Of a DNA stretch of 64,000 nt, positions 1 through 64,000 are shown piece after piece (the stretch's first letter is position 1; every line of letters starts with the position of its first letter). Source of the DNA: an uncultured Gemmatimonadales bacterium (GTDB taxonomy: Bacteria; Gemmatimonadota; Gemmatimonadetes; Palauibacterales; Palauibacteraceae); contig CAWANJ010000002.1 in NCBI GenBank assembly GCA_963783385.1, positions 96,001 through 160,000 of the forward strand. Direction: 5' to 3'. Position numbers and translations under genes: made by a program. A model generated the notes under the pieces. It worked only from the letters and a program-made list of their open reading frames with translations. It ran no database searches and had not been told where the DNA came from.

Positions 1-8
1 CTCGCGTC

Positions 9-1140
9 CTAGGCGGACCGTTCCTCAGGGGTGCGCGCCGGCAGAGCGGAGGACGTAACGGTGGGATCTGGGGAGCGAGGATTGGGAACAAGCCGTCCGG
101 GCAGTCTCGGCGTCGGGGGGCGCGGGTCCACCCGGCGGATGGCGTAGCCGACGTTGGGCAGCGGGTGGGCGAAAACGTGGGATACGGCCCAGCCGCAAAT
201 GCAGCGCTGGCATTCGAGGCCGAACATTGATTTGGCCTCGGCGCTGGCGACGGACGCTTCGAGGATTCCGGATACAGGCCGTTCGAGGACATTCCCGAGC
301 GGTTCCTTCTGGTAGCATCCGAGCGTGAGATCGCCGTTGGAGCGAATGAGAATCGAGATGAATCCGTGCACACAATGACGCATTGGATAGCGCCTATGAA
401 GCAGGTACTCCCTGCAGCCGTCAGCGAGCGATGCGGAAGATATCCTGCTTCGACCAGTGCCTGCAGAACCCTTTCCACGTCCTTCTCGGTGGGCCAGAGA
501 GCGTGGATGCCCTCTCGCGCCGCGGAGGAGCTGGCGTAAGGCAGATCGAACGATGGGAGGTTCACATCGAGGAGGTAGTTCCTGGACTTGCAGATCTGGA
601 TGAGACCGTGAATATCGCTCGCCAGCTGGTTGGTGAGCAGGGTGGCTAGCTTGATGCGCTTGTCCTGGATCAGGGTCAGGTTCCGCAGGACGCGATCGAA
701 GTAACCGGGTACGCCGCGGATCGCATTGTTGGTATCTGCGAGGTCGTCGATTGACACCGTCAGGTTGGTAATGCACGAGCGGTTGACTTCGCCCGCGAAC
801 CGATCGAGGAGCAACCCGTTGGTGGCCAGTATGATTCGTTCGAACCCAAGTGGCGCCGCGTGTTCCAGAACGGCGAAGAGATCCCTGCGGAGGAGAGGTT
901 CGCCTCCGAGGAAGCGGAGGGTACCGACACCCAGCTGCCGGAGTTCTTCGACTAGCGTCTCGGCGCGCTCCTGTGTGATCGGACTCGGGTTGCTTGTTCG
1001 CCAGTAGTCACACATACGGCAGCGTGACTGGCAGTTTTCGGTGAGGTTGACGGTCGCGACGTGCGGCTTCAAGTGTTTCGGAGGCTCGTCGCATTCCCGA
1101 CGACCGTGGACCATAGAAGTCGGGCTTCGTAGAGACCCAT
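9..1140 (-). CDS. Radical SAM protein with C-terminal SPASM/Twitch-like domain (apparent frameshift near 435; start at 1140 or 1114)
   Basis: Manual translation of the minus strand gives VATVNLTENCQSRCRMCDYW (CxxxCxxC), LRFLGGEPLLR and ILATNGLLL. The C-terminus continues in ORF 9..776 as HCVHGF..IRSNGDLTLGC..PLGNV..CQRCIC. Adding one C at cttccgca (about 435) joins the two frames. In-frame ATG at 1114; ATG at 1140 needs a second indel near 1078. Confidence 0.8.
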
Positions 1141-1473
1141 GCGCACATTAGACCTTCGGCGGGAGTTCGACACGAACCGACGCGGACCCGCTACGTGGGG
1201 CGGCCGGTATCGAGCCGCGAGGCGTCCAACGTTGCCTTCGAGCTGCAAGGTTTCTGCCGAGCGGCGTCTGTGCGACGCAAGTCATGATAGATCAAGGAGA
1301 TGGTCGGGATAGCATCGCCTCTGTCGGCCCGTCGCGCAGGAGTCTTTTTCGAGAACTGTCGCCATGGCGCTACGGCGCCCCGGTAACACTGGAGTCGGCT
1401 GGAGCCGGGTTCTGGAGCGGTGGAGTCCAGCGTCCGCCGAAGGATCGTCCGTCTCGTGCGGCGGGCCCGTGGC

Positions 1474-2122
1474 TCACGCCGTCGCCCGCTCCAGCAGTTT
1501 CCGCCGCCTGGCGAGCTCCCTCCGGAACTCCTTCGCCCGGCGTACCTGCTCCAGGAGCTCCCGGAGGGCTTGGACGCGGCCACGGAGCAGGGACCCGGCC
1601 AGCGCCCTGAGCACCGGAGCGACCTCGTCCCGGCCCCAGTAGTAGTGCGGCAGCGCCTCCACGTCCCTGGCCCGCCACCAGCGCTCCAGGCCCGGACCGG
1701 CGCCCCGGCGGAAGTAGTAGCGCTCCTTGATCGTGCCGCGGACCTTGCCGACCGGCTCCCGGTCCTCGATGAGCGAGGCCGTGACCGGGTCCCGCGACAG
1801 GCTTTCGCGCAGGGCTTCCAGCGGACGATGGCGCCACGTTCGGCCCCTCGGCATGGACGCCGACCGCCCGGTCTCCGTCGAACACGACCTCCGTGACCCG
1901 CGTTCGGTCCCGCAGCTCGGCGCCCGCCTCGACCGCCGTCCGCTGCAGGATCCCGTCCAGCCGCTCGCGTCGCGGGCAGCACTCGACGCGTCCCTCGCCG
2001 AAGCCGGTGTCCACGCAGGCGTCACCCTTGCCAATGCGGGCGCGCCGGGCCGGGCGCACCTCCGCCAGCACGTCCCCGGCCACCCCCAGCTCGGCGAGCA
2101 TGTCGAAGTGGGGTCGGGCCAC
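1474..2122 (-). pseudogene. Degraded NAD(P)/FAD-dependent oxidoreductase (geranylgeranyl reductase-like) remnant
   Basis: Family-like segments lie in two frames: CPRRERLDGILQRTAVEAGAELRDRTRVTEVVFDGDRAVGV, then GKVRGTIKERYYFRRGAGPG and LERWWRARDVEALP. The N-terminal GxGxxG, the GADG motif and the LVGDA segment are absent. Confidence 0.6.
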
Positions 2123-2191
2123 AGGTCGTCCTGGCCGAACGTCGAGCGAACGGATCTCCTTCGGCGAAGGTCGAGAGAGCGGCGCCGCGGC

Positions 2192-2902
2192 CTACACTAC
2201 GGCGCCGAACAGACGGCCAATGGCGGCGGTGACCGCCATGGCGAAGGCGCCCCAGAAGGTGACGCGCAGGACGCCGCGGACGATGGGGGCACCGCCGGCC
2301 CCGGCCGCCAACCCCCCGAGCAGGGCCAGGCAGGCCAGCGACACGGCCGATACACCGACGACGAGCCCGGAGGGGGAAAGCACGGCGGCCGTCACCAGCG
2401 GCAGCGCCGCTCCCGCGGCGAAGGTGGCGGACGAGGCGGCGGCCGCCTGGACGGGACGGGCCCTGTGCACCGTCGAGATGCCGAGCTCGTCCCGGGTGTG
2501 CGCGCCCAGCGCGTCCGTCGCCATGAGCTGGTCCGCGACCCGGCCGGCGAGCTCGGGGTCGAGCCCGCGCTTCACGTAAATGGAACGCAGTTCCTCGCGC
2601 TCGGGTCCGGGCATCGCCTCCAGCTCACGGCGCTCGCGGGCCACGTCGGCCCTCTCCGTATCGGCCTGGGAGCTGACGGAGACGTACTCGCCGGCCGCCA
2701 TCGACATGGCCCCCGCCACGAGTCCCGCCACGCCCGCGACCATGATGCCGCTCCGGCTCGCGTCGGCGGCCGCCACGCCCACGAGGAGGCTGGCCGTGGA
2801 TACAATGCCGTCGTTGGCGCCGAGGACGGCCGCGCGCAGCCAGCCAATGCGCCCGCTGCGGTGGCGCTCGGCGTGGCGGGCGAGCGGGTTGCGCGGGCTC
2901 AT
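2192..2902 (-). CDS. VIT1/CCC1 family Fe/Mn transporter
   Basis: WLRAAVLGANDGIVS and GAMSMAAGEYVSVSSQAD signatures. Confidence 0.92.
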   Translation of the reverse strand: MSPRNPLARHAERHRSGRIGWLRAAVLGANDGIVSTASLLVGVAAADASRSGIMVAGVAGLVAGAMSMAAGEYVSVSSQADTERADVARERRELEAMPGPEREELRSIYVKRGLDPELAGRVADQLMATDALGAHTRDELGISTVHRARPVQAAAASSATFAAGAALPLVTAAVLSPSGLVVGVSAVSLACLALLGGLAAGAGGAPIVRGVLRVTFWGAFAMAVTAAIGRLFGAVV

Positions 2903-2941
2903 GCGGCTTCCATCAAGGAGCTGGCCGGGCGCGGTCGGTGA

Positions 2942-4105
2942 TCACGGCTTCTCCTTCACCATCACCTCGACCGTGGCGCGCGTGCGCTCCCACGCGAAGG
3001 CAATGGAGCCCTCGCCCGCCTCGCCACCCGCCACCGTGACGGTGAAGCGCTCGACGGGCCGGTCCGAGCGCGTCACGGTGAGCGGCACCCGGACGAGGTC
3101 CTGGTCCGGGTCGTACTCGGTGCCCCACTGACCGTGCTGGCGGTTGATGATCAGGGTCCAGCCGTCCCGCTGTGGGATCGCCCACAGCGAGTAGCTGCCG
3201 GCCGGAACAGGCTGGTTTCCGATCACCAGGTCGTGGTCGGTGATGAGCTGGGTGGCCGCGTTCGCGCCGATGCGCCACACCTGGCCGTAGGGGACGATGC
3301 CCCCGAAGACCCTGCGGCCGCGCATCGACGGACGGCCGTAGTCCACCGAGACCGTGGCGCTCCCGATCTCCGCGCTCGCGGTGTCCCGCGGGGAGAGCGA
3401 TCCTGGCTGTGGCCGGGTCGCCCAGGCCCTCTCGTGGGCCGCCAGGTCCACGGATGGCACGCGCTCGACGGCGTACTTGGTCGTGCTCCCCGTCATGTCG
3501 AAGGCCTTCACGGTCCCGTCGGCCCCGAGATCCGCGCGGCCGCTCCCCCACTCGTCGGCGCTGAAGTCCACGGCGGAGGGGCCGGCGCGGCGGAAGGTGA
3601 TGGGCAGCAGGCTCCGGCCCGCCAGCGTCTGGACGGTGGCGGTGTCGGCCGATCCCGCCGCGAAGCGGCGCGCGGCCACGTCCCAGAAGGCGAACAGGTC
3701 CTCGAAGAAGGGCAGAGGCCGGTCGCCGCCCGTGGCCACCGCCAGGCGGCGCGTCGTGCTGTCGCGGCGGACCTCGACCCTGACGCTGTCCGCCCCGTAG
3801 GCGTAGTCGGCGACGGTCGAGGGCGCCGCGCCCGCCGCACCCACTTCCAGGTGCAGGTGCCGGATGCGGCCGTCGGCTCCGAACACGGCGCGGTACGATC
3901 GGACGCGGGCGGTCGGGTAGGCCGTGAGGCTCGAGCCCGACAGCGTGTCTCCCGTCCAGGCGTAGCTTTCGAAGGCGACCGTGTCCCGGCCGAGCGTGGC
4001 CACGAACGAGCCGTTCGGCGGGGCCTGGGCGGCGGCGGGCGCCGAGAGGCCGACCAGAAGGACGACGCCGAGCGACGGAAGGCGGGTCCGCGTGTGCGAG
4101 GGCAT
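2942..4105 (-). CDS. Secreted DUF2911 domain-containing protein
   Basis: Signal peptide after GGAGG-ATG at 4105. C-terminal SPRDT..VDYGRPSMRGRRVFGGIVPYGQVWRIGANAAT..QWGTEYD. Confidence 0.85.
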   Translation of the reverse strand: MPSHTRTRLPSLGVVLLVGLSAPAAAQAPPNGSFVATLGRDTVAFESYAWTGDTLSGSSLTAYPTARVRSYRAVFGADGRIRHLHLEVGAAGAAPSTVADYAYGADSVRVEVRRDSTTRRLAVATGGDRPLPFFEDLFAFWDVAARRFAAGSADTATVQTLAGRSLLPITFRRAGPSAVDFSADEWGSGRADLGADGTVKAFDMTGSTTKYAVERVPSVDLAAHERAWATRPQPGSLSPRDTASAEIGSATVSVDYGRPSMRGRRVFGGIVPYGQVWRIGANAATQLITDHDLVIGNQPVPAGSYSLWAIPQRDGWTLIINRQHGQWGTEYDPDQDLVRVPLTVTRSDRPVERFTVTVAGGEAGEGSIAFAWERTRATVEVMVKEKP

Positions 4106-4261
4106 GGGTCCTCCCCGAAGCGTGGTGAAGCTCACCCTAGTGTGCCCCAGGAACGACGGCAACCGGCCCGTGGATCCCGCGGCGAGCACGTCGGAAGCAG
4201 GTCCGGTCCGCGCCGCCCGTCCACGCCACGGCCGGGGTGCCGTCCCGCCCGCGACTCCGCG

Positions 4262-5236
4262 CTACTGGTGCCCCTGGACCTCCCGCGGGCGGTAGGGGGC
4301 CTCGAGCCGCTCGATCTCCGCCTCGTCCAGCTCGAGGTCGAGCGCCTCCACGGCCTGCTCGAGATGGGGCATCTTCGTGGCGCCGACGATCGGCGCGGTC
4401 ACGCCCTCCTGCGCCAACAGCCAGGCGAGCGCCACCTGGGCGCGCGTCGCGCCGCGCTCCTCGGCCACCTCGCCCACCGCGCGCTGGATGGCCTCGCGCT
4501 CGGGGAAGTCGTACATGCGGCGCGAGAAGTCGTCCGTCTCGCCGCGCTCGGTGGCCTCGCGCTCGGCCGGCGGACGGGCCAGGTAGCCCCGAGCCAGCGG
4601 GCTCCACGGCACCATGCCGATCCCGTCCTCGCGGCACAGGGGCGCCATCTCCCGCTCCTCCTCGCGGTACAGGAGGTTCCAGTGGTTCTGCATGGACACG
4701 AACCGGGTCCAGCCGTTCATGTCGGCCACGTGCTGGGCGCGCGCGAACTGATACGCGTACATGCTCGAGGCGCCGATGAAGCGCACGTAGCCGGCGCGCA
4801 CGCAGTCGTGCAGCGCCTCCATGGTCTCCTCGATGGGCGTCCCGTAGTCCCAGCGGTGGATCTGGTACAGGTCAATGTAGTCGACATCGAGGCGGCGGAG
4901 GGAGTCGCGCACCGAGTCCAGGATGTGCTTCCTCCCCAGCCCGCCCCGGTTGGGCCGGTCGGCGTGGGGAAAGTAGACCTTGGTCGCGATCACGACCTCG
5001 TCCCGGCGGGCCATCTCACCGAGGAGCTTCCCGGTCACCTCCTCGCTCACGCCGCGTGAATACATGTCGGCCGTGTCCAAGTAATTGATCCCGAGCTCGA
5101 GGGCTCGCTCCACGAACGGGCCGGCGTCCTCCTCCCCCAGGACCCAGGAGCGCCACTCCGGGTCGCCGTAGCTCATCATCCCGAGGCACAGGCGCGAGAC
5201 CTCGAGGCCGGTGTCGCCGAGCTTCACGTACTCCAT
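4262..5236 (-). CDS. Aldo/keto reductase (YajO/aryl-alcohol dehydrogenase-like)
   Basis: LEVSRLCLGMMSYG, DTADMYS, IATKV, YIDLYQIHRWD and PWSPLARG motifs. Confidence 0.93.
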   Translation of the reverse strand: MEYVKLGDTGLEVSRLCLGMMSYGDPEWRSWVLGEEDAGPFVERALELGINYLDTADMYSRGVSEEVTGKLLGEMARRDEVVIATKVYFPHADRPNRGGLGRKHILDSVRDSLRRLDVDYIDLYQIHRWDYGTPIEETMEALHDCVRAGYVRFIGASSMYAYQFARAQHVADMNGWTRFVSMQNHWNLLYREEEREMAPLCREDGIGMVPWSPLARGYLARPPAEREATERGETDDFSRRMYDFPEREAIQRAVGEVAEERGATRAQVALAWLLAQEGVTAPIVGATKMPHLEQAVEALDLELDEAEIERLEAPYRPREVQGHQ

Positions 5237-5258
5237 GCGCTCCCCGCTCCCCTATTGT

Positions 5259-5270
5259 CTACAAGTGTAG
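5259..5270. promoter_or_regulatory. CTACA-N2-TGTAG palindrome, candidate BlaI/MecI/CopY-type operator upstream of the aldo/keto reductase
   Basis: ctacaagtgtag is a 5+5 inverted repeat in an AT-rich patch 22 bp upstream of the ATG at 5236. It matches the TACAnnTGTA core. Confidence 0.4.
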
Positions 5271-5380
5271 TCGATCTCCGGCGATGACCCGGCGGCCCGC
5301 GCGGTTGGCCGGCCGCGCCCGCAGGTGGGAGCAAGGTTGGTGCCCGTTCTACGGGAGGACCCCGCGGCGGGCCGCCGCGA

Positions 5381-5410
5381 GCCCGGCGGGAAGATCCTCC
5401 CCCGCCGGGC
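5381..5410 (-). terminator. GC-rich hairpin downstream of the OmpA-family gene
   Basis: gcccggcggg/cccgccgggc forms a 10-bp perfect stem 17 bp past the stop. There is no U-tract. Confidence 0.35.
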
Positions 5411-5427
5411 CCGGGCGAGTCAGGCCG

Positions 5428-6741
5428 TCACTGCTTGACCAGCTCGACCCGGCGGTTGTTCTGACGTCCCTCGGGCGTGGCGTTCGTGTCGACCGGCTTC
5501 GTGTCGCCGAAGCCCTTGGTGGCGAGCCTCGCCGCGTCGACGTGGAAGTGGTCCACCAGGTATCGCTTGACGGCGGCGGCCCTGCGCTCCGACAGGGTCT
5601 GGTTGGACGCGGCGTCGCCCACGTTGTCCGTATGTCCCTCGATGAGGAGCTTCAGGTCGGGGTGCCCGGTCAGCATGTCCCCGATCTCCTTCAGGGTGGG
5701 GGTGGACTCGCCCTCGATCCGGTCCGAGCCCGAGGCGAACAGGATGCCGTGCGTCGAGACGCGGCCGGCGGAGGCCAGCGCGTCGTACAGCGGCTTGCCT
5801 CCCTCGGCCACCCGGATGTCCGTGAGGAGCGTCGGGTGCTGCTCGTCCGGGGCCGCCGGGAGCCTGACCTGGAGCTGGTTCGTCCGGGTGAACACGAGGC
5901 CGTTGAGCTGGCCGACGCGCCGCGAGTCGAGGTACGCCTTCACGTAGCCCTTGTCGAAGCTGAACCGGCACTGCACGAAGTCGTTGTCGCCGATGCCGGT
6001 CACGTCCTGCTCGGAGTGCTTCTGCCCGTGCGCACCCTCGCCCTCGACGCCGCCCGACGCGTGGTAGCACCACACGTCCATGGGGTGGTCGGTGCCCTGT
6101 CCGAGGCGGATGACCATGGAATTCGTGCCGCTCGTCGGAGCCCAGTAGGTGGCCTCGATCGTGAACCGGTCCGGGAGCGTGTCCGGCAGGTCGATCCAGA
6201 AGGTGGCGCCGGTCGTGGTGTGCAGGTACTTGTGCCCCTTGATCTCCACGACGCTGGCGTTGCCGTCGGTGACGTCCTCGTGGCTCGGGAGATCGCCGAC
6301 GTGGTCGGCGGAGAAGTCGTCGAAGAAGATCACCTTGTCGCCGGGCACGAAGTCGTAGTTGAGCCACACACCGCTCCCGGGCGGGGCGCTCGAGTCGGAC
6401 GCCGCGCCGGCCGAGCCGGCGGCGGAGCCGCCCGGCTTCCCCTGCAGGTCGGGTTGGTCGGCGACCGGCTTCCCGGACTTGTCCACGTACTTGACCTGCT
6501 TGCCGGCGGCGTGCACCCGGTCGATGCAGTTCGTGTCGGTGACGCGGCACGTGATCACGTCCTCGCCGGTGGCGAGCAACGAGTCGATCGCCTGGTCGGA
6601 GAGGTCTCCGACCTGCTGCTCGGCCGCGTCGGAGGCTTTCTGCTTCAACTTCTTGAAGATCCCCTGTCCGTGGGCGGGCAATGCGAGGCCCAGGGCGAGC
6701 ACGGCGACGGCGGTGAGCGAACGGGCGAGGATTCGGTTCAT
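5428..6741 (-). CDS. OmpA-family peptidoglycan-binding protein with N-terminal beta-rich domain
   Basis: Signal peptide MNRILARSLTAVAVLALGLALPAHG and NYDFVPGDKVIFFDDFS. C-terminal IEGHTDNVG..NQTLSERRA..GRQNNRRVELVK. Confidence 0.9.
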   Translation of the reverse strand: MNRILARSLTAVAVLALGLALPAHGQGIFKKLKQKASDAAEQQVGDLSDQAIDSLLATGEDVITCRVTDTNCIDRVHAAGKQVKYVDKSGKPVADQPDLQGKPGGSAAGSAGAASDSSAPPGSGVWLNYDFVPGDKVIFFDDFSADHVGDLPSHEDVTDGNASVVEIKGHKYLHTTTGATFWIDLPDTLPDRFTIEATYWAPTSGTNSMVIRLGQGTDHPMDVWCYHASGGVEGEGAHGQKHSEQDVTGIGDNDFVQCRFSFDKGYVKAYLDSRRVGQLNGLVFTRTNQLQVRLPAAPDEQHPTLLTDIRVAEGGKPLYDALASAGRVSTHGILFASGSDRIEGESTPTLKEIGDMLTGHPDLKLLIEGHTDNVGDAASNQTLSERRAAAVKRYLVDHFHVDAARLATKGFGDTKPVDTNATPEGRQNNRRVELVKQ

Positions 6742-6977
6742 GGTGGACGCCCTCCGGGGCTGTTGCGGGTCGTGGCCGTGGCGGCGTACCCAGTGGCGGA
6801 GACGCCTGCCGCGGCCGTGGCTCGCGCGCACCTTGCCGCGAACCCCCCTCGTGTCGTTTCTTTGAGACGGCGAAGGGCGGCCGTATCCGGAACGGGCCGG
6901 ACCCGGCTGCCTCCGCTCGTCCGTCCGGTTCACGGTGCCAGGGGCGGGTCAGACCCCCCTCAACCGATGTCAAACGC

Positions 6978-9903
6978 TTGAGCGACCAAGATTTCAGGCT
7001 CCTGACGCTGGGTGGGGATGGAACTGCTGGGCCCGGATGGCGAGCGGGTCGCGCCCCTCTCGCGTCGGCCCCGCAAGCTCGCGCTCCTCACGGTTCTGGC
7101 CCTGGCGCCACGCCCCGTGGCGCGCGACGCGCTGGCCGAGATGTTCTGGGGTGGGAAGGCCCAGCGGCGGGCCCGGCACTCGCTCAGTGATGCCCTCTCC
7201 GAGATCCGCCGGGTGTTGGGACCTGGATCCGTGGAGACCCGGGGCGACACGGTGGCCCTGGCCGCGACCGCGCCTCTCGAAGTGGATGCCCTGCTGTTCG
7301 AGGCTTGCTGCGGAGTCGAGGACTGGGCGCGGGCGACCGCGCTGTACGGCGGCTCCTTCCTGGACTGCGTCTTCATCGGGGATGCGCCGAGCTTCGAGAC
7401 CTGGTCGAGCGGCCACGCCGCGCGGCTCGAGCGCATGTTCGCGGCGGCGTGCGAGGCCCAGCTGGAGCGGCTCGGGAAGGCGGGTCGGTGGGAGGCGTCC
7501 GCCGCGCTGGCGAGCCGCTGGCTCGCGGCCCAGCCCCTGGCGCCCGAGCCGGCGCTGCGGCTCCTGGCCGCCCTTCGGGCGCCCGCGACGCCGGCGGCCG
7601 AGCGAGCGGCCCTGGACGCGCACGACCGGCTGGCCGCGCGACTTCTCCGGGAGTACGATCGCGCGCCCGATCCCCGTGTCCTCGCGGTCGCGGCCGAGGT
7701 CCGCCGCGCCCTGGCGGCACCCCCCGAAGCGCCACCGGCGGCTTTCCCGCTGTCGGCCCCGGCGCCCGCGAGCGCAGCCGCCGCGCCCGCGCCGTCCACC
7801 GGCGATGGAGGCGCGTCGCGTCGCGGCCGCCGGCGCGCGGGCGGCGCGCCCCGCCGCTGGCTCGGAGCGATCGGTCTCGTCGGCCTGCTGTCGCTGGGCG
7901 TCACCGGCTGGGAGCTGGCCCGACCCGGGCACGGGCCAGCGGCGCCCGCTCGTCCTCTCGTGGCCGTCCTCGACATCCGGGACCTTCTGGGCGACACGGC
8001 CGCGTCGTGGGTCGGCGAGGGACTGACTCAGATGATCGCTTCCGACCTGTCTCGAAGCCCGGCGATCGAGGTCGTGGCGCCCGAGCGAGTTCGCCGGGCC
8101 GGGGAATCCGTGGCCGGCGTCGACGGGACCGGGCTCAGGGAGTCCCCGTCCGCACGTGTGGGCCGGGCGTTGGGGGCGAGTTGGGTGTTGACCGGCGGCC
8201 TCACCCGCGGCGACACGACCTACGTTCTGGACGTCGATCTGCACGAGGTCGAAACCGGACGGTCGCTGGGGCTCTTCACGGTCACGGGCAGGACCCTGCC
8301 GGCCCTCGCCGACCGTGCGTCCGCTCGCGTGATCGCGGCCGCGGATGGCCGCGAGCCGGGGCCTCACCTCGCCGACGTGGAAACCGGCAGCCTCGAGGCC
8401 TACCAGCACTTCGTGCGGGCGGAGCAGGCGCTGGGCGAGGGGCGGGAGGTGGAGGCGCGAGCCGAGCTCGACCGCGCCATCGCCCTCGATTCGGGCTTCG
8501 TCTCCGCCCTCGCCGAGCGCATGCGCATCGCCTGGGGGGAGGCGGATGGCCTCACGCTGGGTCGTCTCTCGGGAGCGTTCGGGCGAGCGAGAGGGAGGGC
8601 GACTACGTGGGATCGGCTCGAGCTGGACACCTACGCCGCGGTGCACGGGGGCGATCCGTGGCGAGGCGAGGCACGCGCCCGGGAGCTCCTGGCGCGGTAT
8701 CCGCACGATCCCCGTGCCTACGTCATTCTCGCCGGTGTGCTGCAGGACCTGGGGGACTGGTGGGCGGCCGACTCGGTGCTACACCGGGAGCTGGCTCTCG
8801 ACTCGACCGGCGCGCGAGGCTCGGGGCGAGCGTGCGCGCCGTGCTCCGCCTTCGGGGGGCTCGCGACGGATGCGATCCAGGAGGGACGGCTGTCGGCGGC
8901 CGAGCGGGCGGCGCGCTCGTGGGTGACCGCCAGGCCCTATCTGCCGGCGGCATGGTCGGCGCTGGCCTCGACCCTGGCGGCCGAGGGCGCGTTCGACAGG
9001 GCCCTGGAAGCGGCGCGCAGGGCACGGACGCTCGCGCCGGCCGATCCGGTCTATGGGGACCACCTGGTTCGCGTGCTGCTGGCCGCGAGACGCTACACGG
9101 CCGCCGACACGGCGATCGCGCGCATGAGCCGCGCGACCGACCGGCAGACTCGTGACGACGCGATCGACCTGAGGGCGCTGCTCGAGCGCGAGCGCGGCCA
9201 GCTTCGGGCCTCGGTCCGCACGCTCGAGGCCGGGCGACGCGAAGATCCGCGGGGGCTGGGGATCCTCGGGTTCGAGGAGGCGAGCAGCCTCGCGGAGCTG
9301 GGTGACTACGCCGCCGCCGTGCGGGTCGACGAAACGCTCACCCGCGGTGAGCCCGGCTCGGCCGCGCCGGACAGTTCCGTCACACCGGTCAGCGGGCTGG
9401 TGGGAGGGCGTGCCAGGGCGTTCTGCTGGAGCCACGCGCTCGAGGCGGAAGCGCTGGCGGGTTCGGACGATACGCTTCGCCTCCACGCCCTGGCGGACTC
9501 GATCGGACAGGCCGCGTCGCGGAGCTACTATGGCCGGGACCGGGTGCTCTCCTACCACGTTCTCGGTCTGATCGCCGAGATCGGAGGGCGTCTCGCCGAG
9601 GCGGAACGGGACTTCCGCCGAGCGAAGTGGGGCTACGCGGGATGGACGTCGACGCTCGTGCACCTGGCGCGGGTTCAGCTCCAGCTGCACGACCCGGACG
9701 ACGCGGTCGAGACGCTGCGCGAGGCCTACGCCGCGCCCCTGGACGCCATGGGGCGCTACGTGCCTCGAAGCGAGCTAGACCTGTGGATGGCGCAAGCGTT
9801 CCGCGCGGCGGCCCGTCCCGACAGCGCCGCGGTCTACCGGGGCTACGTCGCGAGGGCGTGGCGACAGGCGGACCCCGAGGTCAGGGCCCGACTCGCGCGC
9901 TGA
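6978..9903 (+). CDS. Membrane-anchored BTAD (SARP-type) transcriptional regulator with TolB_N-like and TPR extracytoplasmic region (apparent +1 indel at about 7014-7017)
   Basis: TTG at 6978 gives MSDQDFRLLTLGG, and removing one G from gggg joins it to MELLG..RPRKLALLTVLALA..RDALAEMFWG..ARHSLSDALSEIRRVLG..LYGGSFL..FETW. One TM segment (WLGAIGLVGLLSLGVTGW) is followed by ETGSLEAYQHF and TPR-like repeats. Confidence 0.85.
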
Positions 9904-9932
9904 CGCTCGCGGCCTCGTCCCGCGGCTCGGCC

Positions 9933-11219
9933 CTACACCGCCTCGAGCGCCTGCTCGAGATCGGCGATGAGGTCCTGCGGCGCCTCGATGCCGACCGACA
10001 GCCGCACGAGCCCCGGAGTGATGCCCATGCGCTCGCGCTCGACCGGCTCGATGTCCGAGTGCGTCATGGTCCCCGGGTGCTCGGCCAGGCTTTCCGTGCC
10101 CCCGAGGCTCACCGCGAGCTTGACCAGCTCGAGCCGGTCGAGGAAGCGGAACGCCTCCTCCTCCCCGCCGTCGATCTCGAATGAGAAGGTGCTCCCCGGG
10201 GCCACGCACTGCCGCTCGTAGATCTCCCGCTGCGGGCCGTGCTCGGGGAGGAAGCCCAGGTAGTGCACGTTCCGGATGCGCGGGTGGTCCCGGAGGAACT
10301 CGGCCACGTAGCGGGCGTTCTTCATCTGGCTCGTCATGCGCAGCTTCACCGTCTCGAGGCTTCGCATGAGGAGCCAGCCGGTGTGCGGGTCGCACATGGT
10401 GCCGAGGATGGTCCGCATGCCGCGCACGGGCGACACGTGCTCCTCCGCACCCACGCAGGCCCCGGCGATGACGTCCGAATGTCCGCCCACGTACTTGGTC
10501 AGGGAGTAGAGGACCAGGTCGGCTCCGTGCCGGAGCGGCTGCTGCCACAGGGGTCCCAGGAAGGTGTTGTCCACGGCGACCAGCGGTCGTCCCCCCTCCT
10601 GGCCCGAGAGCGCCCGCGCCGCCTCGGAGCAGGCCTCGATGTCCACCAGGGCGTTGGTCGGGTTGGCCGGCGTCTCCAGGTAGACGAGCCCGACCCGGCC
10701 CGACGCGGCGGCCTCGCGGATCGTGCGCGTGGACGCCTCGCGATCGGCGGCCCGGAAGCCCTCGTGCCGAATCCCGAACTGGGGCAGGATCCGGTTCAGG
10801 AGGAAGTCCGTGCCACCGTATACGGGCTCGCTGTGCACGACTATGTCTCCCGGCCTCAGGAAGGTGAGGAGGGCGGTGGAGATGGCCGCCATGCCGCTCG
10901 AGAACACGAGGCCGGAGTCGGCCCCGTCCCACAGCGTGAGGCGGTCCTCGAGGATCTCGAGGTCGGGGTTGTTGATCCGCGAGTAGATGAGGCCCGGCTC
11001 CTCGGCCGGCGCGCGCTCCCTGAGGCCGTAGGCCAGTTCGAAGAACGCCTTGCCGTCCTCGGCGCTCTCGAACACGAAGGTCGAAGTCAGGAACAGCGGG
11101 CACTTCACGGCCCCCTCGGACAGGGACGGGTCGTACCCGTAGCTCATCATGAGCGACTCGGGACGTAGAGCCCGGTCGCCGATCATCCTCTGGTGGCGGA
11201 GCTTTCCCGGTTTGGTCAT
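9933..11219 (-). CDS. Cystathionine gamma-synthase/methionine gamma-lyase family PLP enzyme
   Basis: YSRINNP, FSSGMAAI, YLETPANPT, VDNTF, YSLTKYVGGHSD (PLP lysine) and AVSLGGTESL. Confidence 0.92.
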   Translation of the reverse strand: MTKPGKLRHQRMIGDRALRPESLMMSYGYDPSLSEGAVKCPLFLTSTFVFESAEDGKAFFELAYGLRERAPAEEPGLIYSRINNPDLEILEDRLTLWDGADSGLVFSSGMAAISTALLTFLRPGDIVVHSEPVYGGTDFLLNRILPQFGIRHEGFRAADREASTRTIREAAASGRVGLVYLETPANPTNALVDIEACSEAARALSGQEGGRPLVAVDNTFLGPLWQQPLRHGADLVLYSLTKYVGGHSDVIAGACVGAEEHVSPVRGMRTILGTMCDPHTGWLLMRSLETVKLRMTSQMKNARYVAEFLRDHPRIRNVHYLGFLPEHGPQREIYERQCVAPGSTFSFEIDGGEEEAFRFLDRLELVKLAVSLGGTESLAEHPGTMTHSDIEPVERERMGITPGLVRLSVGIEAPQDLIADLEQALEAV

Positions 11220-11419
11220 GGCGATCCATGCCCTCGTTGAGTGCGTGCGTCCGGATCGGTTCGGGTCGGGAGGCGATCGGTGCGGATGGCCGCCCGGGCG
11301 AAGCTGGGCGCGTCGCAGGGGAGGGGCAAGGCGGAGAGGCGGCGAACCGGCCGCCCGCGGGAGGTCAGGGAGCGAATGGGCCCGTGGGCGAGCGCCGGGC
11401 CGCGGGGGGGCGGCGCTCG

Positions 11420-11575
11420 TCAGGCGCCGTCGGCGTTCTTCTTCTTGGGAAAGGCGACGCCGAGGACGACGCCCGCTACGAGCCCGATCGCCAGGCCCAC
11501 CGTTCCGTGGTGGAGGGCCAGGCCGACCGCCCAGGCGACGCCGGTCGCCAACCCGATCCACGTCGCCATTCTCAC
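11420..11575 (-). CDS. Small 51-aa two-TM membrane protein (not in ORF track)
   Basis: Manual translation MRMATWIGLATGVAWAVGLALHHGTVGLAIGLVAGVVLGVAFPKKKNADGA*. AGGAG lies upstream, the body is Gly-rich and hydrophobic, and the tail is basic. Confidence 0.6.
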   Translation of the reverse strand: MRMATWIGLATGVAWAVGLALHHGTVGLAIGLVAGVVLGVAFPKKKNADGA

Positions 11576-11736
11576 CTCGGTCGGCTCCTGTTGAGGAGCG
11601 GGCCGAAGGGCGGGCGATCGGGCGGACGCGTGGGTCCGCGTCGCGTCGTCGGTGGCGGCGGTGCGAAAGCCGGGCGGAACATCGTCTCTTCTCCCGTTCG
11701 GGGACCGTGGTGTGTCCTTCTCGCTGTCGATCCTCC

Positions 11737-12123
11737 CTACGAGCGAGGCCGGGCCCCGGTTTCGTGGCGCGTCGTCCAGGCCGCTCCCAGCCAGTCCCCC
11801 AGGAGGGCGGCGGGCGCCATGAGGAGGAGGACGGCCAGCTGCGCCACGGTCGAGGCATCATCGGGGCGCTCCATGATGGACACCACGGCGCCGGCCGCGA
11901 TCACCAGGGCAAGGGAGAGGGCCGCGATCCGGTGCCGATCGCGTGCGATCCGACCCGCCAGCAGCCCCGCCACGACCGCGAACGTGATCCCGTACAGGAC
12001 CCGGCCGAGCAGGAAGGAGAGGGTCGCGGCCGCGTGCGGGTCGCGGCCGGTGAGGAGGAACAGGACCAGCGTCGAGAACGCGAACACGACGTAGCCCGCC
12101 ACGACGCCCAGCGCGATGCGCAC
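11737..12123 (-). CDS. Hypothetical 4-TM membrane protein
   Basis: GTG start after GGGAG. Four hydrophobic stretches, from RIALGVVAGYVVFAFSTLVLF to LLMAPAALLGDWL. Confidence 0.7.
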   Translation of the reverse strand: MRIALGVVAGYVVFAFSTLVLFLLTGRDPHAAATLSFLLGRVLYGITFAVVAGLLAGRIARDRHRIAALSLALVIAAGAVVSIMERPDDASTVAQLAVLLLMAPAALLGDWLGAAWTTRHETGARPRS

Positions 12124-12296
12124 GAGGTCGCTCCCGGTCGGAGGTGAGCTTCCGGCTCCCCCCAACCTACGGCGGGGACAGCGGTCGCCGGAAGGGCCGG
12201 GCTGCCCCATACTGTAGCCGCTCGACCGGCGGCCCCGGTGCGGTCTCGCCGGTCCCGGCGCGACGCTCCTACGTTCCAGGCGACCAGGAGGCAGCG

Positions 12297-13223
12297 GTGC
12301 TCACCGTCCAGGACCTCGTCAAGGTCTACCCCGGCCCCGTGGCGGCGCTGCGGGGCGTCTCTCTGGAGATCGGAGACGGGATGTTCGGCCTCCTGGGTCC
12401 GAACGGCGCCGGCAAGACGACCCTGATGAAGATCGTGGCGGGCGTGCTCGAGGCCACGGCCGGCTCGGTGGACCTGGACGGGCACGACGTGCTGGACCAT
12501 CCGGACTACGTGTGGGAGCGGCTCGGCTACCTGCCGCAGGAGTTCGGGTTCTACCCGCACCTGTCCGGCCGGGAGATGCTCGAGCACCTGCTTCGCCTCA
12601 AGGGGGTCGTCGCCCCGGAGGGCATGCGCTCCCTGTGCGACGCTCTCCTCGAGGAGGTCAACCTGCTCGAGGAGGGGAGCCGAAAGGTGAAGAGCTACTC
12701 GGGCGGAATGCGACAGAGGCTGGGCATCGCCCAGGCGCTGGCGGGCGACCCCCGGCTCATCATCGTCGACGAGCCGACCGCCGGCCTCGACCCCGAGGAG
12801 AGGAACCGCTTCTACCGTCTCCTGGCGCGGCTGGCCGAGAACCGGATCGTGCTGCTCTCGACCCACATCGTCGAGGACGTCTCCGTGCTGTGCCCCCGCT
12901 TCGCCATCATCCACCAGGGGCGCCTGGTGGAGGAGACGACACCGGCGGAGGCCCGGGCGGCCGTGGCCGGCCTGGTGTTCGAGGGACGGGTCGAGCCGGA
13001 ACGGGTCGACGCCCTGGAGCGAGGCGGCCAGGTGGTGCGCTCCGTCGTGTCCGAGGGTCGCCACCACGTTCGGCTGTACGTTCCGAACGGCCGTCCCCCC
13101 GAGGGCTTCGAGTCCGCCGAGCCCACCCTGGAGGACGCCTACCTGGTGACGATCCGGCGCGCCTCGGGTCGCCTCGCGGTGGAGGATCCGGAGGGCGTCG
13201 GGGTTCCGGTCACCCCGGCATGA
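12297..13223 (+). CDS. ABC transporter ATP-binding protein
   Basis: GPNGAGKTT Walker A, YSGGMRQR signature and IIVDEP Walker B. Confidence 0.95.
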   Translation: MLTVQDLVKVYPGPVAALRGVSLEIGDGMFGLLGPNGAGKTTLMKIVAGVLEATAGSVDLDGHDVLDHPDYVWERLGYLPQEFGFYPHLSGREMLEHLLRLKGVVAPEGMRSLCDALLEEVNLLEEGSRKVKSYSGGMRQRLGIAQALAGDPRLIIVDEPTAGLDPEERNRFYRLLARLAENRIVLLSTHIVEDVSVLCPRFAIIHQGRLVEETTPAEARAAVAGLVFEGRVEPERVDALERGGQVVRSVVSEGRHHVRLYVPNGRPPEGFESAEPTLEDAYLVTIRRASGRLAVEDPEGVGVPVTPA

Positions 13224-16200
13224 GCCTCTCCCGACTCGGACGCACCTTCCGGCTCGACCTGGGGCGGCACCTGCGGCGGCCCCTGTTCTGGATCTGGCTG
13301 CTGGTTCTTCTCCTGCTCGCGTGGGGCATGTCGACCGGCTCGGTCCGCATCCAGACAGGCGACACGCAGGTGGGCGGAACCCGGGCGTGGATCACCTCCG
13401 AGTTCGCGCTCGCCCAGATCCTCTCCGCCACGATCTTCACGTTCTACGTGTTCTTCGTGGCCGCCCTGGCCGGGACCACCGTGGTGCAGGACGAGGACGA
13501 GTGGAGGGTGGGGCCGCTTCTCCACGCGACGCCGCTCACCGCGGGCGAGTACATCGGCGGGAAGGCCCTGGCCGTGCTCGCCACGATCCTGGTGGTCCTG
13601 GTGGCGCACCTGGGGTTCATGGCCCTCTTCAACCACCTGGTGCCGACGGTCGGCCACGCCGACATCCACGGGCCGTTCTCGGCGCTCAACTACCTGATCC
13701 CGGCCGCGGTGTTCGGGCTGCCGTCGCTGGTCGGGGTCGCCGGGGTGAGCTTCTGGATCGGAACCCGCACCCGCCGGCCGGTCCTGGTCTACCTGTTTCC
13801 GTTGGTGCTCGTGGCCGCGATCGTCTTCCTGTGGGAGTGGACGCCCACCTGGCTCGATCCGCGGGTCGATCGACTGCTGATGTGGGTGGATCCGAGCGGG
13901 TTCCGCTGGCTCAACCAGACGTGGCTCAGGGTCGACCGCGGAGTCGAGTTCTACAACACGGGCTCGATCACCTTCTCCGCCGGCTTCCTGGTCAGCCGGG
14001 CCGCGTGGGCGGGTCTCGGGGTGGCGGCTCTGTGGTGGACGGAGCGGAGCTTCGCACGGTCCCTGCGCGGGCCGGACGCCGGCCCGTCCGCCGTCGCGGC
14101 CGCCCTGGCCGGCGACGCCAGGTCTCCCGGCCGGGCCCCCTCGCCGGAGGCATCGTGGCGCGGCGCCGCCCCGTGGGCGGCCGACCGACTCGGGGGTCAC
14201 GGAGGGAAGCCGTGGGTGGGCCTGGCAACGCTGCGGGTGGCGCGGTCCGAGATCCGGGAGCTGTTCGCCTCCCCGGCCCTGTACGTGTTCTCGTTCCTCG
14301 TCCTGAGCCAGGTGCTCGGAAACGCGCTCGTCGGCGTGGGGCCGTTCGGAACCCGTGTGCTGGCCACGCCGGGCGAGGTGGCGGTTCGCGGGAGCGACAC
14401 GCTGGCCCTCCTCGTCTGCCTCCTCCTCGTGTTCTACACCGTCGACGTGCTCGAGCGGGACCGCTCCAGCGGGCTCCTGTCGCTGTCTCGCGCCCTGCCG
14501 GTGGGCGAGGGCGTCAGGGTGGTCGGCAAGGCGCTGGCCGTGCTGGCCCTGCCGGTCGTGGTGCTGGTGGCCGCCGTGCTGGGCGGGGCGGTCGCGATCC
14601 TCGTGCAACACACGGTCCCCGTTCGGATCGGTCCGTTCGCGTGGGTGTGGGGCGTGGGACTCATGCCCACCTTCCTGGTGTGGGTCGCCTTCCTGGCTGC
14701 CGTGCACGGCCTCACGGACAGCCGCGGGGCCACGTGGGCTGTGGGTCTCGGCGTGATCGGCCTCACGCTGTACCGCCAGGTGGCCGGCCACGGCACGTGG
14801 CTCACCAACTGGATGCTGTGGAGCTCCATGAACTGGACCGACATGGGGCTCTTCCCCCTGAACCGTACCCCCTTCCTCCTCAACCGGCTGTTCTACGTGG
14901 CGCTCGCCGTGCTCCTGCTGGCGCTGGCGGCGGCGTGGGGGCGGCGTCGGGAGCCCGATGCGGTGGCCTGGTGGCGGCGGCTGGAGCCGGGCCGCCTGTC
15001 CCTCGGAGTCCTGCGCCTCTCGCCCCTGGCCGTCGGACCGGTGGCGGTGGGGCTGGCCCTGTGGCTGGGCGTCCAGCACGGCTTCCAGGGAGCGAAGGCC
15101 GAGAAGCAGGCGGCGGACTACTGGAAGAAGAACGTGGCCACCTACTGGCACGTGGCCACGCCGCCGGTCGCTCACGTGGACCTCGACCTGCGCCTGTGGC
15201 CGGGCCGCGGGCGCCTGCGGAGTGCCGGCACGCTGGTCCTGGTGAACCGCCAGGACACCACCCTCCGCCGCGTGCCGCTGACCGGCGGCTTCTTCTGGGA
15301 GCACCCGACCTGGACCGTGGACGGGGACTCCGTCCAGCCGGAGGATCGGGCCGGCCTGTACGTGTTCTACCCCGACTCCGGCCTCGCGCCGGGCGATACC
15401 CTGCGGGTGGGCTGGCGCTACTCCGGTCGGTACCCGGACGGATGGACCAAGGACGGCGGCGGCACGGGCACCTTCGTGCTCCCGGCGGGCGTGGTCCTGA
15501 CCTCGTTCGGCCCGATGCTGACGCCGATCCCCGGTTACGTGCCCGGCATCGGGAGCTCCAGGGAGCGGGCGTACGAGGCTCGCGACTGGCCCGATCGGTT
15601 CTGGGAGGGGCGGAACCCTCCGGCCTTCGGCGCCTCCACGCCCTTCTCGGCCCGCATACGCATCCAGGGTCCGCCGTCCTTCACCTACAACTCGGTGGGG
15701 CGCCGGGTGGCCGACAGCGTCACGGACAGTCTGCGCACGGTCGTGTGGGAGACGGACCACCCGGTCCGCTTCTTCAACGTCGTCGCGGGCCGCTGGGCCG
15801 TTCGAGAGGGCGACGGTACGGAGGTGTTCTACCACCCGGCGCACACGTACGATCTCGATGAGATCGCCTCGGCCCTCCAGGCGGCGCGGCGCGACTACTC
15901 CCGCTGGTTCGCGCCCTATCCGTGGGAGGAGCTCAAGTTGAGCGAGTTCCCGGACCTGGCCACCTACGCGCAGGGCTTCCCCACCGACATCACCTTCTCG
16001 GAGGGCATCGGCTTCCTGGCCAGGAAGGGAGACTGGGAGCTGGCGCCGTACATGGTCACTGCGCACGAGTCCGCCCACCAGTGGTGGGGCAACATGGTGA
16101 CGCCGGGCGAGGGTCCGGGCGGCAACGTGCTGTCCGAAGGGCTGGCGCACTTCTCGACGGCCATGCTGCTCCAGGCCGAGAAGGGAGACACGATCCGCCG

Positions 16201-16919
16201 AGAGTTCATGCGCCGCATCGAGTCCGACTACGCGGACTCGCGGCGGCCCGACCAGGAGCGGCCCCTCGTGTGGACGGACGGTTCGCGCTCGGGAGACCGC
16301 GCGGTCACCTACGACAAGGGCGGCTGGGCCTTCTGGATGCTCATGGAGCACATGGGTCGGGAGCGCATGCTGGAGGGGCTGCGCGACTACGTGGCACGCT
16401 ATCGCGACGGGCCCGACTATCCCCTCCTGCCCGACTTCCTGCTCGTGATGCGGAGCCACGCGCGCGACGTGGACTCGTTCAACGCCTTCGTGCAGCGCTG
16501 GTTCTGGGAGGTGAAGGTCCCCGAGTACCGGGTGAGCCGGGCGGAAGCGCGGCCGGACGGGCAGGGAGGCTGGGAGACGCGGGTCAGCCTCCACAACGAC
16601 GGGACCGGGGAGCCTCCGGTGGAGCTGGCGGTCGTGGCCGGAAAGCGGGACTCCCTGGCGTCGGAGGGGGCGGACGAGCCCGGCCGGGTCAGGGCCGGAC
16701 TCGGCCGGGCCGGAGCCGAGCGAGGGCGATTCGGTGGCGGCGGACTCCGCGGCCGCCTCGGTCACGGTGCGGGTGCCCGCCGGGGGCGACACCACGGTCG
16801 TCGTGCCGTCCGCCTTCCGGCCGGAACGCGCGGTCGTCGACCCCGACGTCCGACTCCTGATGCTCGGCCGGAAGTCGGCGTGGCGGAAAGTGTCGGTGCG
16901 CGAAGACTCGTCGGGCTGA
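13220..16919 (+). CDS. ABC-2 permease / M1 zinc aminopeptidase fusion (apparent frameshift at about 16665-16682)
   Basis: Two multi-TM permease blocks are followed by YAQGFP, TAHESAHQWWGN (HExxH), LSEGLAHF and VTYDKGG. The natural C-terminus RPERAVVDPDVRLL lies in the frame of ORF 16734..16919. Confidence 0.88.
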
Positions 16920-16970
16920 CGGGGGCGAGCGGGCTGGACGCGCACCGCGGCGCGCCAGACGGGACCCCGG

Positions 16971-17873
16971 TCAGGAGGTGGGCGGCCCGGCGCTCTCTTC
17001 GCTCCGGCCCAGGGCCTCGACCACCTCACGGTCCAGGTGCAGGTCGAGCTGTGGGAAGGCAATCGTGATGCCGGCGGCCTTCAGCGCCTTCCACGTGGCC
17101 TGCTGGAGCTCGGAGAGGACGATGCGTGCGTTCCACGGATCGTCGATCCACACCGACGTCTCCCAGTCCACCGATGACGATCCGAAGCCGGTGAGCAGCA
17201 CGAGGGGCTTGCGGGCGGAGTGGCGGCCGGGGAAGCCCTCCGCGACGCCTTCCAGCACCTCCCGGACCTTGACCATGTCCGATCCGTAGCTCACGCCCAC
17301 GGGGGCCCGCACCCGGTAGATCGAGTCCCTCATCGTGAAGTTCTTGACCGTGGAGGCCACCAGGATGGAGTTCGGGACGATCAGCTCCTCGTCGTCCCGG
17401 GTCCGGCCCACGGTCGAGCGGATCATCATCTCCTCGATCCGGATCACCTGGCCGTCGACCTCGAGCACGTCCCCCGGCTGGATGGAGCGCTCGACCAGGA
17501 GGATGACGCCGGAGACGAAGTTCTGCGCGATGTTCTGCATCGCGAAGCCGATGGCCACCGCGAACAGGGCGCCCGCCGCGAACAGGGCCGACACGTTCAG
17601 GCCCACCACGTCCAGGGCGAGGAGGGTGGCCACGAGCATGATCGTGTAATGCGCGAGCCGCTGGCTCACCTGCGCGCCGTGCCGGCGGTGGGCCCCCGTG
17701 CCCCCGACGAGGCGCTGGACCGCCCGGCGGACGAGCAAGGAAAGGATCCACCCCACGGCCAGGACGAGCAGGGCCGAGAGGATCGACCCCAGCGTGACGT
17801 CGGTTCCGGCGAGCCGGAAGAGGGTCGCGTCCATGATGTCTCGGACGGCCTGGAGGAGCTCGCTCCAGTTCAT
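16971..17873 (-). CDS. MscS-family small-conductance mechanosensitive channel
   Basis: IGFAMQNIAQNFVSGVILLVERSIQPGD, IVPNS, VGVSYGSD and ITIAFPQLDLH. Confidence 0.92.
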   Translation of the reverse strand: MNWSELLQAVRDIMDATLFRLAGTDVTLGSILSALLVLAVGWILSLLVRRAVQRLVGGTGAHRRHGAQVSQRLAHYTIMLVATLLALDVVGLNVSALFAAGALFAVAIGFAMQNIAQNFVSGVILLVERSIQPGDVLEVDGQVIRIEEMMIRSTVGRTRDDEELIVPNSILVASTVKNFTMRDSIYRVRAPVGVSYGSDMVKVREVLEGVAEGFPGRHSARKPLVLLTGFGSSSVDWETSVWIDDPWNARIVLSELQQATWKALKAAGITIAFPQLDLHLDREVVEALGRSEESAGPPTS

Positions 17874-18111
17874 GTCGGCACCCTCGAGGACGTAGACGCG
17901 GCTACCCCGTTCGAGCGCCCGCGCGGGCGGCGTCATCGAACCGACGGGGACACCATGCAGGAGACAGCACCGCCGCGGGGACCGCAAGGTCCGAGGGTGG
18001 CGCACCTCTTGCTCGCGGTAGGCCGGGCCTCCGATCCGGGACGTGCGGACCGTCGGGGGACCCGCGAACTGTCGTGCTCATCGAGCGGATCCGAATTCAT
18101 GGAGGTCCACC

Positions 18112-18951
18112 ATGCAGGTAGGCGCTGGCGATCTGACCGCCGCGGTCGTGCAGACGGTGTCGACCTGGGGGCTGCGCGTGCTGGGCGCGGTGGCGGTGCT
18201 GGTGGTCGGCTGGAGCGCCGCCAAGTGGGCGCGGCGACTGGTGCGCCGGGCGCTGGAGCACACGAGGACGGAGCCGGTGCTGGTCGGGTTCGTCAGTGGT
18301 CTGGTCTACTACGGACTTCTGGCGTTCGTGATGCTCGCCGTGCTGAACCTGTTCGGCATCCAGACCACCGCCTTCGTGGCGGTGCTGGGTGCCGCAGGCT
18401 TCGCGATCGGATTGGCCTTCCAGGGCACGCTGGGGAACTTCTCGGCCGGCGTCATGCTGCTGGTGTTCCGGCCCTTCTCGGCGGGCGACTTCGTGGAGGC
18501 CGGCGGCGTGTCCGGGACCGTGAGGGACATCGGCCTGTTCGCGACCCGCCTGGACACGCCGGACAACGTCCGGATCCTCGTGCCCAACTCCGAGGTGTTC
18601 GGCAACGTGATCCGCAACTTCAACGGCAACGACACCCGTCGACTGGACCTGGAAGTGGGCATCGACTACGAGGACGACATCGGCACCGCGATCGCCGCGT
18701 GCGAGGAGCTCCTCGCCGGGGAGGCTCGGGTCCTTTCCGAGCCGGCGCCCGTGGTGGCGGTGGCGGGGCTGGGGGACTCCTCCGTGAACCTCATGGTGCG
18801 GCCCTGGTGCCGGGTGGAGGACTACTGGCCACTGCGCGCCGACCTGACGAGGGGGCTCAAGGAGGGGCTCGAAGCGGCGGGGTGCAGCCTTCCGTTCCCG
18901 CAGCGCGACGTGCACATGTTCCGGGCCGGCACGGCCGGGGAGGGCGGGTGA
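18112..18951 (+). CDS. mscS: MscS-family mechanosensitive channel
   Basis: GAAGFAIGLAFQGTLGNFSAGVMLLVFRPF and LPFPQRDVH. GGAGG RBS before the ATG at 18112. Confidence 0.9.
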   Translation: MQVGAGDLTAAVVQTVSTWGLRVLGAVAVLVVGWSAAKWARRLVRRALEHTRTEPVLVGFVSGLVYYGLLAFVMLAVLNLFGIQTTAFVAVLGAAGFAIGLAFQGTLGNFSAGVMLLVFRPFSAGDFVEAGGVSGTVRDIGLFATRLDTPDNVRILVPNSEVFGNVIRNFNGNDTRRLDLEVGIDYEDDIGTAIAACEELLAGEARVLSEPAPVVAVAGLGDSSVNLMVRPWCRVEDYWPLRADLTRGLKEGLEAAGCSLPFPQRDVHMFRAGTAGEGG

Positions 18952-19760
18952 GCCGGGGGGCGGTCCTCGGCGCCGCGGCGCTCGCGGCCGGCCTCGTGCT
19001 GGCGCGCCCCGCGACGATCCGGGCGCAGGACGGTCCCTCGGAGTGGAGGCTGGACGCGTTCGGGGCCGGCCCGGCGGCGGCTCCCACCGACAGCACCGGC
19101 TGGGGCGGCAACGCCGACCTCGGGTTCACGCTCACCGCGGGCAACTCCAGGACCACGAACCTGTCCATCGGCGGCAAGGTGGCCTACCGCCCCAGGCGCC
19201 AGGCCTGGACCCTGAGCGGACAGTACCTGCGGGCCACCACGGACGGCGACCAGACCGCCAACCGGGGCACGGGAGCGCTCCAGTACGACTTCTATCCGAC
19301 ATCGCGCTTCTTCCTGTTCGGGCGCGCGCAGGCGGGCTTCGACAAGCCCGCCGGCCTGTCACGTCGGCTGGCTCCGGCCCTCGGCGTCGGCTACCGGGTC
19401 GTGGCCACCGACAGGGTGAACGTGAGCGTCCAGGGGGGAGGGAGCTGGATCCAGGACCGCTTCGTGAACGACTCGACGGACGCGGCCGTGCACGCCGCGG
19501 TCGGGCAGGACCTCACGTGGTCGGTGAGCGAGACGACGGACTTCACCCAGTCGGTGACCTGGAATCCCAGGGCCTCGGACTTCGGCCAGTACCTGTTGCA
19601 CGGGGAGGCGGGGCTCACCACCCGGATCGTGGGCGGGCTGGGTCTCACCGTGAACTTCCAGGACGACTACAACGCCAATCCGTACGTCGACCCCGACACG
19701 GGGCTTCCGAGGAAGAAGAACGACCTCACCCTGGTGACCGGCGTGAGCTACAAGTTCTGA
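18948..19760 (+). CDS. DUF481 (YdiY-like) outer-membrane beta-barrel protein
   Basis: Signal peptide, WGGNADLGFTLTAGNS, alternating beta strands and terminal GVSYKF. GTGA overlap with mscS. Confidence 0.82.
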   Translation: MSRGAVLGAAALAAGLVLARPATIRAQDGPSEWRLDAFGAGPAAAPTDSTGWGGNADLGFTLTAGNSRTTNLSIGGKVAYRPRRQAWTLSGQYLRATTDGDQTANRGTGALQYDFYPTSRFFLFGRAQAGFDKPAGLSRRLAPALGVGYRVVATDRVNVSVQGGGSWIQDRFVNDSTDAAVHAAVGQDLTWSVSETTDFTQSVTWNPRASDFGQYLLHGEAGLTTRIVGGLGLTVNFQDDYNANPYVDPDTGLPRKKNDLTLVTGVSYKF

Positions 19761-19838
19761 GGCGTCGGGGGACTCCGGGCGCCTCCCGTCTCCCCTCCGG
19801 AGGTCGCCCGGCCTCGAGCCTCCCGCGCCGGGTCCGGG

Positions 19839-21383
19839 CTACCTCAGGTCCTGCTCGCTCCAGCTGTAGTGGACCGTGTACTCGAGCGTGGCGCGGCCCC
19901 GTGCCGGCACCGTGATCCTCCACTCGGCGTGCTCCGCGTCCGGCTTCTCGTGCCGGGCCGGCTTCCCGTCCACCGACTCCGCGGTGATCCTCCACTCGTG
20001 CCACCGGAACATGCGCTCGGTGACACGCACCTCGACCGGTTCCTTCTTGGCGCTCCGCAGCGTGATCTGGTAGCTCTCCTCCAGGCTGTAGGCGTCCGGC
20101 CGGCGAAAGTCCGTGCGGGTGCGCTCGGCCGTGAGGTCGAAGGCGCGGCCCAGCGGGAGGCGGACCGTGTCCCCGACCATGAGGTCGGGCACCGGGGCCT
20201 CGCCGGCGAGCAGCGTGGAGCCGTCCTCGTCCTCCTCGTAGATGCGGGCGCGGCCCGCCGGCAGCGGCCGGTCGATCGGGGTGTGTTCGCCGGAGGCCAG
20301 CTCCAGGACGGCCTCGACGTGGGTCCGGCCCGAGCTCCCGCCCGGTTGGGTCTGGGTGATGGGGCGGGTCGACCCGTACCCGTAGGCCTCGCCTCCGTCG
20401 TACAGGTAGAGCTTGCGGGTGGGCACGTCGGAGGCGCGCAGGAGGAGGGCCCGCACGGTCTGGCCGTCCTCCAGCGACACGGTGCGCGGCAGCTCGAACA
20501 CGTGGTACTCGGAGAAGCTGCGCTCCTGGGCCTGTCCGGGGGCGGGCGCGGCCGCCTCCATGGCCTTGGCGCGTACGGCGTCCGCCAGGGCCTGGGGGCT
20601 TCCGGACCGGTTGAGCTCTCCTGCGATGAGCCGTACCCGGGCATCCGGCCAGCTCCGCCCCGCGCCGTCCCGCAGGTCGGCCCACGCCTCGAGCTCGAGG
20701 CTCCTGCCCGAGGGGGCGAGCGTGATCGCGTACTCGGCGTTCCAGGTGAGGCCCCCGGCCAGGTAGCGGGCCGTGGCGGTGGTTTCGCCGCCCCGCGCCG
20801 AGCGAACGGTCCACGTGACGGCCGGGGCGAGCCGCAGGCCCGCGGGCAGGCCCGGGAGGAGGAGCTGGCGGACCTGGCCGGGGACCAGGGAGACGATCGT
20901 GCCGTCCTCCTTCCTCAGGAGGAGCCCGCCCGACGCCGAGACCAGGGTGGCCCGCAGCGTGTCGCCACCCGCCAGGACCAGGACGACCGCGCGCCCCACC
21001 GACGCGCGGAGCAGGTCGCCCATGTCCGCGCCGCCGGGAAGGCTGCGTTGCTCCACGACGCTGGCCGTCGACCCGTCCGGGAACAGGAGCGAGAGGCTGG
21101 AGAAGTCCAGCGCGGACGGTGGCGCTCCCCAGGTGATCCGGCCCTCCCCCTCCGGAAGGCGGAAGCGCAGGGCCTCCCGCACGAGGGCCGGGCCGCCCGG
21201 GTAGATCGCGATGTCGGCGCCGGAGGCGGCAGTGGCGCCGGTGGCCTCCGGCCCGGCTTGCTGCGCCACCGCCGGTCCGAGCGGGGCGAGGGCCGCGGCA
21301 GCCAGAGTCACGAGTGCCGCTCCGGCGAGCGAGATCGAGGCTGCGGCGAGGCGCGGCGCGCTACCGGGGCTCCCTGTGGGCAT
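19839..21383 (-). CDS. DUF4139/DUF4140 domain-containing secreted protein
   Basis: IAIYPGGPALVRE, RYLAGGLTWNAEY, FSEYHVFEL, PLPAGRARIYE and LGRAFD. Confidence 0.85.
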   Translation of the reverse strand: MPTGSPGSAPRLAAASISLAGAALVTLAAAALAPLGPAVAQQAGPEATGATAASGADIAIYPGGPALVREALRFRLPEGEGRITWGAPPSALDFSSLSLLFPDGSTASVVEQRSLPGGADMGDLLRASVGRAVVLVLAGGDTLRATLVSASGGLLLRKEDGTIVSLVPGQVRQLLLPGLPAGLRLAPAVTWTVRSARGGETTATARYLAGGLTWNAEYAITLAPSGRSLELEAWADLRDGAGRSWPDARVRLIAGELNRSGSPQALADAVRAKAMEAAAPAPGQAQERSFSEYHVFELPRTVSLEDGQTVRALLLRASDVPTRKLYLYDGGEAYGYGSTRPITQTQPGGSSGRTHVEAVLELASGEHTPIDRPLPAGRARIYEEDEDGSTLLAGEAPVPDLMVGDTVRLPLGRAFDLTAERTRTDFRRPDAYSLEESYQITLRSAKKEPVEVRVTERMFRWHEWRITAESVDGKPARHEKPDAEHAEWRITVPARGRATLEYTVHYSWSEQDLR

Positions 21384-21513
21384 GATCTCCTCCGCGAGGC
21401 CGGGTGGGATGAGGCGTCGGTGAAGCGCTGGCGATCCTTACCCCGACGCGAGCGGTGGGGTCGGGGTCACCGGCTGTTCCTCTCCCACGAGGGGACCGGT
21501 CGCACGGCCCGCC

Positions 21514-22917
21514 TCAGAGCTCCTTGACCTCCCGCACCAGGTCCCCCAGCGAGTCCGCCGCGTCCCCGAACAGCATGGAGTTGTTCGGCAGGAAGAAGAG
21601 CGGGTTGTCGACGCCGGCGAAGCCCGGGTTCAGGCTCCGCTTCAGGACGATGCACTGGCTGGCCCGGTCGACCTCGACGATCGGCATCCCCGCGATCGGG
21701 CTCGTCGGGTCGTCGCGCGCGGCCGGGTTCACGACGTCGTTGGCGCCCACCACCAGCGCCACGTCCGTGTCGGCCATCTCCGGATTCACGTCCTCGATCT
21801 CGTACAGCTGGTCGTAGGGGACGTTGGCCTCCGCCAGCAGCACGTTCATATGACCGGGCATGCGGCCGGCCACTGGATGGATGGCGTATTTCACGGTGAC
21901 GCCCTTGCGTCCCAGGAGGTCGCCCAGCTCGCGGAGCTTGTGCTGCGCCTGCGCGACGGCCAGCCCGTAGCCCGGCACCACTACGACCTGCCGGGCGTAG
22001 GCCAGCATCATGGCCGCCGACTCGGGATTGATCTCCCGGGCCGTGCGCTCGCCGCCCGGCCCGCCGCCCGAGGCCGCTTGTGGCCCGTCGCCTCCGCCGA
22101 ACGCCCCGAACAGGACGTTGGTCAGGGACCGGTTCATTCCCCGGCACATGATCCCGGTGAGGATGAGACCGGAGGCTCCCACCAGCGCGCCGCTGATGAT
22201 CAGCGACATGTTCTCGAGCACGAAGCCGGCCGCGGAGGCCGCCAGCCCCGAGTAGGAGTTGAGGAGCGCGATCACCACGGGCATGTCGGCGCCGCCGATC
22301 GGGATCACGACCAGCACGCCCAGGAGGAGGGAGGCGGCGATGAGGAAGTAGAACACGTCGACGCCGCCCGCCGGGGCGGACAGGGAGAGCCACGTCCCCG
22401 CCGCCAGCATGGCGATGAGGAGGATGAAGTTGGAGGTCTTCTGCAGCGGGTAGGTCACCGGCCTGTCCGTCACCAGCCCCTGCAGCTTCCCGAAGGCGAC
22501 GAAGCTGCCGGAGAGCGTGACGCTGCCGATGAGGACGCCGGCCATGATGGAGACGCCGTGCGCCACCTCGAGCCCCGAGCCCCCCTTGGCCAGCTCGAGG
22601 AAGTCCGCGATGGCCACCATGGCCGAGGCGCCCCCGCCGAAGCCGTTGAACACCGCCACCATCTGCGGCATGGCGGTCATGGGCACGCTCTGGGCCATGA
22701 TGAGGCCGATGGCGGACCCGAGGATGGCGCCGATCACGATCCACTCGAACGAGACCAGGTGCTCTCCCAGGAGCGTGGCCACAATGGCGATGAGCATGCC
22801 GAGCGCCGCGATGGCGTTGCCGCCGCGCGCCGTCTCGGGGGAGGAGAGCTTCTGGAGGCCGACGATGAACAGGACGGCCGACAGGAGGTAGGCGAGCTGG
22901 AAGAGCGTCGAGCTCAT
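21514..22917 (-). CDS. pntB: NAD(P) transhydrogenase subunit beta
   Basis: IGGADMPVVIALLNSYSG, PGYGLAVAQAQH, AIHPVAGRMPGHMNVLLAEA and GANDVVNPAA. Confidence 0.97.
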   Translation of the reverse strand: MSSTLFQLAYLLSAVLFIVGLQKLSSPETARGGNAIAALGMLIAIVATLLGEHLVSFEWIVIGAILGSAIGLIMAQSVPMTAMPQMVAVFNGFGGGASAMVAIADFLELAKGGSGLEVAHGVSIMAGVLIGSVTLSGSFVAFGKLQGLVTDRPVTYPLQKTSNFILLIAMLAAGTWLSLSAPAGGVDVFYFLIAASLLLGVLVVIPIGGADMPVVIALLNSYSGLAASAAGFVLENMSLIISGALVGASGLILTGIMCRGMNRSLTNVLFGAFGGGDGPQAASGGGPGGERTAREINPESAAMMLAYARQVVVVPGYGLAVAQAQHKLRELGDLLGRKGVTVKYAIHPVAGRMPGHMNVLLAEANVPYDQLYEIEDVNPEMADTDVALVVGANDVVNPAARDDPTSPIAGMPIVEVDRASQCIVLKRSLNPGFAGVDNPLFFLPNNSMLFGDAADSLGDLVREVKEL

Positions 22918-22920
22918 GAC

Positions 22921-23226
22921 CTAAGCCTCCGGCCGGTCGCCCGAGGGGCGGCGGTGGAACATCTTCAGCATCTTGTCGGTGACCAGGAAGCCGCCCACCA
23001 CGTTGATCGTGGCCATGGCCACCGCCGCCACCCCCAGCACGGTCATGAGGGTGTCCGACGCGGTGCCCGCGATCACCAGCGCCCCCACGATCGAGATGCC
23101 GGAGATGGCGTTCGAGCCGGACATCAGGGGCGTGTGCAGCGTGGGCGGCACCCTGGTGATCACCTGCCAGCCGACGAACATGGCCAGCACGAACACGTAG
23201 ACGCCGACCAGAAGCGGTCCGATCAT
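22921..23226 (-). CDS. pntA: NAD(P) transhydrogenase subunit alpha, membrane part (PntAB)
   Basis: VPPTLHTPLMSGSNAISG and INVVGGFLVTDKMLKMF. Split three-gene arrangement. Confidence 0.93.
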   Translation of the reverse strand: MIGPLLVGVYVFVLAMFVGWQVITRVPPTLHTPLMSGSNAISGISIVGALVIAGTASDTLMTVLGVAAVAMATINVVGGFLVTDKMLKMFHRRPSGDRPEA

Positions 23227-23272
23227 CCGCCCTCCTCTATGGTTGCCGGCCGCGGCGCGTACGACGTCGCGG

Positions 23273-24397
23273 TCATGGCTGGAAGCGCACCTGTCCGTCG
23301 TGGACGACGCAGATGGCGTTGGTGATCTCGTCTTCGAGGTCGATGACGGCTTCACCCTCCGGAGCCAGGTGCCCCAGGAGCGTGACGACCGTGCGGGCGT
23401 ACATCTGGCTCGCGTGGTAGGGCAGCGAGGCGGCCAGGTTGAGGGGGCCGTGGATCTTGACGCCCGCGTGCACCACGGTCTCTCCCGGGGCGGTGAGCTC
23501 GCAGTTGCCCCCCGCCGGCGCCGCCATGTCGACCACGACCGAGCCCGGGGCCATGCCCTCGACCATCGCCCGGGTGAGGAGCAGGGGGGCCCGTCCACCG
23601 GGGACGAGCGCGGTGGTGATCACGACGTCGGAGGCCGCGACGTGCTCGGCTATGACCTCCTGCTCGCGGGCACGCTCCTCTTCGCTGACCTCGCGGGCGT
23701 AGCCGCCCTCGGTCTCGGCTTCCTCCTTCACTTCCTCGGCGGCCACGAACGAGGCGCCGAGGCTCTCCACCTGCTCCCTTGCGGCCGGCCGAATGTCGAA
23801 CGCCTCGACCTTGGCTCCGAGCCGGCGGGCCGTGGCGATGGCCTGCAGGCCCGCCACGCCCGCGCCCAGCACGAACACCTTCGCCGGGGCGATCGTGCCC
23901 GCCGCGGTCATCATCATCGGGAAGAACTTGACCGAGGTGTCCGCCCCCAGGAGCGCGGCCTTGTAGCCGGTCACCGTGCTCATGGCGGAGAGCACGTCCA
24001 TGCTCTGCGCCCGCGTGATTCGCGGCATGAGCTCCATGGCCAGCGCCGTCACGCCCCGCTCGGCGAGCCGTTGCAGGAGGTCGCCGTTCCGATGCGGATC
24101 CAGCAGGCCGATGAGGATGGAGCCGGTCGGGAGCTCGGCGATCTCATCCGGCCCCCCTTCCGTCCGACGTGGCGGTCCGACCCGCGCCACGACCCGGGCG
24201 CCTCCCATCAGGGAGCCCGCGCCGGTCACCTCCGCGCCCGCCTCCCGGTAGGCGGCGTCGGTGAAGCTGGCCGCCAGTCCGGCCTCTTCCTGGACCGCCA
24301 CCTCGTGGCCGGCCTTGACGAGCTTGCCCGCTGCATCGGGCGTCAACGCCACCCGGGTCTCGCCCGGGGCCGTCTCCATGGGAACGGCGATTCGCAT
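23273..24397 (-). CDS. pntA: NAD(P) transhydrogenase subunit alpha, soluble part (PntAA)
   Basis: ETRVALTP, PRITRAQSMDVLS, GAGVAGLQAIATARRLGA and GGNCELT. Confidence 0.95.
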   Translation of the reverse strand: MRIAVPMETAPGETRVALTPDAAGKLVKAGHEVAVQEEAGLAASFTDAAYREAGAEVTGAGSLMGGARVVARVGPPRRTEGGPDEIAELPTGSILIGLLDPHRNGDLLQRLAERGVTALAMELMPRITRAQSMDVLSAMSTVTGYKAALLGADTSVKFFPMMMTAAGTIAPAKVFVLGAGVAGLQAIATARRLGAKVEAFDIRPAAREQVESLGASFVAAEEVKEEAETEGGYAREVSEEERAREQEVIAEHVAASDVVITTALVPGGRAPLLLTRAMVEGMAPGSVVVDMAAPAGGNCELTAPGETVVHAGVKIHGPLNLAASLPYHASQMYARTVVTLLGHLAPEGEAVIDLEDEITNAICVVHDGQVRFQP

Positions 24398-24623
24398 CTC
24401 CACCTTCTTCCTGTTCGGTCGCGTGAGCCGGCGGACCGGCGTGGAGCACGCTACGGTCCCGGCGCCGGGCGTTCAACGCCCCCGGCGTCGGGACGTGACG
24501 GTCATCGGGGCACGGACGGCCCGAAGCTACCGTCGGCTGCCGCTATCGTCTGTCCGGCAAAGAGTGCATGGGGCGGTGGGGAAGCCGCGCAGGCCCGTGT
24601 AGGGCGTTTCCCCGCTCGGGACC

Positions 24624-24833
24624 TCAGGCTTCCAGCGAGAACCACACGCGCAATCGCACCTGGAATTCCGTGACATCGCCCTGACCAATGTGGCCCCGCT
24701 GCTCCACGACCTCGAACCAGCGCAGGTCGCGCATCGTCTCCGAGGCTCTCCGGACCGCGCGGCGCGTGGCGTCGGCGTAGCTATCCGGCGAGGTGCCCAC
24801 CAGCTCGATCGACTTGTACGTGGCACCGGACAT
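24624..24833 (-). CDS. Dodecin family flavin-binding protein
   Basis: 69 aa: TYKSIELVGTSPDSYADA..ASETMRDLRWFEVVEQRGHI..EFQVRLRVWFSLE. Confidence 0.92.
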   Translation of the reverse strand: MSGATYKSIELVGTSPDSYADATRRAVRRASETMRDLRWFEVVEQRGHIGQGDVTEFQVRLRVWFSLEA

Positions 24834-24947
24834 GGAGAGGTTCCTCCGCGGAAGGGGTCGTTTCAGGTTCCGGGCTCCGATCCGACGCGGCAGGATGGCG
24901 GCGGACGGGGTGAGGCCGCAACCGGACGAACAGGGCAGGGGGCTTCG

Positions 24948-25652
24948 TTGGCACAGCTGACCAGGCATCAGATGGGGGCGTCCCTCCTGGAGGCGCTCCG
25001 GCAGGCCGGGCTCGGAGTCCGCGACCTGTTCGAGGGCAGGCAGGAGCCGCTGTCGTGGTTCTTCCGAGGGCTGGCCTACGACCAGTCCGAGCTCGACATC
25101 CTCGAATCGGGGGCGGTCGACGTCCTGCACTCTCCGTCGGCGCTGGTGGAGCTGGCCGTGGACGAGATGGCCCTGGCGTGCGCCAACCTGGGTGCCGAGG
25201 GCGTGGCCGGTTACCTGGCCGTGCCGCCCGCCGCCGGAGCCGACGGACCGCCGGACGCCGTGGATCCGGCCGGACTCCTGCTTCACCCCGATGTGAGGCT
25301 GGGCTGGATGAACCTCGATGTGGCTCCGCCCGCGCTGTGGCTGGAGCGCCGGGACTCCGATCCGGACTCGGACGAGCTCCTGGCCAGTCGGCTGGCGCGG
25401 CTCGCCCAGGAGACGGGCGAGGACGCGGACTCGGTGGAGGTGCACATCGAGGGCGCCCTGGAGACGGAGGGCGCGTGGGCGGAGGCCCCGGCGGGCGTCC
25501 GCCCGGCCGGCGTGTCGGTCTACTTCAGCTTCGAGCTTCCCAGGGTCACCGAGGAGCCCGGGGAGCGAGAGCTGGCCCGCGTGTTCGAGCGAGGGGCCGC
25601 CACCGCATTGGCGGCGCTGGAGCGCATGCGCTCGATCTTCTGGGGCGACTGA
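24948..25652 (+). CDS. Hypothetical acidic protein
   Basis: GC-rich third positions typical of coding sequence and a natural amino-acid composition. It fills the gap between dodecin and DsbA. Start is TTG 24948 or ATG 24972; no motif recognised. Confidence 0.65.
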   Translation: MAQLTRHQMGASLLEALRQAGLGVRDLFEGRQEPLSWFFRGLAYDQSELDILESGAVDVLHSPSALVELAVDEMALACANLGAEGVAGYLAVPPAAGADGPPDAVDPAGLLLHPDVRLGWMNLDVAPPALWLERRDSDPDSDELLASRLARLAQETGEDADSVEVHIEGALETEGAWAEAPAGVRPAGVSVYFSFELPRVTEEPGERELARVFERGAATALAALERMRSIFWGD

Positions 25653-25656
25653 GGCG

Positions 25657-26433
25657 TCAGCCGGCCGGCGCCTCCCTCTTGTTCGAATCGCCCGGCGCCT
25701 TCCCCTTCCCGGAATCGGCCGGTGTCTTGCCGGCGCCCGCCTTGCCCGGACTCGCCGTGCCGCCGCGCTTGGCGATCAGGGAGTCGAGGACGCCCTTGAA
25801 CTTGGCGAACGGCGCGGCGCCCTCCATGGAGATCGAGTCCCCGATGATGAAGAAGGGCGTCCCGTTCACGCCGACCCGGGTCACGCTGGCCAGGTCGCGC
25901 ACCTGGAGCGGGGACGGGCGATCCTCCTCCAGGCATTGCCGGTAGGAGGTGGAGTCGATCCCCAGATCCTCCGCGTACTTCATGAAGAAGTCCACCGGGG
26001 TGTCGGACTTGGCCCACTCGTCCTGGTTCCGGAACAGCATGTCGTGCATGGGCCAGAACTTCCCCACCGCCCCCGCGCAGAAGCTCGCCTCGATGGCCGG
26101 CCATGAGTGTACGTGCCGGGGGTTGGGGAAGGAGATCCACAGGTACTGGATCTTCCCCGTCTTCACGTAGGCGCTGTCGATCTTCGGATACGTCTCGTCG
26201 AAGTACTGCTTGCAGTAGGGGCACTGGAAGTCGGAGACCTCGATCATCCGCAGCGGCGCCGACGTGTCGCCCTTCACCCGGGCCCGGTCCGCCCGTTGCA
26301 TGATCACCGACACGTCGGACGGGACCACCGAGCCGTCGGGCGTGGTCTGTGCGTTCCCGTCCTTGTCGGCGCAGCCGGAGGCGACCAGGGGGAGAAGCGT
26401 GAACAGGAGGAGTGCCAGGCGGCGTCGGGGCAT
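25657..26433 (-). CDS. DsbA-family (thioredoxin_4) lipoprotein
   Basis: Lipobox-like ASGC, IEVSDFQCPYC active site and GVNGTPFFII cis-Pro loop. Confidence 0.9.
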   Translation of the reverse strand: MPRRRLALLLFTLLPLVASGCADKDGNAQTTPDGSVVPSDVSVIMQRADRARVKGDTSAPLRMIEVSDFQCPYCKQYFDETYPKIDSAYVKTGKIQYLWISFPNPRHVHSWPAIEASFCAGAVGKFWPMHDMLFRNQDEWAKSDTPVDFFMKYAEDLGIDSTSYRQCLEEDRPSPLQVRDLASVTRVGVNGTPFFIIGDSISMEGAAPFAKFKGVLDSLIAKRGGTASPGKAGAGKTPADSGKGKAPGDSNKREAPAG

Positions 26434-26558
26434 GGGATGGCGTCCCTCGTCGGGGGATGCGAAGCGGCGCTTCGGAGATCGGCCGGGCGCCGTGCGTCGC
26501 AGCAGTTTAACCCGCTCGCCCCGGGCCGTCCAACGCGGGCGCGGCGAGCGGCCGGTCG

Positions 26559-26586
26559 CCCGAGTCGCCACCCGTGGCGACTCGGG
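26559..26586. repeat. 13-bp perfect inverted repeat in a divergent intergenic region
   Basis: cccgagtcgccac-cc-gtggcgactcggg. Confidence 0.7.
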
Positions 26587-26733
26587 GGCGGGCCGTGGCA
26601 GTTTGGGGCCCCGTCGGACGGGTGGGGGCAGGGAGCCCGGCTCCTTCGGGCTCCCGGCGTTCAGCAGGGAGGAGGGGATGGTGGTCGGCTTCGAGGAACG
26701 GGCGGCACGGGGCGCAGCGCGAGGACGGGGAGG

Positions 26734-27117
26734 ATGGTGAGCGGAGAGGGGGAGTCCACGGTGCCGGCCCTGTTGTATGCGAGCGGGGAGGGGACGCCCG
26801 TCGACCTGCGGGTCCTCCATCACTCCCGCGGTCGCCGGATTCGGCGCGCCGCGGCCGGGCTGGGCCTGCTGTGGCTCCTCGCGGCCGTGGCGGTCTTCAT
26901 CCCGATCGCACACCTGATCCTCGTCCCGGGCCTATTCTTCGGCGGGATCGGGCTGTTCATCGTGCGCTGGAGGCGCCGGAGCCGGTTCGAGGCCTTCGAG
27001 GCGACCTGTCCGACGTGTGGGGCGCGGGCGTCCTTCGACCTGGAGGAGGCGGCCGAGCTGCCGCTCCGGCTCCACTGCTCCTCCTGTGACGCGGCCCTCA
27101 CCCTCAAGTCGAGGTAG
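26734..27117 (+). CDS. Hypothetical 2-TM protein with C-terminal zinc ribbon
   Basis: GGAGG-proximal ATG, TM hairpin VFIPIAHLILVPGLF, and CPTC...CSSC. Confidence 0.75.
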   Translation: MVSGEGESTVPALLYASGEGTPVDLRVLHHSRGRRIRRAAAGLGLLWLLAAVAVFIPIAHLILVPGLFFGGIGLFIVRWRRRSRFEAFEATCPTCGARASFDLEEAAELPLRLHCSSCDAALTLKSR

Positions 27118-27198
27118 CGCCGGGCCGAACGCCCCACGGGGAGCCGATCGGTCGGGGACGGCGGCGCGCGAACCGGTCGGCGATGGATGCCGGGGCGC

Positions 27199-28713
27199 TC
27201 AGCTGCCGACCAGCGCCTCCCATGCGCGATCCAGGGCCTCGTACGCACCCCGCACGTGCTCCTCCCGCGTCAGATACGAGCCCACGGCGAGGCGGAGCAC
27301 CGTTCGCCCGCCCAGGGCCGTATGGGACAGGAACACGCGCCCCTCGCGGTTCACCCTCTCCATGATGCGCCGGGTCAGCGCGTCCGCCTCCTCCCCGCCG
27401 GCCTCCGGGTCGAAGGCGCCCGGGGCATCGGGCGCCGGGCGCCGCTGCCCCGGCCCCAGCGCGCGGAAGCACACCGTCGAGAAGGAGGGCGGAGCCGCCA
27501 GCGTGAAGCGGGGGTCCTCCCGGATCCAGCCCGCGAACGCCTCGGCCCAGGCGATGTGCCGTCGCAGGAGGGCCCTGAGGCCCTCGGCGCCGTGCCACCG
27601 GATCAGGAACCACAGCTTCAGCGCCCGGAAGCGCCGCCCCATCGACAGGCCGTAGTCGTGGAGGTTCACCTCGGCCTCGTCGTCGCTCGTCAGGTACTCG
27701 GGCGTGAGCGCCAGGGACGCCCGGAAGGGATCGGGGTCCCGGAACAGGAGCAGGCTGCAGTCCACCGGCGTGGCCAGCCACTTGTGCGGATTCAGGACGA
27801 TGGAGTCGGCCCGCTCCCAGCCGGAGAACCGGGGCCGCTGTTCCGGCAGCATGGCGGCGGGCCCCGCGTACGCCGCGTCGACGTGCAGCCACACCCCGTG
27901 CGCCTCGCACAGCTCCGCGATGGGGCCGGCCGGGTCGACGCTCGCCGTGGACGTGGTGCCGATGGTGGCGCCCACCATGACGGGCCGGATTCCGGCGCGC
28001 TCGTCCTCGAGCAGCGCCCGCTCCAGCGCGTCCGGCTGCATCCGGTACGACCGGTCCGCCGCGATCCGGCGGACACCCCGCTGGCCGAGACCAGCGGCGA
28101 TGGCCGCCTTCTCGAGGGAGGAGTGGCCGTGATCGGAGATGTACAGGCGCAGGGGCGGCAGGTCGTCCCTCCCCGTCAGTCCGCGCACCCGGGCGTCCAC
28201 TCCCGCGGCCTCGCGAGCGGCGAGCAGCGCCGTGAAGCTGCTCTGCGACGCGGTGTCCTGGATCACGCCCCGGAAGTCCGGGGGAAGCCCCACGAGCTGC
28301 CGCAGCCAGTCGGCCATTCGCGTCTCGAGCTCGGTGGCCACCGGCGATGTCCGCCACAGGATGGCGTTCTGGTTGAGCGCGGCCGCCACGAGCTCCGCCA
28401 GGATGGTCGGCGGCGCCGACGAGCTCGGGAAGTAGGCGAAGAAGCCCGGGTGGCACCAGTTCGTGAGCCCCGGCACCACCACCCGGTCCAGGTCGTCGAC
28501 CAGGGCGTCGAACGGCTCTCCCTCCTCCGGTGGGGCGACCGGCAGCAGGGCCGCAATCTCCCCCGGCTCGGCGCGCGAGAGTACCGGGAGCTTCTCGATC
28601 GTCTCCCGATAGCGCGCCACCCACTCCGCGGTTCGGCGCGCGGCGTCGCGGAACGCATTGGGGGCCATGTCCGGAGGCTCGCGCCCGACGTCCTCCGGGC
28701 CTTCGGGGCTCAC
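27199..28713 (-). CDS. Group II PLP-dependent decarboxylase (aromatic-L-amino-acid decarboxylase-like)
   Basis: PGLTNWCHPGFFAYFP, SPVATELE, HSSLEKA, WLHVDAAYAG, NPHKWL and GRRFRALKLWF. Confidence 0.92.
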   Translation of the reverse strand: MSPEGPEDVGREPPDMAPNAFRDAARRTAEWVARYRETIEKLPVLSRAEPGEIAALLPVAPPEEGEPFDALVDDLDRVVVPGLTNWCHPGFFAYFPSSSAPPTILAELVAAALNQNAILWRTSPVATELETRMADWLRQLVGLPPDFRGVIQDTASQSSFTALLAAREAAGVDARVRGLTGRDDLPPLRLYISDHGHSSLEKAAIAAGLGQRGVRRIAADRSYRMQPDALERALLEDERAGIRPVMVGATIGTTSTASVDPAGPIAELCEAHGVWLHVDAAYAGPAAMLPEQRPRFSGWERADSIVLNPHKWLATPVDCSLLLFRDPDPFRASLALTPEYLTSDDEAEVNLHDYGLSMGRRFRALKLWFLIRWHGAEGLRALLRRHIAWAEAFAGWIREDPRFTLAAPPSFSTVCFRALGPGQRRPAPDAPGAFDPEAGGEEADALTRRIMERVNREGRVFLSHTALGGRTVLRLAVGSYLTREEHVRGAYEALDRAWEALVGS

Positions 28714-29729
28714 CGCGGCCTCCCGGCCGTCGGGGCGTCGGCCTCCGCGCCCGTCCTGGAGCGGACGGCCGTGATCAGGTGGCGGTCTTCGTCCAGGCGC
28801 CGGAAGCGGGCGGCGGTCAGTCCCGCGTGCGCGAGCCACGCCTCGTAGGTGGACCGGTCGTAGGTGTCGCCACCGTGCCGGCTGTTGAGGAGCATGGTGA
28901 CCGCGAACAGGGCCGCGAACGGCGACTGGCCCCGCACGAAGTCCAGGATGGCGACGAGCCCGCCCGGCCGGAGCACGCCGGCCGCGTCGGCCACGAGGCG
29001 CGCGTTCGTGGGCTCGTCGTAGATGTGCGTGATGTTTCCGATGAAGACGACGTCGAATTCGCCCTCGGGGAAGGGATCGAGGAAGTCGCCCGCGCGCAGC
29101 TCGACGCGCGGTTCCCCGTCCAGGCCGTACGCTCCGCGCACGTGCTCGATGACCTCGGGCTGGTCGAACAGCACGGCCCGGAGCCCGCGCCGCGCGAACG
29201 CCCGGGAGAAGGTCCCCGGGCCGCCTCCGAGGTCCAGCACGGTCCGGGCGTCGGGGACCCGCTCCAGGCAGGCGTCGACCGCGGCCTCCACCAGCCGGGG
29301 GCCCTTGTTGGCCATGGCCGCCATGAACGCCGCCAGACCCTCCGGGGACCGCCCGTCGGGCCCGACCTGGGGCGCCCCCGTTCGCACCGCCCGGGGAAGC
29401 CCGTCGGTCCAGCGCCGGATGCTGCGAAGCCAGAACCGGAGGGCATCGCCCTCGAAGTCCGGAGTGTCCCGGTCCAGCAGGCGGGCTCGCCCGATGCCGG
29501 TGAGGCTGGCGCCCTCCGGACCGGAGCGGACCAGGTCGAGCTCCTCGAGGGCGCCGAGCAGGATCCGGACGCCGCGGTTGGAGAGATCCAGACGGCTGGC
29601 CAGCGCCTCCGCCGTGGCCGGCCCCTCCGCCAGCGCCGACACGAGATCCAGCTCGAGGGCGGTCGCGGCCACCATCGCCCACTCCGCGCCCCGTCGGCCG
29701 GCGGCCAGGTCGCCCGGTCCCGGGCTCAA
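28710..29729 (-). CDS. Class I SAM-dependent methyltransferase (Methyltransf_2 type with N-terminal wHTH dimerisation domain)
   Basis: GPATAEALASRLDL, VLDLGGGPG, FDQPEVI, AGDFLDPFP and NITHIY. The TTG start overlaps the DoxX stop. Confidence 0.88.
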   Translation of the reverse strand: MSPGPGDLAAGRRGAEWAMVAATALELDLVSALAEGPATAEALASRLDLSNRGVRILLGALEELDLVRSGPEGASLTGIGRARLLDRDTPDFEGDALRFWLRSIRRWTDGLPRAVRTGAPQVGPDGRSPEGLAAFMAAMANKGPRLVEAAVDACLERVPDARTVLDLGGGPGTFSRAFARRGLRAVLFDQPEVIEHVRGAYGLDGEPRVELRAGDFLDPFPEGEFDVVFIGNITHIYDEPTNARLVADAAGVLRPGGLVAILDFVRGQSPFAALFAVTMLLNSRHGGDTYDRSTYEAWLAHAGLTAARFRRLDEDRHLITAVRSRTGAEADAPTAGRPR

Positions 29730-30112
29730 CCCGTCAGCCCCGGCGCCTGGTGGAGCACGAAGAACATCAGCGCCGCGCCCGCCAGCGACAGGTTCTTCAT
29801 GAAGTGCGCGAGCTCCGTCTGCTTGGCCCGGGGGTCCTCGATGGCCCAGAAGTCGTGCACGAACAGCGCGGCGGGGATCAGAAAGCCGATGAGGAGCCAC
29901 GTCCCGATCGGCACCACCCACCACAGGAGGATGCTGATCCCCCCGGCCAGGATCACGACTCCGCTGGCGGCCGTGAAGAAGCGCGGGGCCGGCACCCCTT
30001 TCGACCCGGCGTATTGCGCCATCGCCTCGAGCTCACCGAAGTGGTTGAGTCCCGACATGATGAAGATGAGCGAGAACAGTATGCGGCCGATCCAGAAAAG
30101 AGCTGTCATCAC
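29726..30112 (-). CDS. DoxX family membrane protein
   Basis: IGRILFSLIFIMSGLNHF, HDFWA and HFMKNLSLAGAAL. Confidence 0.92.
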   Translation of the reverse strand: MMTALFWIGRILFSLIFIMSGLNHFGELEAMAQYAGSKGVPAPRFFTAASGVVILAGGISILLWWVVPIGTWLLIGFLIPAALFVHDFWAIEDPRAKQTELAHFMKNLSLAGAALMFFVLHQAPGLTG

Positions 30113-30486
30113 TCGCCTCGTGTCCGAGTTCCGGGCTTCCCGCGCTCACGCGGCAGCTCGTCCAGGAGCTCGACCGCGCGCCGGAGGTGCGGTATCACGA
30201 TGGATCCCCCCACCACGAGCGCCACGTTGAACACGTCCAACATCTCTTCGTCCGCGACACCCTCTTCCCGGCAGCGGCTCACGTGGTAGGCCACGCAATC
30301 GTCACACCGGAGGACCATCGAGGCGACCAGGCCCAGCATCTCCAGGGTGCGGGCATCGAGCGCGGCGTCCTCGTAGGCCGCCTGGTCGAGGCGGAAGAAA
30401 CGTCGGATCCCGAGGTGTCCGGACGACAGGATCCGGTCGTTCATGCGCTCCCGGTACGCCCGGAACTCGTCCAGCCGATCCGCCAT
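30109..30486 (-). CDS. Carboxymuconolactone decarboxylase/AhpD-like protein
   Basis: EMLGLVASMVLRCDDCVAYH and VALVVGGSIVIPHLRRA. Confidence 0.9.
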   Translation of the reverse strand: MADRLDEFRAYRERMNDRILSSGHLGIRRFFRLDQAAYEDAALDARTLEMLGLVASMVLRCDDCVAYHVSRCREEGVADEEMLDVFNVALVVGGSIVIPHLRRAVELLDELPRERGKPGTRTRGE

Positions 30487-30677
30487 GGTGCCTCCTCCTG
30501 CTCGGGTCCCGGGCTCGCCGCGGACCGCGTGTTCGCGGCGAGCCTCATCATGCCGGCCCCCGGTCGCGCCCGCCACGGCCCGCGCCTCCGACCGCCGGAG
30601 GGGTCAGGTTGAGCACCTGAATTCGGACTCGCCTCGCGAGCCCGCCGACGTCCCGGACTGCCGTGCGAACCCGCTAC

Positions 30678-30902
30678 ATGGAGGCGCCAGCCGTTCCGAT
30701 GCAGATCCGGCTCATCCTGACCTTCCTCCTGGTGGCCCTGTCGTGGTTCTTCGCCGAGGACCTCGAGGGCTGGAGCTTCTTGCGCTGGTGGACGGCCGGG
30801 TGGCTGGCCCTCCTGGTCGAGATCCTCCTCGGCGGATCGATCCTGGGCGTGAGCACCGTCCTCCTGCTTCGAGCGCTCCGGCGAGGAGCCGTTCCCGGTT
30901 GA
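30678..30902 (+). CDS. Small hypothetical membrane protein
   Basis: Two hydrophobic segments. Start is uncertain (30663, 30678 or 30699). Confidence 0.55.
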   Translation: MEAPAVPMQIRLILTFLLVALSWFFAEDLEGWSFLRWWTAGWLALLVEILLGGSILGVSTVLLLRALRRGAVPG

Positions 30903-31110
30903 GCTCTCGATGAGTTCGTTCGAGCACGATGGTCGTCGGGTTCGGCAGGTCATCGTGCGGGACATCACGGCGCGCAAAGCGCTGGAGGACCGGCTGTCGC
31001 ACCGGGCGGGTGACCAGTGCTGGTCGAGGGCGGCGGTCGGATGGTCATGACGGTCGGGGGGGTGTGAGACGGGTGCCGCGGTCCCGGCGTCCCCTTAGCT
31101 TGAGGCGCCC

Positions 31111-33090
31111 ATGACGCAGGTGGCACTGGATCACGAGTTCGCGGCGATCCTCGACGGGTGTCTCGAGGCGCTCGGCGAGGAAGTCATGGCCGTGCAGGAG
31201 GAGCTCGCCCGGCGCGGCCTGGACCGTCCCCTGCCCGGGCACCAGGGGCGCGTGCAGGACTCGGCCGGCGGCAGCTTCTTCTATGAGTGGAAGGTGCCGG
31301 ACGGGACCTACGACATCCGTCCGGACGACGCCGTCCGCGTTCGGACCGAAGCCTCGGAGGCGCAGGGCTTCGTCCTCGGCTACCAGCGTGCCCGGTCCGT
31401 GGTGCGCGTGGCCGTCGGCGACTGGCTGGGCCGCCACCCCGAGCCCGTCGAGCTCGAGTTCGATCCCACCTGGCTGCTCGCGGCCCTCGCCACGCGCCTG
31501 GAGGCGATGCGGGAGGAGCCGGACAAGTTCCATCCGGACACCGTCCTGCGCCTGTTCGGTCGCGCCTATCCCGAGCTCGGCGAGGATGCGCCCCGCCTGT
31601 CCGGCTCGAACACGCTGAACGCCTCCCAGAGGCACGCGCTGGGACGGCTGCTGGGGAGCGACGTGCACTTCGTATGGGGCCCTCCCGGCACCGGAAAGAC
31701 GCTTCTGCTGGGGCACGCGGTGGCCGAGCTGGCCGAACGGGGCAGCGTGCTGGTGGCGACGACCACGAACGGCGCCCTGGACGAGGCGGCCGCCCGGGTG
31801 GCCGAGGTCCTGGGGCGCGGTGCCGTCGAGGCCAACCGCATCGTTCGGGTGGGCGCCGAGTACAGCGGCACGGGGGATCCGTCCCTGTCGCTGGACGCGG
31901 CCGTCGAGCGCCGGGTGCACGACCGCGGCCGCCGCGTCTCCGACGCCGTGGAGGAGATGGAGCGCGAGATGCTGTCCCGCGCCCAGCGCCGCGAGGCGAA
32001 CGGGAGCATCCGGCGACGCCATGGACGCCTGGTGGCCATGGCGCGCTCAGCCCGTGACGAGGAGGCCGTGCGACGACTGTCCCGGATCGCCGGGGAGCTC
32101 CAGAAGCAGGCGGTCCTGGCGCTGCGGGAGGCCGACATCGTTCTCTCCACGCTCGCCCGGCTGGCCGTGTGGGACGACCTGGCCGCCCTGCGCTTCGACT
32201 CGCTGGTCCTCGATGAGGCCTCCACCTCGCCCCTCCCCTACGTGTGCCTGGCCGCGGCCCAGACGTCGGGCCGCGCCGTGGCGATCGGCGACTTCCAGCA
32301 GCTTCCCGCCGTGGTCGTCTCGCGCGGAGAGTCGGCCGAGCGCTGGCTGTCCAGGGACGCGTTCAGGGAAGCGGGGGTCGTCGGGGACGCTCCGCCCGGG
32401 GAGCTCGTGCTCCCGGCCGCGCACGATCAGCTGTGCGCGATGCTCACCGAGCAATACCGCATGGCGCCGCCGGTTCGAGAGCTGGTCAGCGACCTGTTCT
32501 ACGGCGGACGGCTGGAGGACGCGGCCGAGGTCGTCGAGCGGAAGGGGCCGGCCTGGCCGCTGGTGCTGCTGGACACCGACTCGCTCGACCCGTCCGTCCA
32601 GCGCCAGGAAGGCTCTCGCGCCAACGCGGAGCACGTGGAGGCCGTGGTCCGCTTCCTGGAGGTGGCCGCGAAGGAGGGGATCGACGACGTGGCCGTGGTG
32701 GTCCCGTACCGATTGCAGGCCCGGCGGCTGGGACAGCTCGTCCGGGCGCGGCTCGGCCGGGCGGCGCCCCGGGACCTCGAGGTGAGCACCGTGCACCGCT
32801 TCCAGGGTCGCGAGAAGAGCCTGGTCGTGTTCGACACGGTCGACGCGCCGCCCGACCGGAGCTGGTTCCTGCACGAGGGGAGGAACCGGGACTTCCCGCG
32901 CCTGCTCAACGTGGCGCTGTCGCGAACGCGCTTCATGCTCGTCGTGGTGGCCGCCGTCGACGGCCTGCGCCAGGTGCTCCCCGAGGAGGCCCTCCTGAAC
33001 CGCGTCGTGGACCGGATCCGGGAGCGTGGCACCGTCCTCGATGCGAAGCACATTGCCGATGCGCCGCGCCTGTTCCGGGAGGTCTCGTGA
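31111..33090 (+). CDS. Superfamily 1 helicase (Upf1/DNA2-NAM7-like, AAA_11/AAA_12)
   Basis: LNASQ, WGPPGTGKT, LVLDEAS, IGDFQQLP, LTEQYRM, STVHRFQGRE and RLLNVALSR. Confidence 0.92.
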   Translation: MTQVALDHEFAAILDGCLEALGEEVMAVQEELARRGLDRPLPGHQGRVQDSAGGSFFYEWKVPDGTYDIRPDDAVRVRTEASEAQGFVLGYQRARSVVRVAVGDWLGRHPEPVELEFDPTWLLAALATRLEAMREEPDKFHPDTVLRLFGRAYPELGEDAPRLSGSNTLNASQRHALGRLLGSDVHFVWGPPGTGKTLLLGHAVAELAERGSVLVATTTNGALDEAAARVAEVLGRGAVEANRIVRVGAEYSGTGDPSLSLDAAVERRVHDRGRRVSDAVEEMEREMLSRAQRREANGSIRRRHGRLVAMARSARDEEAVRRLSRIAGELQKQAVLALREADIVLSTLARLAVWDDLAALRFDSLVLDEASTSPLPYVCLAAAQTSGRAVAIGDFQQLPAVVVSRGESAERWLSRDAFREAGVVGDAPPGELVLPAAHDQLCAMLTEQYRMAPPVRELVSDLFYGGRLEDAAEVVERKGPAWPLVLLDTDSLDPSVQRQEGSRANAEHVEAVVRFLEVAAKEGIDDVAVVVPYRLQARRLGQLVRARLGRAAPRDLEVSTVHRFQGREKSLVVFDTVDAPPDRSWFLHEGRNRDFPRLLNVALSRTRFMLVVVAAVDGLRQVLPEEALLNRVVDRIRERGTVLDAKHIADAPRLFREVS

Positions 33091-33533
33091 GGGTGATCGT
33101 GCAGCGCGTATCGCGCGCGGAGGTCCGGGTCGACGGAAGGGTGACCGGGGCCATCGACGCGGGCCTCCTCGTGCTGGCGGCCTTCGCGCCCGGGGACGGC
33201 GAGCCGGAGCTGGCCTGGATGGCGGACAAGCTGGCGGGCTTGCGCGTATTCGCGGACGCGGAGGGCCGCATGAACGTCTCGGCGCGCGACGCGGGCGGAG
33301 CCCTCCTGGTCGTGTCGCAGTTCACGCTGTACGGGGACGTGTCCCGCGGTCGCCGGCCGTCCTTCATCGGTGCCGCGGAGCCGGACGAGGCCGAGCGGCT
33401 CTACGACCGATTCCTCGAGCTGTGCCGGGGCACGGGCCTGCCCGTCCACAGCGGCGAGTTCGGGGCCATGATGGACGTCGAGCTGGTCAACGACGGACCG
33501 GTCACGCTGCTCATCGACCGGGACGGGTCATGA
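33087..33533 (+). CDS. dtd: D-aminoacyl-tRNA deacylase
   Basis: MRVIVQRV, VVSQFTLYGD, GRRPSF, GEFGAMM and NDGPVT. Confidence 0.96.
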   Translation: MRVIVQRVSRAEVRVDGRVTGAIDAGLLVLAAFAPGDGEPELAWMADKLAGLRVFADAEGRMNVSARDAGGALLVVSQFTLYGDVSRGRRPSFIGAAEPDEAERLYDRFLELCRGTGLPVHSGEFGAMMDVELVNDGPVTLLIDRDGS

Positions 33534-33576
33534 CCGTGGGCGGACGGGGGCGGCGCTCCCTTTGGCGTGGACGGCC

Positions 33577-33736
33577 GGGAGGGGGGACGGGGAGGGCTCC
33601 CTCGGTCGCCTGCGCTGCGCGCCCGCCGAACGGCTCGGTGATGTCGTCATCCCGGTTCGCCCTGGTTTCCGGACCGAGACGCATCCAGGCCGCTGCGCTT
33701 CGGCTCGGCTCGGGAGCCCTCCCCGTCCCCCCTCCC
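33577..33736. repeat. 25-bp perfect inverted repeat enclosing 110 bp (MITE/REP-like or structured RNA)
   Basis: gggaggggggacggggagggctccc (33577-33601) is the exact reverse complement of gggagccctccccgtcccccctccc (33712-33736). Confidence 0.8.
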
Positions 33737-33939
33737 TCCCATCTCCATCGGGCCGGACGCGCCGGGCCCGCCCGCACCCTCACGCCGGGAGGGAAGGGGT
33801 CACGGGGCTCTCCCGAACGCCGCCGGAGCGGAGCAGCGAAGAGATCACGTTGGCCCGAGATCCTCGGCGCATCCGGGTCCGGGCCGCACACCACGGTGTG
33901 CGGTGGGTGCGAAGCGCAGGCCGAGAGAGGGAGGGCCCC

Positions 33940-34464
33940 GTGACCCCTTCCCCGCCCACCACCGCGCCGAGGCCAGTGCGGATCGGCGTGATCGGCTCCG
34001 CCGACGCCGGTCCGGAGGCCCTCACGGCGGCGCGGGGCGTGGGCCGCGCCCTCGCCCGCGCGCGGGCCGTGGTGGTGTGCGGAGGGCTCGGCGGGGTCAT
34101 GGCGGCGGCCGCCGGGGCCGCGGCGGCCGAGGGGGGACTGGTGCTCGGCTTCCTGCCCGGCGAGGATCCATCGGCTGCGGCGCCCGGAGTCGGGCTCCCG
34201 ATCGCCACGGGATTCGGCGAGGCGCGCAACGTGCTGGTGGTGCGCGCCTCGGAGGCCGTCCTCGCGGTGGCGGGCGGCTGGGGAACGCGGAACGAGGCGG
34301 CCCTCTGCCTCAAGCTGGGGGTTCCGCTCATCGGGCTGCTCGACACGCTGGGCGGCTCGTTCTCGATCGAACGGTTCACCGATCCTGACACGGCGGTGGC
34401 CCGGGCCCTGGAAATGGCCACGGGCCGCCGGCGCGGACAGCATACACACGGGGAGACCACATGA
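33940..34464 (+). CDS. TIGR00725 family (LOG/DprA-like Rossmann) protein
   Basis: RIGVIGS, VVCGGLGGVM, GFLPG, ATGFGEARN and AGGWGT. Confidence 0.88.
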   Translation: MTPSPPTTAPRPVRIGVIGSADAGPEALTAARGVGRALARARAVVVCGGLGGVMAAAAGAAAAEGGLVLGFLPGEDPSAAAPGVGLPIATGFGEARNVLVVRASEAVLAVAGGWGTRNEAALCLKLGVPLIGLLDTLGGSFSIERFTDPDTAVARALEMATGRRRGQHTHGETT

Positions 34465-34898
34465 CGGCTTATCTCCTTCTCGTCACCCTCCTGGTGGCGC
34501 TCATCGTGAGCGTCGTCGCGTCGGCGACCCGAGACCGCAAGCAATCGCTCGAGGAAGACGCGCGTCCGGCGGCGAACGCCCGGCAGGAAGCGTTGCTCGA
34601 GGATCTGCGCGAGCTCGAGTTCGACTACGAGACCGGCGTGGTTTCGGAGGAGGAGTACCAGCGGCGCAAGCCGCTTCTGGCCCGTGAGGCCGTGGCGGCG
34701 CACGAAAGGGTCGAGGAGCTCGAGGGACCGAGCCCCGGGCGGCCCGCCGCGCCCGGGCGGCAGTCGGCCGCCGGCTCCGCCTGCACTTCCTGTGGAGCGC
34801 CGTTGCGCGAGGGCGCCCACTTCTGCGCTCGCTGCGGAGCGCCGGTGGCGGGGGCGGCGGGCGCCGGCGGCTCCCCGTCGCCGCGGAACGGCGGGTGA
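34461..34898 (+). CDS. Membrane-anchored zinc-ribbon protein (CcmI N-terminal-like region)
   Basis: N-terminal TM, LRELEFDYETGVVSEEEY, and CTSCG..FCARCG. Confidence 0.75.
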   Translation: MTAYLLLVTLLVALIVSVVASATRDRKQSLEEDARPAANARQEALLEDLRELEFDYETGVVSEEEYQRRKPLLAREAVAAHERVEELEGPSPGRPAAPGRQSAAGSACTSCGAPLREGAHFCARCGAPVAGAAGAGGSPSPRNGG

Positions 34899-35929
34899 GC
34901 GAGAGGAAGCCGGTCGACCTCCGCTCGGACACGGTGACGCGTCCCACCCCCGGGATGCGCCGCGCCATGGCCGAGGCCGAGGTCGGCGACGACGTGCTCG
35001 ACAAGGACCCGACGGCGGCACGGCTGGAGCGACGCGTGGCCGAGCTGCTCGGCAAAGAGGCCTCCCTGTTCTTCCCGTCGGGGACGCAGGCCAACCAGGC
35101 GGCCCTCCTCCTCCACGGGCGGTCGGGGACCGAGGCGGTGTGCGAGGCGGAGTCCCACCTGTTCCACTACGAGTACGCGGACGCGGCCTTCCTGGCCGGC
35201 ATGCAGCTCCGGACGGTGGTCACGGACCGGGGGCACCCGCGCCGCAAGGCCTACGAGGCGGCCATCCGGCCCGGGGACCCGCACCATCCGCTGACCAGCG
35301 TCCTGTGCGTCGAGAACACCCACAACCTCCACGGCGGCGTCGTGGTCCCGCTCGAGGCGATGCGGGCCGTGAAGCGTCTCGGTGAGGAGCGCGGGCTCCC
35401 GGTGCACATGGATGGAGCCCGGCTGTGGAACGCGGCGGCGGCCGGCGGCGCCTCGCTCGAGGCATACGCGGCGTGCGCGGACACGGTCATGGTCTCGCTC
35501 TCCAAGGGGCTCGGCTGTCCGGTGGGATCGCTGCTGGCCGGGTCGCGGGAGGTCATCGACGAGGCCTGGCGCGTGCGCAAGAGGCTGGGGGGCGGCATGC
35601 GCCAGATCGGGATCCTGGCCGCGGCCGGCCTGTGGGCGCTCGACCACCACCTGGACAGGCTCCCCGAGGACCACGCCCGGGCCCGGCGGCTGGCCGAGGG
35701 CTGCGCGGGGATCGAGGGGCTCCGCCCGGACGCGCCGGAGACGAACATCCTCATGATCCACCTGGAGGACCCCGCTCCGGAGCCGGCGGAGCTCTCGCGT
35801 CGTCTCGAGGATCGCGGCATCCTCATGTCGCCGGAGGGGCCCGGTCGCTTGCGGGCGGTGACCCACCTCGACGTGGACGACGCGGGGATCGACCGGGCGC
35901 TCGAGGCTCTGCGGGCCGCGGCGGCCTGA
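34895..35929 (+). CDS. ltaE: Low-specificity L-threonine aldolase
   Basis: DLRSDTVTRPT, PSGTQAN, ENTHN, HMDGARLWNA, SKGLGCPVGS and GGGMRQ. Confidence 0.93.
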   Translation: MSERKPVDLRSDTVTRPTPGMRRAMAEAEVGDDVLDKDPTAARLERRVAELLGKEASLFFPSGTQANQAALLLHGRSGTEAVCEAESHLFHYEYADAAFLAGMQLRTVVTDRGHPRRKAYEAAIRPGDPHHPLTSVLCVENTHNLHGGVVVPLEAMRAVKRLGEERGLPVHMDGARLWNAAAAGGASLEAYAACADTVMVSLSKGLGCPVGSLLAGSREVIDEAWRVRKRLGGGMRQIGILAAAGLWALDHHLDRLPEDHARARRLAEGCAGIEGLRPDAPETNILMIHLEDPAPEPAELSRRLEDRGILMSPEGPGRLRAVTHLDVDDAGIDRALEALRAAAA

Positions 35930-36041
35930 TGCGCGACGCCTTCCCGGTTCGGCCTTCCCGACCGCGCGATGAGGCCGGCGTGAGGCCGGTTACGACCGTA
36001 TCCCCTGGTCGCAGGGGACGTCCGCGGGGCACCCGAAGAAA

Positions 36042-36070
36042 TTGCGAAGGGTCCCGGGCTGGCGTATACT
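36042..36070 (+). promoter_or_regulatory. Sigma70-type promoter of recA
   Basis: TTGCGA (36042-47), a 17-nt spacer and TATACT (36065-70), 52 bp upstream of the ATG. Confidence 0.65.
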
Positions 36071-36122
36071 CGAGGTCCGCGATGGACGCCGCACCAACGA
36101 GAGGAAGAGGCAGGGAGCTCCG

Positions 36123-37181
36123 ATGGCCGTAGAGATCACGGACGAAAAGAAGAAGGCGCTCGACGTCGCGATCAACCAGATCGAGCGGCAGCACGGCAAG
36201 GGCGCCATCATGCGGCTCGGGGCCGAAGGGGCGCGCGTGAAGACGGAGGCTATTTCGACGGGCGCCATCAACCTCGACCACGCCGTCGGCATCGGGGGGG
36301 TCCCGCGGGGCCGCGTCACCGAGATCTACGGCCCGGAGTCCTCCGGGAAGACGACGCTCACGCTGCACGTCATTGCGAACGCGCAGAAGGAGGGGGGCGT
36401 GGCGGCCTTCATCGACGCCGAGCATGCCCTGGACGTCCAGTACGCGGAGAAGCTGGGCGTGGACACCGAGAACCTTCTCGTCTCCCAGCCGGACACCGGG
36501 GAACAGGCGCTGGAGATCGCCGAGGTCCTGGTCCGGTCGGGCGCGCTCGACGTCGTGGTCGTAGACTCGGTGGCCGCCCTCGTGCCCCGGGCCGAGATCG
36601 AGGGCGAGATGGGGGACGCGCACGTCGGGCTCCAGGCGCGCCTCATGTCCCAGGCGATGCGGAAGCTCACCGGCGCCATCGGCCGTTCCCGCACCGCCCT
36701 CGTATTCACCAACCAGATCCGCGAGAAGATCGGGGTCATGTTCGGCAACCCCGAGACGACCTCCGGCGGCCGGGCGCTCAAGTTCTACGCGTCGCTGCGC
36801 CTCGACATCCGCCGCATCGCCTCCATCAAGGAGGGGAACGAGCAGGTCGGGAACCGGACGCGGGTCAAGGTCGTGAAGAACAAGTGTGCTCCGCCGTTCA
36901 AGCAGGCCGAGTTCGACATCATGTTCAACGAGGGGATCAGCAACGAGGGCCTCCTCATCGACCTCGGGGAGGAGGCCGGAGTCGTCGACCGGGCCGGCGC
37001 CTGGTACTCCTACGGCGAGGACGTGCGGCTCGGGCAGGGCCGGGAGAACTCGAAGCAGTTCCTCAAGGAGAACCCGGACATCGCGGCCGAGATCGAGACG
37101 AAGATCAAGGACGAGCTCGGCCTCAGGAAGCCGGACGCCGCCTCCGAGGACGAGGAGGGCGAGCCGTCGGACGAGGATTGA
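36123..37181 (+). CDS. recA: Recombinase RecA
   Basis: [30 protein letters not shown] and [10 protein letters not shown]. Confidence 0.99.
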
Positions 37182-37197
37182 GCCGCCCGGTCGCCGG

Positions 37198-37677
37198 ATG
37201 CCGGCTGACGAGGACCCGCGCGAGGAGGCTCTGAGGCGGGCGTTCCGCTACCTCTCGCACCGCCCTCGCACGCGCTCCGAGCTGGAGCGCCACCTGGCGC
37301 GCCGCGGCTACGACGACGCGGTCGTGGCCGCCGCCCTCCGGCGCTGCGAGGCGCTGGGCTACGTGGATGACCCCGCGTTCGCGGTCTCCTGGACCCTGGA
37401 CCGGATCCGCCTTAAGCCCCGGGGCATCGCCCGGATCCGGATGGAGCTCCGTGAGAAGGGCGTGTCGGAGGAGGACGCGTGGGCGGGCATCCGCCACGCA
37501 TTCGCCGAGGAAGGGATCGAGGAGCGAGACCTGCTCGAGCGCGCGGCCGAGAAGCGTTGGAGGGCCCGGCGCTCGGAGGACCCGCGGACCGTCCGCCGCC
37601 GCCTGGCGGCCTACCTCGAGCGGCGCGGCTTTCCCTCCAACGACGTCCGCGAGATCGTGGACCACCTGGTGCGATAG
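37198..37677 (+). CDS. recX: Regulatory protein RecX
   Basis: Follows recA. YLSHRPRTRSEL, GYVDDPAFA, RIRMELREKG and YLERRGF. Confidence 0.93.
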   Translation: MPADEDPREEALRRAFRYLSHRPRTRSELERHLARRGYDDAVVAAALRRCEALGYVDDPAFAVSWTLDRIRLKPRGIARIRMELREKGVSEEDAWAGIRHAFAEEGIEERDLLERAAEKRWRARRSEDPRTVRRRLAAYLERRGFPSNDVREIVDHLVR

Positions 37678-37841
37678 GCGGCGACGAGGACTCGTACGGC
37701 CACCGCGCTGAACGGAGCCCCCGAAAGGTCGATGGCGTCCGCCATGCTACCGGAATTCTTCGGAGCGGCAGGTTCGACGTTCGCAGCGGGGCTCTCATCG
37801 AATGCTGGGGTGCTACACAGGGATAATCTACGATTCGCTGC

Positions 37842-37871
37842 TTGACAAAAAAGGTAAATGTGAGCGAGATT
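37842..37871 (+). promoter_or_regulatory. Candidate promoter of the cysteine-rich peptide cassette
   Basis: Consensus TTGACA at 37842-47 in an AT-rich patch. A weak -10 (GAGATT, 37866-71) follows at 18-nt spacing. Confidence 0.4.
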
Positions 37872-37921
37872 CCGATTCCAGCGGTTACGGAGTTTGTGGA
37901 ATCGTCGCTCGGGATGAGACC

Positions 37922-38140
37922 ATGCCCAAGCGCTTGATCGTAGCCATCTCCGCCGCGATTGTGACCATTTCGGGGTCGGCCTACCTGTTGTCGCCAGCTA
38001 ACGTCCAGGCCGCTACCGCATCTGCCGGGCTGTGCGACCAGAGTTGCCATTCGAATTCTGATTGCAGCGCTGATCCCCTATGCTCCAAGTGCTCAGCGAA
38101 TCCAAAGTCTCCCGCAAATGGCTCGTGTGGTGGCACATGA
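37922..38140 (+). CDS. Secreted 72-aa six-cysteine peptide, cystine-knot (PCI-like) spacing
   Basis: The Sec signal MPKRLIVAISAAIVTISGSAYLLSPANVQA is followed by ATASAGLCDQSCHSNSDCSADPLCSKCSANPKSPANGSCGGT. It lies directly upstream of a DsbA gene on the same strand. Confidence 0.8.
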   Translation: MPKRLIVAISAAIVTISGSAYLLSPANVQAATASAGLCDQSCHSNSDCSADPLCSKCSANPKSPANGSCGGT

Positions 38141-38190
38141 ACCTGACACATTTCCGGTCGCTGACGAGTTGACCGGACCGGAGGTCGGGT
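38141..38190 (+). terminator. Intercistronic hairpin after the peptide gene
   Basis: acctgac (38141-47) pairs with gtcgggt (38184-90), and tccggtc (38153-59) pairs with gaccgga (38171-77). There is no U-tract. Confidence 0.4.
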
Positions 38191-38221
38191 CGGCTCATTC
38201 ACTTTCTGTCGGGACGGTCGG

Positions 38222-38899
38222 GTGGGCCGGTCGGATCAATTTCAGAACGTAGCCGTGGGCATCCTCGCCGCGTGCGCGGTGGTCACGACGGCCCTGGTTG
38301 CGCGCCACGAACTGACCTCTCGTCGGCGAGCTCCCGAGAATCCAGGTCGGTACCGAGTCGATGCCCGGACGCAGAAGACCGCGCAGGACGGGGGGCACCT
38401 GATCGGCAATCGACAAGCCGCCTTGAAGATCGTGGAGTTTGCGGATCTGGAGTGTCCATTCTGCGCCCGAGCTCAATCCGTTCTGGACTCGGTGATGGAC
38501 GCCTTCCACGGACGGGTGGCCGTAATCTTCCGCCACGATCCCATTTCCGATCTCCATCCCCACGCCTTCCGCGCAGCTCTTTCCTCGGAATGCGCCGGGG
38601 AGCAGCATCGATTTCCTGCTTTTGTGCGCGAGATCTACGCCATCCAGGATTCTCTCGGGCTCATCCCCCGGGTCCAGCTTGCAGCGAGGGCGGGGGTCCG
38701 GGACACCATCCGATTCAAATCGTGCCTCGACAATGGGCGATATGAGGATGTGATTGCCAGGGACGCGCGTGCGGCGAGGCGCCTCGGCGTCTCAGGCACA
38801 CCGACGTTTCTGATCGGTGAGACCGTCCAGAGAGGTCTGCCCCCCGATAGCGTTCTGGTCCATGAGATACGAACTGCGCTGGGGGAGCGATCGCACTGA
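38222..38899 (+). CDS. Membrane-anchored DsbA-family thiol-disulfide oxidoreductase
   Basis: N-terminal hydrophobic anchor, IVEFADLECPFC, FRHDPISDLHPHAF, ECAGEQ and LGVSGTPTFLI. Confidence 0.92.
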   Translation: MGRSDQFQNVAVGILAACAVVTTALVARHELTSRRRAPENPGRYRVDARTQKTAQDGGHLIGNRQAALKIVEFADLECPFCARAQSVLDSVMDAFHGRVAVIFRHDPISDLHPHAFRAALSSECAGEQHRFPAFVREIYAIQDSLGLIPRVQLAARAGVRDTIRFKSCLDNGRYEDVIARDARAARRLGVSGTPTFLIGETVQRGLPPDSVLVHEIRTALGERSH

Positions 38900-38978
38900 G
38901 ATACAGCCTCGTTCCCCTGCCCCGTCACGTACGGACGCCCGGGTCGGAGCCGCGGAAGCTCCTGCGGTCGGGACCGCG

Positions 38979-40170
38979 ATGGGCTCCACGGGTCTTCCGG
39001 ACGAAACGGCGATCTTCCTGTCTGATCTTCTTCCTCCTCCTGACCGGTCTGGCCGCTTGTGGCCGGCGCCCATCCCGGCCGACGACTCGGTTCGACCCCG
39101 ACGTGCCGCGAAGACTCTTGACAGCCAGGGCGGGGTGCCATGACTGCCTCGATGTGACGATCGTCGCGACCCTGGGGCGCGCGGGCGATTCGGTCTCGAT
39201 CGACGCCACGGCTCCTTTTGGGGCGTCGTGTTCGGTGCTCCATCTCGACAACGGCCACTTCGTGGTCAGCGGTCTCGTCGGTGGCGGGGAACTGGGGGTC
39301 TACGACGCACAGGGGAAGTGGCTTCGGGCCGTGGGACGCCCCGGTCAGGGGCCCGGGGAGTTCCAACGTCAACTGGACCTGGCTACGGTGGCCGGCGATA
39401 CGTTCGAAGTGTTGGACAGGTTCAATCTGCGTGCGACCAAAGCCACGTCGGCGGGCGAGTTCCTGGGCTCCTTCAGAACGCCCGAAGCTGCCAACGGACT
39501 CATCGCCATGGGCCGCGACCGGTGGCTGGTCCTGGAGACCCCGGGAAGCGCGGCTGTGCGAGACTCCCTGTTCGTCCTAGTCGACGATTCCGGAGCCGTC
39601 GTGCGCGCCTTCGGCGCGTCCTCGCCCGCTCTCGCCGATCTGGATGCATGGACGGCCGCCAGGGGCCGGGACGGGGACCTGTTCACCGCCAGCGTGTGGC
39701 ATTACGAGATTTATCACTGGACGAACCGGGGGAAGCTCGAGGAGACTTTCCTGCGCCACGCTCCGTGGTTTCCCGACGCACAGGTGGTAACTCCTCGGAG
39801 GCTGGACCGCATGTTCGGGGAGCTTCCACCCGTGGATTACCTGGAGCACATCGCGGTCGACGATCGCGGTCGACTCTGGACCTTCTCGCTGATTCCCGAT
39901 CCCGATTGGACGCCCGGCCCGACCCACTTCACGTCGCCGGCTTGGACTCGACACACTTTTGACACGATGGTGGAGGTCGTGGATGTCCGGGACCCCGTGA
40001 GAGCGAGGGTGGTCGCCTCGCGACGCTTCGATTCCGTCGTAGCTCCCATCTGTGGAAGGGATCTGCTCCTGTACCGGCTGATAGAAACAGCTGTGGGTGA
40101 CACTCGAGCCGAAATCTTGGCACCGCGAGTGACGGTCGCTGGCCACACTCCCGAGACAGACCGGAACTGA
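38979..40170 (+). CDS. Six-bladed beta-propeller-like lipoprotein (start uncertain)
   Basis: The frame of ORF 39103 extends upstream as TKRRSSCLIFFLLLTGLAA-C (lipobox), then CHDC and VYDAQGKWLRAVGRPGQGPGEF (NHL/6-blade propeller motif). ATG 38979 would need a 1-nt indel. Confidence 0.78.
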
Positions 40171-40256
40171 AAGGCCCGCCCCGTGCCTCCACGCACAGGC
40201 TGACTCCCGGCCTCCGCGTGACGCTCCGGTTCCCCGGCCGGCGGGGGAATCGGGGC

Positions 40257-40877
40257 TCAGTCGACCGCTACCGGATGGAAGCGGCCACTCTCCAGGTCGA
40301 GGGCGTCCACGCGGCCTTCCTCGAGGATGTAGTGCCACCCGTGCAGCGCCAGATCACCGGCCTCCGTACGTTCCCGCACGATGGGGTATTCGGCCAGTCG
40401 CCCCAGCTGCAGCGCGATGCTGCGCCGTTCGGTCTCCCGCAGCGTATCCTCGTCGGGAGCGCCGTCCCCGGCGGGCAGCGCCGCGGGCCGGGCCAGCCCG
40501 AGCCAGCGCTCCAGGTTGGGCGCCGGCACGTCCGGGGGCTCGTACAGGGCGCGCACCGCGCCGCAGTGACTGTGGCCGCACACCACAATGTCCCGGACGC
40601 CCAGCACCGCGACCGCGTACTCAATGGCGGCGGCCGCCTCGTGCTCACCGACCTCGGGGTCGTGAGGCGGCACGAGCGCGCCCACGTTGCGGGACACGAA
40701 CAGGTCGCCCGGCCCCGAGTCGGTCAGGAGGTCGGGGAGCACGCGGGAGTCCGAGCAGCCGATGAACAGGGTGCCCGGGCGCTGCCCCGCCGCCACCAGC
40801 TCGCGGAAGTGCTCCCGGTAGCCGGGGAACGCCTCCCTGTGGAAACGCTGCAAGCCCCGGAGGAGGCTGTCGGACAT
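40257..40877 (-). CDS. Beta-class carbonic anhydrase
   Basis: FIGCSDSRV, LFVSRNVG, IEYAV, VCGHSHCGA and LHGWHY. Confidence 0.95.
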   Translation of the reverse strand: MSDSLLRGLQRFHREAFPGYREHFRELVAAGQRPGTLFIGCSDSRVLPDLLTDSGPGDLFVSRNVGALVPPHDPEVGEHEAAAAIEYAVAVLGVRDIVVCGHSHCGAVRALYEPPDVPAPNLERWLGLARPAALPAGDGAPDEDTLRETERRSIALQLGRLAEYPIVRERTEAGDLALHGWHYILEEGRVDALDLESGRFHPVAVD

Positions 40878-41225
40878 GCTCCGACCTCGCGTCTCTGGGA
40901 TCCTCGTCGAACGGGCGACGTAGGATAGCGGCATCGGGTCGCCGTGCGAAGGCGGGGGGGCACGGCCCTCCGCCTCGGCCCTCGCACGCCGAACATCGCG
41001 GCCGGCCGGAGCCGACGGCCGCCGCCGACAGGCGCCCCGGTCCGGGATCCGGGGCGTGCGCGCGCGCCCGTCGCGCCGCTACCTTCCGGACGGCGGCGCC
41101 CGCACGCTTCCTGCACCCGGCAGGACACGCGCGGGCGCCGCGGTGTACGGAGAAGGCGGCGGCGTGCGAGGGATGCCGGACGGGGCCCGGGAGCCGAAGC
41201 GACCACGCAAGCCCACGAGAGGGGA

Positions 41226-43892
<2,667 letters not shown>

Positions 43893-43896
<4 letters not shown>

Positions 43897-44309
43897 GCGC
43901 CGTGCACCGCGAGGACGAGGTGTCGGGAGGCTCGTCCGGAGGCGGGGCCGAGTCGCCGCGGCGGCGCGCCCTGGCGTGGCTGCACGAGCGCCTGGACGAC
44001 ATCCACCCGGAGCTGGCCGCGGCCGTCCGCCGCTGTGTCCGGGAGGGATCCGAGCCGGACGCGGGCAGCTCCGTGGCGGACGTGCTGGCCGATGCCGCCG
44101 CGGCCGAGCTGCAGCGGATCGCCGCCGGACCGCAGGACCGGGCCGCCGCCGTTCGGCTCCTGGCCGCGGACGCGGTACTGACCTTCGCGTTCGAGGCCGT
44201 GGCGGCCCAGGGAGGGGACTCGGACGCGCTGGCCGACCGGGTGGGGCTTCGCGGCACGCTCGGGCACGCGCTGCTCGAGGCGCTGAACTCCGGGGAGGGG
44301 ACGGCGTGA
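43893..44309 (+). CDS. Hypothetical protein coupled to alaS
   Basis: GTGA overlaps with both neighbours. Helical segment RLLAADAVLTFAFEA. Confidence 0.75.
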
Positions 44310-45142
44310 GCGAGGCGCCCCGACTGGCCGATCTGCACTGTCACCTGGTCCCGGGGGTCGACGACGGCGCCGAGACCTTCCGGGATGCCCTCGTGTGGCT
44401 GGAGGCCTTCGCCGAAGACGGCATCACCCGGGTAGCCACCACGCCCCACCTCCCGGCCCGACTGGCCGACTCGGACTATCGCCGCCGAGTGGTGGACCGG
44501 TTTTCGGAGCTGGCGGCCCGGGCCGAGGACCGGCTTCCCTCGGTCGAGCTCTCGCTGGCCTTCGAGATCCGACTGGATGGCGCCCCGCTCGACCCGGCCG
44601 ACGAGGGCCTGTGGCTGGGGCCGGGCCGGCACGTGCTCGTGGAGTTCCAGGGGCTGGTGCTGCCGGCCGAGCCGCAGCGGGAGCTCTCGACCCTGCTGGA
44701 GGCCGGGCTCCACCCGGTTCTGGCGCACCCGGAGCGCTACCAGGGGATCGGCGACGACGAGGCCTGGCCGAGCCTGTGGCGGGAGATGGGCGTGCGCCTG
44801 TGCGTGAACGCGGGCAGCCTGTGGGGAGCCTACGGACGGGAGCCCCAGGAGGTCGCGCGGGGGATGCTGGCGCGGGGCGAGGCGGACCTCGTCGGCTCGG
44901 ACCATCACGCTCGCCCCCACCGCTCGGACACCGTGAGGGAGGCGTGGGATCTCCTCCGGGACGCGGGGCACCCCGAGGCCGCCGACCTCCTCGTGGGCGA
45001 AAACACGCGTGCGGTGCTGGACGGCGGCGAGCTCGCGGCGGTGCCTCCGGCGCCGCTGGATACCGGGGAAGAGGACGGATCCGGCGTCGGAACGACGGGT
45101 CGATCGTCCTGGTGGCGATTCCTGGGCGCGGGCGGCCGGTGA
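44306..45142 (+). CDS. PHP-family protein-tyrosine phosphatase (CpsB/CapC/YwqE)
   Basis: DLHCHLVPGVDDG, ATTPH, VLAHPERY and VGSDHH. Confidence 0.9.
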   Translation: MSEAPRLADLHCHLVPGVDDGAETFRDALVWLEAFAEDGITRVATTPHLPARLADSDYRRRVVDRFSELAARAEDRLPSVELSLAFEIRLDGAPLDPADEGLWLGPGRHVLVEFQGLVLPAEPQRELSTLLEAGLHPVLAHPERYQGIGDDEAWPSLWREMGVRLCVNAGSLWGAYGREPQEVARGMLARGEADLVGSDHHARPHRSDTVREAWDLLRDAGHPEAADLLVGENTRAVLDGGELAAVPPAPLDTGEEDGSGVGTTGRSSWWRFLGAGGR

Positions 45143-45792
45143 CCGAACCGGGCTCCTTCGCGTCCCGCATGGCCGACCTGGCCGCCGCGGCCGAGGCCGC
45201 CGGCGCGCTCGGGCCGTCGGTGGACCGCTACGTCGACCGGGTGCTCGTCACATTGCGGCGGGGCGGAAAGCTCCTCCTGTGCGGAAACGGGGGCAGCGCG
45301 GCCACGGCCGAGCACGTGGCGGCCGAGTACGTCGTGCGCTTCCGGCGCGAGCGGCGGGCCTTCGCGGCGGTGGCGCTCACTTCCGGAAGCGTCGTCCTCA
45401 CCGCCGCTTCGAACGACCTGGGCTACGCCGAGGCACTGGCGCGCGCGGTACGGGCGCTGGCCCGGCCGGAGGACCTGCTCATCCTGCACTCGACCAGCGG
45501 CGACTCCCCCAACCTCCTGCGGGCCGCCGAGGAAGCGAACGCGATGGGCGTCGCCACGGTCGGGGTGCTGGCCCGCGGCGGTGGACGCCTGGCTTCCCGG
45601 GTGGACCTGGCGCTGGTTCTGCCGGCCGAGGAGACGGCGCTGGCGCAGGAGCTTCAGCTGGCGCTCGAGCACGCGGTCGTGGATCGGGTCGAAGCGGCGC
45701 TCGCTGGAGAAGCCGGAGCCGATGCCGGAGCTCCCGGTGCTGGGGCTCGCGCTGCCGGGACTGGAGATCACACCGAGCCGGGGGAGGTATGA
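45139..45792 (+). CDS. gmhA: Phosphoheptose isomerase (SIS domain)
   Basis: CGNGGSAATAEHVAAE, TAASNDLGY, STSGDSPN and QELQLALEH. Confidence 0.85.
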   Translation: MTEPGSFASRMADLAAAAEAAGALGPSVDRYVDRVLVTLRRGGKLLLCGNGGSAATAEHVAAEYVVRFRRERRAFAAVALTSGSVVLTAASNDLGYAEALARAVRALARPEDLLILHSTSGDSPNLLRAAEEANAMGVATVGVLARGGGRLASRVDLALVLPAEETALAQELQLALEHAVVDRVEAALAGEAGADAGAPGAGARAAGTGDHTEPGEV

Positions 45793-46662
45793 TGGGATCG
45801 ACGCTGCTGCCGGGCATTGCGGGAAAGCGGGCCCTGGTGACGGGCGGGTCGCGGGGGATCGGGCGGGCCACGGTCCGGCTGCTGGCCGGCTGCGGGGCCT
45901 CGGTCGGGGTCGCCTACCGGAGCGCCCACGACGAGGCGGAGGCGGCCGTCCGGGAAGCCACCGAGGCCGGCGCCGCGTTTCGAAAGCGGCAGGGCGCGGC
46001 CTTCGTGCTGCGCTCCCTGGAGGCGGCAGACCCCGAGGAGGACGCCGAGATCGGCGAGCCGGCCACCTTCTTCCGACAGGCCGCCGACCTGTCGCGCGAG
46101 GAGGAAGTCGAGTCGCTGTTCGAGCGGGTCGATGGAGGAGCTGGGCGGACTGGATTTGTTCGTCGGCAACGCCGGCATCTGGAACGTGGACGACGCTCCG
46201 ATCCGGGACCTCGAGATGGCCGAGTGGCGACGGATGATGGCGGTCAACCTGGACTCCATCTTCCTGAGCACGCGCGAGGCCGTGCGGCGCATGGGCCGGG
46301 GCGGGCGCGTGGTGCTCCTTTCCTCCACGGCCGGCCAGCGCGGCGAGCCGTATCACAACCAGTACGCGGCCACCAAGGGAGCCATCATCTCCTTCACCAA
46401 GTCGCTGGCCCGCGAGCTGGGACCGGAGGGCATTACGGTCAACTCGGTGGCCCCGGGGTGGGTGGACACGGACATGAGCGCCCCGATCCTGGAGGGGGCC
46501 GACCCGGAGGCGATGGACAGGATCCTGGGCGAGATCCCGCTGCGGCGGGTGGCCACCGTCGAGGATGTCGCCGGTCCCATCGTCTTCCTGCTCAGCGACC
46601 TGGGACGCCAGATCACGGGCGAGATCGTGAACGTGAACGGCGGTAGCGTGGTCTGCGGGTGA
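45789..46662 (+). CDS. SDR family oxidoreductase (apparent +1 indel at about 46134)
   Basis: VTGGSRGIG in the first frame. LDLFVGNAGI, YAATK, VNSVAPGWVDT and VNGG in the frame of ORF 46132..46662. Confidence 0.9.
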
Positions 46663-47975
46663 CCTCCATGGACCTCGACGCCCCGCAGGGCCTGCTCGAG
46701 GTCGCCCGCCGGCTCGAGGAGCGTGGCCGCGAGGCGTGGGCCGTGGGCGGCGCCGTCCGCGACGAGCTCGCCGGGCATCACCGCGCGGACTGGGACCTGG
46801 CCACGGACGCCCGGCCGCGGGAGGTGCGCTCCCTTTTCCGGCGCACCGTACCGATCGGGATCGAGCACGGCACCGTGGGGGTGATCGCCTCGGACGGCGT
46901 GATGTACGAGGTCACCACCTTCCGCCGGGACGTGGAGACGGACGGCCGTCACGCGGTCATCGAGTTCGCAGACTCGCTCGAGGAGGACCTGGCGCGGCGG
47001 GACTTCACGATCAACGCGCTGGCGTGGCGTCCGGCGACGGGTGAGCTCCGGGACCCGTACGGCGGCAGGGAGGACCTGGAGCGGCGGCGGCTTCGGGCGG
47101 TCGAGGACCCGGCCACGCGCTTCGCCGAGGACTACCTTCGGGTGCTGCGCGGCCTCCGGTTCGCAGGTCGCTTTCGGCTGGACATCGAACCGGAGACGGA
47201 GCGCGCCCTGGACGAGGCCGTGCCGGGGACCCGCGACCTGTCCGCCGAGCGGGTCCGCGAGGAGCTCCTCAAGATCATGGGAGGACCGGCGCCCTCGGCC
47301 GCGCTCCACCTGTACCGCCAGCACGGCATCCTGGCCATGTGGTACCCGGAGCTGGCCGAAGCGGCGGTCGAAGACCCGCGCTGGGAGCTCGACCTCGGGG
47401 CTGTCGACGCGGTGCCCGCAGCGCGCGCGCGGCTGCGCGTGGCCCGTCTCCTCCTGGCGATCGCACAGGATCCCGAGGAGAGGGGCGCGCGCGCACGGGT
47501 CGTGCTCGAGCGCCTCAAGTTCTCCAACTCCGACTCGGATCGCATCGCCCACCTCCTGCGGGCCTACGAACCGGTGCCGGCCCCCACCGATTCCGATGCG
47601 CAGGTCCGGGAGTGGATCGCCGAGGTGGGACGCGAAACGGTGCGGGACGTCCTCAGGCTGCACGCCGCCACGGCGCGCTCGGCGGGAGCCACGGAGGGCC
47701 AGCGTTACCTGGTTTTCCTGTGGCGACGGGTCCACGCCCAGCTCCTCTCCCACGCTCCCCTCACCCGCGCCGAGCTGGCGGTGGATGGCAACGACCTGCT
47801 CGCGCTCGGGGTCGCGGCGGGGCCCGGGATGGGCGTGCTCCTCGACGAGCTCCACGCCACCGTGATCGAGGATCCCGCGTTAAACGAGCGCGAGTCCCTC
47901 CTCGACCTGGCCAGGGAATACGCAGAGATGGGCGGCCTCCTGGCCGGTCCTCCGACCGAGGAGGGGCGGGCATGA
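46659..47975 (+). CDS. cca: CCA tRNA nucleotidyltransferase (class II)
   Basis: VGGAVRD, DWDLAT, YEVTTFR, EDLARRDFTINA, EDYLRVLRGLRF and SAERVREEL. Confidence 0.9.
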   Translation: MTSMDLDAPQGLLEVARRLEERGREAWAVGGAVRDELAGHHRADWDLATDARPREVRSLFRRTVPIGIEHGTVGVIASDGVMYEVTTFRRDVETDGRHAVIEFADSLEEDLARRDFTINALAWRPATGELRDPYGGREDLERRRLRAVEDPATRFAEDYLRVLRGLRFAGRFRLDIEPETERALDEAVPGTRDLSAERVREELLKIMGGPAPSAALHLYRQHGILAMWYPELAEAAVEDPRWELDLGAVDAVPAARARLRVARLLLAIAQDPEERGARARVVLERLKFSNSDSDRIAHLLRAYEPVPAPTDSDAQVREWIAEVGRETVRDVLRLHAATARSAGATEGQRYLVFLWRRVHAQLLSHAPLTRAELAVDGNDLLALGVAAGPGMGVLLDELHATVIEDPALNERESLLDLAREYAEMGGLLAGPPTEEGRA

Positions 47976-49405
47976 GCGACGAGCCGAGCCTGTTCGGACC
48001 CGAGGGCGGCGCGCCGGGCCGTGCGCCCGTGCCGGGCGACCGCGCCTCCGCGCGGGGCCCGTGGTCCGTCGACCCGGGCGCGCCGCTGGCCGCCCGCATG
48101 CGGGCCCGATCGCTGGACGAGTTCGTGGGGCAGGAGAAGGTGGTGGGCCCGGGCGGGCCGCTGCGCGAGCTGATCGAGCACGACCGGGTGCCGAGCCTCA
48201 TCCTGTGGGGCCCTCCGGGCTGCGGGAAGACCACGCTGGCCGGGATCATCGCCCGCGCCACCGACTCCGCGTTCGAGCCGTTCAGCGCGGTGACGGAGGG
48301 GATCGCCCGCGTCCGGGAGCTCATCGAGCAGGCCCGGGTCCGCAAGCGCGCCACGGGCTGCGACACGATCCTGTTCGTGGACGAGATCCACCGCTTCAAC
48401 CGGGCGCAGCAGGACGCCTTCCTCCCGCACGTGGAGGCGGGAACGGTCACCCTCATCGGGGCCACGACCGAGAACCCGAGCTTCGAGGTGGTGGGTCCGC
48501 TCCTGAGCCGCGCCCGGGTGTTCGTGCTCGAGGCGCTCTCGCCCTCGGACATCGCCGTGTTGTGCCGGAGGGCGCTGGACGATGCGGAGCGCGGCCTGGG
48601 CGGCCGCGGCCTGTCGATCGAGGAGGAGGCGCTCCGCCGCCTGTCGGAAGCGGCCGATGGGGACGCGCGCCGCGCCCTCAACGCGCTGGAAACGGCGGCC
48701 GAGCTCGCCGCAGCTGAAGGTGCCATTGGCGTGGAGGAGGTCGAGGGCGCGTTGCAGCGCCGCTTTCCCCGCTACGACAAGAGCGGCGAGGAGCACTACA
48801 ACCTCATCTCGGCCCTGCACAAGGCGGTCCGGGGCTCGGACGTCGACGCGGCCCTCTACTGGCTGGCCCGCATGCTGGAGGGCGGGGAGGACCCGCTCTA
48901 CCTGGCGCGCCGCATGGTGCGCATGGCGTCGGAGGACATCGGGCTGGCGGATCCGCGTGCGTTGCAGGTGACCCTGGCCGCGCGGGATGCCTACCACTTC
49001 CTGGGCTCGCCGGAGGGGGATCTCGCCCTGGCCGAGGCGGTCTCCTACCTGGCCGCCGCACCCAAGTCGAACCGCATCTACGGCGCCTTCGGCGAGGCCA
49101 GGCGAGCCGCCCGCGACACGCCCGCCGAGCCGGTCCCGCTCCACATCCGAAACGCTCCCACTCGCCTCATGAAGGACCTCGGCTACGGCGAGGGTTACGC
49201 GTACGACCACGACTTCCAGGAGGGCGTGGCCCCGCAGACGTACCTGCCGGATGTCCTGGCCGACCGGCGCTTCTACGTGCCCGGCAACCGGGGGGAGGAG
49301 GCCGAGCTGGCGCGGCGGCTGCGGCGAATCGCCGAGCTGAGGAAGCGCGGCGAGGCGTCGGAGTCCGACGCCGGGGACAGGACCCGGTCCGGCGGCGGAG
49401 GGTAG
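47972..49405 (+). CDS. rarA: Replication-associated recombination protein A (MgsA/RarA AAA+ ATPase)
   Basis: PLAARMR, WGPPGCGKTT, FVDEIHRFN, GATTENPSF, YDKSGEEHYNLISALHK and ASEDIGLAD. Confidence 0.96.
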   Translation: MSDEPSLFGPEGGAPGRAPVPGDRASARGPWSVDPGAPLAARMRARSLDEFVGQEKVVGPGGPLRELIEHDRVPSLILWGPPGCGKTTLAGIIARATDSAFEPFSAVTEGIARVRELIEQARVRKRATGCDTILFVDEIHRFNRAQQDAFLPHVEAGTVTLIGATTENPSFEVVGPLLSRARVFVLEALSPSDIAVLCRRALDDAERGLGGRGLSIEEEALRRLSEAADGDARRALNALETAAELAAAEGAIGVEEVEGALQRRFPRYDKSGEEHYNLISALHKAVRGSDVDAALYWLARMLEGGEDPLYLARRMVRMASEDIGLADPRALQVTLAARDAYHFLGSPEGDLALAEAVSYLAAAPKSNRIYGAFGEARRAARDTPAEPVPLHIRNAPTRLMKDLGYGEGYAYDHDFQEGVAPQTYLPDVLADRRFYVPGNRGEEAELARRLRRIAELRKRGEASESDAGDRTRSGGGG

Positions 49406-49531
49406 GGATACGGGAAGCCGAACGCCGCCACGGGACCGGGCGTGGCGTCCCCACACGGGGCCGCGGGCCCAGGTTTCCGGCGGCGTTCGCGCACGACACC
49501 CGAGGCACGGGGGAGGTAGATTCCCGACTCG

Positions 49532-50824
49532 ATGATCGACGTCGAACAACCGACCGAGCGCGTCCTCCTGGTGGGCGCGCCACCCCTGGACCGCTCCCAG
49601 GAGCTCGTGGACGAGCACCTGGCCGAGCTCGCCCGGCTGGCCACGACGGCGGGGGCGGCCGTCGTGGGAGCCCTCGTCCAGCGACTCGAGGCACCCCATC
49701 CCGCCACCTACATCGGGACTGGAAAGCTGGAAGAGCTCGCCCGCATGGCGCGCGAGCGCGGCGCCACCCTGATCGTGTTCGACGAGGACCTCAGCCCCGC
49801 CCAGGGCTCCGCCATCGAGGAGCGGATCGGGGTGCGGGTCATGGACCGCACGGAGCTCATCCTCGACATCTTCGCTCTGCGCGCCCGCACGGCGGAGGCC
49901 AAGCTCCAGGTCGAGCTGGCGCAGCTCCAGTACATGCGTCCGCGGCTCAAGCGGATGTGGACCCACCTGTCGAGGACCGCCGGCGGCATCGGGGCCCGGG
50001 GTCCGGGCGAGCAGCAGCTGGAGACGGACCGCCGGCTCATCGACCGGCGCATCGCGCGCCTGGGCGGCCGCCTGGAGGAGATCGCCCGCTCCCGGGACAC
50101 GCAGCGCAAGGCGCGCCGGACGGCGTTCCAGGTCGCCCTGGTGGGCTACACGAACGCCGGGAAGTCATCGATCCTGCGCTCCCTGTCGGGGAGCGACCTG
50201 TTCGTGGAGGACCGGCTGTTCGCCACGCTGGACTCCGCCACCCGGGCCGTGCAGCTCGGAGAAGGCTACGAGGCGCTGGTCACCGACACGGTGGGCTTCA
50301 TCCGCAAGCTGCCTCACCACCTGGTGGCGTCCTTCCGGGCGACCCTCGAGGAGGTGGGCGAGGCCGACCTCCTGCTGCACGTCATCGACGCATCGGCCCC
50401 GAACTGGGAGCACCAGGCGCAGGCCGTGGACGAGGTGCTGGCCGACATGGGTGCCGACCCCGCCAGAGTCCTGCTCGTGTTCCACAAGGTCGACCGGCTC
50501 GGATCGACCCGCCGCGCCGCGCTCCGCGAGCGCTCGGCCGCGTTCATGGGACCCCACGTCATGACCACGGTCGAGGAAGCGGAGGGGCTGGAGCCACTGC
50601 GCGCCTTGCTGCGCCAGCGGATCCGCGCCCTTCGGACCACGGTGCGCCTGGTGGTGCCGGTCGCCGACGGCCGGATGCTGGCCGAGGCCTACCGAGAGGG
50701 CGAGGTACTGAGCCGGGAGCAGAACGGGACGGAGATCGTGCTGGTGGCCCGCGTGCCCGAGGCGGTCGTGGGACGCTGGGAGGGCCAGGAGGGAGTCCGC
50801 GTCGTTCGTCAGGATGCGGCGTGA
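49532..50824 (+). CDS. hflX: GTPase HflX
   Basis: LILDIFALRART, GPGEQQLETDRR, GYTNAGKS, LFATLD and DTVGFI. Confidence 0.96.
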   Translation: MIDVEQPTERVLLVGAPPLDRSQELVDEHLAELARLATTAGAAVVGALVQRLEAPHPATYIGTGKLEELARMARERGATLIVFDEDLSPAQGSAIEERIGVRVMDRTELILDIFALRARTAEAKLQVELAQLQYMRPRLKRMWTHLSRTAGGIGARGPGEQQLETDRRLIDRRIARLGGRLEEIARSRDTQRKARRTAFQVALVGYTNAGKSSILRSLSGSDLFVEDRLFATLDSATRAVQLGEGYEALVTDTVGFIRKLPHHLVASFRATLEEVGEADLLLHVIDASAPNWEHQAQAVDEVLADMGADPARVLLVFHKVDRLGSTRRAALRERSAAFMGPHVMTTVEEAEGLEPLRALLRQRIRALRTTVRLVVPVADGRMLAEAYREGEVLSREQNGTEIVLVARVPEAVVGRWEGQEGVRVVRQDAA

Positions 50825-50837
50825 CCACGCCCGGGGC

Positions 50838-51734
50838 GTGAGCGGGGCCCGCGGACCCGTGGGCGGCACCGTGGCCATCGTGGGCCGGGGCCGCATGGGA
50901 CGCTCCCTGGTCGAGGCGCTGGAAGCCCACGCCCCGGGGACGCACGTCGAGCTCGAGGGCAGGGAGCCGCGGCGTCCCGCCCCGGCGACCGTCGTGTTCT
51001 GCGTGCCGGACGACGCCCTCGAAGCCGCCGTGCGGGTCCGGGCGGAAGCGTTCGCACCCGGCCGGGCGGACGGGGCCGTGGTCCGCGGCGCCTCGGGCTC
51101 GCGGCAGCCGCCCGACCGGGTGGCCCTCCACACCAGCGGCGTCCACCCCGCGTCGATCCTCTCGCCCCTGCGGGAGGTCGGCTTCGCGGTGGCCGCGTGG
51201 CATCCGCTGACGGTGGTGGATCGGCCGGACGGAGCGGCCCTGGTCGGCGTCACGTGGGGGCTGGAGGGTGATGCTGCGGCGGTGGGCCGCGCCACCGAGC
51301 TCGCCGAGGCCCTGAGGGGCCGCACGCTTCGCCTGGCTCCGGACCAGCACGCCCGCTACCATGCGGCGGCCGTGTTCGCTTCCAACTTCCTGGTAGCGTG
51401 CCTGGGCGTGGCCGCCGATGAGCTGCGGAGGGCGGCATCCGGAGCGTCGGTCGGACCCGACGCCGCCCCGGATGTGGAGCCCCTCCTCCCGCTGGCCCGG
51501 GCCGCCCTCGAGGCGGTGGCGCGCGGCGGAGTGCGGCGAGGACTCACGGGGCCGGTGGCCCGGGGCGACGCGGGTACGGTCCGCCGGCACCTGGAGGTGC
51601 TGGACGGAGAGCGACGGGAGCTGTATCGGGCCCTGGCCCACGAGCTCCTGCGGCTGGCCGGCCCGGACCTCGCGCCCGATCGGGCGGCGGCGATTCGGGC
51701 GGCGCTGGCCCCGAGAGACGACGCCGGGGCTTAG
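50838..51734 (+). CDS. Rossmann-like/DUF2520 protein (PanG-like reductase)
   Basis: IVGRGRMG, CVPDD, HTSG, WHPL, YHAAAVFASN and LTGPVARGD..TVRRH. Start is 50814 or 50838. Confidence 0.87.
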   Translation: MSGARGPVGGTVAIVGRGRMGRSLVEALEAHAPGTHVELEGREPRRPAPATVVFCVPDDALEAAVRVRAEAFAPGRADGAVVRGASGSRQPPDRVALHTSGVHPASILSPLREVGFAVAAWHPLTVVDRPDGAALVGVTWGLEGDAAAVGRATELAEALRGRTLRLAPDQHARYHAAAVFASNFLVACLGVAADELRRAASGASVGPDAAPDVEPLLPLARAALEAVARGGVRRGLTGPVARGDAGTVRRHLEVLDGERRELYRALAHELLRLAGPDLAPDRAAAIRAALAPRDDAGA

Positions 51735-51755
51735 GGAGACAGGCGAGGGGGTAGC

Positions 51756-52505
51756 GTGGAGGAGCGGGGACTCGTGCGGCTGTACATCAACGTGGATCAC
51801 GTGGCCACGGTCCGGCAGGCGCGCCGCACCGACGAGCCCGATCCGGTGCGGGCGGCGGTGCTGGCCGAGCTCGGAGGAGCGGACGGCATCACGGTCCACC
51901 TGCGCGAGGACCGACGGCACATCCAGGAACGGGACGTGGAGCTCCTCCTCGGGACCGTGCGCACCGTGGTGAACCTCGAGCTGGCCGCCTCCGATGAGAT
52001 CCTGAGCCTGGCGGAGCGCTGGCAGCCGATGCAGGCCACGCTCGTCCCGGAGCGCAGGGAGGAGGTCACCACCGAGGGCGGCCTCGACGTGCCCGGAGGC
52101 CGGGAGCGTCTGCGCGAGGCGCTCGATCGCCTGGCGTCCGCCGGGATCCGCACCTCGCTGTTCATCGATCCCGACCCCGACGTCATCGCGGCCTCGGCCG
52201 AGCTCGGGGCCGATGCCGTGGAGCTCCACACCGGCGAGTATGCCAACGCCGTCGGCTCGGAGGCGCGGGCGCGGCAGCTCGGTCGACTGCGGGATGCCGC
52301 CATCCGCGGCCGGGAGGCGGGGCTGGCGGTGCACGCCGGTCATGGCCTCACGTTCGAGAACGTGGCGCCGGTGGCCGCCCTCCCGGAGTGCGAGGAGCTC
52401 AACATTGGCCACTCCATCGTGAGCCGCGCCGTGCTGACGGGCATGGAGGCGGCGGTGCGCGACATGCGGCGGCTGGTGGACGACGCGCGCCGGTTCGGGG
52501 CCTGA
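51756..52505 (+). CDS. pdxJ: Pyridoxine 5'-phosphate synthase
   Basis: [43 protein letters not shown] and LNIGH. Alternative GTG at 51774. Confidence 0.97.
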
Positions 52506-52550
52506 GGGTCGGTCGGTCGTGAACGACGGCGCCGCCGGAAGAGGCGATCC

Positions 52551-53642
52551 TTGAGGAAGCATCGCGGCAAGGTGCTCCTGGGCCTCGTCATCTCGGTCCT
52601 CCTCCTGGCCTGGGCGCTGCGGGACGTGTCGGCGGCCAGCGTGCTGGCGCTGGTGCGGGGTGCCCATCCGGGCTGGCTCGCCCTCATGGTCGTCGCCGCA
52701 ACGGCCGCCTTCCCGCTCCGCGCCTTCCGGTGGCGGGTCCTGCTGCTGCCCGAGTATCCGAGCACCTCCTTCCACGGCCGGTTCGCGGCCGTCTGCATCG
52801 GCTTCATGGCCAACAACGTGTTCCCGGTCCGGCTCGGGGAGTTCGCGCGGGCCCTGGCGCTGTCCCGGGTCGAGCGTGTGGAGGCGGGAGCGGCGTTCGG
52901 CTCCCTGGTCATCGAGCGCGTCCTGGACGGTCTCACGCTCACGGCCCTCCTCGTGCTGGTCCTGCTTCTGCCGGGCCACGCCCGCTCAGGGCTCCTGGAC
53001 GTTCCGCTCCTGGGGCGCATCGCCCTGGGGGCGGCGGCCGTGTTCGGGGTGGGGTTCGTGGGAATCTGGGTGATGGTGCGCTACCCGGGCGTGGCCGTGC
53101 GTGTGTTCGAGGCCACCGCGGGACGGGTGCTGCCCGACCGGTTCTACGAGAAGCTGCGCTCGCTCCTGGCGACGTTCGTGCGCGGACTCAGGATCGTGAG
53201 CCATCCATGGATCCTGGCGCGGGCCGTGGCCTGGTCCGTCGCCGTGTGGCTGTGCCTGTCGGCCTCCATGTGGTGCGGGATGCTCGCGTTCGGCATCCAG
53301 CGCCCCGGCTTCACCGGCGCGGTGCTCGTGCAGGCGCTGGTCGGGTTCGCGGTGGCGATCCCGTCCAGCCCGGGCTTCTTCGGGCCCCTGGAGGCGGCGG
53401 CGCGGGTAGGGCTGCGTGCCTACGGGGTGGATGCGACGCGCATCGTCGCCTTCGCGACCACGTACCACATCCTCACCTTCGTACCCATCACCCTCCTGGG
53501 GCTCTGGCAGCTGTGGCGGCTGGGGTTGCGCTGGAGCGAGGTCGAGCACAGCGAGGAGATCGTGGAGGCGTCCGTCGAGGAGGCCTCGAGCCGGGCGGAC
53601 GACGAGCGCGCGCGGCGGCACGGGGCGGTGGGCGGTGCCTGA
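52551..53642 (+). CDS. Lysylphosphatidylglycerol synthase TM-domain (UPF0104) flippase-like protein
   Basis: LRAFRWRVLL, GFMANNVFPVRLGE, IERVLD and PSSPGFFG. Confidence 0.88.
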   Translation: MRKHRGKVLLGLVISVLLLAWALRDVSAASVLALVRGAHPGWLALMVVAATAAFPLRAFRWRVLLLPEYPSTSFHGRFAAVCIGFMANNVFPVRLGEFARALALSRVERVEAGAAFGSLVIERVLDGLTLTALLVLVLLLPGHARSGLLDVPLLGRIALGAAAVFGVGFVGIWVMVRYPGVAVRVFEATAGRVLPDRFYEKLRSLLATFVRGLRIVSHPWILARAVAWSVAVWLCLSASMWCGMLAFGIQRPGFTGAVLVQALVGFAVAIPSSPGFFGPLEAAARVGLRAYGVDATRIVAFATTYHILTFVPITLLGLWQLWRLGLRWSEVEHSEEIVEASVEEASSRADDERARRHGAVGGA

Positions 53643-54591
53643 GCCCGTGCGGGTGGCCGCGCACGCCAAGGTGAACCTGCGCCTGCGGGTCCTGGAGACG
53701 GGAGCGAGCGGCTTCCACGCCATCGAGACCCTCTTCCTGCGCCTGGCGCTGCGCGACGAGGTCGAGCTGGCGCCCGGCCCGTCCGGCATCCGGCTCACGG
53801 TGGAGGAGGAGCCCGGACCTCTCGCGGGCCCGATGCGGCGGGGGGAGCCCGTGCCGCGGGGCGAGACCAACCTGTGCTGGCGCGCGGCCGAGGCCTACTA
53901 CCGGGCCCTGGGCCACGAGCCGGCGCTCGACATCCTGCTCCGAAAGCGGCTGCCCGCCGGGGCGGGGCTCGGGGGCGGGAGCGCGGACGCGGCCGCCGTG
54001 CTGCGGGGGCTCGAGGCGATGAGCGGAGAGGCCCTGGGGGCGGCCCGACTGATGTCGCTGGCCGGGCGGCTCGGAAGCGACGTGCCCTTCGCCCTGGCCG
54101 ACGCTCCGGCGGCGCTGGGATGGGAGCGGGGTCGCCGCCTCCTGCCGCTGCCGGCGCCGCCTCCGCGCCCGGTCCTGATCCTCGTTCCGGAGTTCGCCGT
54201 TGCCACGGCGGAGGCGTACCGGTGGCTGGACGAGGACCGCGCAGCGACGGCCCGAACCGGGGAGGCGCCGGCTCTTCCGGAGACGGGAGGCGGGGGCGAC
54301 GACGGTCCGGGGGGCGCCTTCCTCCTGCCGTCGGCCGATCGGCTCGCCTCCTGGGAGGAGCTCGACGGACTGGCGGTCAACGACTTCGAGGCGCCGGTGT
54401 TCGCCCGCCACCCCGTGCTGGCCGGCTGGAAGGCCGAGCTCCACGAGGCGGGGGCCCGACCGGCGCTCCTCTCCGGAAGCGGGGCGGCTCTGTTCGGTGT
54501 ATTTCACGGGGAGGCGGAGCGGGACGAGGCCGCGGAGCGGTTCGAGGGCCGGCCGGACGTGGCGGTCCTGCACACTCTGGGACCCGCCTAG
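53635..54591 (+). CDS. ispE: 4-diphosphocytidyl-2-C-methyl-D-erythritol kinase
   Basis: AHAKVNLRL, NLCWRAA, KRLPAGAGLGGGSADAA, LGSDVPF, NDFE and LSGSG. Confidence 0.95.
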   Translation: MPEPVRVAAHAKVNLRLRVLETGASGFHAIETLFLRLALRDEVELAPGPSGIRLTVEEEPGPLAGPMRRGEPVPRGETNLCWRAAEAYYRALGHEPALDILLRKRLPAGAGLGGGSADAAAVLRGLEAMSGEALGAARLMSLAGRLGSDVPFALADAPAALGWERGRRLLPLPAPPPRPVLILVPEFAVATAEAYRWLDEDRAATARTGEAPALPETGGGGDDGPGGAFLLPSADRLASWEELDGLAVNDFEAPVFARHPVLAGWKAELHEAGARPALLSGSGAALFGVFHGEAERDEAAERFEGRPDVAVLHTLGPA

Positions 54592-54736
54592 CCGGGAGCC
54601 GCCCGCGCGGAGCCACGGGACGCGGCGCGTGCCCGGGGCGTCGCCCGCGGCCGCCGCGCTTGCGGCACGGCTTCCGCGACGCCAGCCTTCTTCCTGGAGC
54701 CGGCGGCGGTCGACCGATCACCGCCGGGGTATCCGG

Positions 54737-54807
54737 TGGCCCCTCGTCTAACGGCAAGACCCCGGCCTTTGGAGCCGGTAATCCAGGTTCGAGTCCTGGG
54801 GGGCCAA
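54737..54807 (+). tRNA. tRNA-Gln (UUG), CCA not encoded
   Basis: Acceptor tggcccc/ggggcca, anticodon arm ccggc-ct-TTG-ga-gccgg and T arm ccagg-ttcgagt-cctgg. It occupies the usual position after ispE. Confidence 0.95.
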
Positions 54808-54824
54808 TCCCGCCCGACCCCGAC

Positions 54825-57800
54825 CTACACCTCCAGCCGATCCCCCGGCCGCGCCACCAGCAGGTAGAGCGCCGGCATGAGGAGGACGCTGATGAACAGC
54901 CGCGACAGCAGGCCTCCGACGATCACCAGCGCGAACGGCTTCTGCGAGTCCGACCCGACGCCGGTCGAAAGGGCGGCGGGCAGCAGGCCGAGGGCCGCCA
55001 CCAGCGCCGTCATCATGATGGGCCGCAGCCGCAGGATGGCCGCCTCCCGCGTGGCCTCGACGATCCCCGTCCCGCCCCGCCGCAGCTCGTTGGCGTAGGA
55101 GATGTAGACCACGGCGGTCTGCACGGAGACGCCGAACAGGGCCAGGAAGCCGATGCCCGGAGCTCACCGACAGCGGCGTGCCCGTCACCCACAGGGCCAG
55201 CAGCCCCCCGATCGGCGCTGACAGCACCACGCCCAGCACCGTGATCGCCGGGAACTTGAAGTTGCTGTACAGGGCGAACAGCAGCAGGAAGATGAGGAAC
55301 AGCGTCAGGGGCAGGACGAAGCGCAGCTGCCGCCTCGAGGCCGTGTACTCCTTGTACTCGCCGCCCCAGCTCACCGTGTAGCCGGCAGGGAGGGTCACGG
55401 CGGACGCTACTTGCTTGCGGGCGTCCGCCACGGCGCCGGCCAGGTCGCGGCCGTCCACCGAGAACTGCACCCCGATGAAGCGCGCGTTGTCCTCCCGGTA
55501 GATGAACGACGCCCCGCGCGTCACGCTGAGGTCGGCCACCTCGCGAAGCGGGACCTGCTGTCCGTCCGGGGTGGCGATGAGGATGTTGCCTATCTGCCGG
55601 GCGTTGCCGCGGAACTGCGGCTCCAGGCGCACGACCAGGTCGAACAGCCGCTCGCCCTGTACCACCGAGGTGGCCGGCACGCCGCCCACGGCCGACTCGA
55701 TGAGGTCGTTTACGTCGGCGACGTCGAGGCCGTAGCGGGCGATCTTCGACCGGTCGATCTCGACCGCCAGGCTGGGCTGGCCGAGCTCCTGGACGAGCGT
55801 CACGTGGTCGATGCCCCGCACTCGCGTGAGCACGTGGCGGATCTCCTTGCCCTTCGCCTCCAGGGTGTCGAGGCTCGGTCCGAAGATCTTCACGTCCAGC
55901 GCGCTCTTCAGCCCCGTCTCGGCCTCGTCGACCGCGTCTTCCGCGGGCTGCGTGTAGTTGAAGATGATCCCCGGGAACACGGACAGCTTCTTGTTGATCG
56001 CGGCGATCAACTGCCGCTTGGTGTGGATCTTCCCCCGCCAGCTGTCGTACGGCCTGAGCCCCACGTAGAACTCGGCGTTGAAGAAGCCGGTCGGGTCCGT
56101 GCCGTCGTCGGGCCGGCCGTGCTCGGAGCCGACGTCCGTCACCTCCGGGAAGGAGCGCAGGATGGCCCGGATGCGGGGCACGATCTTCGAGGACTCCTCG
56201 AAGGAGATCGTATAGGGCATGGTGGCCCGGACCCACAGGGCCCCCTCGTCCAGGTGCGGCATGAACTCCGCCCCGATCGCGGGCAGGACGAGGAGCGAGG
56301 CGGCGAAAGCGGCGCTCGAGACGGCCACCGTCGTCCACGGCCGCGCCAGGCACCAGTCCAGGGAGCGCTCGTAGTGTGTTCGCAGCCAGGCCATCATCGG
56401 GTTCCGGCGCTCGGTCACGCCCCGCTTGAACAGCCAGGAGGCCAGCACCGGGAGCAGGGTGAGGGCGAGCACCAGCGATCCGAGCAGCGCGAAGATCGTG
56501 GTGTCGGCCATGGGCCGGAACAGCTTCCCGGACGGCCCCCGCAACACGTAGATGGGCAGGAAGCCCGCCACGATGACGGCCACCGCGTAGAAGATCGGAC
56601 GGTCCACTTCCGCCGCCGCGGCCGCGATGACGTCCCGGAGGCGGCCCTTTTCGGGTTGCTGCAGGGCCAGCTGTCGATGGATGTTCTCCACCATGACCAC
56701 CGCGCCGTCCACGAGGATGCCGAAGTCTATGGCCCCTATGGAGAGCAGGTTGGCGGGGATGTGACGGAGGTCCAGGCAGATGAAGGCGAAGAACAGGGAG
56801 AGCGGGATGGTGGCCGCCACGATGAGCCCCGCCCTCACGTCGTACAGGAACAGGATGAGCACGAACACCACCAGGATCATGCCCCGGAGCAGGTTGTGCT
56901 CGACCGTGTGCGTGGTGAGGTGGACCAGGTCGCTGCGGTCGTAGAAGGGGTGGATCTTGACGTCCTTCGGCAGGACCTGGTCGTTGAGCTCCTTCGTCAT
57001 GGCCTCGACCCGCTGGAGCACGTTCTGTGTCTGGGCCCCCTTGCGCATGAGGATGACGCCCTCGACGGCGTCGTTGCGGCCGTTGAAGCCGAACTGACCC
57101 AGGCGGGGCGCGTGGCCGATCGTGACCTTGCCGACGTCTTTCACCAGGACGGGCGTGCCGTGCCGATCCGCGAGCACGATGTTCCCGATGTCCTCGGGCG
57201 TTCGGATGCGCCCCAGCCCTCGCACGTAGTAGAACTGCCCGCCCTCGGAGTAGAAGCCCCCGCCCGCGTTGGCATTGTTGCCGGCCAGCGAGGAGACGAC
57301 GTCGGCGACGGACAGCCCCGAGCCGGCCAGCCGGGTCGGGTCGAGCAGCACCTGGTACTGCATCGTCTCCCCGCCGAGGCCCGACTCGTCGGCCACGCCC
57401 GGCACCGAGCGGTACTTCCTGGAGATGACCCAGTCGTTGAGGATCTTGAGCTGCATGGCCGAGCGGTCGTGGCTGTCCAGCACGTAGCGGTACACGAGCC
57501 CCGAGGGCGAGAACAGCGGTGAGACTCCCGGGCTCACGCCGTCCGGGAGCTCGGCATCGGGCAGGCGTTCGAACACCTGCTGGCGCGCGAAGTAGTCGTC
57601 CGTGCCGTCCTCGAACGTCATGCGGATGTCCGAGAGGCCGTATAGGGAGATGGAGCGGATGACCGTCATGTGCGGGATCCCGTTCATCTCGACCTCGAGC
57701 GGGACCGTGATGAGGCGCTCCACCTCCTCGGCGGCGTGGCCGGGCCACTGGGTCACCACCTCGACCATCGGCGGAGACAGGTCCGGATACGCGTCGACCG

Positions 57801-57936
57801 GCAGCCGGCGGAAGGACCAGATCCCGATGCCGACGAGGAGCACCGCGGACAGGCCTACCAGGAATCGCTGACGCAGGGCGGCGAGGACGACCCGGTGGAT
57901 GAAGGACTGGGGCACCGGCGGCTCGGGCGTGCTCAC
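54825..57936 (-). CDS. CzcA/CusA family heavy-metal efflux RND permease (apparent indel at about 55157)
   Basis: LPVDAYPDL, AEEVERLIT, ANLLSIGAIDFGILVDGAVVMVEN and EFMPHLDEG. The C-terminus GIGFLALFGVSVQ..RLRPIMMTA..QKPFALVIVGGL lies in the frame of ORF 54825..55124. Confidence 0.93.
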
Positions 57937-59123
57937 TGGGCCTCCGCGAACTGCAGGAACAGGGCGCCCTCGGCCACGACCCGCTGACCCGGCTCGAGGC
58001 CCGAGGCGATCTCGCGGCGGTCCCCGACCTCCTGCCCGAGCTTGACCAGCTGCCGGTGGTAGCTGCCGTCGTCACCGGCCACGAACACGAAGGGCAGGTT
58101 GTCCTCGTCGCGCAGCACGGCGGAGGACGGGACCAGCAGGCCGGTTCGGGCCGAGCGCCCCAGGATCGTGACCTGGACGTACATGCCGCGCTTGAGTCCG
58201 GCCCCCGAGTTCTCCGCCACGACCCTCACGGACGTGGCGCGCGTGTCGGGGTCCACCTCCGCGCCCACGTTGTCCACCCGGCCCCGGAAGACCTGGGCGC
58301 CGTTGGTCGGCCGGATCTCGGCCGAGTCGCCCACCTGGACGTTCGGGAGATCGGTGTCGAACACGTCGGCCTGCACCCAGACCCTGGACAGGTCGGCCAC
58401 GGCGAAGCAGGGCGTGCCCCCGGCCTCGAGCAGCTGGCCGGGCGTGATGAGCCGTTCCACGACGATCCCGGGAAGCGGGGCCCGGATGACGGCGCCCGCG
58501 GCCGAGATGGGCTCGCCGCGGCGCACCGCGGCCAACGAGATTGAGTCGACGCCGAGCGACACCAGGGCCTGGAGCGCCGCCTCCCGATCCGCCTCCGCCG
58601 CCTCCGCCTGCGTCTCCGCGTCCTGCATCTCCTGCCGCGCGATCGCGTCGATGGCGAAGAGCTTCCGGTCCATGTCTGCAATGCGCCGGGCGTTGGTGGC
58701 CTCGGCCACGCCCTTCCGGTAGTCCGCCACGGCCGAGGCGAAGTCGGGCGAGGCCACGACGGCGAGCGGCTGTCCGCGACGCACGCGAGCCCCGAGGCTC
58801 ACGAGCACCCGGCTCACGGGCCCCGAGATCGGGGCCATGACCTGCGTGCTCCGGTCCCCGTCGAAGTCGACGGTTCCCGTGGTGCTCACCGAGGCGCGGA
58901 AGGTGTCGGGCTCCACGGTGACCAGGTGCAGCTGCGAGCGCTGCGCGGCGGTGAGAGGCGAGCGGGTGCTGTCGGCCGGAGTGCCGCTGCTTGCTCCTCC
59001 GCCGCACGCCGACGCCAGCGCCAGCGCGCCGGCCGCGAGAGCTCCGAGCAGGATCCGGGCGCCGGGCCGGAGCCAGTCCACGGGAGATCGGGCGATCACG
59101 GTGGGTCGGGACGGCTCATTCAT
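57933..59123 (-). CDS. RND efflux periplasmic adaptor subunit (CzcB-like)
   Basis: APISGPVSRV, IRAPLPGIV, VADLSRVWV, VDPDTR and GQRVVAEGALFL. Confidence 0.92.
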   Translation of the reverse strand: MNEPSRPTVIARSPVDWLRPGARILLGALAAGALALASACGGGASSGTPADSTRSPLTAAQRSQLHLVTVEPDTFRASVSTTGTVDFDGDRSTQVMAPISGPVSRVLVSLGARVRRGQPLAVVASPDFASAVADYRKGVAEATNARRIADMDRKLFAIDAIARQEMQDAETQAEAAEADREAALQALVSLGVDSISLAAVRRGEPISAAGAVIRAPLPGIVVERLITPGQLLEAGGTPCFAVADLSRVWVQADVFDTDLPNVQVGDSAEIRPTNGAQVFRGRVDNVGAEVDPDTRATSVRVVAENSGAGLKRGMYVQVTILGRSARTGLLVPSSAVLRDEDNLPFVFVAGDDGSYHRQLVKLGQEVGDRREIASGLEPGQRVVAEGALFLQFAEAQ

Positions 59124-60588
59124 GGGAGTCTCCGTGGGGCAGCGTGTCGGTGCCGTGGGATGCCGCGTCGGCGTCGGGGGATGGGCCGTCGGTGGAAGGA
59201 GATCGGCCGGTCGTGTCGGAGGCTGCGCCCCGGCTCGATCCTGCCCGCTCGAGGGCCACGCCCACCGCCAGCTCGAGGTCCGCGCGGGCGTCGTTGGCGG
59301 CGCCGAGGGCGTCCGCGAGCTGCCCCTCCATGTCCAGCAGGGTTCGGCGAGCGTCGATGACCTCCAGCGAGGAGGAGCCGCCGATGCCGTAGCTCGTGGT
59401 CGCGATCTCGAAGGCCTTTCGGGCTTCGGGGACGAGCTCGTCGCGCAGATACAGGGCCTGTCGGCGCGACGTCATGGCGGCCGTGTAGGCCGTCCTGACC
59501 TCCTGTTCGACGGCGGCGCGGGCGTCCCGGTAGCCGTCGTCCAGCTCGCGGACCCGGTGGGACGCCTCGGCCACCTCCCCGCGGGTGTGGTTCCAGAAGA
59601 ACAGGGGGACGCTGATCGAGAGGTCCGTGGTGTAGCTGCTCGGCGTGTCGTTCGAGAGGTCCTTCTCGAAGCTCAGGCTCAGATCGGGGAGCCAGAAGGA
59701 CCGGGCCAGGGACGCCGCGGCCCTCGCCCCGACTCGCTCCCGGTCGAGACCGTTCAGCGCCGGGCGGGACAGGGCCGCGCGGGCCACCAGCGCCTGCAGG
59801 TCGGGCACCGTGTCCGGCACGAGGAGGGAGTCGGCGGCCTCGACCTCCGCGCCCAGCGGTCGACCCATCTGCCGGTTGAGCTCCGCCCGGGCGTCGGCCA
59901 GATCCTGTCCGTTGGCCAGGAGGTCGTTCCTGGCGGCGGCCACCTCGACGCGCGCCCTGATGACGTCGAGGCCGGGCGCGGTTCCGGCCTTCGAGCGAGC
60001 CTCGGTCTTGGCCAGGAAGCTGCGGGCCAGGTCCAGCGCCTGGCCCAGCTGCCGGTGCCACAGCTCCGCGACCAGGAGGGCGTCGTAGGCGCGGGCCGTG
60101 GCATCGGCCGTCTGCTGGCGAAGCTGGCGGTAGCCGAAGCCCGTGGCGTCCACCCCCGCCTGCCCGATCCGACGCTCCAGCAGGATCTTGGTGGGGAAGG
60201 GCACGTCGAGTCCGAGGGCGACCGCCTGGCCCGTGTACGTGCCCGGGCGGAACACGCTCTTCTGACCCGACAGCTCCCCGAGAAGGCTCGGATCCGGGAA
60301 GGCGGCGCCCTGGACGGCCTGGGCCCGCGCCTCGGCCACCGTCTCCCGGGCCGCGTGCACTGCGGGGTTGTGTGCCAGGGCGCTGTCGATCGCCTCGGCG
60401 CGCGTGACCCGCAGCGGAGACGCGCGGTCACGGCTCGCCGCGGCGCCGGGGGGTACGGTGTCTGCCACGGTGCCGATGGCCCGCTCCGCCGGGGCTCCGC
60501 GGGCCGCGGCCGGGACGGCGACCGACATCGTGCCGGCCGTCGCGATTGCGAGCGCGATGGATGTGTGGCACCATTGGGGAGCGTACAC
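59116..60588 (-). CDS. TolC/CzcC family outer-membrane efflux protein
   Basis: GGAGG-GTG start, ALAHNP, FPDP, ISVPLFFWN..GE and SLEVIDARR. Confidence 0.9.
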   Translation of the reverse strand: MYAPQWCHTSIALAIATAGTMSVAVPAAARGAPAERAIGTVADTVPPGAAASRDRASPLRVTRAEAIDSALAHNPAVHAARETVAEARAQAVQGAAFPDPSLLGELSGQKSVFRPGTYTGQAVALGLDVPFPTKILLERRIGQAGVDATGFGYRQLRQQTADATARAYDALLVAELWHRQLGQALDLARSFLAKTEARSKAGTAPGLDVIRARVEVAAARNDLLANGQDLADARAELNRQMGRPLGAEVEAADSLLVPDTVPDLQALVARAALSRPALNGLDRERVGARAAASLARSFWLPDLSLSFEKDLSNDTPSSYTTDLSISVPLFFWNHTRGEVAEASHRVRELDDGYRDARAAVEQEVRTAYTAAMTSRRQALYLRDELVPEARKAFEIATTSYGIGGSSSLEVIDARRTLLDMEGQLADALGAANDARADLELAVGVALERAGSSRGAASDTTGRSPSTDGPSPDADAASHGTDTLPHGDSHE

Positions 60589-60717
60589 GGCCACCTCCGG
60601 GACGTCGTGACACGCGCCGGGACCTGTTCGGGCGCGCGGCGCGCGGCCCGCCCGGGAGGCGCGCCCGCGGGCGGCCGTCCCCAAGCGGGACGTTTCAGTC
60701 TGTGAGAGGGTTGTGCG

Positions 60718-61110
60718 TCAGGCGGTGGGCGCGGGTGGCGCGCGGGGTAGCGCCAGGGTGCCGGGATCGGTTCGCAGGCCCGGCGCGCACGAGGTGGCGT
60801 CGGATCTCAGGGTGACGGCGGGCTCCAGCCGGATCTGCAGGGCCGCCGAAACGGAGGCGCGCGCGCTCCCGGTCGTGAGCCCCAGCACGCAGTGGGCCGC
60901 GTGGTCGCCGGTGCTCGTCGGTGCCGTGAGGAGGGTGAGGCCCGAGGCCCCGGCCGCTCCGGGAGCGGCCACGCCCCGGGAGCCGGCGTGATGGGCGACG
61001 TCCGTGTGGAAGGCGAGCGCGTCGATCCCCGACCAGCCGAGCTCGCCGGCCAGGAAGAGGCCGGCCAGGAGCAGGGCGGAGCCCCGGCGGAGGACATCGC
61101 GAGCGCTCAT
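60718..61110 (-). CDS. DUF2946-like His-rich leader protein ending in a RAPP motif
   Basis: N-terminal TM/signal, FHTDVAHH, GDHAAHC and C-terminal LPRAPP. It is the first gene of the efflux operon. Confidence 0.7.
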   Translation of the reverse strand: MSARDVLRRGSALLLAGLFLAGELGWSGIDALAFHTDVAHHAGSRGVAAPGAAGASGLTLLTAPTSTGDHAAHCVLGLTTGSARASVSAALQIRLEPAVTLRSDATSCAPGLRTDPGTLALPRAPPAPTA

Positions 61111-61260
61111 GGCGCCGACGATAGCCACCCGGGTCGATCACGGCAACGGGCGTGCGCTGGCCCGACGACGGACGGCCCGCATCTTGAGGGTCGTGGAGCC
61201 CGGAGCCCCCGGGGACGCCCGTTCTCTCCGCTGCAGACTTCCGCGAAGGGCGAAGGACGC

Positions 61261-63357
<2,097 letters not shown>

Positions 63358-64000
63358 TCAGCCGGCCGCCTCGTCCGCGAGGGAGAAACCGTTCCGCTCG
63401 AGGAGGGCGCTGAACTCGCCCTTGGCCACCGCCTTCCGATAGGCCTCCTCCACTTCGACCGTCTCTTCGCGGACCAGGCCGAGCAGGGCGTCGTTCAGCG
63501 TGATCATGCCCGCTCCCTTGCTGGTCTGCATGATCGAGGGGATCTGGAAGGTCTTCCCCTCCCGGATCAGGTTGGAGACGGCGCTGCTCACGAGCAGGAC
63601 CTCCAGGGCCGCCACCCGTCCACCCGTCTTGCGTCGGCACAGCGTCTGGGCGATCACGCCCTTGAGGCTCTCGGCGAGCATGGTGCGGATCTGATTCTGC
63701 TGGTCGGCGGGAAACTGGTCGATGATCCGGTCCACGGTCGACGCCGCCGTGTTCGTGTGCAGCGTCCCGAACACGAGGTGGCCCGTCTCGGCCGTCTCGA
63801 GCGCGATCTCGACGGTCTCCAGGTCCCGCATCTCCCCGACCAGCACGATATCCGGGTCCTCTCGAAGTGCCGCGCGCAGGGCCGCTTTGAACCCGGCCGT
63901 GTGCGTGCCGACCTCGCGCTGGTTGATGAGGCAGCGCTTGTTCTCGTGGACGAACTCGATCGGGTCCTCGATGGTGATGACGTGGTCACGACGCCGCTCG
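63358..64000 (-). CDS. pilT: Type IV pilus retraction ATPase PilT/PilU (3' part; start outside window)
   Basis: HVITIEDPIEFVH, QREVG, ALREDPDIVLVGEMRD and AETGHLVFGTLHT. Confidence 0.93.
   Translation of the reverse strand, partial: ERRRDHVITIEDPIEFVHENKRCLINQREVGTHTAGFKAALRAALREDPDIVLVGEMRDLETVEIALETAETGHLVFGTLHTNTAASTVDRIIDQFPADQQNQIRTMLAESLKGVIAQTLCRRKTGGRVAALEVLLVSSAVSNLIREGKTFQIPSIMQTSKGAGMITLNDALLGLVREETVEVEEAYRKAVAKGEFSALLERNGFSLADEAAG

Follow-up and report, generated by a model that had tools for sequence, protein, structure and literature searches.

Much is known about the native disulfide-rich mini-proteins of plants and animals and very little about those of bacteria. The locus analysed here raises the question of whether an uncultured Gemmatimonadales bacterium makes such a mini-protein and, if so, whether the product is a knottin of the type known from potato and tomato or a peptide of another kind. 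The window, by which the whole stretch of analysed DNA (64,000 nucleotides) is meant, contains a compact cassette in which the peptide gene comes first, a DsbA-like gene second and a propeller gene third. The features used below are the following:

37678..40256, no strand assigned: low-GC island with the three-gene cassette, between recX (which ends at 37677) and a carbonic anhydrase gene
37911..37918, plus strand: Shine-Dalgarno-like stretch 5' of the start codon, GGGATGAG in the window
37922-38140, plus strand: ORF of the six-Cys peptide, 72 aa by direct translation
37922..38011, plus strand: signal peptide, covering residues 1-30 of the precursor (K3 R4, hydrophobic core, NVQA ending)
38012..38140, plus strand: mature six-Cys peptide and stop codon, with a three-residue tail (from the translation and the comparison with orthologue and paralogue)
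38222..38899, plus strand: DsbA-family thiol:disulfide oxidoreductase, 225 aa (Thioredoxin_4 74.1 bits, DSBA 46.3 bits)
38961..40170, plus strand: NHL/DUF5128-type six-bladed propeller, 355-370 aa, probable lipoprotein (family profile, PDB, lipobox)
40257-40934, minus strand: carbonic anhydrase gene, right flank of the island

The peptide gene and its relatives

Translation of the ORF at 37922-38140 yields a mature region of 42 residues with exactly six cysteines in the frame C-x3-C-x5-C-x5-C-x2-C-x11-C. A previous sequence-only reading of the locus had described a Sec signal followed by a mature region of about 42 residues with six cysteines spaced 3, 5, 5, 2 and 11, and this description was borne out by the translation. 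The likely site of signal-peptide cleavage, after an A-x-A-like V-Q-A, was read by eye from the sequence. The product presents six cysteines within a predicted exported domain of the ~30-50 residue class, in a spacing compatible with the potato/tomato knottin family. The five-Cys frame C-x3-C-x5-C-x5-C-x2-C has only two matches in the 7,087,174 six-frame residues of the genome, namely the gene and its paralogue, where composition predicts 0.023, or 0.0008 when an Asp ahead of Cys III is included. Elsewhere in the genome, two small ORFs with signal-like N-termini and 4-5 Cys (C6:507824 and C6:175524, plus strand) possibly encode other secreted Cys-rich peptides.

A database version of the protein (P0002, 112 aa) begins at the alternative start ATG 37802. 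Judged by comparison of related sequences, the start of the peptide gene is ATG 37922 and not ATG 37802, because the orthologue does not have the N-terminal extension of P0002, a 1-base deletion at 37855 in one metagenome contig would break the 37802 frame, and a T>G change at 37915 in three of the four metagenome runs places GGAGG 7 bases ahead of ATG 37922. The orthologue also has GGAGG 7 bases ahead of the peptide start. The whole Shine-Dalgarno-like site reads GGGAGGAG in the orthologue and in the same proportion of the runs (3/4), and AGGAGAAGG is found at the same place in the paralogue. The related contigs are 95-100% alike and come from runs on soil, sediment and salt marsh in several studies; among the differences listed for four runs over a 2.5-kb stretch there is one indel, which lies upstream of the peptide start codon.

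The paralogue is located on contig C9 (L002:1495-1713, minus strand); its product shares 56% identity and the six-Cys frame with that of the window. The orthologue was found in the same-genus genome G050 (L004) and on a 134-kb metagenome contig (L024), and its mature peptide is identical to that of the window. Between the window and L024, the mature part differs by 3 synonymous changes and no non-synonymous one, and the signal peptide by 4 non-synonymous changes and no synonymous one. For the two paralogues, the segment from Cys I to Cys VI gave dN 0.22 and dS 1.6, with a ratio of 0.14. Since the paralogue keeps the Cys frame with this low ratio and the orthologue differs in its mature part by synonymous changes only, the ORF is, by these measures, a real gene under selection and its product is constrained. 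Homologues with a conserved Cys frame, on whose existence the sequence-only reading had made itself depend, are provided by both of these relatives. As a separate observation, recA of the orthologous strain (L024:724-3135 on the metagenome contig and L004:3-764 in G050) is split by ~1290 intein-like bases; the window recA (36042-37181) has no such insert.

Beyond these two, the searches gave few candidates. A search of 5.8 billion clustered proteins returned one candidate, the peptide itself, and a search of 1.84 billion representative proteins returned the peptide itself and P0003 (503 aa, E 1.5e-4). The latter was judged unrelated: its cysteine frame is different, it has no C-x2-C and its best Pfam match is the DX module. 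P0003 itself contains an acidic Cys motif, repeated about seven times, in which the spacing 3, 5, 5 is followed by a long loop. In 114 genomes of the family, real matches to the peptide were restricted to its own genome and G050, two matches at E~0.008 being wrong-frame noise, and the 13 weak matches obtained with the peptide in 401 genomes of the phylum were all noise on inspection. Cys-pattern scans of genome contigs and of metagenome contigs detected one relative each, in both cases the orthologue. A third match in the own genome (L003) falls within a membrane protease gene and is spurious. The best scores in the ESM Atlas, 0.82 and 0.78, were taken as leads only.

The cassette partners and their recurrence

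The DsbA-like gene starts 82 bases downstream of the peptide gene, which argues for disulfides rather than metal binding in the peptide. Its product has an N-terminal hydrophobic membrane anchor (~residues 9-27) and a CPFC motif encoded at 38453-38464. Five Thioredoxin_4 matches were detected in the genome, one of which, also DsbA-like, adjoins a VKOR gene on contig C1, away from the cassette; because of this separate gene beside VKOR, the cassette oxidases are considered as extra copies. The arrangement is that expected of a DsbA with a private substrate, with an additional CxxC DsbA-family gene beside the gene of the putative substrate and the housekeeping pathway elsewhere, and the peptide-DsbA layout is conserved in the second copy of the cassette and in three other genomes. 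A further Thioredoxin_4 domain (95.6 bits) lies in the window at ~25783-26283 on the minus strand (G000:C2:121783-122283), in a 424-aa frame, and is unrelated to the cassette.

The canonical ORF of the propeller starts at GTG 39103, and a lipoprotein-like signal lies in frame upstream of it, with a lipobox L-A-A-C whose Cys codon is at 39058-39060. No ATG, GTG or TTG was found ahead of this signal (window 38902-39103), and CTG 38961 is in frame. Since no indel was seen in the start region in any of the four runs, among the differences listed, a non-canonical start (CTG 38961) or a decaying signal is possible. The family profile of the propeller matched NHL propellers in the PDB (E 7.5e-34), and seven of ten family members matched DUF5128 (PF17170; best E 9.6e-10), the window propeller itself reaching 17.3 bits for a cut-off of 22.9. 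A dN/dS of 0.09 was obtained with the orthologue of the propeller. The family has four invariant cysteines, so that the propeller could be a substrate of DsbA alongside the peptide or in its place. Propeller matches were found in 181 of the 401 phylum genomes, many of them with several. Prediction of a complex between the propeller (10 rows) and the peptide (6 rows) ended in the verdict 'no answer' (score 0.02). Five loci in which long open frames surround a DsbA domain were inspected for a fusion of DsbA to a propeller, and none of them contained a propeller.

The GC content is 0.54-0.69 in the cassette stretches of both copies, compared with 0.72-0.77 in recX and the carbonic anhydrase gene and 0.71 genome-wide. 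In the same-genus genome G051, recX and the carbonic anhydrase gene are ~118 bases apart with no cassette between them, and in two other genera recX adjoins alaS; on this comparison of gene order, the cassette of the window (copy 1) is an insertion between core genes. The whole cassette is duplicated at the C9 locus, where the peptide is 56%, the DsbA-like protein 50% and the propeller 54% identical to those of copy 1. In copy 2 the peptide and DsbA genes are intact. Its propeller gene (L007:6587-7700, contig C9) has an in-frame TGA ~50 codons before the expected end and a lipoprotein signal in another frame than the body, and is a probable pseudogene; these two defects imply that the peptide may not need a propeller of its own. 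A fragment of a DDE transposase adjoins copy 2. Given the low GC, the insertion between core genes and this transposase fragment, the cassette looks mobile.

The recurrence of the cassette was analysed in the 20 best propeller-homologue loci from the 401 sampled phylum genomes, which were inspected for upstream peptides. In three of them (G142, G444 and G307) a signal-bearing peptide gene with six or seven Cys lies just upstream. A membrane-anchored CxxC DsbA-like gene is located between peptide and propeller in G142 and G444; in G307 the peptide is directly ahead of the propeller, with no DsbA gene. A profile built from these cassette peptides and the two of the own genome revealed one more case, G251, with the order peptide, DsbA-like, propeller; on inspection, 10 of 11 other weak profile matches were noise and one was doubtful. 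G142, G444 and G251 represent three other families of the phylum, and the propellers of the related cassettes are 32-37% identical to that of the window. In total, the cassette peptide type, i.e. the window family and its positional equivalents, was found in five of the 401 genomes, own genome included.

All six cysteines of the six cassette peptides were aligned by MAFFT, with spacings of 3-5, 5, 3 or 5, 2-3 and 9-12. With an HMM made from the four relatives, the two paralogues of the own genome ranked only ~115th (E 34) and 289th (E 87) among 46,346 ORFs, and the reverse search of the 401 genomes with the window peptide retrieved none of the four. Homology to these four relatives is not demonstrable, and they are therefore treated as positional equivalents only. 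The peptide slot of the cassette would seem, from these comparisons, to be either extremely fast-evolving or exchangeable.

The pairing extends beyond the cassette proper. At 15 of 29 loci of other phylum genomes with close homologues of the cassette DsbA (L061-L089; 104 kb), at least one signal-bearing Cys-rich small ORF was present, for 21 candidates in total. Such an ORF was found at three of 29 propeller loci, all three being cassette peptides, and at one of 13 unrelated loci used as control; over the 3.54 Mb of the own genome, 13 candidates were counted. The ORFs at the DsbA-like loci encode 4-10 Cys in many frames, some as tandem pairs, and lie beside membrane-anchored DsbA-like genes. 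This enrichment suggests that Cys-rich mini-proteins are habitually paired with private oxidases throughout the phylum.

Likeness to the plant carboxypeptidase inhibitors

The sequence-only reading had compared the peptide with the potato carboxypeptidase inhibitor, the first four loops being of identical length. The carboxypeptidase inhibitor family PF02977 (CarbpepA_inh) was the top Pfam family for three queries: it scored 19.9 bits (E 6.4e-4) with the window precursor, 21.8 bits (E 1.6e-4) with the mature part alone and 14.3 bits (E 0.036) with the paralogue, every one of these scores falling below the gathering cut-off of 25 bits. When the six-frame translation of the genome was searched with PF02977 at E<=10, the gene (19.6 bits) and the paralogue (14.1 bits) were the only two matches; at the same E-value the family also has matches in 10 of 14 control genomes, never above the cut-off. 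The only PDB sequence match of the peptide or its profile was 2hlg_A (E 0.13 and 0.16; identity at 11 of 23 aligned positions), a tomato 'fruit-specific protein' which is a member of the PF02977 family. The consensus CXXXCXXXXDCXXXXXCXXC, as it appears in the part of the 2023 source available to us, has been proposed for the Solanaceae carboxypeptidase inhibitors (PMC10687636). It is matched exactly by both paralogues, which are its only two matches in 7.09 million six-frame residues.

Ten other signal-bearing Cys-rich peptides of the phylum were used as control, and none had a Pfam match at E<=0.01, one of them reaching E 0.063 to a conotoxin family. Since PF02977, 2hlg_A and the consensus were all matched by the peptide while the ten controls gave nothing at this threshold, the resemblance to the plant family is a measurable similarity of sequence that Cys-rich peptides do not have in general; it stays under the family threshold and concerns the first five Cys only. 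The consensus spacing is present in none of the four positional equivalents from other cassettes, none of which matched PF02977 either, so that the two matching peptides among the six are both from the genus of the window. The identity of the first four loops holds up in PF02977, the consensus and 2hlg_A. The broader claim of a plant-inhibitor likeness stands as regards the top Pfam family and the exact consensus, and falls short as regards the scores under the cut-off and the positional equivalents.

The structural predictions were of low confidence. AlphaFold2 gave a mean pLDDT of 52.8 for the mature peptide (3-row alignment) and of 55.5 for the paralogue core (2-row alignment), and a Foldseek search of the PDB with the low-confidence model of the mature peptide (pLDDT 52.8) returned no match; neither outcome speaks for a knot or against one. 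The spacing 3, 5, 5, 2 and 11 would fit a knot of the potato-inhibitor type; that the peptide is actually knotted is a serious possibility, with the balance lying against it.

Role of the peptide and comparison with known systems

The explanation that we consider probable is that of a disulfide-bonded mini-protein, located in the envelope or secreted, matured by its private DsbA and acting as a unit with the propeller lipoprotein. The precursor would be exported by the Sec pathway and its signal peptide removed. The 42-residue product would then acquire three disulfides, oxidised by the membrane-anchored DsbA-like protein encoded downstream, which would presumably be re-oxidised by the VKOR of the genome. 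Peptide, oxidase and propeller would function together, either within the envelope or extracellularly; DsbA would mature the peptide, and the propeller might hold the substrate for it. The folded peptide could be a stable binding molecule, e.g. an inhibitor or a ligand, and the propeller its partner or handler. Export, disulfide formation by the cassette DsbA, contact with the propeller and a knotted fold are all deduced in this scheme. A more specific version, in which the peptide would be a true inhibitor cystine knot of bacterial origin and potato/tomato type, with a dedicated disulfide catalyst and an NHL propeller partner, as one branch of a phylum-wide system of mini-proteins and private DsbA proteins, is possible and rather doubtful.

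An antagonistic function was also considered, with the peptide as an effector (a bacteriocin-like toxin or an inhibitor of competitors' enzymes), DsbA as its maturation factor and the propeller as immunity protein or decoy. A mobile, low-GC and sporadic cassette, whose peptide type occurs in so few of the sampled genomes (5/401), which is duplicated and diverged within one genome and whose peptide slot varies strongly from cassette to cassette, would suit such a role, and the sublancin operon of Bacillus subtilis reportedly encodes its own thiol-disulfide oxidoreductases. The mature peptides are however anionic, not cationic, as read from the alignment, and the cassette has no outer-membrane exporter. 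In copy 2 it is the supposed immunity gene that is broken and the peptide that is intact, the opposite of what a self-toxic product would require, and the propeller family, present in 181 of 401 genomes, has expanded far past the cassettes. This explanation is unlikely.

Less likely still is that the peptide is a true member or a distant homologue of the plant carboxypeptidase-inhibitor family, through ancient shared ancestry or horizontal transfer, and would be a knottin blocking M14 metallocarboxypeptidases with its C-terminus. The family profile that came out on top for both paralogues and matched nothing else in the genome, the exact consensus (PMC10687636), the sole PDB match to a family member and the absence of comparable matches among the ten controls (0/10) are what would be expected of such a homologue, and the genome has four M14 peptidase genes. 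Nevertheless, all the scores (14.3-21.8 bits for PF02977; E 0.13 and 0.16 in the PDB) are sub-threshold or weak, the plant likeness is restricted to the first five Cys, and the E-value makes the case for the plant family look stronger than it is, because the peptide was chosen for looking like that family. There is no protease gene in the cassette, and the cassette partners are ordinary bacterial genes.

The C-terminal tails bear on the same point. In small carboxypeptidase inhibitors, according to the accessible part of the source, the tails have 2-5 residues, and a hydrophobic tail of about 3-5 residues docks in the active site of the carboxypeptidase (PMC6780499). The six cassette peptides end 1-4 residues past the last Cys and so come close to these lengths. 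However, the tails of the two paralogues are short and differ: that of the window consists of three small or polar residues, that of the paralogue of one Phe. There is thus no conservation between them, and neither resembles a hydrophobic docking tail. A carboxypeptidase target is possible, given the four M14 genes, and is unsupported by the tails. Convergence is the most likely origin of the plant-like pattern, and common descent is improbable. Independently of this, four of the six cassette peptides have aromatic or aliphatic residues in their tails, and the short tails recall the docking tails of the small carboxypeptidase inhibitors, an observation which is a lead only.

Finally, it is very improbable that Cys and His bind a metal without forming disulfides, as in a periplasmic metal chaperone or a metallothionein-like peptide: the CxxxC and CxxC spacings and the His conserved after Cys II in both paralogues would be compatible with it, but both copies, and three of the four related cassettes, have an oxidising DsbA-family gene immediately after the peptide gene, the positional equivalents do not conserve the His and the cassette has no metal transporter or regulator.

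Returning to the preferred explanation, the disulfide-bonded mini-protein with a private DsbA and a propeller, its parts can be set beside known systems. With the PF02977 family (MEROPS I37; 2HLG, 1H20), the nearest to it in sequence, the peptide has in common a secreted precursor with a six-Cys core of ~40 residues, identical loops of 3, 5, 5 and 2 residues and an Asp ahead of Cys III; by the disulfide numbering in the available part of the source, the tomato member has a long last loop too (PMC10687636). It differs from that family by its bacterial gene, a score below the cut-off, an 11-residue last loop and the lack of a hydrophobic docking tail, and the plant genes are not encoded with a DsbA and a propeller as the cassette peptide is. 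The knottin fold had also been presented in the sequence-only reading as very rarely reported in bacteria. Bacterial knottin sequences, according to the portion of the source at hand, were already listed in the KNOTTIN database and had no experimental structure as of 2017 (PMC5753296). The cassette peptide is similar to these bacterial entries, which are predicted knottin sequences lacking an experimental structure, and may differ from them in its setting, no DsbA/propeller context being described in that portion of the source (PMC5753296). As a whole, the sequence-only reading is partly supported: it was correct for a real, selected gene encoding an exported six-Cys peptide, and is less well supported for the plant family, the PF02977 scores being below the cut-off and the tails not inhibitor-like; the cassette had no place in it.

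In Bacteroidales, small NVEALA proteins (PF14055) are encoded beside DUF5128/six-bladed propeller lipoproteins, and these cassettes, the nearest counterpart in layout, are uncharacterised. They resemble the present cassette by the small exported peptide gene directly ahead of a DUF5128-like propeller gene and by the expansion of the propeller family; unlike them, the present one encodes Cys-rich peptides and in most cases has a DsbA gene in between. PF14055 matched neither peptide precursor at E<=1. The search of the available literature found no paper with the term NVEALA and no paper describing a cassette of a Cys-rich peptide, a private DsbA and a propeller lipoprotein.

The closest functional parallel is given by the accessory oxidases with a private substrate, of which E. 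coli DsbL/DsbI with arylsulfate sulfotransferase and B. subtilis BdbA/BdbB in the sublancin operon are said to be examples. As in these systems, an extra DsbA-family gene lies beside the gene of a Cys-rich exported product, with Thioredoxin_4 and VKOR genes elsewhere in the genome; unlike in them, the putative substrate is a 4-kDa peptide, the DsbA is membrane-anchored and no DsbB-like gene is present in the cassette. A compact cassette with a six-Cys peptide and its own oxidase would make the question of bacterial mini-proteins easy to test. If the peptide is knotted, the cassette would be a natural production system for knottin scaffolds, and if the knot and the phylum-wide system are both true, it would represent a bacterial counterpart of the diversification of venom peptides or plant defence peptides; if it is not knotted, an ordinary example of an accessory DsbA and its private substrate would still be left. 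The mobile cassette, conserved in its peptide, private DsbA and propeller genes, is a more solid and more interesting result than the knot. Its propeller also has a precedent in the accessory Dsb systems, as DsbI of H. pylori is, from the part of the source available, a membrane redox partner with a beta-propeller (PMC4597128); here too a beta-propeller is part of the locus, in the form of a separate NHL-type lipoprotein.
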